From positions 1,499,941 to 1,563,940 of the forward strand of contig BCIN01000003.1 in NCBI GenBank assembly GCA_039545335.1: 64,000 nt of DNA, read 5' to 3'. Positions within the stretch are counted from its first letter, which is position 1, and each line of letters starts with the position of its first letter. Made by a program: the position numbers and the translations under genes. The stretch is from Kondoa subrosea. Taxonomy: Eukaryota. The notes under the pieces were generated by a model. That model was not told where the DNA came from, ran no database searches, and was given only the letters and a program-made list of their open reading frames with translations. This document shows positions 1 to 64,000 of the stretch, piece after piece.

Positions 1-270
1 AAAGCCGTCAAAACTTATTCAGGTCATACTAATGCGAAATATTCCATTTCACCTCTTTTCCTTTGGTCTGGGAAGAATAAAAGAGCTTTGATTTGTTCTG
101 GAAGCGAAGATGGTTCGATTTGGATGTGGGATGTCCAGACTACAAAACAAGTCTCTAAATGGAAAGCGCACGAAGATACAGTCATTGCTGTGGATATACT
201 GGGAGATATGCTGGTCAGCGGTAGCCTGGAGAAGGACATGACTGTCAAGGTGTGGAAGCTGATCGAGTGA
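1..270 (+). CDS. 3' end of WD40 protein, WDR5/Swd3-like (partial, runs off window start)
   Basis: Open frame KAVKTYSGHTNAKYSI...LICSGSEDGSIWMWDVQT...HEDTVIAVD...SGSLEKDMTVKVW* resembles the last two WD repeats of WDR5 (KTYTGHKNEKYCI...SGSED...ENDKTIKLW). Confidence 0.7.
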   Translation, partial: KAVKTYSGHTNAKYSISPLFLWSGKNKRALICSGSEDGSIWMWDVQTTKQVSKWKAHEDTVIAVDILGDMLVSGSLEKDMTVKVWKLIE

Positions 271-511
271 AGCATGCCTAGGGGTAAGTTCCTATGTTTG
301 TAATGTTCACCATGCTGATCTTTCCCAATGAGGAATAGAGTGCCCGCCTTGAGTGTCCAAACTCGTAGAAATGACAATGTGATCATATGTTCCGATCAAG
401 GTAAGTTCTCGAGATATCACTGGGTAATGCTGAGAGATTGCTAATACATGCTCTAGGGAAATGCAAATGCTATGATACAAGATCTATTATGTCTACTATG
501 TGGATGAGACT

Positions 512-2811
512 TCACGAGGTCGCGTAGCGAGATCTGGCTCGCAGTGCCGCTCCATATTTGAGTAGGAGCTATATAGATACATAAGCCATTGTATGCCAGA
601 GAATGCAAGAAGCTCACATAAAAGAGCGGAATCATCAGAATCGACAGTCCAGCCAGCAGGGAGCTGCCACCGCCGAGACCCAATTTGTGGAAGAAAGCTC
701 GACCAAAAAGCTGCAAGATCCGTCCGTATCAGCATATAGTTGCGAGAGCGAGACACTATTCTTACAGGAAAGGCGCTAGCCATGGAAGATCGGAAGAGGT
801 CATTGCCTGCCAAAACCGATGCTGAATACTTGGCTAAAGTCACAAGATCAGCAACCTTACGACCCGTTCCGCGAGCAAGAGCCTACTGTATGATAATGCA
901 AGGTACATCAGAATACACTGAAAGAGTAGATAGATGCCAGGCAAGTAGAGTGCTGCTCCGATGACAGCTCCGATCCTTACTCAGAAGATCAGATCGAAGT
1001 AAATTTGCGAAACGGTAGACACACCAATGTACATCTCTTCTTGCTGTCCAGCCGAAGATGAACAATGAAATGGGAATGAAGAAGCTTGCGACCAGTCCTA
1101 GTCGAAGGTAATCTTCCAAAACCAGCCCGCCTTTCCTCTTCTCGTAGCCAACAAGCCATACTTTGTTGTACCAGACATACACCGCGAAGGTGACCGCGCC
1201 GCTAACTACGAAGCCGAGGAATGGAAGAGAGCTGATGCCAAGTGACATTCCGTAGATGTCTGAAAAGGTGAGGGGAAAGGCTTCGAACTAAAAAGATGTC
1301 AGTAATTCTGCAGAAGCTAAGGGAGAACTGACTCACCCATAAATAGAACACGCTATAAACGAGCCCAATATATACGTTACTGAACGCAACAGCAGGCTCA
1401 AAACAGAGTAGGATAGGCCGCAGTAACGACTCCTTCATGAAAGCTGCTGTACTGATGTTTGCTTCGTCAATTTCAGACTGACTTCTCAAATTGACATTGT
1501 TAGTGATTTTTCGCAAACGCTGAGCTCGACGCAGAAGGATGTTGCCCTGATGTGTTTCTGGGAGAAAGAAGAAGAGTAGTAGAAGCGCGAAGGTCGAGAG
1601 CCAAGTCAACTCATATATCGGCCACTACACAACATTGTTAGACAACAGAGTCAGTCATGCAGAAAGATGGACTGACCTGCCATCCATTGGCTTCCGCTGC
1701 AAATCCACCCACTACGGGGCCTGTGATCGGCCCCAATACAGCCTGTACATCATCGCAAAGATTAGTATAGGACGACCAGAATGAGTGTTACACTTACGCC
1801 GATCGACCAGATTCCAAGGCCAACCGACAAATTGGCCAAGCTAATGAAGTCTTGTATGCTAGCTCCGCCAGTAGCCAAAGCAGGTGACCCCACAAAGCCA
1901 GTCACTGGGAAGAAAGGGCTCAGGCATGGTGTTGTGGACAATGATCAAGCGGCTTACGAAAGCGGAATGCGAGGACAGTAGCAAAGTTCTTCGCGTATAC
2001 AATCGGGAGCTGGAACAGAACGAAAAGCAGCAGACCAATCATGTAGACTGGGTTTCGTCCGAACTTTGACATTTCTTGGAATGGACTGTAAGCAGCATAA
2101 GACTGCTGTATCAGACAGTGAGCATACTCGTACCTCAGAAACATTGGGCCTAAACCATAGGCCAGCACGAAGAGGGTGAGACCCAGCGTAGCTTTGACTG
2201 CTCCGATATCAAATTCTTGCATCAGAGATGGTATCGAAGCTGTATATATTGCAGAACCAGCATAGACACTGAAGGTGAGCAAGCAGATTTCGCTGGCGAC
2301 CACAACCTTTTTTGCGCGACTCCAATTCCTGACAAGGTGTCAATAAGGTAGTTCCTTGTATCAATACAGTTTCAACTTACTGAGGATTTTCCGGATCATC
2401 AGGGCCATTCCAGTTTACCAGAGACGACGCTTGGCTATTGTCTTTTTCAGTGATAATTTCTGGTTCAGGTTCGCCTTCTTCTAAAGTGAACATTTTCCCC
2501 GGGACTTTCGCTGTGTTCAGCTGAGTAGTCGAGGGAGTGGTATCGACAAGAGTAGTAGCAGAAGAGGAAGTTGAAGATGGAGTCAGAGCGCGACTATCAG
2601 AATCTTGCAAATGAGCTGCAGTAGGTTGCGTGATCTTTGTAGCAAGCGCTGAGGTTGAACGAGAGGCCTTCTCATTATCAGACGAGCTTGTTTTCAGGTA
2701 TCGTGTAGGAACAACGTAGTCTGACCGTTCTTCAGGGTAAGAAAAGAGCCTTCCTTGCGAGATATAATTGACCAGGCGTCCGAAGGGCGCTTCACGTAGT
2801 AAGTCTGACAT
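512..2811 (-). CDS. MFS drug:H+ antiporter, DHA1 family (Mdr1/Flr1/Caf5-like), multi-exon
   Basis: N-terminus MSDLLREAPFGRLVNY..FSYPEER and VNWNGPDDPENPQ; LTLFVLAYGLGPM, GRNPVY, LPETHQGNILLRRAQRLRK, SVLAGNDLFRS; ends KYGAALRARSRYATS*. Confidence 0.9.
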
Positions 2812-3212
2812 TGTTAAACAGTTAGGCAGAAATGAAGAGATAGATGATGGAACAGAACAAGGATAAAAGCAAACAAAAAAGGAAAGGGTCGCTAAGTCAT
2901 CATTGCAAAATTTGGGATGATCAGTAATCTCGCGTCCACTTGGCGATTATTGAGCAAAGATGCTGACAAAAGAGGCCACCAATCCATGCGGACGCAGTCA
3001 CGCAGCCGGCAGAATAGGTATCAGATTGGCAGAGGGAGAACATGTTCAAAATCAAGAAACAAGGAATCCACTCGAGCCCATAATGAGCGCGACTTGATTA
3101 CATAATCTAGTAACTCAATCGGATAATGCTGATTTGCAAATGCTACAGAGCGTTTACGATCATAAATAGGGATATATATAGGGATATCTATATTACAATT
3201 CGGAATTCCACC

Positions 3213-5474
3213 TCAAATGACATATCGGAAGCCATAACGGACCGGCGTCCTTCCCTTGGAGTACGCTTGACTGGGATTATCAACCACTTCTGCGTCAGAC
3301 CTTTCAAGCTGGCGATTGAGTCGTATCAATGTGAAGCGGTGTCTGGAGGCCAGAATGTCAGTGCTTTCATAAAACATTATGGGACTGCTTACACGCAAAC
3401 TCCAATACTGCACGCGACGAAGCAAGAGATGCAGATACCGTACTGTGCATAAAATAAGCATCCAAACGAGGTCCAATGTACTTTTAAAAAAACGACTTAC
3501 ACTCTTGGTATAAGTCGGTCCCCACTTCAAAGGGAAGACGTACGCGCCAGCGATATTGCCTAGCTCTGTGTGAAGAAGAAGAGAGGTCAGCGATTTGATC
3601 AGAAGCTGCAGAATCTACTTTAGCAGCTCACGACTGAAGGCGTTAACAAAAGCGATGGCGCTAGAGAAAAAAACTTATTAGAAGTGATCAGCTCTAGGCT
3701 CGGTAGCTTACATAGCACGGCGCATAGGTGGTCTCGGGAAACTAGACGAGATCCAGGCCAAGAAGACTACGAAAGCAGCATACGAAGCAGCTTGGAGGAA
3801 GAACGAGACATATCGAGCTGCCAGAACTTGTGTCGACATAGAGATAATGAAGCCTTGTATACGAGTGAGTGAAAGCATAGCATTGTCTCTGCTGCCGTAC
3901 CTATCAATCCGAGAGCTAAGGGCCATTGAATGTGCCAGAAACGTTCCGAGACCTTGTCAGAATGTCTTGCGTTGAAAAAAGCGACAAGAGTAGCGAAAGC
4001 TGTGCTCAACATGAGCAATGCTGCACAAGTAGCAGTAAGTGCTTACCAAAAGGCGGAGCACACAAGAGCAGAGTGACTGTTCTGTTGTACCCAAGTGTTG
4101 CTGTAAGTGAAGGGAACTAAAGTCGCATAGTAAGCGAAGCACACTCAAATGATAAGAAGCGCACGAATTGATTGAAGCTGAGCGACACAACCATAGCAGT
4201 CAAGCTCAAAGCCATGACCTGGGCAGAAGAAAAATGAGTCGAATACTACATGCGGGCAAGGAATATCTATACCCAGACTTTGTAATCCCTGATGACTTGC
4301 CATAGCGATTGGAGAGCTGTTTCATCAGATTCATCGTCTGCCATTCCCGAATCTTCGGCCATCCTGAGATGAGCCAGATCGCGTTCCGCTTGAGTGAAGC
4401 CTCTGGAATTCTCCGGGAAGCTAGAAGCATGTTTAAAGAGTCGTCAAATCGGAAGCATGCTTAACTCACTCAGGCAAAATGAGCATAGCCACTAGTCCGA
4501 CAAAGACTGTAATAGCTCCTTCTAGATAAAACAGCCATCGCCAGGCAGGCTCGCCAAGCTTGTTGTTCATTCCATTCAAAATGCCCTGTGCCAAATCTTC
4601 AGCATATCCGAAGATTCCTACAGTGAGATATACTGACTGCTGCGATCAGCGGACCGAAAGCATTGGAAGCCAAGCTGCCACAGTAGAGGATCGCTGTCCG
4701 AAGACCAAGCTCCTTCTTGGTATACCTGTGTGTTCTTCGGAAGTAGGTTCTGTTGCTTTGGCTTGTCAGGTCGAGGAGCCAGACAGCAACGTACCATTTA
4801 CTCAATAAATAGAGAGCTCCAGGGAAATATGCTGCTTCAATAAAGCCAAGGAAACTTCTCAAGGTCAGGTGAGATTCAACGATAAGATATCAACTTGCTT
4901 ACAATCTCGTAAGTAAAGCTCCGACGAAGTTATGGCAGATTCCGGTGAGAATACTGATAGCTCCCCATATACAGATGCAGACTGGCAAATAAATTGAAGG
5001 GCGACCCGTATATTGCACCAACCTTGCAGCTCAAATGAAAGTTAGCATTTGTGAGAAGCATCTTGACATACATATTCGAAGGGATCTGCATCAGGATATA
5101 TCCAACTGTTATGAAGGATGAACATATGCAACAAAGCAAAGACAGTCTACTTACCATACAGAATTGAAAGCAGTGTTTGGTATTGAGTATCGGTGATTCC
5201 CAAGTCTCGGACGAGCCCTCTTGATCGCGCTGCGCTTGCATTATTGCGATCGATATAGTTCAAAATGTCTTCAAATACAGTTAGCTTTGTCCAGCTTGTT
5301 CACAAGAGATCACGGACAAATGACAATCAGAATGCTCATCCGCAAATCCACTTTTCGGACGAGCTTCATCTCCAACACTGCTCTCTCTTCCGGATCAAAG
5401 TGTACTGCGGGATTCCCTTCTAGCTGCTGTTCACTAATCAGAGCCTTCTCGTTTGTCATCTTCGTATCCGCCAT
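3213..5474 (-). CDS. MFS transporter, anion:cation symporter family (Dal5/Tna1-like), multi-exon
   Basis: EMKLVRKVDLR, GYILMQIPSN, FLGFIEAAYFPGALYLLSKWY, ELGLRTAILYCG, SDKVSERFWH; ends GFRYVI* as is typical for the family. Confidence 0.88.
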
Positions 5475-5888
5475 ATCTAGCGAATCTAAATGGTGCCGGG
5501 CTGAACGTAGACAAAGAGAGAGAATACCAGAAGCGCTCGTTACCGGTCAAGATGGGAAAGAAAGAAAAGGGAGCTAAGCAAGATTTGCGGAGACCACATT
5601 TCGCTGCAGGCACATGATGCGCTCGTCGCATGCTTTTGTCGGGAGCATAGATAGATTAACTAAGTCATTCAAGCGGTGTGTAGGACTTCACATAGCGGGC
5701 AAAGAACAGGATAACAAGAGTCTTCATGAAAAGTCGCGTTTTGGCATTACAGTCTGCGGATCCTTCATTCGCTTAGGCGGTTGGCAATGGAGCTCTGAAT
5801 GTTCCAAGGACGATACGCAAGTCCGACGCTGTGAAGGCAGGCAGCGTGAATGCTTTCGCCAAGATCTAGGTTGTTCGAGTGCAACGAT

Positions 5889-8800
5889 ATGGCAAGCGCG
5901 ATAGCGAGCACCTCTCGGATCCGGCTCGAAGACTGGGACAGTCTGACATTGACAGCAGCTCAAAAGACGAGCGTATCTCAATTGGAAGCAGCCGTATCAC
6001 AGCGACCTATTCCAGCCAAAGTATGTGTCGCCGGAACCTAGCTCTCTCCTGCATGCTGAATCAGGTTCTTAGCTCCTCGCTAAAGTCGACAGTACACCTA
6101 TTACACGTTCTGCAACACCAGCAGAAGCTTTCAGATCCAAAAGACTTGAAAACAATGCCTCTAGACCTAGTTCACCTCGTCATGCGCATCGCTCCAAGCA
6201 TTCTGTGGATATATCTGCTTCAGTGCACAGTGAGATGAACACAGATCCTCTAGCAATCACAGCACCTATTGAAACAACTCAGCAATTCTATGATTGGTTC
6301 GGACGAGTTGAAGAAAGCATTGAGCGAGAACAGGAAGAGTCGTACAGAAGTTTTCTGAACGAAGTGGAAGCGTATATTGATGCTTGCGATGAGATTGTGG
6401 ATAATTTGGAAGAGAGCAGAGGTCTGGTCCATGAGATGGAAGCCAACTACAAATTCGTGCAAGACAATTCTAGGGCTTTGCAAGTCGCCTGCGAAAACAT
6501 GTTGGAAGATCAGGTTAGTCAGATCAATCGTACTCAGAGTACCACTGAAAGCATGCACCACAGAAACACCTCATCGAAGTCAGCGAAGCAATTGGGTCTC
6601 GTTTGAACTACTTCAGGGAACTCGAGAACGCTATCCGCATGCTCAATTCACCTGGTGAAGCTATTGTGCTGACGAGCGAGTTTCTCAATCTCCTGGATCG
6701 ACTTGATGTCTGCTTGGAATACCTTAAAGCGAATGTAGGTGCATGCGGTCTGCCTTGCTGATATACAGCTGAAGTACGATGCTTGTCTATAGCGCCTCTT
6801 CAAGGACGCCGAGATTTACCTGATCCGTTTTCAACAATGTCTTACCCGTTCTATGACTCTCATTAAGATGTACTTTGTCAATACCGTTAATGCTTTAGGT
6901 CAAGAAGTGGCAGAGCGTACTGGCAAGAAAGTACGTCATTTGACTGCTCTACTTTCGAAAGCTTATCACATTCAATGCAGAATCTCAGCGAAACGGCTTT
7001 TCAAGCTCTACTATACAACAAATTCGCTTCGGCAGCTGAACCAATCCGAGTTCTTACCTTTGAGCTAGAAAGAAGAGCTCAAACAGATCCAAACGAATAT
7101 GGTGCTTTGTTAGCTGAATGCTACACGACCTGGTTCTCTGTACGAAATTCTATACTAGCTGCTTCTGTTGCGGAAGAGATCCGCAGAATGGATCCTTACG
7201 AGACTGATCTAGTCACATTAGTGTGTTGCGACCTATTTTGTAAACAATGAAGTGTCATACTGATTGTCTGATCTAGGCTAGAGTTGGTCTGAACTATATG
7301 CGATCCGTTTGCACAAATGAGTGGAATTTGTTCCGAGATTACTTCTCACGAGCTGGTCAAGAGCAGATCTAGTAAGCCCATCGTATCTGATGATATACCT
7401 CGCAAATGCTAAATATTTGCTTAAGCCGCTACCTTGAAAGTCTTTGCGATCGCTTGTTCGACTTTCTTCGTCCTCGTATTCTGCATGAAACCAAGCTTGA
7501 ACTCTTGTGCGAACTCTGTACTGTCTTGCAAGCTCTCATGGCTGTCGATGTGGACAATGATGAAGATCAAGAAACTACTTCCCTCTTCTCTCCTTCTGCA
7601 GTAACACCACCAGCAACCAAAAATGGCTTTTTCAACACTGTCACACCACAGAGTCCTGTTTCTCCGTTACCGAACCTTAGATTTGGCTTATTACTTGAAT
7701 CCGTTTTGCAAGATGTCCAAACTAGACTAGTCTTCAGAGCGCAAGCAGTCATTCAAACTGAAGTCCTAAATTATCAGCCTACACCTGACGATTTAGCTTA
7801 CCCGGAAAAGATCAAGAGTGCGAAACGCATGTCACTTTGGATGAATGGAGAAGATGACGGCGAAGGTTCTTCTTTGCAAGGTGGTGGGAACAACAAAGGT
7901 GGTGCACTACAATTCAGATTGCCGCCTGAAGAAGTCCAAGAGACCTGGTACATGACCTTGAGGAAAACGCTTTGGGTTCTGTCGAAATTACACACCTATG
8001 TAAAGGTACGCTCATCTCCATGCTCTGGCAGATCTATAGGAGCTGACCTGTTATCGGTAAAGGATGCTATCTTTGAAGATTTTGCCGGAGAAGCAGTCAC
8101 CCTTTGTCGCCAATCCCTTACTTCCGCTTCAGAAAAAGTTGCGGCCCGACCAAATGCCACCAGACTGGACGGTCAACTGTTTGCCATTCGACATTTGCTC
8201 ATACTCAAAGAGATGGTCCGATCGGTCGATTTGGTCCAAGTTGAACGTGCAGCAGATTTCTCTTCCGTCACAGGTTAGTTTCGTGACTTTTTCCCTATCA
8301 TGTGATCTCAAGCGAAGTTAGATGCATTGTCCACCTTGCTTCGAAATACTTCTGCGCTGTTCAACCCTGCTGCACTGTTTGAAATGGCTTATAGAGGAAT
8401 GCCAAACTTTGCGGAAACAATGAAAGATGCCAAAATTGTGCGTGATCAACTGTCAGCCCAGAGAATCAACTCTTAGCTGTTTTTTGTATTCCGCACAGGA
8501 CTTGGACGTAGCGCTGAAGGCTGTCTGCGAAGACTTGATTGCCAACTCTGCGCTTTCCATTGCAGCACCCCTCCGATCTTACCTCAATCGCTCAACAAAG
8601 TATCTATCTAGCAAACCCACTACCGGTACTCTAGATCTTACTTCTCAAGAATGGGCAACGGCAGATCAAGTAAAAGCTTTACACGCTGCTTTCGTAGCTG
8701 AAGGTGGTGAAGGTGGAATGGAAGGTGGAATGGCAGAGATGCTAGCAAAGCTCAATACCTGGTTGAGCGACAAACAAGCTGTTGCTGTCCTCGTGCCACC

Positions 8801-9008
8801 TATTCAAGTCAGTCTCGCATTGATTCACTGCTCAATAGTGCACTGATACGTAGAGCAGGAAGAAATATACGAAACTTACCTGTCGTTCTACAATCTAGTC
8901 AGGAGCGAGTACGACTTCGAAGTGTCGAGCACATTGCTCTCGCCGAACGGTTTGAGAGACCGATTAGCAGCAATTGCACAAACGGCAGGGGCGAGGATGA
9001 AGAGCTAG
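5889..9008 (+). CDS. COG3: Conserved oligomeric Golgi complex subunit 3 (Sec34), multi-exon
   Basis: IETTQQFYDWF, LQVACENMLEDQ, FQQCLTRSMTLIKMYFV, LRPRILHE, LQDVQTRLVFRAQ, TWYMTLRKTLWVLSKL, DGQLFAIRHLLILKE. Confidence 0.92.
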
Positions 9009-9037
9009 ATCTATTGCACAATGTAATGCAAATGCAA

Positions 9038-10049
9038 TCAGTCTTGTGCCGGTGACAATGCTATTAAATTGAATTGGATGGAGTCGCCCGAAATGGCAAT
9101 CAATTCCTTCACTGCAGCGACCACACTCTGCACAATTTCAGATATAGAAGCACGGCTCGACGGGAAGAGCCTACTCGAAGTAAGTCCTGTTGAATAGGTC
9201 CCTTATCTATAGGAGAGTTGTTTCGTCCGTCCAGCTCAACCAATCGCCCGTGAGATTCGACAAAAGCGGCAAAATGTAGGTCGGTATCATCGTTAAGGTC
9301 TGGAGTTTGCGATTGTCCAGACGAAGCGGTAGCTGCGTGGACTGCCTCAAGTTCAGACGAAGTTTCCAGGAACTTCCCTCTTTCTGCTGGCGTCAGAGGT
9401 TTGCAGGTTTCAAAGAGCTTTTGTCTGTTGCATTCTGACCGTGAGAATACCCCTTGGCGACAATCATGTCTACATACAGATGTCCACCTTGTACTGCAAA
9501 ATACGTAAGCTCAGATTGCATAATTGGCTCGTGTTTCGATTTACCGAGTGGTACATTTGCATTCGCAAGGGCATGGAGAAGACCAATAGTCCCGCAAGCA
9601 TTTGCAATTGTTTGCCTTCCTAAAGATCAGCGAAGAGTGCTTCCATGATACGACTGCACTGACTTGAAGTACATCAAATCACCACCAAATTGAGTGTCAG
9701 CTAGCTTCTCATTCTGTGCTTTCCTGCGTTCTTCGTACTGAGGTGTGATAGGAAAGAGAAGAAGCACAGCTTTCACAGGTGCCGGAACGAATGCTAAGAG
9801 CTCCTCATCAAGCCCATAGATGTCGCTGAAAGCGTATTGAGAAACATCAAGGCCCATCTCTTGCGCCCATCTGCGCAACATCGAGACGAATGAACAGAGC
9901 AAAGGGAGATTTGGCAGACAATGAGACAGACTTAGTGTAGAGCTCAGGATTTGACTCGAGCGGTAGCCAGCGGGCTGAGCGAATGCATGAGGACGCTTAT
10001 TTGGTTACTAAGTAATGGTATCCAGCTCACGAGTCGCTTTGTCAGTCAT
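9038..10049 (-). CDS. Ubiquitin C-terminal hydrolase (peptidase C12, UCH-L3/Yuh1-like), multi-exon
   Basis: Spliced start MTDKATP|RWLPLESNP; DIYGLDEELLAFVPAPVKAVLLLFP; catalytic QTIANACGTIGLLH, DLHF and ELDG; ends IQFNLIALSPAQD*. Confidence 0.92.
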
Positions 10050-10104
10050 GACGTTCGCTGCTGCTAAACAAGAGATTGTTGTTTTTTTGCTTGAAACCGC
10101 GACA

Positions 10105-10984
10105 ATGGTTCGGTACAGATGCAGATGGGACAAATGTTCGCATGTCCAAGAGGATGATCTAGAAGGCTTCAAGAAGCATTTGCGCATGCATGCAAGGCAA
10201 TTAGAAGAAGAAGTCACTGGAGTCTCTCAAGGATCAACAACTGAAACGCAGAGTAGTCAGGAAGCTCAAGTACAGCAACAGGCGGCAGTAGTACAAGTGA
10301 CGGAAATGCGTGTCGAGCCAGAAAGTGCTTCGTATATGCCTCGGTAGGATACCTTCGCTCGAGCCATCTGCCTCCTCTGACTGTTACAACAGGATCCCAG
10401 CCAACGCTTCTGACCCTTCCTCCTCCAGTCATGACACCAGCAATCTTCCTCCGCCCATACCACAAGCTTCAGCTTCAAGACTTGAAACAGCTCCAGCAGC
10501 AGGTTCCAGCAGCACCAAACGGAAGGCCGCAGATCCTTCTTCGGATCCAGCTTCTGTGACGGAAGATTCTCTCGAAGCCGTTCGGAACCAAGCGCAGAAG
10601 AAGGCCAAAGTTGAATCGCAAGGTACTTCAAGTAATTCCGCTTCGCAAGAGAATCAATCCATCATCATCCCTGGAGTCTTTGCGAGCCAGTTGGTTCCTC
10701 CACCAGCAGAAGATATCGCCGCTTCTCCTATTCCTCATCATTCTCAATCTCAATCTTCTTCTTCCGGTCCGTCGAGATCTCAACCCTCTCTTGCTTTACC
10801 TCCACGAACAAGAACAAATGCCCATGCGTATAGAAATTCGGAAGAAAGGGCAGTGTTTGAAATGTTTGGAGGGAGCGATACTCAGTCGTCCGAAGAAGTT
10901 TACGTCGACCAAGCGGTAAAAGGTATTTCGACCCAACCTCCGCCTCTTGCGTCTCAAGCGACAACGAAGGATGGAAGCTCCTAA
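10105..10984 (+). CDS. Small C2H2-type zinc-finger protein with Ser-rich disordered tail (one intron inferred, 10270-10321)
   Basis: YRCRWDKCSHVQEDDLEGFKKHLRMH (Cx4C...Hx3H). A 52-nt GT-AG intron joins it in frame to the 10310-10984 ORF. Confidence 0.6.
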
Positions 10985-13033
10985 GATGACGACGGTGGAA
11001 GTAGCCGAGAGCGGATCTCTTGAACCAACGACTGAGCGTCGGCTTTGCCCTTGGATTGCTTCATCCCTTGTCCAACAAGCCATTGAATGATTTTCTCTTC
11101 TCCAGCTCGAATCTGGGCTACCTGTTTCGGGTGAGCAGCAATAAGGCTTTCGACCAGATCGGTCGAAGCGGAAGTGGATTGCGAAGAGATTAAAAGCGGT
11201 AGTGAAGTAGTGTTTGCAGGGTTGACGAATTCTTGTAAAACAGATTTGGCCGAAGTAGCTATGATGTATCAAGAATGAGCATAAGAGCTGGGCAAAGATT
11301 GGACAGTCTTACTTGTAATCTTGTTCTGGCTTACAGCATCAATGATTAAACCAAGATCAGAAGCTTTGACCGGGTTGTCCAAGAATGATATCTCATGCTT
11401 GCTTAACGCTCCTAGTAGTTCATGTACGATCCTATGATATGACTTCTTAGCAATGGGCTTTCTTAAAAATGACACAGACGTACCAATTAGCTGCAACTCG
11501 AGCATCTCTTCCCTTAGCCGTCTCTTCGAACAGCCGAACACAAGCGCCGAAGCTCGCGTCGTCGTCTGTATCTGTACTTCCTATCACGCATAAACGTTGC
11601 ACAATCTCTGGCGATAATTTGTAATCTCTTGTGATCCGATCTCGCATAGCATCAGGTAGTTCAGGCATTTCCGCTCGGAGTTCTTCGATCGTTCGCTATC
11701 CGTCACATCAACACATCGTTCACTGAATAAATTCCTATACTCACGTCAGTGATAGTGAGCGGCGGAACATCTGGATCAGGCATGTAGCGATAATCAGGCG
11801 CATCTTCTTTCCCTCGCATGCGATATGTTTTTCGACCGACCGCATCGAAACCTCTTGTCTCTTGTAGCACTACGGCATCGGCAGAAGACTCAAGTAAAGT
11901 AATTTGACGATCGATCTCGTAGTCTGTTTGTCCGTAATGATTGAGCACCAAATAACGCAGCTCATGGCGGAGACGGACCTATAGCGTGAACCATGAAGCG
12001 AACACTGTTCAGGTTTTTGATTTCGCATCTTGTCCCATAATCGCGCGCATTTGCGCGTTGAACAGAAACATTGACATCGATGCGTAATGAACCCTGCCAG
12101 AAGTACATCGAGTCAGCTGCATCTGACTGCAACTCTTTTCAGTATCTGACCTTTTCCATATCTCCATCCGAAGCACCTATTCTGCGTAAGATGCTTTGGA
12201 TCTTACGCACATAAGCAGCAGCTTCTTGAGGTGTTCTGATGCCAAATATTAGCAAAGAACGGAGTAGAAGCGTAAGGTAAAATTACCTCATATCTGCATC
12301 AGAGACAATTTCGATCAAAGCCACACCAGCTCTGTTTAAATCTATGGTAACTTTGCCAGTGTAAGGATCAATAGTGCTTTTCGCTGTATCTTGCTCTAGC
12401 TGAATCTGCTGTATTCCGACTTTCACCTCACGATGAACATTCTCATCTAATGCGCTGAGCTGAACAGAGCCATTAATCGCTAGTGGAACTGAACGGAAGA
12501 TCAGCTAATCTTGTTTAAACTCCAGTGAGATATGCACCGTACGATATTTCTGAGTGATCTGATAACCAGGAGGTAGATCATGGTAGTGATAATGCTTGCG
12601 ATCGAAAGTAGAAGTTTGATTGATCTGACAATTGAGAGCTAGAGCTGCTTTGCAAGCTAGTCTGACAGGTTCAGGTGATAAGATCTGCAGCACAATATCA
12701 GCACACTGTTCATCTTGCGAATATAGCATGTACAGGCAGTACACCTGGAATTGCAGCATCGAAGAGAGCAACATTGCTATTAGGTGGATCATCAAATCGA
12801 GCAGAAGCATCTGGAAAGGGGAGAAGATTGGCCATGGAAGCAGTATGATAGATGTAAAGCATACTTGAGAAGAGCTTATGCGCAGATTTGAGCTGACAAT
12901 GGATTTCTAGTCCAATAACAGAAAGCCAACCAGGCCGAGCAGAATTAGTCGCATAATGCCTTGTAGGCGGCCACAATATAGAATGCGGGCCTCTGATGGA
13001 CTGCCTAGAGACCCGCAGAACACATCCGAGCAT
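10981..13033 (-). CDS. PET112: Mitochondrial Glu-tRNA(Gln) amidotransferase subunit B (GatB/Pet112), multi-exon
   Basis: Arg-rich presequence; [74 protein letters not shown]; Yqey-like tail [14 protein letters not shown]. Confidence 0.95.
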
Positions 13034-13123
13034 GCAAAGAAGTGAATTTTCGAAAATCAAAGGTCAGTGGAGAGCAGCCGCCATCATTGAAGCTGCTTAG
13101 TATACCCTGAGGTGATACCCATT

Positions 13124-14745
13124 ATGCTACGTATCATAGCGGCCATGCTCGCTCTATCTTTCGCCATGAGAGGCTATCTGCCAGCCATAGCAAGCAAAAC
13201 AATTCAAGGGAAAGGCGGTATCTACTCGTGTCATGGCATGACAGGCCCACATTACTATGACCACCACCATTCTCTTATGTTCTTCACCAGCATTGCACTG
13301 CTTACGCTCTTTTATGTGTCTGGCGGACTTGCAATCACTTACCCAATGCAAGTTTTNNNNNNNNNNNNNNNNNNNNNNNNNNNNNNNNNNNNNNNNNNNN
13401 NNNNNNNNNNNNNNNNNNNNNNNNNNNNNNNNNNNNNNNNNNNNNNNNNNNNNNNNCACCACCATTCTCTTATGTTCTTCACCAGCATTGCACTGCTTAC
13501 GCTCTTTTATGTGTCTGGCGGACTTGCAATCACTTACCCAATGCAAGTTTTGCATCGGAAACTGGGCCTGGAAATGTTATTGTCACTAGAGCAATACAAC
13601 TTCAAGACTGTTGCACAAGGGCAAAGAGAAGCGATGCGAATTTTGAAGTTATTGCGACAAGGTCAAGGTGTAAAAGCGGTTGTTTATTGGGTAGATAGAG
13701 CATGCGGGAGAGCCGAAGATGCAGCTGCCTCCGTTGAGGGCAACATCCGTGACAGATTGGTTCTGTCCGAAGAACCTGAACTATGCTTTGATGCCATTGA
13801 AATCGTGGCAGATACCTGCATCGACACTTTGTTAAACATGAAAATTGGGGACGTGAGCTGTTACAAGCCAAAGCAAATGCAACAGGTCGCTTCATTTGCT
13901 ATTCCCGGTTTCATTGGCAACATACTGTATCAACTCTTCTTTCTAAAGCATTTTCCTTCCGCCTTCACGAAACGGATGTTTCAGATTACTTTTCGCCTCT
14001 TTCAAGCACTGGTTCAATCACATCTGTACACAACTTTAGACTCCGACGATATTCACAACAGCTTCCAAATCTTGCTTATTGCTATTCATGGTCTGTACAC
14101 AGCAGATCCAGCAGCTTGCCAAGATGCCTGGGAGAGTCTTTCCACTTCTTGCAACAACGACTTCTTTCTTAAACTAGAAGCATACACCTGGCGCAAATAT
14201 CTTGCCAATAAATACCCAAAACCAGAGGATCAAGATTATTTTGGTCTACATTATCGGGTTGTTGTCGCACAAATGTTGGGAATGCAACCAGCCGATTGTT
14301 CTACCCGCTTTTCAGGATATTCGGGCTGCTACAAGCAGGTTTTATCAATTCAAGATCCGGTAGAAAGATGCGCTTTATTTGAGCGGATCAAGTTCGGTCT
14401 AGGTCAAAGGAGCGGTAAGCAGGTAGAATGCTTACATTTGGCATATCGGGCAGGCCCGCATGCGATCTCTGTCTGTTGTTATTGCGGTAAATCGGAGACT
14501 GTTAAGGAGGGATCTTGGAAGGTCAAGCGCTACAATCCCTGCGCCCATTGCATTGCTGTTACATATTGCAGTTAGTGCACGCCAGGGTAAGGCTCAGTGC
14601 AGTACTCATAGATTCTGCTACAGGCAAAGCTTGCGCAAAGAATGGTACGCTCTTTATTTTCGTTTTAGGTCTGATGTGAACGACTCACCGGGGAACAGAT
14701 CACCAAACTCATGCCCTGCGTTGCAGCAGAATCGCTCAGAAGTAA
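13124..14745 (+). CDS. MYND-type zinc-finger protein (start uncertain; spans an N gap)
   Basis: CCYCGK...PCAHCIAVTYCS|KACAKND|HQTHALRC after removing two short 3' introns gives a complete MYND pattern. Confidence 0.75.
13262..13551. other. 100-N assembly gap flanked by an exact 95-bp direct duplication
   Basis: 13262-13356 is identical to 13457-13551; Ns at 13357-13456. Confidence 0.95.
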
Positions 14746-15027
14746 AAGGGCGTTCATCAAGTACACTGCTTCCGAATCACGACTGACTGGCTCGTCGTAT
14801 ACCCAATCTTTCATTTATGCGGAATACCAGTTCTTTATGATCAAATTCGATTACCCATATACAGGCCTCGCAATAGATAGCAATCAATAAAATCACCATG
14901 ATAAAGTCAAAAATAGCGCCAGCAAATGGTGAAACGAGCGACACATCGCTGCATATGCTTGTATATAACAGAAATAGATTACAATTGATTGAATGTCCTT
15001 GTTTTGCTATTCCGCTGTGTTCCTTTC

Positions 15028-17222
15028 TCACAGAGTTTCATGCAGAAGTACTCGCTTGCGCTGGGATCTTCCTGTTGAAGTAGCGGTAGCAACAGATGGT
15101 ACAGGAGAAGACCACGTTCTGCACGTCATGTTAGGCAAATCAAGCATCCAGATTGGAACATAAAACGCACTGCGTCGGCGTGTTATTGCAAGTTCCGTTC
15201 AGACCGTTGAGGTAGTCTGTGGTAGATTGACCAGCCGCTGGAAGAGGAATGAGGTTCATCTCGAGCAAAGTCTTGACGGAGTATTGGTAGAAGGTAATGA
15301 TTTCAGTGCCATCATATCTATCATCAAATTAGTTTAAGGCGACAAAACCCCAGTCATTGAGGACTGACCCTGTCGAATTGGTTTGCCAAGACCAGAACTG
15401 CAAGTCAAACAAAACCATCAGCAAGGCACCCACAAGAGATGTAATCTGCTTACGATGCCGCCTCCGCTTTTAGCATATTCAGCTGTCTGGACGGTGAACC
15501 ATTCGGTATCCCATTGACTATTGTTGACAATTGGGTTGATCAAGCTCCATTCGGTCTGCAAAATGGAAACATGAGCTGTGTCCATTACATACAGCGAAGT
15601 GACACACGATGGCAACTGGAACACCATAACCTTGATAAGAAGAAGTAGCAGAGCACAATTGATCAAGGAGAGTCTGTTCAGTGGCTGAAGTTCCGGTCAA
15701 AGAAGCTCCTCGGCCTATGTAAGGATGAATAGTGAAAACTAGAAGGCTTGGATCTGGGAAGGAAAATGTCAGCAACAACGATCAGCCTGTGAAACTACTG
15801 CTTACCTTTGCCAGCGATGAAAGGAGTCCAGCTACCGAGTGGATTGCTGTTTGGGCTGTTACGGTGCTAAAGTCAGAAACCAAGCAGTGCTAGACGGCTT
15901 GTACATACCTTCCAGGGTGGAACAGAAGAGGCACAGGATCAGCCATAGCTGTGGTCTTCTCATAAGTACGTTGAGTGAAGCCCATCAAAGTTTGGAATTG
16001 AGCATCGGTGTAGTCTGCTCTCAAGAATGAGAAGGGTACACACAAGAGAGACGGTGAAGCAGACTTACAGACTGGCTCATTGCAGTTCTCAAAGCCAGAG
16101 ATGACAGAGCGATAGGGAGAAGCTTCGATGTACGAGATGATTGCCTCGACCTCCAGAGATATTGAACTCATGTAATCTGAGAGATCTCGTAAAACGTACT
16201 GTTTGGTCGCCTAGAGCTTGATTGGCATCGCCATAGAAGTTGTTGCCGCCAGCATGCCCGGAAGCTTGTTCTCCATCTACCAGAAAAAGGTCAAACACAC
16301 GGAGCGCAAAACTCAAGAGGATATATACTTTGGGAACCAGGTAGACCATGGAGATCGATCAGCGCATAAATGCCATTCGCTTGACAGGCAGCTAGCACTC
16401 GAGTAAGTTGATCAACTTGACCAGCTTGGAAAGCATAGGGTCTATCACAAAGCAGCTGAGAGCAGCTCATTCCAAGAAAGTTCCAGCTTACGAGTTGTCG
16501 CCTGCTGGCTTTGGCAACCAAGCCCACCATCCAATGGGAATCCGAACACTAATGATCAGCATTAGCGATCAAGACCAAAAACCATGTGAGGATAAGTTAC
16601 TGGTTGAAGCCACTGGCAGCAATAGTAGCGATATCCTATCAAGACTGTCAGCTTCTCATATGATATTGTCGCAACTCTACTCACGGCATCAGTAACCCAA
16701 GTATTCCAATGTTCAGTGAGCAATTCCACCGCCCTCGTCTGATTGCCGACATTCTCCATCCAGGACCATTCGTCTGCAGCTGTGTCATTGCCACAAGTGG
16801 TTTCGAACTATACACATCCTTTGAGCCTCGACCTTAAGTAGGCTGTTCTTCCACTCACCCAATTCCAGTTCCTAGCAAAACACTTATTGGTGAGGAACAC
16901 AGGCTACTGGTAATCTGAGCTCACATCCACTTCTCCAGCAACAGCCAGTTGCCTGAGGTTTTCGATCAGTATGTCGGTCTTCCGCATAAGTCAATGCAAT
17001 GCATACCCAGAGCCACACCTGTGAAAGATCAGCTCTGATCCTAAACAGCAGTGAATGTAGAAGCCCACCGTGCATCTTCTGTGTCTGACTGGTCCAATCC
17101 CATTTTGTCAGGTTTGCTGATGTGCTAGTCGGCACAGCAGCTGAGGAGACAGCTGAAGCAGAGAGTTGCGCTTGTGCCAGGAGCGGCAGAGCAAATGTTA
17201 ATGCTGCAACAGCGAACTTCAT
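15028..17222 (-). CDS. Secreted glycoside hydrolase family 5 (exo-beta-1,3-glucanase-like), multi-exon
   Basis: Signal peptide MKFAVAALTFALPLLAQA; HWNTWVTDA, VRIPIGWW, IDLHGLPGSQ, acid/base NEP, nucleophile TEWS. Confidence 0.88.
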
Positions 17223-17653
17223 GGTGCTCGTAAGTAAAAAAAGATTAAATTAAAGAGGAGGCGAAGTCAAGAAGATGCCAAGCTCGAAATAGCAAAAGCT
17301 ACAAATGGGCTCGGCTCGCGCGCTGTTTTCGGCTTCTGCAAGTGACTTCATGCCTTCTCAAACCACTGAGTGCTGCAGCGCAGTGAGTTGGTGTCTTCAC
17401 CCTCAGAAATATACTTATCAGCTCACAGCATCTTGCCGACACTTCATACAGAGCAATCCAGCTCAATCTTTTCGCGTCGTTTCTCTGCACATACCTTCAC
17501 CTTCAATGGTGCCGCTACAGCCTTAATGTGGCACGCTACAACGGCGGAGCGACTTGCTTCATGACTCTTGATCTACGAATTCGGAAAGCGGAGCTCTCAA
17601 GCAAGTTGGATTGCATATACCACATGACACGCTCTGCCTGTTTGCATCTATCC

Positions 17654-18477
17654 GATGTCCTTAGAGGTCTCTACGATCCTCTTTCAATTCCGCGCAATTC
17701 TGAATGGTTGTCTTACTTGGGGGCTTTTTGCATTCTTCCCCCCCCCCTAGTAGATCCCTGTCAAACTTTGCACGGGAAGAGCACCTCAACTCGACTCATC
17801 AACTTCGGGAGAAGTCGAGGCTTAACGTTGAGGTGGGGCAATCTTGCGCGGAATTTGCTTCTCTCTTCGTCTTGGATAAGAATGATGCGCCGAGACTCGG
17901 GAAAGCAGCGCAGAGCAAGGCAATGACTTCGGATGCCTGTTGAGTACAACCTTGTGAAGTCGTTGCTGACCTGTGGTTTGACGAGTCAGGTCGTTGCCTG
18001 AGGGGTCAGTCTGTCGGTTCTTAGCGATGCAAAGGACCATTTTATCCGAGACAATGAGGGAAGATATCGCTTGAAAGCAAGGCTTGGCTGTCTAGAAAGT
18101 AACTTGACGGCGACCTCGGCGACGGCTAAGGATGCTGATAAGGATGCAATTATAACCGGCCAAGCCTGAGCGTGGAAGAGAGGAGGACCTAGACCGAGCT
18201 TTTCTTTCCCTTCTCTGATCAAGAGCAGCAAGTTCGGGTGTAGCAATACCTAGTCTTCCCTTCTTGAAGTCTAGGCGAACGTTCGAGATGCTGCTTACGA
18301 ACACCCGTCGGTGCGATTACGGTGCTTGTGTACGCTCGCATTAGATTGCTTGCGATGAGCTGGCATCAGGTCGCACCCGGTTGCAGTCTGCTGCAGCTCT
18401 TCTTTTCTCAGCTTGTGATGACAGGATGGCTATGTATTATTTCGCAAGAGAACGTTGGACATCCGCTCTGAGGCATC
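17654..18477 (+). ncRNA. Candidate large structured non-coding RNA of unknown class
   Basis: Nested complementary helices over ~820 nt (e.g. 17686-97/17844-55 12 bp, 17869-81/18040-52 13 bp, 17920-30/17956-66 11 bp, 18080-90/18157-67 11 bp). Wobbles are G-U on the + strand; no credible ORF. Confidence 0.5.
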
Positions 18478-18480
18478 CTA

Positions 18481-18503
18481 ATAGTTCCGCATAGTTCCGC
18501 ATA
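18481..18503. repeat. Short tandem repeat (ATAGTTCCGC x2.3)
   Basis: atagttccgc atagttccgc ata directly visible. Confidence 0.8.
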
Positions 18504-18517
18504 CTCTGCAATACGGT

Positions 18518-20682
18518 TCATGTGCCTCGTAATCTTGCCTCCGCAGCTCTCGCCCTTCGTTCCCTCTCCAATCTCATTTTGGCTTCTTCGCTCATGCCAG
18601 CGGTAGCTTCTTTCGCTTTTGCTTTAAGATATCCCGCAGCAGCGCCTCCAAGCTTTTGTGGTCCAGTTGAAGGCCTCGCGAGTAGTTCAGCAGCTTTCCT
18701 CTTTCTTTCCTCTTCCTCTCTTGCTTGTCTTTCCGCGTTCTCCTTTTCCCTTTCAATTTCTCTTTCTTTCTCCCTCTCACGCATCTTTTCCTTGAATTTA
18801 CTTTTCCTCTCTTTACCCTTTTCCTTCTGCTCTGTTTCTTGTTCTTCAGTCAAACCGCTAGGCACTCGAGCTGAATTCTGCCAATCAAGCCAATCTGGGT
18901 GTTCGTCCATACATCTTCTGAAAACATTTCTCGTAGCTCTTGTACTTGCGATCTCGTAAGCCGTCTTGCCTAAGGAAGATAAAACAGTAGGATCACTCCG
19001 ACAATCTAAGAGCAACCACCTGACAATTTGAGGTTGACCAGAACTACTAGCCAAGTGTAAGAGGGTAGGATTAGAGCCATCGATCAGGAAAGGTGGTAGA
19101 TTAGAGGTCCATTCCACTTCTGAATGTTTCTCGACAAAAGAAATCAATGCATCTAATCGACCTTTCCGGACCATATCGGCTACTCGCTCCCATCGACGGC
19201 GTGAGGTGATTTCTTCTTTTGATAAGACAGGTGCTGATGGAGCTTTCTCTTTTGATTGAGAAGCCGACGGCAAAATTTTGGGTGCAGCTTTCTTTGCTTG
19301 TTCCGCTTGATATGCTGCATCTAGTGCTGCTAGAGCATCAGAAGATAGATGTGAAGTCTTGATCTTGGTGAGCTCGTCGAAAGCTCGATGTAATTCAGCT
19401 AGAGTCTGTACGTGCAGGTTGTTCGGGCATTAGTGAATGCTAAAGCCTAATCACCACCACGTACAGGTCTGCGAGTAGGGAAAGGGAACGTCCTCATTCG
19501 TGAATCTTGTCTCGATAGAGGTGAATCATCATAATTGTAGAAGATCTTCGAATTGGCTTTGCTTGTTCGCATCCATATCAGCTCGCACGTCTTCAGCTTC
19601 GATCTCCAGCTATGCATCAGCGCTCGAACATCTTCTTGTAGAGCTGCTTCGTTGTATCGACGAATCTCAGCACCAGCTGATTTGGCATTGCCTTTGGATG
19701 CGTCGTTCTTTGATTGTGCACCACCTTGTTTCCGTCGGGCTGTGACAGAGCATTGGTAGTCTTCTACTTCCAGAGCTGACATTACTTACTAGTATACCGA
19801 TGATATGTCTTGTGTTCTAGCACAACCATTTCTCTTTCCAATCTCCCAGATTGCCTCGATACTTTCGGTACCAAACTAACAATCATAGCAGCAAAATGAC
19901 CACCACCAATCATAAACATAGCCCAAGTTCTTTCTTCCGTAGGTGTAGGATCAGGTAAAGCAGGTGCGATTTCACCATTCCTTGCCATGGCTGCTAATTC
20001 TTTCTTGTTCGGTTTAGGTATATCAGGATGAACTTGAATGGATGCAAGTGCTTTAGCCCAACCACCAGCTGGTTCGAGTGTACCTTTCTTGTCGTCAAAA
20101 GGGAAAATATGTCTGTAGATGCCTAATTGTGTATCGGGTAATAGACTAGAAGCAGTGAACCAAAGCAAAGGACTTCGAGGACCACGTGTAGAGACTTCTT
20201 CTATACTTGTTTCATGAACTCCATTTACTATACCAGAAGAAGAAGAAGAGGAGGTATCGCTTGAAGTATCAGAACCAGATATTGAGCCTTCAAGATCTGT
20301 ACGATGGACTCTCGCGTTAGCAAACGGTTTACTCCACACGAACGATGGCCGCACCTTCTGCCATTGCATCGAACTCTTCTTCCTTCACAGGCTTATTTGA
20401 AGATTTAGCAGATTTCAATTTCAGATTGTAGCGATGCCAATCTGATCTGAAATGTTTGCGTTGCTCAGTAACAGATGCTAGAGCTCCAATAGCACATGTC
20501 TGACATCCTAGACCAGTGACTACTTCATCTGAATCCTCTGTTGTCGAAGGTTTCTCAACTTCTTGTTCTTCAGGTCGATGTACAGTCCGTAGCGTGAGCA
20601 ACTCGAGGATCTCATTTGGTAGAGCGAAGGCATAGAGCGACCGAGCTAGCAGAGGATGCTTGGCTCCTTCTGATTCTGACAT
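18518..20682 (-). CDS. VMS1: Vms1/ANKZF1 ribosome quality-control tRNA-cleaving factor, multi-exon
   Basis: C2H2 CQTC...QRKHFRSDWHRYNLK; VLRF1 domain MIGGGHFAAMIVS, HKTYHRYT|ARRKQGGAQS..D, SAGAEIRRYNE, FPFPTRRP; ankyrin TLLHLA; C-terminal RERRARAAEARL. Confidence 0.95.
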
Positions 20683-20801
20683 GGTTGCCAGCGGAGGAGA
20701 ACATTAAATAAAAAAGCGTCATAACGGGTCTATCATCTGAGATTTATAATCTAAATTCTATGTACATTTCATTGCTTCTCGCTGCCCGTTTAAGTTCAAA
20801 G

Positions 20802-22415
20802 CTAGTTGATAACAGTCCCTGCATCATTCGATTAGCGCGGATGCAATTGTACGATTGCTTGATTTACCTCCGTTGGCATGAATTGTCTGTCCACTGAGCA
20901 TACTAGAGTCTTCGCTAGCAAGGAAGACTGTTCGCAGACAAATCAATTAACTTCAGACCGAACAAATTGAACATCAAGCGTACCTGCAACAGTAGCAATC
21001 TCAACAGGCTGACCAGCTCTTCCACAAGGACTAGTAAAGTCCTTGAGCTTTTCTTGTGAGAAAGTACTCGGCACCAATGGAGTCCAGATTGGACCGGGTG
21101 CGATGCCTGACAATCACAATTAGTTTCTTCAGTTTTTTTTTAAGGAGAGAGATGGAACTCACTGTTGACTCTGATCTGCTTGTCGGCTAGTATCTGATTC
21201 GAAAGACCTCGAGTGAAGGCAACAATAGCACCTGTTTCTCATGATCAAAACGGGATCCTGGCAAGAACGTTGTACGTTACCTTTCGTTGCGGTATAGTCG
21301 AGTAGATCGGGTCGCCCTGAAAAGAATAAATGAGAGACCATCACAGAGATGATAAGTTAATATACCAATGAACGCATTGATCGAGCCTGTACGAGCATCA
21401 GTTATTCAAATCTGCGCAACGCGATACACTGTCAATCACGTACACATGTTGATGATGCTGCTGCCTTTCTGCATATGCGGAAGCGCAGCCTTTGTAGCTA
21501 TTTTGCCTGGATCAGCACCCAAACAGGAAAAAGGCATCGATAGACCTACTGTAGAAGTACGAGTGGATGTTGACCTGGAAAGTCTCTTCCCACTGTTTCG
21601 AATCAAGCGTTGTGATATCGGTGTTTTCCAGTTGTTGTGCTGCATTGTTAACCAAGATGTCAATCTTTCCAAACTTCTGGACATGTGCTTTAACGCTGTC
21701 GATAGCGGTTTGCTCGTTCTTCAGATCACCAGGGCATAGGTTGACTTCCTTGCCGGTCTTTTCTTTGCTGCACACAGGAAAGTTGAGTAATCAGCTCATG
21801 CTGACACGCCAACCCCTCCCGCATACATGTAAGTGCGAACATCTTCAGCATCTTTCTGCTCGCTGGGGAGGTACATTATAGTCGAATCCTGCAATAAGAC
21901 ATAATCGTCAACAAGTCGCTAGTGCTGAAATGATTTGACCTACACATCCTTCCATAGCGAAGAGCTAATAGGCCAGATGTCAAGTACATTCTCAACACCA
22001 TGGAAACTACTCACGATTGCGATAGCGCGGCCTATACCTCTACACATGATCTTAGCGCCTGCAGGTAAGACGTAAACGCCAAACTCACGAATCACCACCA
22101 GCAATCAGAGCACTCTTGCCTTGAAGCTTTTCCGCAGCCTTGTCTGGGGAGCATGGTAGTCATGATCATCGCTTCATTTTGAGCTATCTTGTAACGTACA
22201 AGGTTTACCATTGGCATAGATATCGTCGATTGGCTTCAGCTCGAATTGACGCTGACTTCCAGGCCGTCCGCCAGGGTGATTCTGCTTCTCTTCTTCTTGC
22301 AGAATAAGTTTATCGTCTGGTGCAGCGAAAGGACCAAGGAAGCTTTTATCTGAATAGCGGATAAGTCGAGATGCATAATTTATACACAGAGCCACCTACG
22401 AGGATAGTCAGACAT
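20802..22415 (-). CDS. Short-chain dehydrogenase/reductase (YghA/general stress protein 39-like), many short exons
   Basis: KLQGKSALIAGGDS|GIGRAIAI, KIDILVNNAAQQ, LLDYTATKG (YxxxK), APGPIWTPL, RAGQPVEIA, GQTIHANGG. Confidence 0.9.
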
Positions 22416-22612
22416 GCTCAGATCTGTTCAAATGCTCGTTTGCAAGAAATCGATCTCGCGAAAAACGCGATTTGTCAATGACGATTTTTTCGGATTCGGG
22501 TAAGTCAGACTGGACTGTACAGTACAGTAGTACAGTTGTGATACAATGCATTAATGAGGTGACTATATGATACAAAAGCAGCCCAGCAGAGCGAAATACA
22601 AATACAGAAACA

Positions 22613-23931
22613 TCAACAACACGCGTAACCAGTAGCTGCTTGAGGTTGCTCAGGCGGTGTAGCCGTCAGTAGGATTGAGTTTCGCGCTTTTTCTACCCTT
22701 TCGCGTTCAATTTGAGCTTTTCTTGCAACCAATCGAGTTGTTATAAGCAGGAAGAGATCTTCAACACCTGTTCGTTGCAAGATTGTCTCAGCGTCCCATC
22801 CACGCAAAAGAGATTTTCCAACAACGAACCATAATCATCTTTGGCACTGACTTCGCTCACATCCGCTTCACACCAACCAGGGCTCTCCGCTTCTTCAACC
22901 GACTGCGGTGCATCCTCACTTTTCCGGCCTCTCCCAAATCCAAGTCCGCTTAGCGCCCGAGAAGCATTCGGCCTCTGTCCTATCGTAATCGGTCTAGCAT
23001 CGAAATAATTCCCTCCGGCTGCCGTTGCTATACCAGGTGAAGAAGGTTCCAACAAGCCGTTACCAGTAGGAGAAGAAGGAGTAGCCGCTACCCAATTTCT
23101 GACTTGTTTCTTTGCATATTCCAAACTGACTGCTCGCTGAGAAGACAAATCTGATTTCGCTCCGCAAACATGAACGATCAGATCAGAAGTGTTCATGTTC
23201 TTCTTCATTTCGTCCAACCATAACTTGATGTCATTGAAAGAATCCATATTTGTTATGTCGTACACTAAAAGAGCGGCTTGAGATCCTCTATAGTATATTG
23301 CAGCCATACTTCGGAATCGTTCTAAATCTGAATCAGCTGAATTCCGATGCACGCAATTAGAATAGGTACCTTGACCTGCTGTATCCCATATCTGCAAACG
23401 AATCTTACATTCAGGCAGTACGATTTTCTTGGTAAGGAAACTTGCTCCAATAGTTGAGGTAAGTGAATTAGAGTATTGACCCGTCGTATATCGATGTACG
23501 ACTGTCATCTAACGTTAGTTTACAACATGCACAGCATCTTACTCAGACATACGACTTGTTTTGCCAACACCTATTGACCAATAATAAGGCTCTATTGATC
23601 GGGGATAGACAAGTCAATGCATACCTTGGCTCCCAAGAATGACAACTTTCGCTTCCAAATAGCCAGTACTCATATTTACATTACTTTGCGGTCTACTACT
23701 ACTAGACGTTAACGCTCTAGCATTCGAAGAAACTTCTTCTTCCACCATAGCCTCATTCAATAATTGTACGCTTCCTGCGCTAGTTCTTCTTTCCCTTCGT
23801 ATCGGAGGAGGTTGGGATTGTAAAGTTGAGTACAGGGAAGTAGAAGCTGAAGCTGATTTAGATCGCGAGAGGGGTATGTTGGCTAGACTTTGAACTGCTG
23901 CGCTGGTAGATGCCGTTGGATTGAAGGCCAT
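22613..23931 (-). CDS. Rab-family small GTPase (Rab5/Rab21-like) with N-terminal extension and internal insertion
   Basis: KVVILGSQG|VGKTS|LV, STIGASF, IWDTAGQ|ERFRSM, GAKSDL, EVSAK; C-terminal CC prenylation motif. Confidence 0.9.
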
Positions 23932-24543
23932 GTTTAGATCCAGAAGAAAGGAGAGAGTATAGAAGAGTATCGAAGACGCTGCTTGAAGTAGCGTATGGAT
24001 TCAAGCTTGAACAATTGCCTTGGCGATGAAGAAGCGAGATTCCTTTGTCTTATAATTTCGCTGTAGAGATGCTAGACTCAGGAAGCAGCAGAGTAATTAC
24101 AGATGTGCGACGACAACAGAGAGGGCTGGAGAGGCCAGTGCTCGAGCTTGAGTCAAGTCCGACTGGCGATGTTTGGCTTGGATCAACAATGCCGATGATG
24201 CAAGTAAGCGCGTTCTCTGATGGCCGCAGAGAGTGGCAGGGTATACAAGATCTGAGTGACTGTTGTTTGGAGGCGTCCGAAGGTTTGAGAAGAAAGAGAA
24301 ACCTAAAATCGTCTCACATCGTTTGGCAGAGTCTAGACTGCATTGATGCTCAGTATGAAAGTACAAAAGATGCCTATACAAGCTGATACTGATGTGCACT
24401 GGAACAAGGAGACGGAACAGATCATGCGGCCGTCGTTCTCCTCTATTGCTTTCAAGTTGTACGCTTTACTTGATCGACCAATTAGATCCAACTTGCTGCG
24501 AACTAACGTCTGCTGTCGCACACCTCTTCCGCCATTCAATCGA

Positions 24544-25663
24544 TCACTCAGTCCACTTCAATACCGTGCGTTTCACCGTTGGTGCAACTTCTTCTTCCTC
24601 AAAGAACTCCGCTTCACTATCATCATCCGTCAACACTTGAGCTTGTTGGACTTCGACCGGTTCAGGAGTCATTTCCCTCTCTTCCAATCCTTCCAAATCC
24701 AACCCATTTTCAGCATTTGGATCTTCACCGTTTTCTTCCAGTTCAGCTTTTCTAGCAGCTTCCAAAGCTTTATCCCTCTTGTCTAGAATCTTATCCGCTC
24801 GATTGAACAATCCTCCAGTAGGTGATCCACAAGCGAAACATTTTGGTGTTTTAGCAAATCGCTGAATAGCGCAAGCCGAACAGAAATAATGACCACATCG
24901 AGTGACTATTGGGTCGGTGAAGACTTGTCTGCATATCAAGCATGCGAAAGGAAGTTTTTCAGATTCGTCTTCTTCCTCCTCTGGTACAGTCGCTGCTGGT
25001 CGATCAGAGAGGTACATGTTGTCTAGTTGCCAGCCTTGAACGTAGTCTCCTCTGTCGTGTAACTGCAAATATGATTAGCATCAATTGTGACGGAAGGAAA
25101 GCAAAGCAAAAGCATACAAATTTACAACTATCACCAAATCCACAGAAGCCAGTCTCTTTGTAATCCTTGCAAACATCCGGTTGGAAATCCGTTATTGTAA
25201 TTGTCCTGACATTACTTGGTCCAGCAGTTGCAGTAAATTTGGCAGAAGCTTTAGGTAATTGAGAAGAATAACTTTTGGCACCTCTGTACAAGCCATCATC
25301 GTTGTTCAGACTTGATTCAGTGAGTAAAGCAGCATCTTCAGCTGTTCGAATTTCAGGTGAAGCAGATCTAGGTTTGCCAGGATTCACAGAACGGGAAGCA
25401 GAGTACCTCACACCCACTTCTTGAGCTTCTTCACCTTCACTTTCAGATTCTTTAGATGTACGAGCTCGTTTTGATCGATAAGAAGCAGATTGAGCCACTA
25501 ATGGACCAGCTAAGGCTCGTTTAGGTGCTTTGTAGACTTCAGACTTGGCTTCTGTTGAGCTTAGTGCAGGGGCTGAGGGTTTCTCTTCCTCTGCTGCACG
25601 CTTTCGAGCGTTTGCTGGTCGATTCTTGGATTTCTTAATAAATGCGACAGTAGGTTCAGACAT
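24544..25663 (-). CDS. CWC24: Pre-mRNA splicing factor Cwc24/RNF113A (CCCH + RING), one intron
   Basis: TITDFQPDVCKDYKETGFCGFGDSCKF|LHDRGDY..GWQLD and LPFACLICRQ.F.DPIVTRCGHYFCSACA. Confidence 0.95.
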
Positions 25664-26894
25664 GAGAGCTATTGTTCGTAAGGTGGGGAGACAGCTGTAT
25701 AGTGGCTGGATTCGGTTTGACTTCAATATATTCTCTGTGGCCGCTTTCAGCCAACAGCCTTGTTCTCGTTCTTGTTAATCCGATTCCTACCTGCTGCTTC
25801 TTATACCACAGTGCACTTCTACTCCTCGTTATAGTCTTGCTGTATCGCTAGACCTGTGTTCCGCCGTTTCGGGAAAAGGTTGTCAAGTCGAAAATGATTT
25901 CTTGTCGAGAGCTTGGCTGTACTTGCAAGCGTCGTTGCTGTGTTCCAGTGATGCAGTGGCTCAACCTCAGCTACATCTCTGTATCACGCTCGGCTTGCTG
26001 TGCTTTTGCAATGTACTGCAGCAATGCAGTCTGCACAACGCCCAAGTGTTACTTGAATTGCTCTCCCTTCGTTGTGTTTCTTCTTTTGCGAGTGAGGCAC
26101 AGCGTCCTGCTTTCGCAGAGCTGTCTCTTAGTTTGCCATGCGCAGAAAGATCTTTATGTGTAATCTCGAGCAGTACTGTTAGGTGTATTGCGAGACTTCT
26201 GCTTCCGGCGTATCCCATGTTACGACGGTCCGATGCATTGGTCTTCAGAGCTCGTTGTCAGGCGTTCGACGGGTGCTGACAGGCTCAATAACCCATTCTG
26301 TTTCTTCTTCGAGCTCGACACAGCTGATGGTCCAGGCTGTTGAAGGTGAAGTCACTGTCTGCTATGTAATGCTACCGCCTGCTGATCAACTCTGAAGGTT
26401 TCATAAGATTGACTAAAGGGAATGTCGCTCCGAGCTCATAGCGTAGAGCAGGAATCACGCGAAAGGAAAGTCCAGGGAGAACAGTGTAGTATAGTATGCA
26501 TTACAGTATCGCCTCTAGAAAGCCTAAAGCAGGTCAACTGTTCTTTGCTTACCTTTAACCGCGACATCGAGCGAAACCCACTCAACACTGCTTCCAAAGC
26601 TCCTTAACGGCTGACACGTTTTCCTATTGGCTCATTCTGTGCCTATAGCACGCTGCTCTTGACTTCTTGCATGGCATCGCAGTAAGACAGGCAGGAAGCG
26701 TTGAAATAACTCAACCTGCAATTCCACTATAATCTAGCACATTGAAGGGCAGCAACAAGGGCCGCTTCGTACCGTCAAGAGTAGAGCATTGGTTTGCTCT
26801 GCATATACGGCCTGGCTCTTTGTTCCGTTCTGGCTAGCGAGGCTCAGTCTAAACTCCACGATTTACGCACTTGTACTGGTCTAAGCAAGTCGCA

Positions 26895-30790
<3,896 letters not shown>

Positions 30791-31003
30791 TCAACTTCCT
30801 TCTACTGTATTGTGTATAGAAGTTTTTAGATCATCGTTTGGGCTTATCGTACAGGGAGTAAAACACAGCAAAGGGCTACAATCTTTTGAACACTTATGGA
30901 CGGAACAAAACTTGTGTATATGCATGCTTTTTCAATACCAAAGGAATCACTACCACTTGATGATTACTGCCACTCTTTGCTTGCTTTGACTTTCTTGTCC
31001 GCT

Positions 31004-32044
31004 CTAGAGCAACATTACCATAGCCATTACCATGCTAACCCAGCCTACGACCATCTTTCCAGCTCCACTCTTGGCTTGCTGAGGTTGAGCGCTAGGAGTA
31101 GTGACAAGAGTAGCAATCTTCTCCGAAAGAGCCGCGAGAGTAGGTTGAGGGATTGGTAATTCCGTGAACGGTAGGCTAGTGATAGCTGATGGTGTAGCCA
31201 AGGGAGCAGAAGCACTGGCTACGTAGTATGATGCCCATGTACCGGATACTGGTTCTCGTGTGTAAGTAGGGTAGGCGTAAATGTTGCTCAAGACGGGAAT
31301 GTCCTGTATCAATTACAATAACACTATCATGTAGAGTTGTAGCATATCACTCACTGTTCCACTATCGTTGTTTCAAATCGATTCGGTAATTGCAGAAGCT
31401 TGTTCTTGAGCAGACGAGACGGATCTGCAGTTGGAATGCTTCGTTAGCTGAGACAGCAAGAGAAGCAATCCAACGCACCCTGGTGCAACACTGCTAGTAA
31501 CTACCGTAGAGTTGGCTATAGCGCAAAGTTCATCTGCAGCCAATTGATTTGGCAACCATTCTCTGCGAAGAAAGGATTAGGACTGCAGCGGAAGAGAACT
31601 ACAGACATTGAACTCACTTGCAGTAGGTACCGAAGCTCCAGCAATCACTGAAGAATCATGAGTGCTCCTCACAAGGCAATAAAGAATGATAGCAGCTCAC
31701 GCTTGACCTTGTTGTGCTATTCGGTTTGGTCAACACTCATATTTCTGATCAAGAGATAGACTGAAAACGAACCTTCACAGTAACATATAGCTAATGTTCC
31801 TGGACTGACACCAGGTTGAGCAGCCAGATTATCGCATTGGATCTTCAAGTTGCTAGCGGTGTTCAAACAGTTCATGAGAGCACTGTCAGGACACATCCAG
31901 CTGATTCACATTAATATCAGTACTGCAGTAAAATAGACAGTATGATGGATCTGACCAGCCTGTAGTATCGCCCGGACATTGCTGCGCTTGGCTCAATGGC
32001 AATAAAGTGGCTATAGCAAGAACAATAGCGGCGAAGGAGTACAT
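31004..32044 (-). CDS. Small secreted Cys-rich protein, probably GPI-anchored, multi-exon
   Basis: Signal peptide MYSFAAIVLAIATLLPLSQA, several Cys-containing short exons, S/T/P-rich stalk and hydrophobic C-terminus VVGWVSMVMAMVMLL*. Confidence 0.7.
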
Positions 32045-32492
32045 TGTGGTAGCGGGAGGTTGGATGCTTGATTTTCGCAAACAAGACAAAAAATTCGCTT
32101 GAAACAGACAAGGCAATCGAAAGAGAAGAGGAAGACGAAAGTAAATGTGAAGAGAGAGATAGAAACGCAAAACCTTTTCACGTCATTTCTTCTTGTGTTT
32201 TGACCTAGCATTCCATTTATCAACGGCACTGGAACCTTGGCAACGCCCACTCTTTCGACTGAGTACAACAGCAGCAAACCCAGCCATTTGGATAAGCCAG
32301 TACCAGCGGCCTTTCGAACGATACAAAAAGACACAAAAGAATGTTGGATCAAAGACGTGCGAGTTGACATGCATGCGGCTTTGCCGCTTTTCTGTGAAGC
32401 TCTTCTCGCACATATTCAAGAACAAGACAGCCCGAAGACATCGCGATAACAGAACAAGCGCAATTTCTTAAATTAAAGTCTTGTCTTAAACG

Positions 32493-33483
32493 ATGACTTC
32501 AACGGATCCTTTAGAGAAAGCTATCCTCTCTGGCGCTCTATCAGGTCAGCAGCAAGGTCCAGATCCTGATGCCTTGCCACGTCGGTCTACATCGCCTGAC
32601 TCAGTGCATTCGAATGAACAACAACAACAAGATGCTGATGAAACACCAGCTTTTGAAGCTCCTCCTGTAACCAAGAATGGATCAAATGGAGGTGCAAGAA
32701 AAGGAGAAGCAACTCAAACTGGTCCAAAAGGAGTATTGACGGATTATAAAGCTTCTCGTACAAACAACAATAAGAAAACTACAGTAGAAATACCTGCCGC
32801 TTCGGCTTATCGTTCTGCTGTACCTCCAGAAGATTCAGATAGCGAGGATGATGAAGAGGAAGAGGAAACGAGGAAATATGGGCAAGCTAGAATGGGTGAT
32901 ATGCGGTTAAGTGATAGAGAACGGTTGGAGAGCGGGAAGAAGCGGTTTGGTCAATTGAGGGAGATCAACGCTGCTTCGTTTGAGAAAGCTGTATTGGATG
33001 AAGAGCGTGGTGTGAAAGTGATAGTGCATCTCTATGAATCTGTAAGTCCAATGTTATTCTTATGCTGGTGAGACTTGTGTTCACCATGCGACTACAGGAT
33101 ATATCGAGATGTCTAGTCTTGAATCATCATCTCATTACATTAGCACATGAATACCCCTCATGCAAGTTCCTTATCGTCTCAGCATCAGATCTGGATTTCG
33201 CTACTGAATCTGGAGAAGTCGTTCTACCTACTTTGCTGGTTTACGAAGAGGGAGAACTCGTTGCCAATCTAGTTGCAGTAGATCAAGCTTGGGGAAGAAG
33301 CCTGGATTACAGTGTAGATGAACTAAAGCGAGTTCTGGTCGAGTACGTTCTTCTTGCTTTCAACAAAGTGAAGTCTCACTGACGACATGCTCCAGACACG
33401 ATGTATTACAACTAAAAGCTGGAGAGTTCTTGTCCATCTCTAGCAAAACAACATCTCAAGAGGAAGGTGATGATTTGGGTTAG
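32493..33483 (+). CDS. Phosducin-like protein (PhLP1 type), two introns
   Basis: TQTGPKGVLTDY motif; FGQLREI, VIVHLYE, LAHEYPSCKFL, VLPTLLVYEEGELVANLV thioredoxin-like domain. Confidence 0.88.
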
Positions 33484-33626
33484 CAGTAGATTCTGCGGGC
33501 TGTACAAGGGAAAGGGCATTCTACTTAGATCAGTATACCAACATTTGCAATACCTATCACGAATCATTTAGCTCGTCTTCACATCAAACGCGACTTTGCG
33601 ACACTTTCTGCTTTGATCAACGAGTC

Positions 33627-36393
33627 ATGCCGCCCAAAACCAAGGATTCACCAGAGATCACTGCCTTAGCTAGTTCTTTTGAATCTTTTGGTCTTTCATC
33701 AGCCAAAGCTGTGGAAGTAGCTCGCAACACGAAACAAGCTACAGCTTTTAAGGAATACTTGTCCCTTGAATCAGAGCAATTGCAATCTAAAGCTGGCTCA
33801 CTCAATTCTAAGCAAGGCAACCTACTCTTCCAGCTTGCTACTAGTAATGAGACTTTGAGCGAAGAGGGCAGAGGATTGATTACAAAGGAAATATTGGATG
33901 AACGCTTGTTATCTGCAGATCAAGTCACAGGTCAGCTGGTTCTTCGCTGTAGCATCTTAAAGATGCTCAGGCTTCAGAATTGGCATGACAGAGGCTATCA
34001 AGTACTGCTCAAGTAATTCTGAGATCAAGCAAGATGAATTCGAGAAAGCTACTGGTATTGGCTACTCCATCACACCAGAAGAGATTCAAGCTATTGCTAG
34101 AGATTGGACAGGTCAACGTAAAGAAGAACTCGATCTAACTCGTTGGGCAGGAATAGGCAAAACTATGGGTGCTTTGAAATCAATCGCTTCTTTACGTTGG
34201 GCTGCTCCTTTGGATCTCAAGACTGCTACGGAAGCGGTTTATCTGGAAATCTTCGGTCCTAAAGAGGATAAAGCTACTTTGAAATCAAGGCAAAAGGTAG
34301 GTTTCTTCGATTGCTCTTTACCTTATGTAATGAGCGTGATCGCGGACTCTACAGGAAAAAGTTAAAGCTTCTAAACCTGAGGCATCCACTTCAACTCTCG
34401 CAGCAGCAAACTCAGCAGATTCTTTATCCGAAACCAAAATGTTTGAAGAAGGTTTCCTAGCTCGTTTACATAAACCAGGAGAAAACCCACAAGCTAATCC
34501 TGATCGAATGAAAGAACACTTATCTTTCACTCAAGGCAAAGTTTTCACTCGTTTCCCTCCTGAACCAAATGGTTATATGCATATCGGTCATCTGAAAGCT
34601 TTGGTTATCAATTTCGGTTTTGCCAAACATCATGGTGGTCATTGTTATTTACGTTATGATGATACGAATCCTGAAGCGGAGAAACAAGTTTATATTGATG
34701 CGATTTTGGAAAGTGTTAGATGGTTAGGATTCGACCCGTTTCAAGTCACTTTTGCTAGCGATCATTTTCAAAGATTGTTTGATTGTGCAAAAGAATTGAT
34801 CAAGAGAGGTTTGGCTTATGTGGATCATTCTACTGGTGAGTTCTACTTTCCCATCGCTCGTCGAGCTATCGGGTAAGGGTCGGACTTACAGCGGAGGAAA
34901 TGAAGATTCAAAGAGGTGGAGAAGAAAGAGGTCCTAGAGTTCCTTCGAAATGGAGGGACAGACCTATTTCGGAATCGTTGGAAGAATTTCAAGCTATGCA
35001 AGATGGAAAATATCAACCTGGACAAGCCGTTTTACGAATGAAGCAGAATTTGGAAGACCCAAATCCTCAAATGTGGGATCTGGTGGCATATCGAGTACTC
35101 AATACCCCTCATCATCGAACTGGTGATCAATGGAAAATATACCCTACATACGATTTCACGCATTGTTTGAACGATAGCTTCGAGAATATCAGGTTCGTCT
35201 AGGATTTGGCTATAAGCGAAGTGCATCGCTCAAGCCTAAGTCTCGATACGAACAGTCATTCACTTTGTACCGTCGAATTTATCTTATCTCGCCAATCATA
35301 CGAATGGCTCTGCGATGCATTAGACATGTATCGACCTCGTCAATCTGAATATGGTCGACTCAACTTGCAAGGTACAATAACATCGAAGCGGAAATTGAAG
35401 AAGCTCGTCGACGATCATCATGTCAAAGATTGGGATGATCCACGTCTCTATACTTTAGTCGCTCTTCGCAGACGTGGTGTTCCTCCTGGCGCTTTAAGAG
35501 CTTTCATCAACCAGCTCGGCGTATCTACAGCCCTTACAACTCTTCCTCTTGTCCGTCTCGACTCTACTATCCGTCAATACCTTGAAGTCCACACTCCTCG
35601 ACTGATGCTCGTTCTTGATCCCCTCAAAGTTACATTAGAAAACCTGCCAGAAGATTACGTAACGATGATCGAACGTCCCTGCCACCCAAAGAACCCAAAC
35701 ATGGGAACAACCTCTGTTCCTTTCACTCGAACAGTTTATATCGATCGATCTGATTTTCGGGAAGAAGATTCAGCAGATTATTTCCGTTTAGCACCTGGGA
35801 AATCAGTTGGTCTGCTATACAGCGAAAGACCAATCACATGCACATCTTTCAAGAAGAATGATCAAGGCGAAATTATCGAAGTGATTGCCAAATTCGAGAA
35901 CGAAGGACCGCTTTTCAAACCGAAAGCTTTCATCCAATGGGTCGCAGAACATAAACCTAGTGGAAGTCCAGTCATTGTTGACGAAGCGAGAATGTTCAAT
36001 CCACTCTTCAATACCGATAACCCAGCTCAAGCAGATGATTTCTTGGCTGATCTGAATCCAAACTCGTTACAAGTAGCAAAGAACGCGATGGTTGAGATCG
36101 GTATATGGGATGTAGCTACCCAAGGCCTGAAGGCGGCAAGAGAGGAAGCGAAAGAGCGCGAAACAATAGCCCAAAGCGATAAATCTGCCTCGACTCCAGC
36201 TATTCAGTCTTCAGATCTTGTTGGATTTGAATGCGTTCGCTTCCAGGGTCTCCGAACAGCCTACTTCTGCGTGGACAAGGATTCGAAGATCAAAGCGGTA
36301 GAAGAAGGGTCAGAGAAGGTGTATCACTCCGAGGTAGACAGACTGGTTCTCAACACTATTGTTGGATTGAAGGAGGATAGCTCGAAGAAATGA
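33627..36393 (+). CDS. GLN4: Glutaminyl-tRNA synthetase, multi-exon
   Basis: [76 protein letters not shown]. Confidence 0.97.
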
Positions 36394-36493
36394 TCTTAGA
36401 CATAGACTGTACTTTGCATTTGCATGGGCTATAGACTTTTTATGCATATTTATTGACGAATTTCTAGTTTACGTAATCGATCAGACTCTTCTT

Positions 36494-39400
36494 TTACTTC
36501 AATTCATGCTCTTGCTCGCTGATCTCCAGGTTTTGAGCCGGATCAATGCTCATTTGTGCATCTGTAAAGCGCTCGGGATGGAACTCTCTCTTGACGAAGA
36601 TGGTGTATTCAGCACCAAAGAAGCGAGTGCGAATGTTGGCGATGACGAGGCGGAGAAGGAAGGCCGCCGCTGTCCAAAGTAAGCCGCCAACGGGACTGTA
36701 AGTGGTCCCAAGCAATTTCAGATCCAACGGATCATAGTGATCGCAATGACACTTACGCAGCAACGAAAGCGCCAAAGGTAGACCAGTCCGAGGCGTATAT
36801 GCCAGACTCAAGAATGAGAACACCTGCTGCTCGAGATGCATCGCCATTGTAATAGACCAAGCCGAAAAGGAAGACGGTGAACAGTCCTGTAAGTCATCGA
36901 GTCTCAACTGAGTGCTTGCACAAGAGATCCAATGGCTTACCTCCTAAACCACCAACAACCACATCAAAGCCGTTCATAAAGTACAAAGCTGGTACCAGAC
37001 CGAGCAAAATGGGTGGAAAGATGGCAGCCGAGACCAGATCGGAAATGAGGTAAAGAACCAGGATATCCTGTCATTGCTATCAGCGGACGATTCTCCAAGT
37101 ATCGGACATTTCGTACCAAGTTCAAGGTAGCCACAACAATAGCTGGAATGTTGACCAATAGGACCAGGCGAACCCACCAAAGATTGAGCTTGTTTCGGAA
37201 AACATCATTGCTGATTGAAGCGACAATGCCGCATTGCAGAGTATCGTAAGCTGCACAAGACATGCAGATGGCGAAGATGATACAGAAGCCAACCACCCAA
37301 GCTGGAAGTAAAGCGATGAGGTAGAAAAAGGCTGAAGAAGCTGCAACAGTATCGGCTGGATCGACAGCTCCTGACCACTGTATGTCGTGCATGGTCGTGA
37401 GCTAAGAGGTAGCTATCGACTACGTGCAACATACGACAGCGAGCATGCCCGTAATGCCAACCAAAACAAGGATGATAAAGACAAAAGCTGCTGCCAATGA
37501 GCATCCAACCCAAAGATCTAGGTACGTGTTAGTCAGCGCACATAGCTTGTGGCTGTGTGCAGGCGGACCTTTGTCGGTCTTCGAGGAGAAAGCTCGCTGC
37601 CAGAAACCAGTCAAGAAGTAATAGTTTGTTATGACCTGTCAGGTGGTCTTCAGACAGGACGCCAAGAACAATTACATGAAGTAGACTGACAGCAACAGGC
37701 AGGACTGAAAAGAGCATTAAGCTAGCACCTCAAGTAAGAATCATTGTCACATACTATATAATAGTTGCCATCCGAGCAAAGTACTGCCAGTCAGATTAGT
37801 CGAATTGACGATAGCTTGATCCTGTACACCACCATCAGAAAGAAGCTCAAAGACTAGGCGAAGTCTGTGGCGACGCACGATATTGACTTGAGTTCCCACA
37901 GCAATACTGCAAACGATGAGTAGGATGACAATCATGACTCCTTGAACATTGTCAGTAATGAGTGAAGTTCGGAAGCCACCAAGCGCTGCGAGTCAGAACC
38001 GGGTACCCATTAGCCTAAGTCAAAGCACCGTCTTTGCACTCACCAGTATAGATCAAAGTAACTATGACTTCTACGATCGTAGCGGCCAGACCACTCATTC
38101 CAGTTAGACCAGTGACGACGTAAGAGATCGAAGTGAGTTCAGAACACATGTAAATGAACTGTTCGCTTCACTTCAGCTTGATCAGTGGTACTGAGGGAAG
38201 TATCTTACGAGAGTCAAGACAGTGCATGCACCAACAAACAAAGCTGGAATGACGCCAAATCGCTCGCGAACATATTCAGTCAGAACGAAACCATGAGGAC
38301 AAGCTTTTCGGATCTTGCTAGCCAAATACGGGAAGGTCATAATGGGAATAGCTGAGGCGAACTGTCAGCATCGAGGCCTCACATCAATGCTAAATTGATT
38401 TCGCCTCTGTGTTCACTGACAGCGTATATAATGATTCCTTGAACTCCAGCAATGGTCCCAATTTGCGGATACTGACTATGCATCAGCAAAGTCCTAGCAG
38501 GAATAGCATGAACATACAGTGAACAGAATGCCAGAACCAAGACCTGGAAAAAGTCAAGTCAGTATGCTCAGTCAATTCTTACGAATAAAAGCGCCAGCGC
38601 GGAAAAAGCTTGTGGTAAAGCCAAACAAAGCATTTCGAAACATCGAAGTGGGATTTCCATTGCATCTCCTTTCCGCGCGAATTATCGCTTTCAAGTTCAA
38701 GCAGTTTTTCCTTTTTTGAATTAGGAAATCTCAGCCATTAGAGCAGGGATTTTGTTCCATTCCTTCTTCGCTAATCTCTGCTTGGCATTGCGCTGACATC
38801 CTTGATATGACTTCTCCTTTGTACAAGCATTAACCCTCTTCTCATCGACGAGAACGAGGAGGGTAGAACGCAAAAGCAGAAGTTATATCAAGGAAAGGCA
38901 AAAGAGAATTGTGAAGCAGAAAGGAAGCAAAGCCTCTCTATAGCACCCGCGATGCAAAGTGTCCATATATATTTCGATATTTCGCTTTGTGCAACTTGAC
39001 ACCAACTCTTTGAAGAAATTTCGACATACATTGATTTTGTGAGGATGAATGCAGTCTCTTAGCTCAAAGAGTTGTTTGTAGGTAAGGTAAAAGAGTGCTT
39101 CTGTGATTGTCCGCTCGAATTGTTCCGATCGCCAAATTTGGGTTTCCGTCAAACTTTCCGATAGTCATTGTGTAACTAACCAGAAGCAGCGAAATTGAGA
39201 GCCAAAGGGAAGGCTAGAATAACGGATTAGTAGCAGCCTGGGCCAGGAGGGCAGGACAGACCAGTCTGAGTACGAAGAGAGCTTAGATAATCTCCCTTGG
39301 AGTTCCGAAAACGCCAGCCAACAGCGAGACCGAAGATCAAGAAGACGCTGTAGGTAGTGTAGATGATGCCATTCGAGGCAGGTTCAGAAGGGAAACCCAT
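36494..39400 (-). CDS. Sodium:solute symporter, DUR31/NCU01977-type (probable thiamine transporter), multi-exon with one 637-nt intron
   Basis: MGFPSEPASNGIIYTTY..., YLSSLRTQT|AFPLALNFAAS|GLGSGILF, GGFRTSLITDNVQG, GFWQRAFSSKTD, CAAYDTLQ; carries an intronic TPP aptamer. Confidence 0.85.
38660..38957 (-). promoter_or_regulatory. Intronic TPP riboswitch aptamer with very long P3 arm
   Basis: RNA reads UUGCAUC(P1) GCGG GUG CUAUAGAG...~200 nt...CUCUAAUGG CUGAGA [hairpin] AA CUGC UUGAA CUUGAAAGCGAUAAUUCGCGCGGAAAGGA GAUGCAA(P1'). P1 is 7 bp, P2 is GCGG/CUGC, and the UGAGA and AUAAU signatures are present. Confidence 0.88.
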
Positions 39401-39868
39401 GCTTGAGTCTTGCGATTGGATTCGATTGTACGAGGACAAGATGTGACTCGAAACTATTTCTGGTCTGCTCGTCTCAGCCACTGCCATATATGCTCCGCTT
39501 GTCCAGTACAACATTCATGCATGGCTCATCCCTTCTCAGTGCCGGTCGCTGCATTGTAATGCACACTAGATTGCCAATCCAAACTTTCTTGATGCATGAC
39601 CTCCCTGTTCTTGCAGAGCCTTGATAGTCTTGCGCTCTTATGTTATAGCTTCTGTGCTCGTGCACTCTCTACTCGTCATGTCGCAATCCGCGCTGGAGAA
39701 TGTGCCTTGGTTGAGAAAGTGCCCATTCCACGGGCAGAACTAGATTATCAACAAGGCGTGAGGCGATCTTTTTGATTAGCCTCTCCTCTCTTCCTTCTTC
39801 TTCCTTACATACCTATTTGCACATCCAAAAGCTTGGATCCTTATCACGAGTCACGAAACTTACGAACA

Positions 39869-40551
39869 AGTCAGTTCTTGTTACAATTAGATGCTCGAAC
39901 GCGTCTCTAAATTATTCCTTTATCGCTACAGTGTTTCCCAAATTCATTCAAAAGGTGTTCGCCTTGGGCAACAGCAAGAAGCACAACGATTCCGAACTCT
40001 CTGCAGCTCGCGTTGCTCAAGCTCTAAACAAATCACTCGAAGTCTCTTCACGAAAAGTAGAAGCACCTCCTCCACGTCCTTCTACCCCTACCAATCGCTT
40101 GACCTCAAGCACAGCTAGTACTCCATCAAGTCGAAAAGGTTCTCTTTTACCTTCTTCAGCTTCCTTAACTAGCTTCTTTTCCCGTTCTTCATCAATGAGT
40201 GAAGATAATAATGATGGTTTCGATTTCAAATGCTGCTCACCTGCCAATTCACTAGAAACTGGAATCTTTACAGAAGAACCTTTGTACATTTTGGAGGAAG
40301 CTACTTTATTACCTCCTCTACCTTCACTTTCTTTGGTTGAAGAACTTCAAGCTTACACTTGGTCTTCTTCTTCTTCAGCTGTCGTTCGCAAATCTTCTTC
40401 TTTGAAAATGAGATCAAGACGCGATACTTTGTGCAAACGGGTGTCGGATGAAGCTTTGTTCAACCCAATTAGAGATGCAAAAAGGCAATCAGGGGATAGT
40501 GGGGAAAGCTCTTCGAGCGAAGGAGCTCCAGTCAGCTTAGCCTGGATCTGA
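39869..40551 (+). CDS. Ser-rich hypothetical protein; start codon apparently assembled by splicing (A|TG)
   Basis: Long open frame with no upstream ATG. Intron GTCAGT(39870)...CTACAG(39931) joins A to TG, giving MFPKFIQKVFALGNSKK. Confidence 0.55.
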
Positions 40552-40786
40552 GGCAAGAGAAAGGATGGGAACAGGCAAGGGCAGGGCCTCGGGTGTAAAT
40601 GGTGTCCAAAAAGTGTTACGACACATCTTTCAGTTCAGTCAATTTGGTTACAAACAGTTCAGTCTCCTGGTGCACGAGTCGGTCTTTTGTTGTACATAGC
40701 ATATAGTTTTACGATATCACGAAAAAGTTGGCAATGCAATATTTACGAGGAAGTACAAACAGGTTTCATTATCATTACTCTACTAC

Positions 40787-43700
40787 TCATTGATCTTCTT
40801 TCCTCTCTATCACCGCACTCTGATCAATCTCTACTGTTGTTGCACGCGAAGTTGAGCCCGAAGTGGATGCTTGCGGCTGAAAGAACGCGTTCAATTTGCT
40901 CTGGCCTTTAACTCTCTGATTTGTACTCTTCTTGTAAGCAGTAACGGATGCGTTGGCAGTCCGCAATTCTGGAAGATCATGTCCAAATCAGCAACTTGTC
41001 GCCTGAAGCAAGAAGTGGAGCTTACGATGATGCAGCGTATGAGAGAGTCTAGTGACCTGATTCCTAGCTTTGTTTCGCAAAGGGTTGTTCGTGCGGGCAG
41101 TCACACCTGTAATGAGAGCATATTAGCTGGTGCGAAAGACTCTGCTTGACGATATGACCTACGAATGCCTCTGTCTGTATTGGTCAACGCATCTCCCATC
41201 TCGTCAACAAACTTTCGAAGGTCTTTGCCATTCACTCGTCCTTCTTGTGGTTCAGTACGCAGCAGATCCACCCATAGATCAGACAGAACAATTTGAAGTA
41301 GGCAAGTAGAATAGTAGAGGTTGGCCTCGCTGAAATCATCTTGCGCATAGAAAGGACCGCTTTTGGCTGGTGATCTGACCATCTCAAGAAGAGGTGTCAA
41401 CACTGGTGCTTCGCGGAATGACGCCTGTGCCCAATGTCAGCTTGTAACGAGAGCTAGATAAGCATAACATACCAAAGGAAGATCGTCTGGGATGTCAGTA
41501 ACTAGAAGACCCCAAGCAAGCCATCTTCTGGAGATCTTGTCTGCTGTGTAGCGATGAGGGAAGATGTTGGCGACCTCGAACTGATACTGTCGATTTTGGT
41601 CAACACAGAAAGCCATGACTTCTTCGAACAGACTTCGCCGCTGTGTAGGTGCATCAGTACTCTTAACATTTGACATACTCACTGCACATACAGTGATAAG
41701 ATCATCAGCTCCGAAAGAATGCAACAAGCTATGTATAGCTTTTTCTAATGGTGTGCGAATACTGCCAGAGGTTGGATCGACCGATAGCCGAGTGAGCAGG
41801 ACTATAAGGTTGACAGAGCTTTCCGGAGTGGAAGTCCATGAACTTGCAGTAATTTAAGTATATACCGCGATATAGAAGGGAGAAACAAGCTCACCCGCAT
41901 TGACCGATCTCTTCGGCAACGCGTAGAAGTCGCAGCAGAGCTACTTTGCGAAGCTTTGGATCTACCACCTTAGGTGTTGAGGGTAGCACAGCTCGTTCGC
42001 CTTCGATGGGTTGTTTGCCTTTGTCATTCTTTTGCGGCAATTCGACTAAAGACGGGCTGGCACCAAGGTCCAGAAGTGCTCTCGTAATTTGTGTAATGTT
42101 GATAGGAGCATTATCGGCTGAGGATATTTTCTTGCTTGACTCGCGCAAGAGTGCCAATAGAAGATTGAGTACAGGTGAAGCAAGATCACGAGACGTCGAT
42201 GGGTGGATTACTACAATTTAACAAGAGATTAAATCGAGTTAAAGCAAATGCGAATGCTGCTGACCTAAGTTGAAGCACCAGGAAATCGCAGTAGTGATGC
42301 TCTCGGAATCTAGCGAGCTGTTGACCGAATGCACAAGACTCCAAGGGAACGGCGAGGAGTCCGTCTTATTCTCTGTAATATGATGAGCTAAGTGTAAGCG
42401 AATAACAAATAGCTCGTACTTTGCAGGAACTCGCTAAGCTGTCGCAAGAAGGTTTGAGCTGGCCACGATGTTGACTCGGGAAGTACATAAGACTACAGAT
42501 GATCGCTTAGATGACTGTCTGTCAAACGAAGTGCGCACGCACCTCAATACTGGTCGCTTTCTCGGCATCAAAATCAATCCAGAATTTCCTTGCTTCTAAG
42601 GCAGCGCTTTTGGCTACTTCATCTTCGGTTTGTTCTTCCAAGACAGCATCCAATATCTTATTAGTCTTCTTGCCTCCGCCAAGCAGTTTTGCAAAAGCGC
42701 CCGAAGAAGCCCGTAATGCATCGAGTTCTTCTTTGGTTTGAACGCCATCTGTCTCTTCTTCATCTAGACCTTCTTGACGAATCTGATAAGAGTAAAGTCA
42801 GTCATGTGCGGACAAACACTAGAGGCCGTTTACCAAAGCAGCAAGCTCTTCTGCCTGTTCAGCAGTGAGGAATCCTCTCTTCTCCCTGTTCTTCTTCTCT
42901 TTGACCAATTTGGCCAAACTGAATTGACCTTTACCACCAAAATCGCCAACTCCTTCATTCCAATCATCCAACATTGATTTCGTGCTTGTCTCTTCGATCG
43001 CCTCTTCTTCTTGTGCAAGAATGGTTGATGTTCTGCCTCTTGTGATCTTTTTGACAGGAGAAGAAGATTTAGCTATAGATTGCTTGTTAGTGGCGGCTGA
43101 TGAATCTTGACCAGTCAAACGTTTCTCAGCAGCTCGAGCAGCTTCTTCCCTCTCTTCTCTTGCTTCTCTAGCTTTTGTAGCTGCTTCAGATGCTTTAGCT
43201 GCAGCTTCAGCAGGATCGATCAAATCATCATCCGATTCATCAGAGAAACGAGATTTCTTGGCTGAAGGTTCTTGTGTTGCTTGGGCGACTGGTTTAGATG
43301 TACTAGTGTGAGGTTTCTTGCTTGCTAATAATCGGGCAGCGAAATCTTTGCCGGACTCTCCTGGTAGGCGAGCAAATCTTTTCGGTGCAGGAGCTGGAGG
43401 AGTAGGTTCGGTAGAAAAGCGAGAAGCAAGAGGCGAAGTCGTCGACATTTCACGATATCCTCCTTTGGCTGAATCTGGCGATTTCCTTTTACTTGGACTG
43501 AGCATTTGAGCTATTGCGTTATCTTCTTCATCTAGGTCCATCCGACTTTGACCATTTGTAAAGACCTTTTGCCTTGAAGAAGCTTTGTTAGGCGATCCTC
43601 TCAGAAGGGAGTGTTTCGGAGGGGAAGTAGGCTTGCTTCTATTGAGATCAACTCTGACATCAACTTCTACAGAGAATTCTCGTTGCGGGACCCGAGTCCG

Positions 43701-44665
43701 TTCTGATACTGGTTCAATGGCTGGTACGACCTGTTTGCTAGATTTGCGAGCCATATTAGGTCTCTTGATTTGGGCGGAAGGTTTAGGTGAAGCTTTAGCT
43801 GTTGGTTCGGGAGATAGAAGTCTGGGTGATCTACGCGGAGAAGCGAGATTCCCGGCATTTGAGGGTGGAGCAAGAGTTCTTGACATTGCTGGAGACATGA
43901 GAAGAGTCTTTGGAACAGAAGGGCTACCGGTGACTCGTGAAGCGCCAGGTGAGTTATCGATAGCGGAAGCAACCTTTGATGTGGACGCAACTGGTTCAGG
44001 TGTATCGATGTCCAGAACAGTTGCTGTACTAGGAATTGGCATTTTGGCTTTGCCTTTACTTTTGGCTTGACGTTCAGAAGGTTCAGGTGAGCAGAGGTCA
44101 ATAGTCTTCTTAGGTGCAGGTTTCGAGAAGACGTGTACGATGTCGGAGCCGTCACTGCTAACAGAAACCACGGATTCTGCTTCTTCACCAGAAGATACGT
44201 ATAGCGGCTCGATTGCTGGGTTTATACTTGTATTGGTAGGTACTGATTGATTAGCAGATGCTCGCAACGCTGGCATTTGACTAGCAAGGGGCTCCAATTT
44301 GGGTCTTTTCGCTTGAGGTTGATCTTTGCTTGCACTCGAGCTCAGACTTGCCATACGCTTGCTGCCCAGTACTGAGTCAGGAATAAAACCCAGACCACTA
44401 TCGTCAGGACTTTGTGAGGGTGTTGAAGGAGTGACTGAAGCTGAAGGTTTGCGTGAAAAGAAGTCTGTGATTGAAGATGCTCGCAGCTTATTAGGCTTAT
44501 CGGCACTTGCTGTGCGCTTGCTGTCAGCGATTCAAAAGCATATTAATGGCAGATCAAGGTCAAGAGCAGTTTCATGACAGACATTTGACTAGATTTGGCC
44601 GACTTTAATGAAGGGCTGGAGTGACTGCTAGCAGGAGCGCTGCTATTCTCTGATAGGATAGGCAT
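40787..44665 (-). CDS. Large hypothetical nuclear protein: disordered S/P/K-rich N-half, helical C-half, C-terminal PIP-box-like motif
   Basis: Exons join into one reading frame from MPILSENSS... through the 511-aa ORF to ...QSKLNAFF...RKEDQ*; family not firmly recognised. Confidence 0.7.
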
Positions 44666-44834
44666 GATTGTACAGCGCGAATGGTACAAAGCAAACAAAG
44701 CTTGCTCGCGTTCCCCTTCTCCTTTTCGAAGACTTCAACGGAAAACAACAAACTCTTCAGAAGGCGTCTTCTTCGAGCTATCTCAAAGCGTATGAGCAGC
44801 ATCACTTAAGAAAACGCGAGAAACTCACTCGTCA

Positions 44835-46055
44835 TCACGAATTGTCTGTTACCTCATTGCCAATATTTGGGTCAATGGGCACGGAAGATTCAACCTGCAT
44901 TACTCACTCATAAGTAAGACAGAAGCAAAAGATCGCAACACTCACAGCAATATCAGATGAACGCAATCGCTTCGCCGGAGGTGAACAATCGGCATTAGCC
45001 ATCGCCGTTGATGTTCCATCTTGAATATCCAAGCTAGCTTGAACTTCCGCTGCACTTGTAGCTCTCATTTTGGATTTCTTCTTGGCCGCAATGCTACCTT
45101 CTCTCCCTCTCCTAGTCTTGCCATCCAAGAAAGTCCTTGCCATCGCAACTGCTTTCCAACCCTCTTCGTGACAATAAGACAATTCCTCAGCTAGATTTTC
45201 CACCATGACAATGAATTCTTGCTGATTCGCTTGACTTTGCTTGGTCCATGATAGCTTGATATCGAGACATTTGCTTCCAACCGTTCTGACATGTCCTTGT
45301 ATTTCAGCATATCGATCTTCATCTACTAAAATCCCATCTTTGGTTTCTATCACTTTCTTCATGATTGGATGTCGAACGTTCTTGTTCGGATGAGCTACTG
45401 GATCTTTCATTGCATCTTCTTTGGTCCAGAACCGAACTGCAGGGTAATCTTTCTGTTCGCGAGCAATTCGAGCGTATGATTCTTGAGGGGAGTTGACGCC
45501 TGTGCGTCGAGGGACTGTGGATGCCGTGTTTCGACTAGTAGATGCGACTAGTGGTGATAGATTGTAATCTGCTGGAGACGCGTCTGGAGGCAGAACGCTT
45601 GGTAGAGGGAGCGAAACGGAAGATAGAGGAATGTCTAGAGATTGCGGCTCAGGATCTGTGGCTTGTGTGCCATTCTGCAAGAGGGTGGTCAGAGTGAGAA
45701 TCTTGCCCTCGGCTGCAGCCTATACAGTGAATTCGAATCAGAAGATGAGAATGATAAAGATTCGAAAGAAATGAACATGTTGAGTCAAGAGATTGACATA
45801 GAGCTGATTGCCCAGCAACTGCTGATGAGTTAGATTGGCTATATCCAGAGACGGAGCGGATTCAGAAGCGAGAGCACTTTGAAGGAATTGGTTGTCGCTT
45901 GAAGTGGTGCCAGGTTGCGCTCTCTCCTCTGCTTGGCTGCTCAGACTGCATTCTACCTGGACTTCGGTCGCAAACTGACCTTCCATTTCGATGACTGGGT
46001 CTGCGGAAGCCGTTGTACCCTTCCAAGACAAATTGAAGAAATTGAAGTCACTCAT
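44835..46055 (-). CDS. Hypothetical protein with a compact Trp-containing domain
   Basis: ORFs 45738-46055 and 44904-45680 plus a short last exon; globular segment YPAVRFWTKE...IETKDG...W...LSYCHEEGWKA. Confidence 0.6.
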
Positions 46056-46280
46056 AGTGTCTCGGATTTGACAAGGCTCTATATACGGTCACAGATGCAT
46101 ACGCTCAGATCTATTCGGTTTATTTATATTCTCTTATGTTACGAGATCAAAGCACAATTTTGGTCAACTCATGTCTGACCTACACGTAGTAGCCCAAACT
46201 TGATGGAACCGAAGATAGAATTATATGCTAGGTTAACATTGGTAGACGAAACTTGCGCGAGCTTTTCAAAGCATCAACAA

Positions 46281-47588
46281 CTAATATTGACGATCGGAAA
46301 ACTGATTGTATTGTGGTCTCCTGCTATTTGCCGAAGGATAATACTGGCTTCGGAAGGTGTGGTCGGAGGTATACTGCTGAGGTCGACTTCGTGCTTCACG
46401 ATTTAGCCGATCTTTCTCTCTGTCTCTTGCTATTTGACGTCGAGCCTCGTCCTCTGCAGCTCTTTGCCGCTCTAATTGCTGTTGTCGTCGCAATCTGTCC
46501 TCCTCTTCCGCTTCGTACTTTCTTGTTGCAGACTTTGCCTCGGAGTAGTGATGATCATCGTCCTTCTTCAGATCGTCCATCATTTGTATATAGGTCTGTG
46601 TTTTCGGCAATGAACGCAATCGAATTGCAATATTGTATCGAAGCTCTGAAATCTCTTCCTCCGCGATGTAATAAGCAGAAGAATCCTGCTCCAATGAGGT
46701 CAATCGAAGGCGGATTTCGCAGACTCCTTGCTTGACCTACCCAACGACCTTGCCTAGCGAGTCTGGTCCTCTGCTCCCAACGCGTTTTCAAGTGCTTCAA
46801 GTCCTGATGGATTTTCCCAAGGTTTCTCGCTATCAGTTGCGCTTCGTAGTTCCGCTTTGCAGCCTCGGCCTCCAAGTCATGCTTGTGTTCTTCCTCCTCT
46901 AGATCTTTCGCTAGTTGTATATACTCTGATGGTTGCGGTAAGGACTGTCTTTGGTTCTCGATATCGGATAACAGCGCTTGGACTTCCGCTTGCACGTTAC
47001 GGAAATCGGAAGAAGCCTTTCATACAAGGTCAGTGAAGGCCTAGCCGTCGTAAGGACTGCACTTACCGACAAGCCTTGTTCGGCAAGTGCGCTTCTCCTG
47101 CGCCAGTATTGCTCTAATCGATCTTTGTACTTCTTGATTTGATGAAGAACTCTCTCCGTCTGCTCACAGTGAAGTTTTTCGACTTGGGCTTGTTTGTATT
47201 GCTCCAAACTCTCTATAGCCCAGGTATTTGCCTGCCTGAGGATTTGCAGACCTTGGTTTCGTGCCTCAGAATCGATTCGAGGCAGGCTTTTGAATGTGAG
47301 GTCCGCTTGATTACGAGCTAGAGATGCCTTCTTCATCATCTTTTGGACTTCAGCCACTAATTTGGGGTCATCCTTCCATCTCGTGGTATGTGCTGCCAAT
47401 CTATCTGAGATAATATACGTGCTTCGCAAGGTCTCCCGGAGTGCTTCTTGGCCCGATACGCTGAGGAAGCTGCCGTTAGCGACCAGATTGTTCCGCTTTC
47501 TTAATAGATCATCGAAGTCTCGGCAGTCTTTTGCATAGTCAATGAACTTCTGGGATTTCAGGTAGGACTTTGTGCTGGTAGATTGCAT
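46281..47588 (-). CDS. Hypothetical coiled-coil protein
   Basis: Three successive E/Q/K/R-rich ORFs separated by GT-AG intron-like gaps. Confidence 0.6.
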
Positions 47589-48094
47589 GTTGAAGAAAAG
47601 AGAAGAATTTGGGATTTGATGGTCAAGAGACAGAGCGAAAGAGAGAACTTTTGATCCGAACGGACGTAAGACTGCTCAAGTGATCACGAAGAAGAACTGC
47701 CCCCGGATACAGGACGTAAACCAGCCTCAATTGTAGTATTGAGAGCTGTCGCAGCTTTAGCAAACATTAGGAAGGCGACATCAACAGGCAATATATGATG
47801 TATGCCCAAAAGAAGTATGAACTTAGAGTGCAATATTCCAAATTCGCGTATAGACGTCAAGGAATCGAGAGATTGAAACAAGACTCGCAATGATTGAATG
47901 GAATAGCCATACATGGCAGTCCGAGTTCAAGTGAAATTCGGTCTTTCTACCCAAAGCAGCGACGCCCTTTCTTTTACAAAAGTAAAAGGACGTGAGTACA
48001 TAGCCTATCATCAGGTAGAAGAGCAGGTCTGATTGGGCCTGATGTACAGAGGAACTCTATCGACTCTAGAAAGCTTCGAAAGTCGAAATAGTCT

Positions 48095-50186
48095 ATGAGC
48101 GCACCGCCAACAGCAGCTCCGACTGGTGAGTGAAGACACCAGAAGGGAGCAGGGACTGTAGCTGATGTCCAGGTCACAGGCAAGAAACAAGCATTACCGT
48201 CTCTCGCTGGGGTAAAGACCAAGCAACGCAAAGGAGCAGCCAAGTTACAGGCAAAGCACGAGCCGAACGGTCAGTCCTTGGACCTAGATAGCTGCCTTAG
48301 GACGAGAACTGAAATCAAATGGTGGCTGGACAGTCTTTCGTGATACTCTATGCAAACACCTTGAAGCGGTTCCAGCAGGCGATTTTGACGGCTACGCTAA
48401 AAAGCTTGATGATCTTGGTAGCGTCTTAGACTATCGCAAGTGAGTCTATCACTTCTGTGTGCAGACTTCCCAGCTAAATTGGGACAAGGTATGAACAAGA
48501 ATTCTTTCAGCTCCTGCTTGTCGGCCGCCTTCTTGCCCCTGGAGGAGGATACCTTCAAGATGGATCATCTCCTTCTCCATTCTCTGTCATTGGATCTGCC
48601 AAAGAACCAGCAGAACTTGGCAATATCAAGACTGTCGCGGAAGTTTTCAACAAGCTGATCAGACGGTGCGCTCCCTATACATTCTTACGTTATGCATTTC
48701 TCATTCTCGCTGCAGATACAAATACTTGCAAAGTGTGGCACATCTTTCGATTCTCTGCTCAAACGCTAATGAGGCAAACAGAGGATTTCGAAGAAACTTC
48801 TCTTCCTGCAGTTTTGCAACATGTCAATAAGTTTGATACTGCTACAGCAGCACCTGGATCAGGCGCCAACACACCTGTAGGTACGGCAACCCCTTTGCCC
48901 AACTTATCGACCGGACTTGCTTCGGCTCCTCCTTCTCGCTCAAGCACACCTCAACCTGGTGTCACTTTGCCTGGACCTAGACCAAACCAAGACAAATTAG
49001 CTATGATCACTGCTGTTTTCGTCACTACTGGTGTCGCTGCTCCCACGGTCTTGGCTAGCATCAAGAAGGATCATTTGGTCAAGGATGGTCAGTGGCCTGT
49101 CGAAGTAGATTGAATTTTAGCTGACTGCAGAAGTCCGTATTGACAGGCACTACTCTTGCCTTCCTCATCGTCTACTTGAAGACTTACTTGACGAGCGAAT
49201 CCATCGATGTAAGCTTCCCCATCTCAGCATTTCATGTTGCTAATTTTATCGCTCAGCACCTATTCTCTTCCTTACGCCGAGGTGGTTGTCACGACTTGAT
49301 GGAGTTCCTCCCACCTTCTCGTCGCTCTATGCCAGAATTATCTGCCGCTTTCAAAAAGGTTGGACTGGATGCGGTTACGGATAATTTCCAGAAACAAAGA
49401 GCCAACGAAGTCATTAAAGTCACTTCTGCTCATTTGAGAGAAATGATTGCTGGTTCCGACAGTAATGAAGAGGTTCGTGGATGCCTCTGATTAGCCAAGT
49501 GCTTTTCGCTGAGTCATAGGTAATCGGATGGACAGATCATTTCTTACTTGAAAGATCAAGATAGATCTAAAGCTATCCCTGATGTCGACTTTGTCGCTCT
49601 GATTTGGTCGGGATTGGTTTCCAATATCGATATGACTGAGAATCCGGCGGCTTCGGGTGATGAACTCATTAAAGAGCTCAAGGTGAGAGGAGAGAATCTA
49701 TAATTCTACGTCACTCATTCTGTTACAAGGAAACGGCTGCTATCCTGGAACCCTTCTGCCAGAATGGTCGAACTCAAGTCGCACTCATGTGAGCGGCAGC
49801 AGTGGTCTATTCTCGCAAGTTTTTTGGCTTATGTCATTCTGCTTTTTACAGCAACGCTATTCAAAGCTGGTGCTACAAGCATACCAATGTCACCGGCTCA
49901 TTCGTCAAGATTCTTCTTGTGCGTAGTGTTGTAACAAAGTCAAATGTAGACTTGAAGCCAACTGTCTTGCACAGGTTCTATTCAACTTGGATGTCTTGTC
50001 AAGCGATGCTATCATATACTGGCACAGTAAAGGGTCTAGACCTGATGGTCGTCAGCAATTCTTGAAACAAGCTGAACCTTTAGTCAAGGTGCGTGAAATT
50101 TGTTGATTTTCGCTTCCAATAAGCTGAATAAACCGGTAATTGCACAGAAATTGGAAGAGCAGGAAGAAGAATCAGATGAGGAATAG
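48095..50186 (+). CDS. eIF5-mimic protein (5MP/BZW, MA3 + W2 domains), many exons
   Basis: PSLAGVKTKQRKG...KHEP|NVFRD, LDYRK|YEQEFFQLLLVGRLLAPGG, FNKLIRR|YKYL, KLAMITA, DVLSSDAIIYWH; acidic end EEQEEESDEE*. Confidence 0.9.
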
Positions 50187-50261
50187 ATACATAGAAGGGA
50201 GATATGTCTTTAGTACCGATTAGCCGAAAATTGGAATGACGATTTCTCCAACTCGCTTGTT

Positions 50262-51508
50262 ATGCTTCAACGAGTTGCTCAGCTTTCTCGACACTTGACT
50301 ACTACTGCTATCAAGATGGGACGCGTAGAAGGAACAGAGTCGTTCCGTTTCAATCGTAAGCTACATTTGAGCCAGTGGACAACTTGTATTTCAGCTGATA
50401 ATATGAATAAGACACTATGTTCAGGAGTGAGTCTCGCAGCCATTGCATGAGATTCGAAGTCTGATGCAGGCTATCCCAGTCAAGGATCCAAAGGCAAGCC
50501 TAGCATACTCGTATTATGTCAAGCATTGACTGACGCTGTGCCATGACTTGCAGGTTTCGATTCCTTTCGTATGCTCCTGTTTGACCGATGTCACTTGAAC
50601 TGATTTTATGGCGCCGCATAGTATACCGAGATCTTCGTGAGTCCGGCTGGATATACTCGTCTGCGAGTTTTCTGAGCCCGGTACACACAGGGCATGGAAT
50701 TGATCGACAAGCATGAAGCTTCCGACTTCACTCTTTGTTAGTCTGTCTTCATAGTCTTTAGCTTGCGCTGAGTTTGCCAATAGACTTCTTGGCTTTCGAG
50801 TATGTATGGATCATTTGCACCGGTATCGTGCTCATACCGTCCAAATAGTCACGATGACGGAAAGCTCAGCGATGAAGAGAAGGCTTCCAAGAGATTTGGC
50901 CGCGAAGGTCATTTGATTTATCCAAGCTCAAGTTATTAAACTTGCTTATTTACTCGATAGGCATTCTCGAATTGACTCACAATCATGGTACCGAGAAGGA
51001 CGAGTCTTTCAAGGCGAGATTCGCTTGAATGTTAGGCGAGATTGTCGCTAACTCGAGAGCGTTTCGCAGGGTTACTGCAGTGGTAATGAAGGTAAAGCGA
51101 ATTGCTTCTCTGACGCGCATATAAGCTAACTCAACAAATGACGCAAGACGAGCACAAAGGTACAGTTTCAGCTTCATTGCTCTCGCAAGATTATCTAAGC
51201 ATTTCTAAATAGGCTTCGGTCACATTGCTATCTCTACTGAGAACATCGAAGATGCTTGCAAGAGACTTGAAGACAAGGGTGTCAAATTCAAGAAGCGTTT
51301 GACCGACGGAAAGATGAAGCACATTGCCTTTGCTCTTGACCCTGACGGTTGTAAGTTAGAGCTGCTTCCTAGTCCAAACCTTGATGCTGATCTTTTGTAT
51401 TTCAATTGTAAAGACTGGATTGAAGTACGCCAGTGCCCTGTGACGTTTCCTTTGTCCGCTTAACTTTGCTTTCTGCAGATCGTCCCAGCCACTCGCAAGG
51501 GACCTTAA
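50262..51508 (+). CDS. GLO1: Glyoxalase I (lactoylglutathione lyase), single domain, about 14 exons; second in-frame ATG at 50316
   Basis: Spliced: FNHTMFRIKDPKVSIPFYTEIFGMELI...FTLYFLAF...ILELTHNHGTE...GFGHIAIS...DGKMKHIAFALDPDGYWIEIV. Confidence 0.93.
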
Positions 51509-51662
51509 ATGTCAAAGGGGGAAGGTTTAGCGAGAGAAGGAAGAAACAAATAACTATGAATTGCATGTTTGTGACAAGGCACTTTCTCGCGCGTTTGCCG
51601 ATCACATTTTCCGGTGTTCTTTATAAAGCACCAACATGAGCTTGAAATGACACCCAACAGAG

Positions 51663-54600
51663 ATGACCAGTGATCTTCGTATACCCAGCTGGCTACATCC
51701 GCTCTGCAGGACAGCTGGTGCAGATTTATCGCTCGGTCCAACTCCAGGCATCTACACGACGCATGCTGGTCAGGAGGAGGACACATTGAATGAGAGTACT
51801 GTACGCAGTGGTTTCTCGACACCAGTAGTCGTTGGAGGCAGTGTGAGTTTTGAAACCTCAAGCTTCGTTTGCATGCAAGTTGACATTGGTGGAATAGACC
51901 GAAGGCTTCTCAGCACATTTGAGCTTGTTCGATAGCTTGAGCAACAAGAAACTGGGTCATAACCTTTCTGAACTGATTGGCGATGTCTTGAAGCTACAAG
52001 AGAAGGATAATGATGCTCTAGCGTAAGTTGAATCGCACTCTATCGCACACCTTATCGCTGAAAGCGTTCATATTCAGACCTCACAACTTCAAATTACCCA
52101 ATAGAGTGACTCTCAACGATCAGAAACGAGAAGCTTGGATTACAGATCTCGCGAATCCTGATGTACCGCTGGCCAAATTAGCAAAGAGCGTACCTCATGG
52201 CTACAGAGGGGAGAAACTGTTGGAGATGCTTATGCAGCGAAAAGTACCCATCACTCGAGCAGCTTGGTATATTCAAGTTGTCGGCGTTAGCGAAATTGTA
52301 AGCCTATGATGTGACAACGGCTAGCTTGATATGTATCTCACCTCTGGTTCAGCACAATCAGAAGACTCGCGGTACGACCGCAACACCTAGCTATGTGCAA
52401 GAATGGACGGCTGTAATGTGTGAAGGCGTAACAAAGGTCCTGTCTGAAATTCCTGTACCGAGCACCAATGTGGTCTTGCGACCCGGCATGAGCATCAAGA
52501 CCAAAGCAAAGACTGTACTCAATGATCCGGACATGAGAAAACGCTGGACATCCAAATTGCTATACATGTGAGCGAGAAACTATGATATAGTAAAAGAGTA
52601 GTTTACAAAGTTCGTAGCGAGTCACTTGCGCTGCAGCTATTTCGGAATGGTTTATTATCTCAATCTTACCTTTGCCCTTGGATCGCGGAACAGCTGAAAA
52701 CGGCTTCACCAGCTACTGTCGGCTTCATTCATGATTTTGCCGAGCCTTACATCTATACTGCTGTCAAAAACGTAGCATTTCTAAAGCAGATTGCTTTCGC
52801 ATGCTGTCACCAGCTTTCCCAATTGAAACATCTGATAGCACCGAAAGCGCATATAGAGGATGCGCTGAAAAGAACGCTGCAAGTGAGTGAAATATCTTCC
52901 ATTGAGAATCATGGCTCAATACTACTTTTAAGGCCATCTTATCTTTCGCTCCAGATGCTCTGGTATATATGCCAACGTGGCTTACTTATCGAGAAGTTCT
53001 ACTTTCGGCCTTACAAAGTAATAAAATTGCAGATGCAGCGGTACAAAGCGTGGTCGACAGGAACAAGCGACTAGCTGGTCAAGGTGCAGAAGAAAGCGGC
53101 GCATCCTCTTCTGCTCAGAAACTCGCTAGTATTACTTTCCTTGACAATTGGTCTAGCGATGCACCCATATCAGATGCATGTAATCAATTTTTCAGCATCG
53201 GTAATACAACGATAGAGCAACAAGTCGGAATTCTGCTGCAATGGTGCACCTCAAAGTCAAGATTGAGCCTTCATCGAAAATATCTGACCTCTTCTATACT
53301 GCAAGTTGTACAAGAACGACTGTCTACGTCTAGACAAAGTTTGCAGACCATTTTGATCAAGTGGTTAGAATCAATGAATGCCATTCAACGAGACATTTGC
53401 ATGCCGGACCTAGTTGCTTTGTTTTACGAATTACAAACTTCCAACTTGTATTCGTACGGAACTCATTTACAATGGGTCATAGCCAGAGGAGGTATGCCTC
53501 TGAAGAAGGTGAGCTTGTTCCTAAGAAACACGTTACCATGCTAATTGCGTGCTTGCAGGATTCGTCGATACATGCCGAACTCCTCTTTCAATTGCCGCTA
53601 CAAGCTGGATCACAGTCTGCTCTTACGCAACGTCGTATCATGCTTGGCATCACACCTCAAGAAGTAGCAGCCAGTGGTGCGCGACTTTCCTTCGCAAGAC
53701 AGGCTATTATGCTAGCAATGCCTAAGCTCTTTGGGTGTGGTGTCATGCAACGTATGTGGTAACCTAAAATCTATTTCGATCATTTCTAACGATGAAACAC
53801 TTCAGCCGATCCTGCATTACGCTCGAATGCTTTGGCGGCGATATCTGCTTTGCAGACGACCGAAGAGCGTCATCGACTCGTACAAGAGTGGCTCCTCATG
53901 TCGTTAGGAGCTCTTGAGTGAGTGAAAGTGTTTTCCTTAGAGGATAGGATCTATTACTGATTGCTTACGATAGCATTTCGGATATTCCCATGTCAGAAGC
54001 TACGCTAGCGGCCGAAATCTTCATACTCTTGGACGATCATCGCTCCCTACTCACTGTGAGGCGACTAAGTAATCCTCAGGCTATTATGCTGAACTATGCT
54101 ATGCAGTTTCTACGCTCGCTCTTACAATCAGCTAAAGCAAAACATGTCATCCGACTGGCGGTTGATCTGGCAGTAGCTTTCAAGAATGTATGGTCAGCCT
54201 TGGGCCAAACAACTGCGGTCATCACAGCTTTAGAAGAAGCATCAACCAGACTAAGTCAAAGTCGAAGTACGCCATACTTTACGCAAAAGCCAGCGGAAAC
54301 ACTTGCAGTCGCTATAGAAGCCCCTGCGGATGAATTCGTAAAAAAAGAGGACGCGTCTGCGACAGATCATGACATGTCTTTGATGTTTCCAGAATTGCTG
54401 GGCTTGTCCGAGCTGTCTAACGATCAAGATATAGAACAAATTGCCAATGCTGTGGTATATCGAGTCAAAGCAGAAAATGTTTCACACGCGCAAGTATGGC
54501 TAGCTTGCCTGAATATGGCTACTATACCGAATCAATCTGCTGTCGTTCAGCTAATACAAGAGCTCGAAATTCAATTGGAGGAACAGCTGGACGACACAGC

Positions 54601-56611
54601 TTCGATATGGATGCCACAAATTCAGTCAAATGAAACTGTCTATGCTACCCTTCTGTCACTGATTGAGACTGGCTCTTTGAGTATCCAGACTCTCATAACT
54701 CACCACATTCGACCCTTTGTCCAGCTCAACGGTCTTTATACTTCAATCCAATCATTGCTTACGGCAGCTTTCGATCTATCAAGCCCACCTGTCCCATTTT
54801 TTGATCGCAGCCATGCCGAGCGCTTCTTGCTGTACCTACGCCGCCTCAACTTGTTCTCTACTCGGCAGGGTACAGCATCTGTGTCTCGCCTTCTCTCAGA
54901 TATATCGTCGTTCCCGAGCATGCTCGCAAGTGAAAGCATGCAAGCTGCTAGTGCTTTAGTAGTAGAGGGCATTTTCCACTGCAAAGAATTTCGCGCCGCC
55001 TTCGAAAGGAGCTCAGTAAGATGCTATGATGATCTGGGGGGCATAAAAGGAGATAGCGAATCACTATATCGCGCTGCGCTTGAATTGGCTGGTATGTCAG
55101 GCATGAACGCTTTGTGTGTCCGCTGAGTGTTTACAGCTGATGTACCTGTCTGGAACACGGCATACGTCAAGCTTGCTCTCAAGCTACAGTTGTCAAGACC
55201 TAGTGAGACAAGTGATTTGCCAGCCTTTTTCAGCGCCTATCTATCTTCAGTCGGGTCGGAGCTGGTCATATCAGGCATAGCCAAAGACTGCTCTCCCAAC
55301 GATATAGACCGCGTAAGTTCCTGCTAGTCCGATCTATGACTGCTCTGATTTGTGGAATCTAGCTTTACGCGGCCTTCATGACAAATCTTTCGCAAGCTCT
55401 CGCAGCTTTCAGCGAAACAGATCGATCAGAGCAACAAGTGCTCAACGACTACCTTCGCTGCGAACGACTGTCTCAAGCTCTGCTAAGCAATGCAACGGCG
55501 AATCCCTCTCTCGAATTCAGCAATATTGATCAACTTGTGACAGCTTGGATCAGCTGCGCATCTTACCTTGTCGATTGCCTAAAGTCCACCGCTAGCGACT
55601 CTGAATGTATTCTGCAGCCCGCGATAGCAGGAAGCATTCGCCTAGCTATGCGATCTTCAAATTTTTCGGGGATCAAGCTCGATTTGGTAGAGAAGGCTTT
55701 TGATGTACTTTGCGAGCTGTTGCATGTATGTTGTATGCACTAAATGCTGATGATTCGCTGAAGACGGTCCGTAGCATGAACAGAACAAGCAACTTAGTCA
55801 GCCTGCCGATGCACAGCATCTTGAGGATCTTCTGATCTGTATGCTTGATCGTGAGCGCTGTCAAGTATTCGAGTGCTGTCACTGAGGCTTTCTAAACATA
55901 GTCTTGTCAAATGCAGACCAAGATCAGTTGCGAGGATCTTCTGGATTTACGGCATTGCCTTTATCAAGTTATTCCCGGATCAAATTTAGCACCAGTTGTG
56001 AACAAGACTCAGTAAAGCTGAACACATTGAATGTCGATCGAAGTGGGATCAACATCATAGCAACAGAAATACATTCCTGGGATCTTTTCGAGCTGCCACT
56101 TCAGTTGTCCAGCAGTGCGACTGAACGGCAAGCTTGGGCTAGTAATAACTCTGTGGTCAATCTAGCATCATACAATCTGCAAGCGATTGAAGCACCTTGC
56201 TCGGCGCCGCCATCTATCGAGATTGCAGATAGTCCATCGATTGGCTCGCAATCTAGATTCCTGTCTGAAATGGCGACGCAACGCACAAGCGTCTGGACTG
56301 ACGCAAACATACAACAAGAACTGCCACTCGTGGAAGTTTTAAGCGGATCTAATTCCGGACACTCGACTCCAGCGAAGCAAGAGACGCCAAAGCATGTCAC
56401 GGAAATATCGGATGATGACGACGAGGCTGCACCTCCCGTGCTCATACAGAAGCCTGCTTCAAAGAGCAAGAAAAGGAAGGAGCGCAGCGGTGAAAGCATA
56501 GAAGTCGTGATACCAAAAGTGTAAGCTCGGCTTTCGCTACTTTCTTACTGAAATGCTCAACTTCCGAACAGAGATGTCCCTGCGCCGAAGAAAGCTCGAG
56601 TCAAGAAGTGA
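51663..56611 (+). CDS. MED12: Mediator kinase-module subunit Med12/Srb8 (start uncertain), multi-exon
   Basis: FKLPNRVTLNDQKREAWITDLANPDVPLAKLAKSVPHG..GEKLLEML..KVPITRAAWYI is the Med12 N-terminal domain. Confidence 0.88.
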
Positions 56612-56729
56612 TCATACATACAGCATCTATACCCTTAACTTAACGATTGTATTACACCATGCATAACGATATCTCACACGAAAACCAAAAGTCATACACT
56701 CAACATACATGAATTACGTCTACTATCCC

Positions 56730-59700
56730 TCATCGTCTACCGCTCGATCGACTGGTCTGAACCTCTGGCTTGAGGCCGGTGGCTTGTGCTACTGCTGAAA
56801 GAACATTCGTTATGTTTGCTTTGTCGCTCAAGACTTTGAAACTGGCGTGCCCTGTTGTCCGTTGTTTTGACGCTGTCATACCCGATAAGATGGATACTTC
56901 AGGAAGAGATGGTCGTGTAACATTTTCGGGTTCCAGATCAAGCGATTCATCGGCTGCGTAGTCTGGATATTCGCGCTTCCGAGGTGTCAGCCCTGTTGAT
57001 ATATCTTCTTTGATTTTTGAAGATAGGAAAGATTCAGATTGCTTATATAGAGCCGTCAATTTGCCTTGAAGTTCTGAGGCTGAAACTGAGGCATCGTCCT
57101 GGAATTGTGAAACAGCTTCGAGCACGGCAACTGAAGCCGCTTCAGACGTGCTTGCAAGATCATCAAAACCAGTTCGTAATTGTCGACAAGTTTCTTGTGC
57201 GCGCGCTATCAGTGTACTGGATGTTTCAAGCTGGACTTTGTGATTCGTTGCATTGGTCTCTTTGTCTGCGAGGCTGTTAGCTGAAGATCCATCGATAGGA
57301 ATAGACTTACAAGTCACAGCTTTATGGGCCAAGTCAATACCCAAGGAAGCGCTCTGGGCAGCGAGTGGTTCAGCGATTGATGCCTGATCTTTTCCGGATA
57401 TGCGTATTTGCTGCTCCAACAGTACTCCTGTTTTGCTCATGGTCTATTATGGAAATCAATACACTGTACAAGCTTGTCATCAAAGAGAATTACCTCAGTT
57501 TGCGACGAGGTCAGACTTGACACCTCTTGATTCATAGAGCGTATTGATTCCCCTGCCTTTTCGGCTTGGGAAAGCAGAAGCTCCAGATCAGTTGACCAAG
57601 ATTTGTGGGCTTTCTTGGACGCGGAGTGAGAGGTTGCAAGTCCAGTATGTACTGATTCAATTGAGGCCGAAAGTGCAGAGGTTCTTAACTTTCTGAAACC
57701 ACTGATTTGCGCTGACACAGACGCGAGGAGAGACTGTTCGAATCGATCCAGATCTGCTTGCTGCTCGTCGACTATTTGTTGCAGAATGGCATTCTGAGCT
57801 TTCAACCGCTTATTCTTGATCACGACGTGAGTTCGGCTTGCGATTTGTATTTGTAAAGGCATTTAGCTCACCTCTTCTGCTTGAGCAAGGCTTTCTGCTT
57901 CTTGCCTCTTTCGAATAGCCGCAGCATTACTTTCTAATAACGTAGAGGTGGACTTCGAAGTATTACTCGACATCGCTGCCAGTTCCTGGAAGGCCGTCGA
58001 TGTCTCGTCCAGGCTATGAGATCATGTAGTTTGATAGAGTAGATCAGCTTACAGTGGACATCATTTCCTGACAAACAGACAGGATCTTCTCAGCTGACGT
58101 AGCAGATACGGCTTGGGATTGAGCAGCATGAAATGAAATAGCCGACTGCAAGCTTGTAACCGCTGATTCCACAGCTTGAACAAAATTGCTGGCCAAAGAA
58201 AGGGCATGGGATGAAGAAGTGGACGCTGCGGCCAACTCTTCTGCAAGGTTATCTTCTTGAGCTTGGAGAATAGCTTGATTGACTTGAATCAGCTTTGCGT
58301 GCTCTGAGGCATCCGCTTCAACCGCTTGTGCAAGGGATGAAGCAAAAGACTGCTGCGATTCGGCAAGCGAGCTGATGTCGGATGATATTGTACTCGTTGC
58401 AGTTCCAATGTTTCTTCTAGCTTGAGCAATAATAGCTGTGTTGGAAGATTCAACGGCTTTCTTGCGGGCTGTGCGACAAAAATCTCGCTTAGGTTCACCT
58501 TCGCGACCTAGCGAAAATACTCACATATTTTCTCTCGCAAGCCTTCACTATCCTGTATAGCTTGGCCTGCGCAAGACTTCCACTCTTTTCTACTTTGAGC
58601 ATTTCTCTGCCTCAAAGCTGTCTCTTGCTCCAGCTTCGAACGCCAGTCGTCCAATTCCATTCTCAAGTCCTTCACTTGACTAACATTCCCTTCCAGATCC
58701 TCTGCTAAACCTTTGATTTCCCCATCCTTGGTAGTCAACAACCTCAGTGAATGCTCAAACTGTTCACTCATAGTCCGAAGTTGCATATCGAGCAAATCAG
58801 CCTGTCTTTTCGTCTCATCCAACATAATCCTTCTTCCTTCATGTTCAGAAGACATTTCAGACCAAGAGTCTTGACTTAGGTAAATTCCATTCTTCTCTCT
58901 TGCTGCTATTAAATCCGCTTTGAGCCTTTCGATTTCGGTAGCATATTGATTTAGCAAAGCATTACGAGTGATCTTAGCATTAGCTTCTGGTCGATTTTGA
59001 ATAGATTTAGCGCGTAAAGCGTAATCGAGAGTAGACAGGGTTTCTTCGAGATTGGAACGAGAGGAAGAGATTGTTGCTATGATGCAGGTCTTGGTTCTTC
59101 CGCCTAGCGAGTCTTGCAATAGTCGAGTGAGCTTACTTTCCCTGTGAATCAAGAACATCTGCTTAGCTTATTAATAAGCGAAACAGACTCCTGATCTCAC
59201 CTATAAGGAATATGCGCATTCTTCTCAACCAAAGCATTGATGACTCGGCCAAGAGTGAGCAAGCTTTGATTAATCATGCCTGCTTCTCTTGCTCTTCCTT
59301 CTTTAGCTCCACTTCGTCCAACATTCTCGCTTCCCGCCAGATCGACCAAATTCATTTTCCCAATCTTGAGTAAATCTTCGGCAGCCTTGTTGGACGAAGG
59401 ACCATTTGAGGAGGAGTTGGTAGATTCTTTCATGTGTACCGTGATGGAAAAAACGGAATGCGAACGAGATGAGCGATCATTGCAATTGGTGGCTGCGATT
59501 TGTCTTCTTCTTGAACCTCTAGTAAGAACTGTGATACCTTCTGCAGCTGAATTGATCAACGTTTCTTCAACCCCTTGAATGATTACACCTTTCTTGGCCG
59601 AATCATCGAAGATCTTCAATTCAGGTTGTTGCATTTGAGCATCTGGTGTTAGGTCTAGACTTGTTGCGCAATTGAGATCGCGAAGCTCTTCATTGTACAA

Positions 59701-60348
59701 TTCAACGAAAGAAACTCGAACGGAGAATTCGGTTTGTTGTCTTTCTTCCAGCAAGTGAAACAAGCGATACAAAGTGCGTGGAATGACACCTGCTTTGGAA
59801 GAGAAACCACCCAAGACTGGAGTAAGATCACCTTCTGTTGTGAAGGTCTTGCCTGATCCAGTTGCGCCATAAGTGAAGAGTGTACAATTGTAGCCAAGCA
59901 GAACTTCATCCAGTAGCGGCGAAACGACTTTCTCATATACAAGGGCTTGATCTGCGTCCGGCGAGAAGACATGATCAAAAGGGTAGATTTTCTCTGAGGA
60001 GTTGGAAGGTGTAGCAGTAGCTTTAGCTGAAGATAGAGAGGGACCTAATGGATTTGCTTGAATAGGTGGAGCAGAAGAAACAGCGTTATTGGTAGCGATG
60101 ACTAGCTGATCACTTCTTGTGCCATTCGTCCGGACTACACAGTCGTCCGTGAGGGTTTCATTACCTCGACATCTGACTGCAACTTGTATGCTTGATGATT
60201 CAATTCGACTGCTTCCTAGACTATTCTTGCTGGTCTCTTCTGTACTCGGTCTCAGTGTTCTTGAAGGAATTCTAGCTGTAGCAGCAGGTCGAACAGAAGG
60301 TTTTCTGGATCCAGGTAGCGCAGACGAGGTCTTTGTTCTTGCAGCCAT
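56730..60348 (-). CDS. Kinesin-5 (BimC/Cut7-like) mitotic motor, multi-exon
   Basis: [78 protein letters not shown]; BimC-box [10 protein letters not shown]. Confidence 0.95.
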
Positions 60349-60555
60349 TGTTATACCACAGTGCCAGCCAATCGATATGCTGGGCTGTATGCCGAGCTTT
60401 ACAGATGCTTGCGGAGGTTGGCTGAGGCAGGACAAGCTTCTACGAAATCAAAACAAATGCTTTTTCGCTTGCAGTGAGCTCATTTCCGAAGCTGCGACAG
60501 TGTAGCTGCTGGTGGTCTATTATCAGGATCCGATACACGTCAATATACCCTCAGC

Positions 60556-62078
60556 ATGGAGATATCGTCCCAATATACTGGCTCACCTAAATTCTCAAAA
60601 GATTGCCGCTACCTCGTTTCTCATACTGATAAGCTCTGTGTCTTGCGTGATGCTGCAACTCTCAAAGTAATCCAAACATATCGGCTCAAATCCCCCATTT
60701 CTCATGCAGCTGTTTCGCCCAAATCGACTTCGGTCTTGTGCTATGCGAATCTGCAAGATGATCCAGAAATAAAGCTCTTCGCTCAGCATTCACCAGAGAG
60801 CTTTTCCAGTATAATTCCTGGCATTGAAGGTTTTCAGCATGCAGTCTATTTGTCTAATGTCGACATAGCAGTGTGGTCTGATCAATGCTTGAGAATCACT
60901 ATATGGCGTGTGGACAATGATTCCGTCAAGCCACTCGTTCATATACCATATCCGAAGCTTTCATATAAGTTTGGATGGGCTATGCATGAACAGCATTACT
61001 TTGTGGTGTGTCAGCGTATAGAAGGAGCAGATGTTATAGGCATTTACGATGGCAAATATGATTGGAGTCTTGCCAATGTGCGTACGATCTTTCTTCTGCT
61101 TGTGATCTTGCCTCAATTCGAATGTAGAGCTTCGATTCCGCTACAATAAATGCAGCAGATCTGTCTCTCTCGCCTTGCGGTCGCTACATATCGATCTGGG
61201 AATCAGTCCTTGAGTCTGCCATATATGTGTACTCTCTCGACGGAGGATTGCTTCTCGACTTCAAGCCAATAGCAAGTTCTGGTCTGGGCATTCGTTGTGT
61301 TACATGGCACGCAGACTACTTAGCTATAGGAGACTATTCATCTCAAGTCGGTCATATTTTGCACTCATATGAACTTGCCTTTGCTGACAAACAGAAACAG
61401 GTTTACCTGATCTCAACTCTTACCTGGACACAGATTTCCACTTTCTCTCTATCACCCACTTCGTCCTCTCAACCAATTCAAATCCATCGTGCGCCGTCAA
61501 ACGATTGGTTGAGCTTAACAAGAGGTTATTCAATAGTTCCTTTCCCTCTTTCAACAGCAGTCCTTTCCTCCATTTTATGCAAACCAAGCAAGAAACCCAT
61601 CGCAGGAGCAAAAAGCGGCGTATCCCAGATCTTACCATCTTCTTCTTCCCATATAGCAGTACGATGCGAATCATACCCAAACAATGTCTTTCTCTATACT
61701 AGAATCGAATTGAAGTGTGTTTTGGAATACGAAGGTGCTGTAACGAGTATGAGTTGGAAGCCATTACGACAAGAGGGAGAACAGGAAGCGCTAGTGGTTG
61801 CTTGGCAAGGTGGGAAAGGTGTTGGTTTATGGTTCGATGATGGTAGTTTGGCTGGCAGAGCGGAAGGGATGGGCGTTCTTAGTAAGTAGTCAACCTAAAG
61901 CTGCCATTGTGGTCATGACTCTCTTCAAACAGAAGGAGAAATGGAAGTGAAGAAACTAGAGTGGTCGATAGATGGAAGTAAATTGCTCTTGAAGGGACTC
62001 AAGACATATTGTGTCGCCTTTCCTCTCAATGGTGAGACGACGAAAGAAGTGAGAAATGAAGAACAACAAGCTCGATAG
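60556..62078 (+). CDS. WD40 protein WRAP73/WDR8-like, multi-exon
   Basis: FSKDCRYL..., WSDQCLRITIW...HIPYPK, LSPCGRYISIWESVLE..IYVYSLDG, GLGIRCVTW...LAIGDY, AVRCESYPNNVFLY match my recollection of WRAP73 motifs. Confidence 0.8.
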
Positions 62079-62207
62079 ACGCGAATGCGCGAACCTTTCT
62101 GATCAGGACCTACATTTCCTGTCGGACTGCTACATTATCAAAGCTACAGCGAATCCTCTGACTCCTCTCTTTTCTGACTGACCAACAAATCCGATCAATC
62201 AGTCGAG

Positions 62208-63940
62208 ATGCGTTATTCTTTGCGTTGGCGTAAGCACATCAACTCGTCAGGTATGACTCTTTACTCCTGCATTCCTGTTCGCTCGCTCATTCCGAGCTCG
62301 CCTCTTCTATAGGAACAATCAATAACTCACAGATGATGGTAGATACGCTTGAAGCAATCCAAAACACAGCTTTCGATCCATTTAGGAGAAGAAGCACAAC
62401 GGGAGATCGCGACTTGGCCGCGCTTCAAGCTGAAAGTCAAGCTATCGACAGAGAATACAGACAGCAAGTCATGGAATCCTATCGATCTTTCGTCCGATAT
62501 CAACCACCTTTCTCTTCTTCCGGACAATCAATAGCTGCATCTTCTGAGGCGTATCAACTCACTACTTCAGAATCTACAGAGGAAGAGGGAGATGTACAGC
62601 TTGCGCACTCTCCAAGCATATTGTCGAATCGAAGCTACGTCGACTACCGTGTTTTCTCATCTACTCTTGAGGCTTCTTCTTCCACTGGCGAATGCGAAAT
62701 TGAAGTTGTCCAACTGCCGCTTGGTCTTGGTATAAAAAATGAAGCAGCATCATGTGGTGATGTTGGTCGACTGGCTCCGGTGGAAGAAGATGAGGATGAA
62801 GATGTATACTATGAAGCGGAATTAGGTATCGAAGTATCGAAGGCGAATCCATAAATGAAGACGGATTGGAAGCAGACAAACTCGAAAATCGCTTTGGAGT
62901 AGCTGTCAAGATGTTCCTCCTTCTTGAAGCGCATGCTCATTCGTCGAGTACGTGCCAATTCTCTGCAGTTGCTCGTGTGTACTGACACCGTTTCTTTGCA
63001 GTACTTTCCAGCTCATCAAGCCGACCCCTCGCGGATTCTATTGCCTCTGAGCGTACTCTCCACCGCTTACACAAAGCTCTACGCCGCCAACGCTTTCGCA
63101 GAAGCATGTCTACGCGAATGCGATTTAGGCACAAGCCCGCTTGGAATCAAAAACAGAAACTGCTATCTGCACCGTCCAGTTCTGCCATGTCGCAAGAGAT
63201 AGAGAGGACAACGCAGCATCTGGATCCCATACTACTGGAAAATGCTCTGTGTCTTTGTAAGCACAGCTCGTCACAAAGCTGCCCTCCTCAGTATCAGCAA
63301 ACGAGAGCACCAGAAGATCTTTCGATTCACAATCCGAACGAGTCAAGAATTCGAGAGGTTGCATCAGCGCAAGAGATGGTAGACTTCAGCGACAGATCAA
63401 GCGAAGAATACTTTGATGCCGAAACGAGTTTGGAATCTTCACAACTTCAGGATCCGGGTACTTCGAATCCATTGCGAGACGAAGCTGGCGATCGTCCTCG
63501 AGAACAACAATACAGTAGCCTGTTTGGTGAAGATTTTCTATGCGCATGCTTTGGCAGAGCTGTATGGCTTGGCCTTTTGATATTGGTGATAGAGCTTGTC
63601 TGGCAAAGCATACGAGAATCTTTCGAACGTATAAGGCACCTTCATCAGGCACTCTGGGATAGTAAGTGGCTCTTTGTAATCCACGCATGGTGCGAATAAT
63701 CTAATCATTGCAACAGTGTTCTGTATGGATCTGGAAAACCTTAGATCAGATCTGGTCGCTGCTCATGTCCTGGAAGGTCGAATATTTGAAATTCCCCCGC
63801 CATCTTACTCTGTCGATGATCCGGCAATGCAGCATATCGCAACGCCTATCGATGATCTACCGGAATATAGAGCATATCCGTATGATATGACTGAAATGCG
63901 TAGGTTATGGTCTGTGGAGAGACAGGCTCTACGTGCTTGA
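62208..63940 (+). CDS. Hypothetical acidic/disordered protein with PPxY and LPxY motifs (exon structure uncertain)
   Basis: ATG at 62208 with a GT-AG intron into ORF 62333-62854, then ORFs 63106-63699 and 63716-63940 (PPPSY, LPEY). Confidence 0.5.
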
Positions 63941-64000
63941 AGGAGATGTTGGTGGCAAAGCCTGGTGCTTGTGCTTCCTGTGACACTCTGAGCCTGTATG

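Follow-up and report, generated by a model that had tools for sequence, protein, structure and literature searches.

Whether the spacer between a GH5-like gene and VMS1 holds the gene of a large structured RNA is the question raised by this locus. An earlier note proposed, at 17654-18477 of the + strand, one closed RNA of 824 nt in which a closing helix surrounds four domains (D1-D4), and suggested a telomerase RNA or a new class. Coordinates are those of the window, the whole stretch of 64 kb that was analysed, which is eukaryotic and intron-rich. The spacer (17223-18517, 1,295 bp, no strand assigned) shows a start codon on one side and a stop codon on the other, and is without a convincing ORF. 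Both flanking genes are on the - strand: the ATG of the GH5-like gene (17222-17220) forms the left edge of the spacer and the stop codon of VMS1 (18518-18520) its right edge. The naming of the two flanks in the earlier note holds for VMS1, which matches bVLRF1 at E 7.4e-9 and has ankyrin repeats, and is only weak for GH5, where a single downstream exon matches PF00150 at E 0.0014, with 18.7 bits versus a cut-off of 23.5. By eye, the N-terminus of the GH5-like protein, MKFAVAALTFALPLLAQAQ, looks like a signal peptide. The same note spoke of mostly tiny intergenic spaces, which is correct in part: other ORF-poor gaps of 0.65-1.36 kb occur in the window and, therefore, the length of the spacer is not anomalous.

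A search with the C-terminal 303 residues of VMS1 gave 160 relatives at E<=1e-10 out of 8,000 candidates. The best are 44-45% identical and belong mostly to Pucciniomycotina (Meredithblackwellia, Cronartium, Mixia and Rhodotorula), and no near-identical protein is present among the matches listed. The protein atlas likewise indicates Basidiomycota. Since the relatives are mostly Pucciniomycotina and reach only this identity, the host appears to be a basidiomycete of an isolated lineage, to which none of the collections searched contributes a close relative. Of 303 pattern matches to the C-terminal exon of VMS1 in a metagenome scan, none was confirmed as a relative, and a scan with the VLRF1 exon gave a single weak match, 55% over 22 residues, in a contig of 1,367 bp (L001) which is of no use for synteny. 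Two further features of the region were recorded. A tandem duplication of a 10-mer (18479-18500), with two full copies and a partial third, separates the candidate from the stop codon of VMS1 and probably belongs to the 3' UTR of this gene. At ~13350-13450, a run of 100 N shows the same coding sequence on either side, with the peptide ...HHHSLMFFTSIALLTLFYVSGGLAITYPMQV present twice; this has the look of a gap in the assembly whose edges were duplicated and, for this reason, the 483-aa ORF at 13124-14575 is probably artificially lengthened.

The locus shows a GC content of 0.51, the highest of 302 windows, and exceeds the 15 longest ORF-poor gaps, which range from 0.42 to 0.48. Its CpG observed/expected ratio, 0.90, ranks 84 of 302 and compares with a mean of 0.84 over the window; an old methylated repeat, to be recognised by CpG depletion, was discarded on this ordinary value. 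The element includes the C10-UAGUAGAUCCCU region. The C10 run (17738-17747, + strand) is the only run of C8 or longer in the window and is predicted to pair partially with GGGGG at 17719-17723, and a T5 run is located at 17725-17729. No second copy of any part of the locus was found in the 64 kb, where the best other matches are of at most 19 nt, with E>=0.84. None of the ORFs of the spacer looks coding on inspection of the translations, and Pfam gave no family below E 0.078 for the 15 stop-to-stop ORFs. The longest ORF with a start codon (132 aa, 17528-17923) had 22 candidates, none of them a homologue at E<=0.01. Read with the mitochondrial code (table 4), the spacer contains a 334-aa frame (17249-18253) with four TGA translated as W; it shows no Pfam family and was set aside as chance. 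A tRNA-derived element was also rejected, since no tRNA was found anywhere in the window.

On the + strand, 17654-18477 folds with -312 kcal/mol, and none of 20 shuffles is as good (-280.9+-6.7, z -4.66); 30 further shuffles gave -278.6+-8.4 and z -3.98. The - strand reaches -259.4 kcal/mol and z -1.96. The comparison with shuffles on both strands, which the earlier note had put forward as a check, comes out in favour of structure on the + strand. The + strand ensemble shows a diversity per nt of 0.165, versus 0.273+-0.052 in shuffles, and 34.5% of its bases are in pairs with p>0.9, versus 16+-7.5%; the corresponding values of the - strand, 0.267 and 15.8%, are shuffle-like. Folded alone, with 200 shuffles for each strand, D1 gives z -3.68 on + and -3.59 on -, D2 -3.39 and -2.31, D3 -4.66 and -3.21, and the whole of D4 -3.27 and -1.14, with 25 of the 200 - strand shuffles of D4 as good as the native sequence.

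The same locus was then placed against the rest of the window, using a fixed grid of 824-nt windows every 412 nt on both strands with a regression on GC and G+T. No other window folds as stably as the exact candidate. Relative to the energy expected from the regression, the candidate is lower by 3.6 residual SDs, the best of 296 controls by 2.7 and the unselected overlapping window at 17717 by 2.2. In a test with 544 dinucleotide shuffles of the grid windows, the native windows of this genome scored much as their shuffled versions do (mean z +0.22, sd 1.05, minimum -2.83, n=296) and, therefore, the shuffle null is fair. On the native-window scale, the candidate stands at -3.3 and window 17717 at only -1.87, inside the native range, so the signal needs optimised boundaries. 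Local structures were predicted with RNALfold and SVM z-scores at a span of 200. At z<=-3 they occupy 22.5% of the + strand, and within the candidate 88%, which is the window maximum; the adjacent window at 16741 follows with 78% and then a separate one with 67%. Each domain alone is ordinary for the window: D1 and D3 (z ~-4.4) are beaten by many loci, coding ones included, the best of them reaching -6.85 at 38777-38921.

When the boundaries were optimised throughout the 64 kb (RNALfold, span 850, both strands), 5,321 local structures reached a length of 600 nt or more. The top locus is + 17551-18235 (685 nt, -261 kcal/mol, z -4.32), followed by structures with z -2.96, -2.93 and -2.90; the boundaries of the earlier note give -3.30. 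By these predictions, the locus is a genuine fold outlier at the scale of the 64-kb window and is not strong enough at genome scale. With the locus at ~4 native SD, and once the number of windows is taken into account, we estimate a p of ~0.001-0.02 per 64-kb window, so that chance alone would give several loci of this kind in a genome of tens of Mb. Structures with z<=-3 run on leftwards on the + strand over 16776-17532, through the promoter of GH5 and over its first exon in antisense. Because of this extension, any + strand transcript might be longer than the unit first proposed.

Two other structured places of the window were recorded. The strongest local structure of the window is an imperfect hairpin of ~200 nt at 38735-38945 (-73.3 kcal/mol, z -5.36 with 200 shuffles), equal on both strands (RNALfold z -6.85 on + and -6.54 on -). 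It is located in an ORF-poor stretch (37529-38885 shows no frame of at least 90 aa), has no sequence in common with the candidate, and may represent either the precursor of a hairpin RNA or a relic of foldback or MITE-like type. In the span-850 scan, the large fold ranking second lies at 58474-59318 of the - strand (z -2.96). Several hairpins with z -4.6 to -5.9 are found at 59089-59263, beside the 5' end of an ORF (59197-60348, - strand) whose translation reads as kinesin-like.

The minimum free energy (MFE) fold of 17654-18477 contains 277 pairs, 39 of them G-U, and one of its 11 single mismatches is C.A. Most of the helices quoted in the earlier note are present in this fold. The closing helix is among them, with 17654-57 paired to 18474-77 and 17659-66 to 18466-73. 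Its probability is 0.97-0.99 with the ends first proposed and 0.00 in the three longer contexts (17500-18600, 17223-18517 and 17000-18900), which add 100-650 nt of flank per side, so it does not stand as a helix free of context. The 5' arm (17654-17666, + strand) pairs only if the RNA ends exactly there, and the 3' arm (18466-18477, + strand) is 41 nt from the VMS1 stop codon and probably lies within the VMS1 3' UTR of the opposite strand. Two helices of D4, AAGAGC/GCUCUU and CGGGUGU/ACACCCG, are not predicted, with probability 0.00 in all four contexts; CCUAG/CUAGG and GGUGCGAUU/GGUCGCACC, also of D4, are in the MFE fold.

The remaining parts are more robust, all of them on the + strand. D1 (17686-17855) shows a perfect closing stem of 12 bp without G-U (17686-97/17844-55), contains the C10 run, and has inner stems of 9 bp (17782-90/17827-35) and 6 bp (17791-96/17813-18); the probability of its closing stem is 0.49-0.92 over the four contexts and its RNALfold z is -4.40. 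D2 (17869-18052) has a closing stem of 13 bp with two G-U (17869-81/18040-52), of probability 0.85-0.96 over the four contexts, and two inner hairpins, one with 13 bp (17919-31/17955-67) and the other at 18016-22/18032-38. D3 (18080-18167) is closed by 11 bp (18080-90/18157-67) with probability 0.99 in all four contexts. In D4, only the hairpin at 18310-18377, in which GGUGCGAUU/GGUCGCACC is continued by a 6-bp extension, is robust, with probability 0.95-0.96 over the four contexts and RNALfold z -3.71. Since the closing helix depends on context and the robust parts are D1, D2, D3 and 18310-18377, the object is, as far as folding predicts, a row of independent hairpin domains over 17686-18377 and not a demonstrably closed multi-branch RNA. 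The closed four-domain RNA of 824 nt has to be abandoned, with its closing helix lost in the three longer contexts and two D4 helices never predicted. RNALfold favours other long-range closures, 17551-18235 and 17459-18294. The G-U pairs at imperfect positions, taken earlier as a sign of selection on RNA, do exist, but they are not independent evidence for the strand, because the folding program itself favours G-U pairs.

Rfam 15, with its families of snRNAs, U3, snR30, SRP, RNase P/MRP, telomerase, riboswitches, ribozymes and rRNA fragments, was matched nowhere, whether at E<=1 over 16500-19500, at the gathering score over the entire window or at E<=10 over 17500-18560. Short motifs of U1, U2, U6, the CR-I of RNase P/MRP, and m1 and m2 of snR30 also gave no match. 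The lack of U1-U6, U3, SRP, RNase P and RNase MRP motifs stated in the earlier note agrees with these results. A box C-like GUGAUGA (18415) and a box D-like CUGA (18468) are found 47 nt apart on the + strand (18415-18471). A box C/D snoRNA was rejected here, as the flanks, AGCUU and GGCAU, form no terminal stem by eye; the pair is probably chance, being expected in 1.3 kb.

The telomerase RNA suggested by the earlier note was searched for by its expected elements, the first being a template complementary to at least ~1.3 telomere repeats. CCCTAA, CCTAAC and TAACCC are absent from both strands of 17223-18517 and, since a TTAGGG-type template of at least 8 nt must contain one of them, the spacer has no such template. 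CCCTAAC is absent from the entire window, and CCCTAACCC with at most one mismatch has its sole match at 34871, outside the locus. A Sm-type A-U(4-6)-G, to be expected near the 3' end, was found on neither strand. The P6.1-like AGAG-N5-CUCU gave no match either; this pattern derives from the vertebrate P6.1 and may not fit the lineage. A TTAGGG-type repeat was assumed for the host. For comparison, the available text on Ustilaginales gives a telomerase RNA (TER) template 5'-UAACCCUAA-3' and, for UmTER of Ustilago maydis, 1,291 nt with a template/pseudoknot domain and a CR4/5 domain containing P6.1 (PMC9564094). The portion available for Malassezia describes an AAUUUUU Sm-type site in Ustilaginales and Malassezia TERs, lengths of 483-2,470 nt, with MgTER of ~483 nt, and telomere motifs that vary, as in Malassezia (PMC12506658). 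A third source gives TAAC(4,5) telomeres for Cryptococcus and Kwoniella, and reports that no telomerase RNA has yet been identified in Kwoniella (PMC11185503). As far as UmTER and MgTER are described there, the locus resembles them in being long, ORF-free, structured, single-copy (here within 64 kb), located between protein genes and of comparable size. It differs in that neither the template (5'-UAACCCUAA-3' in Ustilaginales) nor the AAUUUUU site nor a P6.1-like hairpin was found, and in not being in the 3' UTR of a same-strand upstream gene.

That the stretch is the telomerase RNA of a basidiomycete is therefore not supported, because the TTAGGG-type template and the Sm site are missing, no hairpin of the vertebrate P6.1 pattern was found, and Rfam shows no telomerase match. 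The size of the locus falls within the basidiomycete TER range as far as the available text gives it (483-2,470 nt, PMC12506658), the locus is structured, GC-rich and ORF-free, and no TER of a close lineage is named in the titles or abstracts of the 15 papers listed. Against these points, the absence of the template hexamers from the spacer and of CCCTAAC from the window, together with that of an AAUUUUU-type Sm site, an AGAG-N5-CUCU hairpin and a telomerase family in Rfam, makes this identity extremely improbable. It is kept just above zero because telomere motifs vary, as in Malassezia, and the TTAGGG-type repeat is an assumption for this host.

Three other explanations compete with that of an ordinary spacer. 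If a lineage-specific structured ncRNA of ~0.7-0.8 kb were transcribed from the + strand, diverging from GH5 and converging on VMS1, it would string together three to four long hairpin domains and serve as a protein scaffold or as the precursor of smaller RNAs. It would account for the top outlier of the window (z -4.32, with z -4.66 and -3.98 against its own shuffles), for a + strand ensemble that is well defined where that of the - strand is like shuffles, for D2, D3 and D4 folding better on + than on -, for the highest GC of the window and of the ORF-poor gaps, and for a single copy in the window without ORF, Pfam match or homologue. Nevertheless, no known RNA family or RNP-binding motif is present, the ends are undefined as the closing helix changes with context, the significance is at window scale only, and the strand asymmetry is partly expected from picking the best + strand locus with G-U allowed. 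Such an ncRNA seems rather unlikely on this balance, and we hold with equal reserve, as a tentative proposal, that 17686-18377 (+ strand) may be the core of a new large structured RNA, specific to this lineage and present in no Rfam family. The large + strand ncRNA is a candidate drawn from the folding of a single sequence. MicroRNA-like RNA loci of fungi are clustered small-RNA precursors with long hairpins; the locus, a row of independent hairpins of 70-180 nt on one strand, is like them in form only, and its stems are interrupted and branched, not simple. Fungal conserved structural RNAs have been described, in the parts of the two sources available, as motifs obtained by genome comparison and covariation (PMC5640933, PMC8216456). 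The locus has in common with those described there a GC-rich non-coding stretch with a predicted stable structure, and differs from them in being known from one sequence and in having no Rfam 15 match.

The hairpins could also come from the inverted repeats of inserted or locally duplicated DNA, such as a non-autonomous mobile element or a solo LTR. Solo LTRs and non-autonomous relics show terminal repeats, TG...CA ends and target-site duplications, and the locus is like them in being a discrete 0.8-kb unit, GC-rich versus all the other ORF-poor gaps, whose closing helix is an imperfect terminal inverted repeat with TG...CA at 17656/18475 and 5-bp flanks, TCCGA and TCCTA, identical at 4 of 5 positions. 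Short direct repeats, arms of the GAAGTC type, recur in D1, D2 and D4, and taking out ~0.82 kb leaves a spacer of ~0.47 kb. However, the combination of TG...CA, inverted repeat and 4-of-5 flanks has 35 occurrences in the window, and each of 10 shuffled versions gave 15-34; it carries no weight, because it is equally frequent in shuffles, and the solo-LTR signature was rejected as evidence. Unlike solo LTRs and transposon relics, the locus has no second copy in the 64 kb and no coding remnant, of either transposase or reverse transcriptase, and its CpG ratio is the ordinary one already given; a mobile relic is thus a distinctly improbable origin. More improbable by far is a cis-acting RNA structure in one of the flanking - strand mRNAs, located in the 3' UTR of VMS1 or in a long 5' leader of GH5. 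The right end is only 41 nt from the VMS1 stop codon, D4 is probably under the VMS1 3' UTR, and D1 is equal on both strands (z -3.68 and -3.59), but over its full length the - strand folds weakly (z -1.96) with a shuffle-like ensemble, and D4 on this strand (z -1.14) is equalled by 25 of 200 shuffles.

The preferred reading, to which we give somewhat less than an even chance, is that of an ordinary spacer made up of sequence upstream of GH5 and downstream of VMS1, without a dedicated RNA gene. The spacer would hold the upstream control region of a secreted GH5-like gene (start 17222, - strand) as well as the 3' flank and 3' UTR of VMS1 (stop 18518, - strand), and would by coincidence combine the highest GC content and the highest density of hairpins in the window. 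Transcription of the + strand, if any, may for example diverge from the GH5 promoter and converge on VMS1; if so transcribed, D1, D2, D3 and the hairpin 18310-18377 would form as a by-product, without a function of their own. In favour of an ordinary spacer, the closed 824-nt form arises from the choice of ends, and no Rfam match, Sm site or box C/D pair with a terminal stem is present. T runs terminate Pol III, and the T5 run at 17725-17729 argues against a long Pol III transcript. Against it, the locus is clearly first with optimised boundaries (z -4.32 versus -2.96) and stands at z -4.66 and -3.98 versus shuffles, with a + strand ensemble better defined than theirs. Four structured domains are also adjacent, with 88% cover, and the GC content of 0.51 is the highest of 302 windows, a value not expected of a fungal promoter. 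The absence of a function for the hairpins is what we infer, whereas the helices, the fold statistics and the lack of a known family are direct results of the analysis.

The case mainly illustrates the limits of single-sequence folding: the locus leads a 64-kb window on several fold statistics, yet the architecture quoted for it hinges on the chosen ends, and its significance is lost on correction to genome scale. Large structured RNAs of eukaryotes beyond the classical set are rare and, if the alternative of a dedicated RNA were true, a structured RNA of 0.7-0.8 kb would represent a new class, from a lineage of fungi that has been little sampled.

Follow-up and report, generated by a model that had tools for sequence, protein, structure and literature searches.

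Does the long second intron of a fungal transporter gene contain a genuine TPP riboswitch, and if so, how would it control splicing and why does the standard RNA family search miss it? The first-pass annotation of the window (the whole 64,000-nucleotide stretch of DNA that was analyzed) had singled out this intron as being about ten times longer than usual. This is indeed the case within the gene itself, in which the other introns measure ~48-60 nt, with one gap of ~105-120 nt. We conclude with high confidence that the intron carries a genuine and contiguous eukaryotic TPP riboswitch of the class associated with DUR31/NCU01977-type genes, the host most likely being an Agaricomycete, and that it would most plausibly act by controlling splicing. 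The TPP riboswitch, the DUR31/NCU01977 family and the control of splicing all belong to already established biology.

Homologues of the host gene are PF00474 "urea transporter" proteins of ~520-560 aa from Pleurotus, Hohenbuehelia and many ascomycetes, the ascomycete proteins being 49-56% identical to the Pleurotus homologue. Together with how these homologues are named and which Pfam domains they carry, the tblastn alignment places the gene in the SSS (PF00474) "urea transporter" family, of which DUR31 and NCU01977 are members, and makes it a probable DUR31-type transporter, as proposed, and a candidate member of the DUR31/NCU01977 clade as distinct from DUR3 proper. A Pfam search with 9 single-exon translations from the window returned no SSF match and one sub-threshold unrelated match, because the exon fragments are too short; the family assignment rests on the full-length homologues. 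By analogy, the gene probably encodes a thiamine transporter, and work in Neurospora and Candida suggests that it would be repressed by thiamine, its presumed substrate. The borders of intron 2, GU at 39180 and AG at 38544, are consistent with the tblastn alignment to the Pleurotus homologue (Table 1). Given the position of the in-frame UAG, translation ends there in every transcript whose first 5' splice site is left unused. Intron 2 contains both a premature stop and, as a sequence motif, a candidate alternative 5' splice site that might be used, GUAUGU. The latter is embedded in a local hairpin, which has a 12-bp stem (39063-39074/39003-39014), and is paired in both predicted states.

Table 1. 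Coordinates of the gene, intron and riboswitch features within the window.
Feature	Position	Strand	Description
SSS-family "urea transporter"/DUR31-like gene	36560..39400	-	tblastn of Pleurotus homologue P0008 (552 aa) and P0001; ATG at 39400; 3' limit approximate; many short introns
Exon 1	39262..39400	-	MGFPSEPASN...LRTQT
Intron 1	39214-39261	-	48 nt
Exon 2	39181..39213	-	33 nt; AFPLALNFAAS plus first base of Gly; read against the Pleurotus alignment
Intron 2	38544..39180	-	637 nt; GUUAGU...CAG; contains riboswitch and putative expression platform
Exon 3	38518..38543	-	26 nt; ..LGSGILFT
In-frame UAG	39176..39178	-	directly after the Gly codon G|GU of the intron 2 border
GUAUGU, putative alternative 5' splice site	39024..39029	-	consensus-like; internal to intron 2; motif match
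UACUGAC, likely branch site	38558..38564	-	~18 nt before the 3' splice site; motif match only
Long-range duplex, 5' strand (alpha side)	39085..39180	-	begins at the 5' splice site itself
Long-range duplex, 3' strand (alpha' side)	38571..38675	-	from aptamer P4/P1 3' strands to a point 27 nt upstream of the 3' splice site
Candidate P1 extension ("P0"), 5' strand	38972..38997	-	pairs with 38617-38648
Complete TPP aptamer	38660..38957	-	298 nt; P1 5' strand to P1 3' strand
P3	38734..38944	-	closing pair G38944-C38734; 209 nt between; one long irregular hairpin
CUGAGA	38729..38734	-	J3-2 pyrimidine-sensor motif
P3a-like hairpin	38707..38728	-	UUUCCU/AGGAAA; 10-nt loop; between CUGAGA and P2'
P4-P5-L5	38669..38695	-	pyrophosphate-sensor arm; CUU/AAG, GCG/CGC, loop AUAAUU, GCG

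The core of the aptamer was found on the minus strand as originally mapped: P1 consists of seven perfect pairs between UUGCAUC (38951-57) and GAUGCAA (38660-66), P2 is formed by GCGG (38947-50) and CUGC (38701-04), AUAAU is located at 38681-85, and CUGAGA is at the position given in the first-pass annotation. The RF00059 model and the window share P1-P5, including the optional P3a, the CUGAGA, UAAU and GCG motifs, and identical core spacing. Furthermore, all ligand-contact motifs are intact (GGGUGC/CUGAGA, UAAU in L5 and GCG after P5), and the model pairs of P1, P2, the P3 base, P3a, P4 and P5 are standard without exception (32/32), in a mapping that combines CM alignment of the 3' two-thirds with manual placement of the 5' half. 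G38692 and G38674 are 18 nt apart, matching the G...G spacing rule given in PMC5882874, and the P4/P5 core comprises 22 nt, with only 3 good pairs in each of P4 and P5. The fold of the whole aptamer has a z-score of -4.2 (0/100 shuffles as good), and the TPP-enforced fold, at -94.3 kcal/mol, lies 4.4 kcal/mol above the MFE of -98.7 kcal/mol. Only a single site in the window matches the exact 15-mer of the 5' half; the same search with up to 3 mismatches was uninformative (1.35 matches expected).

The aptamer had been described as "split", which is a misnomer. It is contiguous, and its split appearance comes solely from the 209-nt hairpin that forms P3. In fungi, published TPP aptamers normally have long P3 arms: according to PMC11683625, they have a mean length of ~150 nt, which is exceeded in the window, as is the quoted example in which P3 accounts for 172 of 234 nt. 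Folded alone, the P3 arm has a z-score of -3.8, with none of 200 shuffles as good. Two of the helices proposed for this arm are present in the MFE structure, namely, the 17-position helix with one mismatch (38878-94/38799-815), which appears as 10 + 6 bp, and the ACCCUC/GAGGGU pairing (38859-64/38833-38). For the third, UCUGCUU (38914-20 and 38874-80) and AAGCAGA (38777-83) are present and complementary but unpaired with each other in the MFE structure.

The suggestion that such an arm would defeat standard searches proved correct. RF00059 produced 0 matches at its gathering score (54.3 bits), and a local scan of 901 nt yielded a match of 30.6 bits (E 6.9e-4) in which the 5' half was misaligned into P3. 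The 3' part of the aptamer alone (106 nt searched) scored 35.5 bits (E = 4.9e-6) as a 5'-truncated match to model positions 16-105, and the 42-nt 5' piece searched alone against Rfam gave no TPP match. The sub-threshold score is attributable to the 209-nt P3 insertion, in place of which the model has ~11 consensus positions and which it is therefore unable to span. The same detection failure is described in PMC11683625 (ACS Omega 2024) for the TPPsw-UREA group, which represents the same gene class: RF00059 fails on fungal aptamers with P3 longer than ~60 nt, and the reported match ends inside P3. For annotation, the locus most likely represents one more real riboswitch that is invisible at the Rfam threshold owing to a long P3.

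A metagenome scan returned 4 loci, 3 of which (L001-L003) share the ...LNF(I/A)ASG|GU junction. TPP aptamers are present in the same intron of L003 (44.4 bits, P3 of 93 nt) and L002 (40.9 bits, P3 of 169 nt). Both likewise score below 54.3 bits, L003 despite a correctly aligned 5' half. L001 was left out of the aptamer comparison because its contig ends before the aptamer, and L004, which matches only the first 21 query residues and gave no TPP match at E <= 0.1, was discarded. Comparison of the window with L003 revealed 7 pairs that are changed on both sides with the pairing kept, namely, 2 in P1, 1 in P2, 1 U-A/C-G pair at the junction, 1 in P4 and 2 in P5.

These observations bear on two alternatives to a genuine riboswitch. 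The element could be a decaying relic that neither binds TPP nor regulates, the intron being spliced constitutively, as might be suggested by the score below the Rfam threshold, the AU-rich P1, and the short P4 and P5, in both of which the alignment to the model leaves one pair non-standard. Decay is, however, very unlikely considering the intact ligand-contact motifs and spacing, the full complement of standard pairs and the 7 compensatory differences from L003; moreover, the P3 insertion accounts for the low score, and L003, with its shorter P3, is sub-threshold too. Even less credible, to the point of being extremely improbable, is that the ~200-nt hairpin is an independent element with its own function (e.g., a foldback transposon or the precursor of a small RNA) that landed in P3. 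The near-perfect inverted repeat of 17 positions, the hairpin z-score and a weak likeness (18-20 bits) to models of miRNA precursors from plants and animals are features that such an element would have, but the miRNA-model matches (E 0.5-1.2) are far under the thresholds of 96-107 bits and were dismissed as chance. The arm was also rejected as a MITE or repeat, there being no second copy of it in the 64-kb window. Moreover, both aptamer-bearing relatives have P3 arms at the same place; long, variable P3 arms are normal in fungi, and truncation of P3 in N. crassa did not abolish regulation (PMC3597705).

For the genuine riboswitch, the candidate expression platform is an extensive complementarity between the two ends of the intron. 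Intron nucleotides 1-100 and positions 38544-38680 form a duplex of -57.5 kcal/mol with 75 bp in 18 helices, 11 of the pairs being G-U. The duplex is AU-rich, interrupted into helices of 2-8 bp, and runs co-linearly into the P4 and P1 3' strands of the aptamer. Only 1/300 shuffles of the 5' side and 0/300 shuffles of the 3' side were as good, a significance that depends on the interval tested (24/200 and 20/500 shuffles as good for wider ones), the narrow intervals for this duplex and for P0 having been chosen after inspection of the MFE structure. The opposite strand yields a duplex of -50.2 kcal/mol, so that the strand asymmetry is modest. Six long-range helices are present in the unconstrained MFE structure of the intron and are lost once the aptamer is enforced. 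In the aptamer-enforced fold, the P0 helix has an energy of -23.2 kcal/mol (1/300 shuffles as good) and, since its 3' strand lies at 38617-38648, competes with the long-range duplex.

Based on these features, we propose the following mechanism. When TPP is low, the first ~95 nt of the intron would pair with the ~105 nt that extend from the P4/P1 3' strands towards the branch site and thereby juxtapose the 3' splice site with the first 5' splice site, so that the whole intron would be removed and the transporter made. When TPP is high, binding of the ligand would close P1, possibly extended by the flanking P0 helix, and take the inner half of the alpha' strand away from the long-range duplex. 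Splicing from the first site would then fall, and transcripts that retain the intron or are spliced internally (e.g., at GUAUGU) would stop at the UAG. In the free and aptamer-enforced ensembles, however, the splice sites and the branch site are predicted to be equally accessible. Moreover, with -38 to -57 kcal/mol, the long duplex far outweighs P1 and P0 combined, so that only a kinetic switch would be feasible.

A real aptamer could also operate without a long-range switch, with TPP acting locally in the manner of Type III or Candida DUR31 riboswitches, either by altering access to the first versus the internal 5' splice site or because the riboswitch is simply needed for splicing; the complementarity of the intron ends would then be a constitutive "zipper" of the kind that would assist splicing of any long intron. 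Intron-end zipper stems are known in yeast, and the consensus GUAUGU that local action might use is present. Furthermore, the canonical alpha-alpha' pairing is absent: the best helix between the first 151 nt and the P1 3' region was no better than chance (427/1000 and 267/500 shuffles as good), and the nearest RGCGGYRRY-like word, AGCGGACAA at 39108-39116, agrees by eye at 6/9 positions. For DUR31 of C. parapsilosis, PMC5997356 reports the mechanism as unknown and considers long-range pairing unlikely. Nevertheless, local action appears rather unlikely to us, because the long duplex is co-linear with the aptamer strands and disappears in the aptamer-enforced fold, the intron length and gene layout fit the Type II class, and the internal GUAUGU is sequestered in its hairpin in both predicted states.

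The proposed long-range switch resembles that of the N. crassa NCU01977 riboswitch (Li & Breaker 2013, PMC3597705), which falls under "Type II" in the classification by Mukherjee et al. 2018 (PMC5882874). NCU01977 belongs to the same transporter family and, as in the window, a short intron 1 and a short exon 2 precede a long riboswitch intron. [quoted passage not shown] In both cases, P3 is long, premature stops follow if the first 5' splice site is unused, and the P1 3' shoulder forms part of the strand to which the region after this site is complementary. Some species with homologues of the host gene also feature in the published Type II lists (e.g., Fusarium verticillioides, Parastagonospora/Stagonospora nodorum and Thielavia terrestris). 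However, Type II riboswitches have an alpha element, RGCGGYRRY, <60 nt from the splice site, that pairs with the P1 3' shoulder over at least 11 bp, whereas the window has none and instead displays ~75 interrupted AU-rich pairs over ~100 nt, as well as the P3a-like hairpin. L003 and L002, unlike the window, carry a GC-rich alpha-alpha' pair of 10-12 bp. The Type II P1 3' shoulder (alpha') lies <60 nt from the 3' splice site, whereas 116 nt separate the P1 3' end from this site in the window.

C. parapsilosis DUR31 (Donovan et al. 2018, PMC5997356) is a member of the homologous family for which thiamine transport has been demonstrated. Its riboswitch resides in a 5'-proximal intron, as in the window, and thiamine represses the productive spliced form. 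In contrast, the Candida intron measures 351 nt and its aptamer is short, being removed by a 99-bp deletion, compared to 637 nt and 298 nt, respectively, in the window.

The combination of a P3a-like hairpin, a missing GC-rich alpha and ~75 interrupted end-to-end pairs is unusual, and all of it comes from this one sequence. It is possible, although we regard this as doubtful, that the locus represents a structurally distinct Agaricomycete version of the riboswitch, with the first fungal P3a (in a P2-P3-P3a three-way junction), a 209-nt P3 and a ~75-bp end-to-end duplex competing with the P1 extension. If so, the class would be systematically missed in mushroom-forming fungi. The locus may enlarge the sparse Agaricomycete record of the class: a survey table includes a transporter-class riboswitch for 1 of the 17 Agaricomycete species listed, and the survey of medically relevant fungi in PMC11683625 places the UREA group in a single basidiomycete, Malassezia furfur. 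Given support from relatives or experiments, the P3a-like hairpin would add modestly to the known architectures of eukaryotic riboswitches, as would the extended pairing of the intron ends to the known ways in which long-range RNA pairing controls splicing.

The P3a-like hairpin had gone unmentioned in the first-pass annotation. It aligns to the RF00059 P3a stem with high posterior probability and has a folding energy of -3.9 kcal/mol, equalled by 6/2000 shuffles of the 24-nt linker; it is absent from both aptamer-bearing metagenomic relatives. According to PMC8786325, P3a has not yet been found in eukaryotes. P3a stems have been described in bacterial, archaeal and diatom TPP riboswitches (PMC2258182, PMC4260697, PMC9544697), whereas the host of the window is a fungus. 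The hairpin occupies the same junction as in those RNAs, between UGAGA and P2'. Of the two combinations of bases that have been reported when P3a is present, the aptamer shows one, with a U located 5' of P3 and an A located 3' of P3a.

Judged from its sequence, the 637-nt intron carries a genuine TPP riboswitch of the known transporter-intron class found in NCU01977 (Neurospora crassa) and DUR31 (Candida), and it falls below standard thresholds for a known reason, its long P3 arm. In a tblastn alignment with P0008, a Pleurotus homologue of 552 aa, the intron is preceded by ...ALNFAASG and followed by LGSGILFT; the remaining introns of the gene measure ~48-60 nt. Rfam at gathering thresholds gave no matches across the 64-kb window. 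A permissive scan of 38400-39300 with RF00059, the Rfam TPP model, returned a match at 38650-38776 (30.6 bits), in which the 3' two-thirds aligned with high posterior probability and the P1 and P2 5' strands were forced onto P3-internal bases, flagged as non-standard pairs. The suspicion in the first-pass annotation that a long P3 defeats standard searches was thus borne out. Searched alone, 38640-38745 yielded a 5'-truncated match to RF00059 positions 16-105 (35.5 bits, E = 4.9e-6); the 42-nt piece containing the true 5' half was too short and gave no RF00059 score.

The 5' half was placed by hand on the RF00059 structure, and the resulting aptamer, which includes a P3a hairpin, P4 and P5, has 32 of 32 standard pairs (Table). 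Its pyrophosphate-sensor core CUUGAAAGCGAUAAUUCGCGCG is 22 nt, the same length as the consensus, and retains UAAU, GCG and the 18-nt G...G spacing, a rule stated in the covered part of PMC5882874. The first-pass annotation had placed P1, P2, CUGAGA, AUAAU and the 17-position helix correctly, and ACCCUC/GAGGGU is likewise present; UCUGCUU, in two copies, and AAGCAGA occur as words but do not pair with each other in the predicted fold. Nor is the riboswitch "split", as had been proposed: the 298-nt aptamer, with 209 nt between the closing bases of P3, is contiguous and looks split only to a reader or a covariance model. The fold of the 308-nt aptamer region was better than those of 100 of 100 dinucleotide shuffles (z = -4.2), and that of the P3 arm by itself better than 200 of 200 (z = -3.8). 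The hand-mapped fold, when enforced, came out 4.4 kcal/mol above the MFE.

Features of the riboswitch intron in window coordinates, with the number of pairs changed on both sides relative to the metagenomic locus L003
Feature	Strand	5' part	3' part	Composition	Basis	Two-sided changes
Intron	minus	39180 (GU)	38544 (AG)	637 nt		
P1	minus	38951-57 (UUGCAUC)	38660-66 (GAUGCAA)	7 bp	hand mapping on RF00059	2
P2	minus	38947-50 (GCGG)	38701-04 (CUGC)	4 bp + U38945-A38707 across 2-nt bulge	hand mapping	1
Junction pair						1
P3 base	minus	G38944	C38734	G38944-C38734 + eight further pairs	hand mapping	
17-position helix	minus	38878-94	38799-815	one mismatch		
CUGAGA (J3-2 motif)	minus	38729-34				
P4						1
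P5						2
AUAAU	minus	38681-85				
Predicted P1 extension	minus	38972-38997	38617-38648			
Predicted long-range duplex	minus	first ~95 nt of intron	38571-38675	75 pairs, 18 helices, 11 G-U	RNAduplex	

Four metagenomic loci, L001 to L004, were recovered with the exon-1 peptide as query. Three of these (L001, L002 and L003) share an exon-2 end, ...LNFIASG followed by GUGAGU, in the same phase. The next intron of L003 contains a TPP aptamer (44.4 bits) whose 5' half was aligned correctly and whose P3 is 93 nt. L002 contains one as well (40.9 bits), with a true 5' half that is identical to that of L003 and sits 169 nt upstream of CUGAGA; RF00059 misaligned this half exactly as in the window. The L001 contig ends before the aptamer. 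Relative to L003, seven pairs in the window were changed on both sides with pairing kept. The L004 match is limited to query residues 1-21, and no TPP match was obtained there at E <= 0.1; its 1290-2390 region consists of a fungal-looking first exon followed by GC-rich sequence, and the contig is possibly chimeric.

Both long P3 arms in fungi and this transporter class are on record, so the kind of riboswitch is already known. In the covered part of PMC11683625, fungal P3 arms average ~150 nt (in one example, 172 of 234 nt), and RF00059 "often fails" above a P3 of ~60 nt, with matches ending inside P3; compared with published fungal riboswitches, the window P3 is at the long end of the range. 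The NCU01977 riboswitch with a truncated P3 retains TPP binding and regulation (PMC3597705, part covered). The class has been recorded in Basidiomycota (PMC5882874 and PMC5997356, parts covered): the covered part of Dataset S1 of PMC5882874 places it in 1 of 17 Agaricomycete species, Punctularia strigosozonata, as well as in Tilletiaria anomala and Malassezia globosa.

Translations of single exons were too short for Pfam assignment. The exon query matched PF00474 (sodium:solute symporter) proteins of Pleurotus and Hohenbuehelia and unnamed proteins with up to 89% identity, and a search with the full Pleurotus protein found 857 relatives at E <= 1e-20. Almost all of the best 120 of these are 500-570 aa long, with "urea transporter" or a similar name; represented among them are Fusarium verticillioides, Parastagonospora nodorum, Thermothielavioides terrestris and Trichoderma, species and genera named in the covered lists of Type II riboswitch "urea transporter" genes (PMC5882874 Dataset S1; PMC3597705 Figure 4B). 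DUR31 is the NCU01977 orthologue and a thiamine transporter in Candida (Donovan et al., PMC5997356, part covered). By sequence similarity, the window gene is likely orthologous to NCU01977/DUR31. Among the same best 120 of 857 relatives, the nearest named after Pleurotus and Hohenbuehelia are ascomycetes and Wallemia (48-55% identity), with hardly any further Agaricomycetes, and the gene distribution therefore looks patchy in mushroom-forming fungi. The opposite strand carries, immediately downstream of the transporter gene, a long open frame of 396 aa (35203-36393, plus strand), which by eye we take to resemble the C-terminal portion of a glutaminyl/glutamyl-tRNA synthetase. An assembly gap of 100 N occupies 13357-13456.

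The most unusual feature of the aptamer, present in this one sequence, is the P3a hairpin, possibly a variant. The linker from CUGAGA to the P2 3' strand is 24 nt in the window versus 3-4 nt in L002 and L003, folds as UUUCCU/AGGAAA with a 10-nt loop (-3.9 kcal/mol; 6 of 2000 shuffles folded as well) and is aligned by RF00059 to its optional P3a stem. The flanking U38945 and A38707 form one of two combinations reported in P3a-bearing riboswitches (PMC2258182, part covered). P3a is common in bacteria and has been seen in diatoms (PMC4260697, PMC9544697); a fungal study stated that it had not then been found in eukaryotes (PMC8786325), and full-text searches of openly accessible papers turned up no report of a fungal P3a among the matches listed.

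In N. crassa, according to the covered part of PMC3597705, a GC-rich alpha element <60 nt downstream of the first 5' splice site pairs, without TPP, with the P1 3' shoulder (alpha'), which favours excision of the entire 550-650 nt intron; with TPP, alpha' is sequestered, so splicing uses internal 5' sites and leaves stop codons in place. L003 resembles this system in its alpha element GAAGCGGCAGCA / UGCUGCCGCUUC, as does L002 in a 10-bp alpha pairing with one bulge. In the window, however, the P1 3' end and the 3' splice site are 116 nt apart, which differs from the N. crassa layout, and no canonical alpha was found: the pairing of the P1 3' region with the first 151 nt did not exceed that of shuffles (427 of 1000 and 267 of 500 as good).

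Instead, the beginning of the intron is complementary and co-linear to a downstream strand that starts with the P4 and P1 3' strands and stops 27 nt short of the 3' splice site. The predicted duplex reached -57.5 kcal/mol, compared with shuffle means of -35.5 and -36.5 kcal/mol in windows set after inspection of the fold (1 of 300 and 0 of 300 as good); its significance is window-dependent, with 24 of 200 and 20 of 500 shuffles as good in wider windows. RNAduplex disregards competing intramolecular structure, and the opposite strand gave -50.2 kcal/mol. Six long-range helices appear in the unconstrained intron MFE; with the aptamer enforced, they give way to local structure in the 5' region and to the P1 extension (-23.2 kcal/mol, matched by 1 of 300 shuffles). 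Since duplex and extension share 38617-38648, the middle of the downstream strand has two exclusive partners. The extended pairing is possibly a variant feature, in which the alpha-alpha' switch logic would be spread over a longer, weaker helix. A UAG lies three bases into the intron and would be met if first-site splicing failed. Because P1 together with its extension is far less stable than the long duplex, any switching would need to happen during transcription; predicted splice-site accessibility did not change between the free and aptamer-enforced states.

A shared block with GUUCGU (L001:1390-1425, L002:3525-3560, L003:1165-1200) by sequence resembles an internal, conserved 5' splice site; the window has no GUUCGU-type block and instead carries a consensus GUAUGU at 39029 (minus strand) inside the intron. 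A perfect 12-bp stem, CAACUCUUUGAG/UUCAAAGAGUUG, at 39003-39074 (minus strand) encloses this GUAUGU, whose GU is base-paired (UGCAUU/AAUGUA) whether or not the aptamer is enforced in the fold. Within the downstream strand of the duplex, a 5'-splice-site-like GUAAGA occurs at 38577-38582 (minus strand), 38 nt before the 3' splice site.

Follow-up and report, generated by a model that had tools for sequence, protein, structure and literature searches.

A putative, divergent TPP riboswitch aptamer in an intron of a DUR31/NCU01977-type transporter gene of the basidiomycete Kondoa subrosea

Described systems and the host gene

TPP riboswitches are, to our knowledge, the only riboswitch class in eukaryotes, and thiamine uptake in many fungi is controlled by the DUR31/NCU01977 class. 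In Neurospora NCU01977, the aptamer sits in a large coding-region intron preceded by a small exon 2 and, further upstream, a short intron; there are several 5′ splice sites, and a premature stop is met when the first is unused (layout from the accessible portion of Li and Breaker 2013). Candida parapsilosis DUR31 is a thiamin transporter under riboswitch control, and thiamin represses its functional splice form, according to the available part of Donovan 2018 (PMC5997356). In Basidiomycota, published tables record urea-transporter riboswitches in only three members (Punctularia, Malassezia globosa, and Tilletiaria; PMC5882874). A Malassezia furfur urea-transporter aptamer has also been described (PMC11683625).

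The gene studied here lies on the minus strand of the window (the whole 64-kb stretch of DNA that was analysed) at 36494..39400, with a stop near 36494; homologues, tblastn, and Pfam point to a basidiomycete sodium:solute symporter (SSF) of the DUR31/NCU01977 type. By tblastn and sequence reading, it comprises exon 1 (39400-39262), intron 1 (39261-39214), a 33-nt exon 2 (39213-39181), intron 2, exon 3 (38543-38518), and more exons downstream. Intron 2 bears the putative riboswitch (38544..39180; 637 nt), lies inside the coding sequence, and was delimited by tblastn with a Pleurotus homologue, sequence reading, and a motif scan: its 5′ splice site is GUUAGU at 39180 and its 3′ splice site is AG at 38545-38544. 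The motif scan also found an alternative 5′ site, GUAUGU, at 39029 and a branch-like CUGAC at 38562. Read-through of the 39180 site gives GGU UAG, an immediate stop. The aptamer is followed, 114 nt downstream, by the 3′ splice site.

Homologues annotated as "urea transporter" or hypothetical proteins of Hohenbuehelia and Pleurotus are 62 to 86% identical across the aligned 51 to 66% of a 145-amino-acid exon query, and all host-gene exons align without stops or frameshifts in tblastn. The family call rests on these homologues because a Pfam search of single exon-sized host-gene open reading frames gave nothing useful; the protein P0008 does match Pfam SSF (PF00474). An SSF host gene with an aptamer in a large coding-region intron is the combination by which the DUR31/NCU01977 class is recognized.

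The locus resembles NCU01977 in its orthologous SSF-family host, in the placement of its aptamer in a large coding-region intron with a short intron and then a small exon 2 ahead of it, in having several 5′ splice sites, and in meeting a premature stop when the first is unused. Unlike NCU01977, its intron lacks an exact match to the alpha element, which in that class is conserved near the first 5′ splice site and pairs with the 3′ shoulder of P1, and it lacks a significant partner for that shoulder. Its aptamer core also departs from the catalogued Ascomycota urea-transporter type (...ACUCGAUCAAGUUAAUGCUUGCGUGGGAAACGU): P4 is CUU/AAG, J4/5 is GAA, P5 closes with A-G, and UGAGA is followed by a hairpin. 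C. parapsilosis DUR31 shares the gene family and the intronic riboswitch, a likeness of description rather than base by base, and belongs to a budding yeast, unlike the present basidiomycete. Compared by coordinates alone, the Punctularia strigosozonata and Tilletiaria anomala switches share phylum, gene class, and intronic position (both are listed as "Type II"), and that of Malassezia globosa shares phylum and gene class. The M. furfur aptamer shares phylum, gene class, a GAA J4/5, and an extra central-junction hairpin; its hairpin, however, follows the P2 3′ strand (J2/4), and the switch itself occupies a 5′ UTR.

Identity of the aptamer and reliability of its letters

Judged from its sequence, the minus-strand element at 38658-38790 appears to be an intronic TPP riboswitch aptamer in a fungal thiamine-transporter gene. 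We delimited the whole aptamer (model A, P1 to P1′; ~38658..38790) from its match to RF00059 and the minimum-energy fold of 38655-38790. RF00059, the Rfam TPP (THI element) model, matched 38650-38776 with 30.6 bits and E = 6e-4, a value that counts all 4227 Rfam families in an 801-nt search. This is short of the gathering score of 54.3 bits, and the whole 64-kb window had no match to RF00059 at that score. However, nine of 11 fungal-like aptamers scored as a control were also below gathering (32.8 to 51.1 bits), including aptamers adjoining Thi4 and nucleoside-permease genes; the gathering score therefore separates poorly in fungi, where a score beneath it is typical. Similarly, the accessible text of a 2024 survey reports that the Rfam TPP model frequently misses fungal aptamers. 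Among the 12 compared, the present aptamer scored lowest, the other 11 ranging from 32.8 to 59.7 bits.

The RF00059 alignment placed the 3′ half of the aptamer and the hairpin with high posterior probability. The sequence agrees at every position with a core pattern made up of 26 fixed bases and one Y, and GAGAU, GCG, two G's spaced 18 apart, and the UAAU of L5 are all intact; these are ligand-contact motifs reported in the portion of Mukherjee 2018 available to us. CUGAGA (38729..38734, with GAGAU at 38732-38728) aligned to the model's own CUGAGA with top posterior probability and would form the conserved pyrimidine-sensing junction, a role taken from the same portion of that paper. The E-value, together with a location in the one intron where such an element is expected, suggests that the TPP match exceeds chance.

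The initial annotation described a TPP aptamer departing from the common fungal consensus at four places, and our minus-strand reading bore out these departures along with every letter and coordinate given. The "usual fungal" arm used for comparison, CUU GAU CUGG AUAAUA CCAG CGA AAG, occurs letter for letter in three fungal-like metagenome loci (L018, L085, and L112) and in the published catalogue. Sequencing error had been put forward as a possible source of the odd letters; it is unlikely, given that Logan contigs of two runs (depths 143 and 54.5) showed 0 differences across 38500-39250, although both runs are of one sample, perhaps the source of the window itself, so their agreement is not independent of organism or strain. 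These two DNA runs were the only listed runs to contain the stretch; no RNA run was among them.

Departures from the fungal consensus

The predicted pyrophosphate-sensing arm (38669..38695) reads CUU (38695-93), GAA (38692-90), AGCG (38689-86), AUAAUU (38685-80), CGCG (38679-76), CGGA (38675-72), and AAG (38671-69) on the minus strand. Sequence reading and the Rfam alignment resolve it into P4 (CUU/AAG; 3 pairs), J4/5 (GAA), P5 [(A)GCG/CGC(G); 3 pairs plus A-G], L5 (AUAAUU), and J5/4 (CGGA). Within it, G38692 and G38674 are the two G's 18 apart, GCG is at 38676-74, and UAAU is at 38684-81. Sequence reading confirms that J4/5 carries the U-to-A change, that A-G stands at the base of P5, and that J5/4 has one extra nucleotide.

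These three changes had been taken as signs of an altered pyrophosphate pocket. The changes themselves are real, but their abnormality was overstated: all three positions vary naturally. We compared them with a DNA pattern scan of metagenome contigs, which gave at least 120 loci, mostly bacterial-looking. The third base of J4/5 is A in 15 of the 120 pattern matches listed, A-G closes P5 in five (a purine-purine pair in 13), and J5/4 has 4 nt in five. A motif search of a catalogue of 378 fungal aptamers found ACTTGAA 10 times versus ACTTGAT 156 times, and 4-nt J5/4 forms occur there at least six times. None of the 120 matches listed combines all four deviations, but a bacterial-looking aptamer (L031) with three of the four still scores 61 bits. 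Because each odd letter occupies a position that is variable among other such switches, the aptamer, although atypical, is likely an ordinary representative of an established class.

Neither metagenome scan, protein-guided or by DNA pattern, yielded an orthologous intron. Protein-guided scanning for DUR31 loci gave 53 pattern matches, none of them confirmed by tblastn, and no fungal-type DUR31 gene stood beside a pattern locus among the 120 matches listed; one of these loci (L053) adjoins a bacterial SSF transporter 27% identical to P0008.

The fourth departure is a 6-bp hairpin directly after UGAGA (38707..38728), present just as first described: sequence reading and the Rfam alignment give UUUCCU (38728-38723), a 10-nt loop, AAUUCAAAAA (38722-38713), and AGGAAA (38712-38707). 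It had been regarded as foreign to canonical aptamers, a view our results do not uphold: the site is that of the family's optional P3a stem, and RF00059 aligns the hairpin there with high posterior probability. P3a is carried by 552 of 907 TPP aptamers, according to the available part of Barrick and Breaker 2007 (PMC2258182). Inserts of at least 15 nt follow UGAGA in 41 of the 120 metagenome pattern matches listed, and 39 of those 41 fold at −2 kcal/mol or better. By comparison, a hairpin at the P3a site was found in none of ~77 catalogued fungal aptamers and in none of 12 fungal-like metagenome loci; on this sequence comparison, the hairpin appears unusual among fungi only. P3a is unknown from eukaryotes according to a 2022 paper and is present in some diatoms according to a 2014 paper.

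As in the bacterial and archaeal switches that bear P3a (RF00059; PMC2258182), the stem-loop directly follows UGAGA and ends 1 to 2 bases before the P2 3′ strand. Unlike them, it has an A/U-rich stem that closes a 10-nt loop, and its fold (−3.9 kcal/mol) was matched or beaten by 45 of 200 dinucleotide shuffles, a stability not beyond chance. In model A, the hairpin and P3 are flanked by A38777 and A38706, an assignment that depends on where P3 starts; they fit neither of the combinations, A-G or U-A, that the accessible text of Barrick and Breaker 2007 (PMC2258182) gives for P3a-bearing aptamers. We conclude that the hairpin probably arose independently, by insertion at a site that tolerates it, and was not inherited as P3a.

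Folding, proposed mechanism, and competing readings

The 136-nt minimum-energy fold (38655-38790) recovers P1, P2, the hairpin, P4, and P5, with P1 and P2 in their canonical places (model A). In this fold, the P1 5′ strand, CAAUGC (38785..38790), would pair with GCAAUG (38663-38658) through 5 pairs and an A-A mismatch, and the P2 5′ strand, (CAA)GCAG (38778..38784), would form a 7-bp Watson-Crick helix with CUGC(UUG) at 38704-38698. That P2 3′ strand (38698..38704), placed by the Rfam alignment, the fold, and a helix listing, overlaps the conserved UUGAAC (38700-38695). The P3 region (38734..38776) is a variable arm whose pairing is uncertain: the fold offers G38776-C38734, then AUUAG (38775-71) with CUAAU (38741-37), and a weak distal part. 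Its energy of −4.6 kcal/mol was equalled by 123 of 200 shuffles, and the whole-aptamer fold has a z of −0.8.

The 5′ half of the aptamer is, in these models, weak and ambiguous. The Rfam alignment picks a different, poorly paired P1 and P2, and GCAG of P2 has an alternative partner, CUGCU (38746-38742), in a competing fold (model C). The latter has a long P3 (GCCA..UGGC) and no P2; its energy is −24.6 kcal/mol, compared to −17.3 kcal/mol for the ligand-bound version of model A and −29.2 kcal/mol for the minimum-energy fold. Model C is a possible ligand-free fold. We rejected a third arrangement (model B: P1 AUUAGC/GCAAU and P2 AGGAA/UUCCU, without the hairpin), which reached only −6.7 kcal/mol, left 1 to 2 nt after UGAGA, and had no P3.

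A candidate anti-aptamer, CUUUUUCCGCGCUGGCGCUUUUAUUCG (38582..38608, minus strand), is complementary to each of the two strands forming the P4/P5 arm, and it abuts GUAAGA at 38582; duplex energy and a centroid fold point to it, and its role is putative. Its duplex with 38698-38667 has an energy of −25.7 kcal/mol, equalled by 38 of 1,000 shuffles of the downstream 109 nt. No exact match to the alpha consensus RGCGGYRRY, which is Ascomycota-derived (available portion of Li and Breaker 2013), was found in intron 2; the sole one-mismatch match falls within P5. An alpha/alpha′-like pairing of 38993-38948 with 38669-38630 (−25.6 kcal/mol) was rejected: it was equalled by 52 of 500 and 70 of 500 shuffles, leaving the best long-range pairing for the 3′ shoulder of P1 within chance. 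Full-length duplex folding of the intron halves was uninformative.

In the mechanism we propose, the CUGAGA junction would hold the pyrimidine of TPP, and Mg-pyrophosphate would sit at the G...GCG junction within the P4/P5 arm, with the ligand lying between the two. Ligand binding would lock P1 (CAAUGC/GCAAUG), P2 (GCAG/CUGC), and the P4/P5 arm; the A/U-rich hairpin might stack on P2, as predicted for bacterial P3a, or might be an insertion that is simply tolerated. In the ligand-free state, 38608-38582 would pair with the P4/P5 arm and 38746-38742 with GCAG, and splicing from 39180 to 38544 would yield the transporter mRNA. With TPP, splicing would become less productive, with the intron either retained or spliced from GUAUGU at 39029, and the UAG right after exon 2 would stop translation. 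The direction, repression by thiamine, is proposed by analogy with NCU01977 and Candida DUR31.

We consider it reasonably probable, from sequence comparison, that the element functions as a TPP-sensing riboswitch of the DUR31/NCU01977 ("urea transporter") class, with an aptamer that has diverged in its own lineage, and does not represent a new ligand class. The most serious competitor, still rather unlikely, is decay: the element would be a relic of an ancestral DUR31 riboswitch released from tight TPP control, folding or binding weakly, in an intron now spliced constitutively. Such decay would agree with the lowest Rfam score of the 12 (30.6 versus 32.8 to 59.7 bits), with four simultaneous deviations found together in 0 of the 120 pattern matches listed, with a weak P3, a P5 of 3 pairs plus A-G, and a mismatched P1, with fold statistics that are all within chance, and with a P2-less fold 7 kcal/mol better than the ligand-bound model. 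Weak minimum-energy statistics are, however, common in short, junction-rich aptamers, and each change falls at a position that is variable in scoring aptamers. The 26 fixed core bases, GAGAU, GCG, and UAAU are all unchanged, which argues against decay because an aptamer long released from selection should be changed there too. Likewise, the record of only three Basidiomycota in published tables might mean that the class is often lost in the phylum, but that rarity may instead come from the Rfam model missing such aptamers.

It is improbable, in our estimation, that remodelling of J4/5, P5, and J5/4, together with the hairpin, has changed affinity or ligand preference (toward thiamine, TMP, or a precursor). 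The three pocket-side changes do cluster at the pyrophosphate-sensing junction, their full combination with the hairpin is absent from the 120 pattern matches listed and from the 12 fungal-like loci, and a transporter gene could in principle sense the transported compound. Yet the reported pyrophosphate/Mg contacts (the J4/5 G and GCG) and their spacing are unchanged, and the individual changes recur elsewhere: A-G in L005, L013, L031, L087, and L107 and GAA in L036, L079, and L090, all of which pass Rfam gathering, and a 4-nt J5/4 in the fungal THI4 aptamers L023 and L048. That an A/U-rich intron stretch mimics a TPP aptamer by chance is scarcely credible: the sub-gathering score and the within-chance fold statistics would allow it, but E = 6e-4 is already corrected for 4227 families, the match is in an intron of a gene family known for TPP riboswitches, and it is exact at 26 fixed bases and one Y.

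A bolder version of the divergent-aptamer reading, to which we give little credence, is that here, for the first time in a fungus, a TPP aptamer combines a true P3a-type third arm on the pyrimidine side with a remodelled pyrophosphate junction (GAA, A-G, and a 4-nt J5/4), that it comes from an undetected basidiomycete DUR31 lineage missed by standard models, and that its affinity or selectivity could differ from those of the textbook aptamer. If true, this might mean, for example, a weaker demand for pyrophosphate, suiting a transporter of unphosphorylated thiamine; a hairpin that is a real helix would be the first P3a-like arm that we found reported in a fungus. None of our findings suggests that either the ligand or the mechanism is new. 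As a working TPP-sensing riboswitch of the known class, the element would be a basidiomycete copy missed by the curated Rfam threshold, as were most of the fungal-like aptamers we scored; surveys that apply this threshold are therefore likely to record too few such switches in Basidiomycota.

Host gene and identity of the aptamer

Minus-strand ORF fragments around the element encode a sodium:solute symporter. Homologues of its 145-aa exon (62 to 86% identity over the 51 to 66% of the query aligned) include, as the named ones, a Hohenbuehelia grisea "urea transporter" and a Pleurotus pulmonarius hypothetical protein, by which the organism can be placed among the basidiomycetes; P0008, the fungal DUR31 homologue used as protein query, matches Pfam SSF. 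A gene model based on tblastn with P0008 and reading of the DNA places, all on the minus strand, the ATG at 39400, exon 1 at 39400-39262, a 48-nt intron 1 at 39261-39214, exon 2 (AFPLALNFAASG) at 39213-39181, a 637-nt intron 2 with GUUAGU at 39180 as its 5' splice site and AG at 38545-38544 as its 3' splice site, and a 26-nt exon 3 (LGSGILFT) followed by further exons. If the first 5' splice site goes unused, read-through yields GGU UAG, an immediate stop. The layout matches that described for Neurospora NCU01977, with its short intron, exon 2, and large aptamer-bearing intron (Li and Breaker 2013); NCU01977 is orthologous to Candida DUR31, which was shown to transport thiamin and to be controlled by a riboswitch (Donovan 2018, PMC5997356). 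An intron-containing class I tRNA synthetase gene of the glutaminyl/glutamyl type (34340-36393, plus strand; Pfam tRNA-synt_1c, anticodon-binding domains, and Gln-tRNA synthetase RNA-binding region) converges on the transporter gene's 3' end, and a divergent 278-aa serine-rich open frame lacking a Pfam match lies upstream (39715-40551, plus strand).

The 64-kb window gave no match at Rfam gathering thresholds. When 801 nt were compared with all 4227 families under permissive filters, RF00059 (TPP) matched 38650-38776 on the minus strand at 30.6 bits (E = 6e-4; gathering score, 54.3 bits), with confident alignment over CUGAGA, the hairpin, UUGAAC, P4, P5, and the junctions and poor alignment over P1, P2, and P3. 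Because of this match, the symporter host gene, and the NCU01977-like layout, the element is, judging by sequence, a TPP aptamer, and both its host gene and the intron it occupies are those expected; that it resembles one by chance is very unlikely.

The low score says little. We scored 20 loci from our metagenome pattern scan, 10 of them fungal-like, plus one more (L114) against Rfam 15's TPP model: 12 of the 20 reached gathering, among them only two of the fungal-like loci (L018, 59.7 bits; L112, 59.5 bits), and the other eight and L114 fell at 32.8 to 51.1 bits. These ordinary-looking fungal TPP aptamers under gathering (L023, L048, L027, L057, L078, L085, L088, L093, and L114) include two directly upstream of split Thi4 ORFs (L023 and L048) and two upstream of cytosine/purine-type permease ORFs (L078 and, weakly, L057: E = 2.5e-4, below the Pfam cutoff), both of them gene classes with known fungal riboswitches. 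Frequent failure of RF00059 on fungal aptamers was also noted in a 2024 survey. Of the 12 fungal or fungal-like aptamers compared, ours nevertheless scored lowest.

The hairpin after UGAGA

Read as minus-strand RNA, CUGAGA (38734-38729) is followed by a hairpin (UUUCCU, 38728-38723; loop AAUUCAAAAA; AGGAAA, 38712-38707), AA, CUGC (38704-38701), UUGAAC, and the arm CUU GAA AGCG AUAAUU CGCG CGGA AAG (38695-38669). This reading bore out every letter and coordinate that the initial annotation gave for the hairpin and P4/P5 arm, and the arm it quoted as usual for fungi occurs letter for letter in fungal-like metagenome loci and in the published fungal aptamer catalogue. Sequencing error, which it listed as a condition that would refute its reading, is unlikely: Logan contigs of two runs (depths, 143 and 54.5) are identical to 38500-39250, which argues against assembly or read error, although both runs represent one sample that is possibly the window's source and so are not independent of strain. 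The only listed runs containing the stretch are these two DNA runs of that sample.

The Rfam consensus has a stem directly after UGAGA, to which our hairpin aligned, so it sits at the known site of P3a, an optional stem reported in 552 of 907 TPP aptamers and predicted to stack on P2 (Barrick and Breaker 2007, PMC2258182). Among the 120 pattern matches listed, CUGAGA and UUGAAC are at least 15 nt apart in 41, of which 39 fold at −2 kcal/mol or better. The initial annotation's view of canonical aptamers as having no more than a few unpaired nucleotides after UGAGA is therefore wrong for the family; it stands for fungi, in that the insert was seen in none of the 12 fungal-like loci of the pattern scan and none of the ∼77 aptamers that could be read in parts 1 and 8 of the catalogue (378 sequences). 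A 2022 paper describes P3a as "not [been] found yet in eukaryotes," and a 2014 paper reports its presence in certain diatoms. An extra hairpin also occurs in the urea-transporter aptamer of Malassezia furfur, but 3' of the P2 3' strand. Two observations count against a selected helix here: the fold energy (−3.9 kcal/mol) was equalled by 45 of 200 shuffles, and the flanks in model A, our proposed bound form, are A and A rather than the A-G or U-A reported for P3a (Barrick and Breaker 2007).

The pyrophosphate-sensing side

The motifs said to matter (Mukherjee 2018) are all intact: GAGAU (38732-28), GCG at the P5'/J5/4 border (38676-74), two G's 18 apart (G38692/G38674), and UAAU in L5 (38684-81). 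The three pocket-side changes (J4/5, P5 closing pair, and J5/4) lie beside these motifs, not inside them. Among the 120 pattern matches listed, a sample shaped by the fixed UUGAAC, UGA, AUAAU, CG, and AAGG, the third base of J4/5 is U in 101, A in 15, C in 3, and G in 1; the P5 closing pair is C-G in 77, G-A in 6, A-G in 5, and A-A in 2; and J5/4 has 4 nt in 5, including both THI4 loci (L023 and L048). Rfam gathering was passed by five aptamers with A-G (L005, L013, L031, L087, and L107) and five with GAA (L036, L046, L079, L090, and L105). The fungal catalogue contains ACTTGAT 156 times, ACCTGAT 25, ACTTGAA 10, ACCTGAA 3 (at least one outside an aptamer core), GCGAAAGG 135, GCGAAAAGG 3, GCGCGAAGG 3, and GCGGAAAGG once, inside a P3, motifs broken across line ends being uncounted; several catalogued Basidiomycota aptamers (Cryptococcus, Trichosporon, Rhodotorula, and Malassezia) have A or C at the J4/5 position. 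The pocket changes sit at naturally variable positions. Counting against that reading, none of the 120 listed matches combines all four deviations, and a single locus (L031, 61 bits) combines three.

Folding, candidate platform, and interpretation

The minimum-energy fold of 38655-38790 contains P1 (CAAUGC 38790-85/GCAAUG 38663-58, one A-A mismatch), P2 (CAAGCAG 38784-78/CUGCUUG 38704-698), the hairpin, P4, and P5, but is not the bound form, because part of CUGAGA is paired into P3. Model A keeps P1 and P2, with P3 closed by G38776-C38734 and AUUAG/CUAAU. It scores −17.3 kcal/mol, against −24.6 for model C, in which GCAG joins a long helix with CUGCU 38746-42 and P2 is absent, and −29.2 for the unconstrained fold of the same stretch (38650-38795); its P3 was equalled by 123 of 200 shuffles. 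By these models, therefore, the 5' half is ambiguous. CUGCU(U), the P2 3' strand motif, recurs on the minus strand at 39189-39184 (at the very end of exon 2, adjoining the first 5' splice site), 38920-38915, 38879-38874, 38746-38742, and 38704-38699, and each copy could pair with AAGCAG 38783-38778 (P2 5' strand); this could reflect a long-range splice site-aptamer link or chance recurrence in an intron rich in pyrimidines. Immediately upstream of the aptamer, a perfect inverted repeat of 10 bp (UCCUUGAUAU/AUAUCAAGGA; 38885-38894 and 38799-38808, minus strand), enclosing a second helix (38908-38899 with 38821-38812), is the source of weak microRNA-like Rfam matches.

A possible anti-aptamer, as modeled, is CUUUUUCCGCGCUGGCGCUUUUAUUCG (38608-38582, minus strand), which is complementary to both strands of the P4/P5 arm (duplex, −25.7 kcal/mol, equalled by 38 of 1000 shuffles), also pairs when the 3' part of the intron is folded (centroid structure), and abuts a 5'-splice-site-like GUAAGA at 38582, 38 nt upstream of the 3' splice site. 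Another strong 5' splice site, GUAUGU, is present at 39029. Intron 2 has no exact match to the Neurospora alpha consensus, and the strongest pairing to the P1 3' shoulder did not exceed chance. By analogy with studied relatives, thiamine would repress the productive splice.

Protein-guided search of metagenome contigs confirmed no DUR31 loci, and none of the pattern-scan loci among the matches listed is a fungal DUR31 gene. Published tables place Basidiomycota urea-transporter riboswitches only in Punctularia strigosozonata, Malassezia globosa, and Tilletiaria anomala (PMC5882874), to which the 2024 survey adds M. furfur. On a bacterial-looking contig (GC 0.57), L053 carries a P3a-bearing TPP aptamer adjoining a sodium:solute symporter 27% identical to P0008 (∼220-1299, minus strand of the locus), in keeping with the old association of TPP riboswitches with these transporters that McRose 2014 noted.

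We favor, with some reserve, a working TPP switch of the DUR31/NCU01977 class. A decaying relic, with the shuffle results for the hairpin and P3 on one side and the intact contact motifs on the other, is a distinctly less probable alternative. The altered affinity or preference raised by the initial annotation, whose interpretation is only partly borne out, is improbable: the deviations are real, but the hairpin occupies a known P3a site and the pocket changes fall at variable positions with contact motifs intact. The aptamer is a divergent example of an already known TPP riboswitch kind. Its significance is modest, as an example of what curated thresholds miss; its hairpin may be the first P3a-like arm from a fungus, and low-scoring fungal TPP aptamers would escape scans run at the gathering score.
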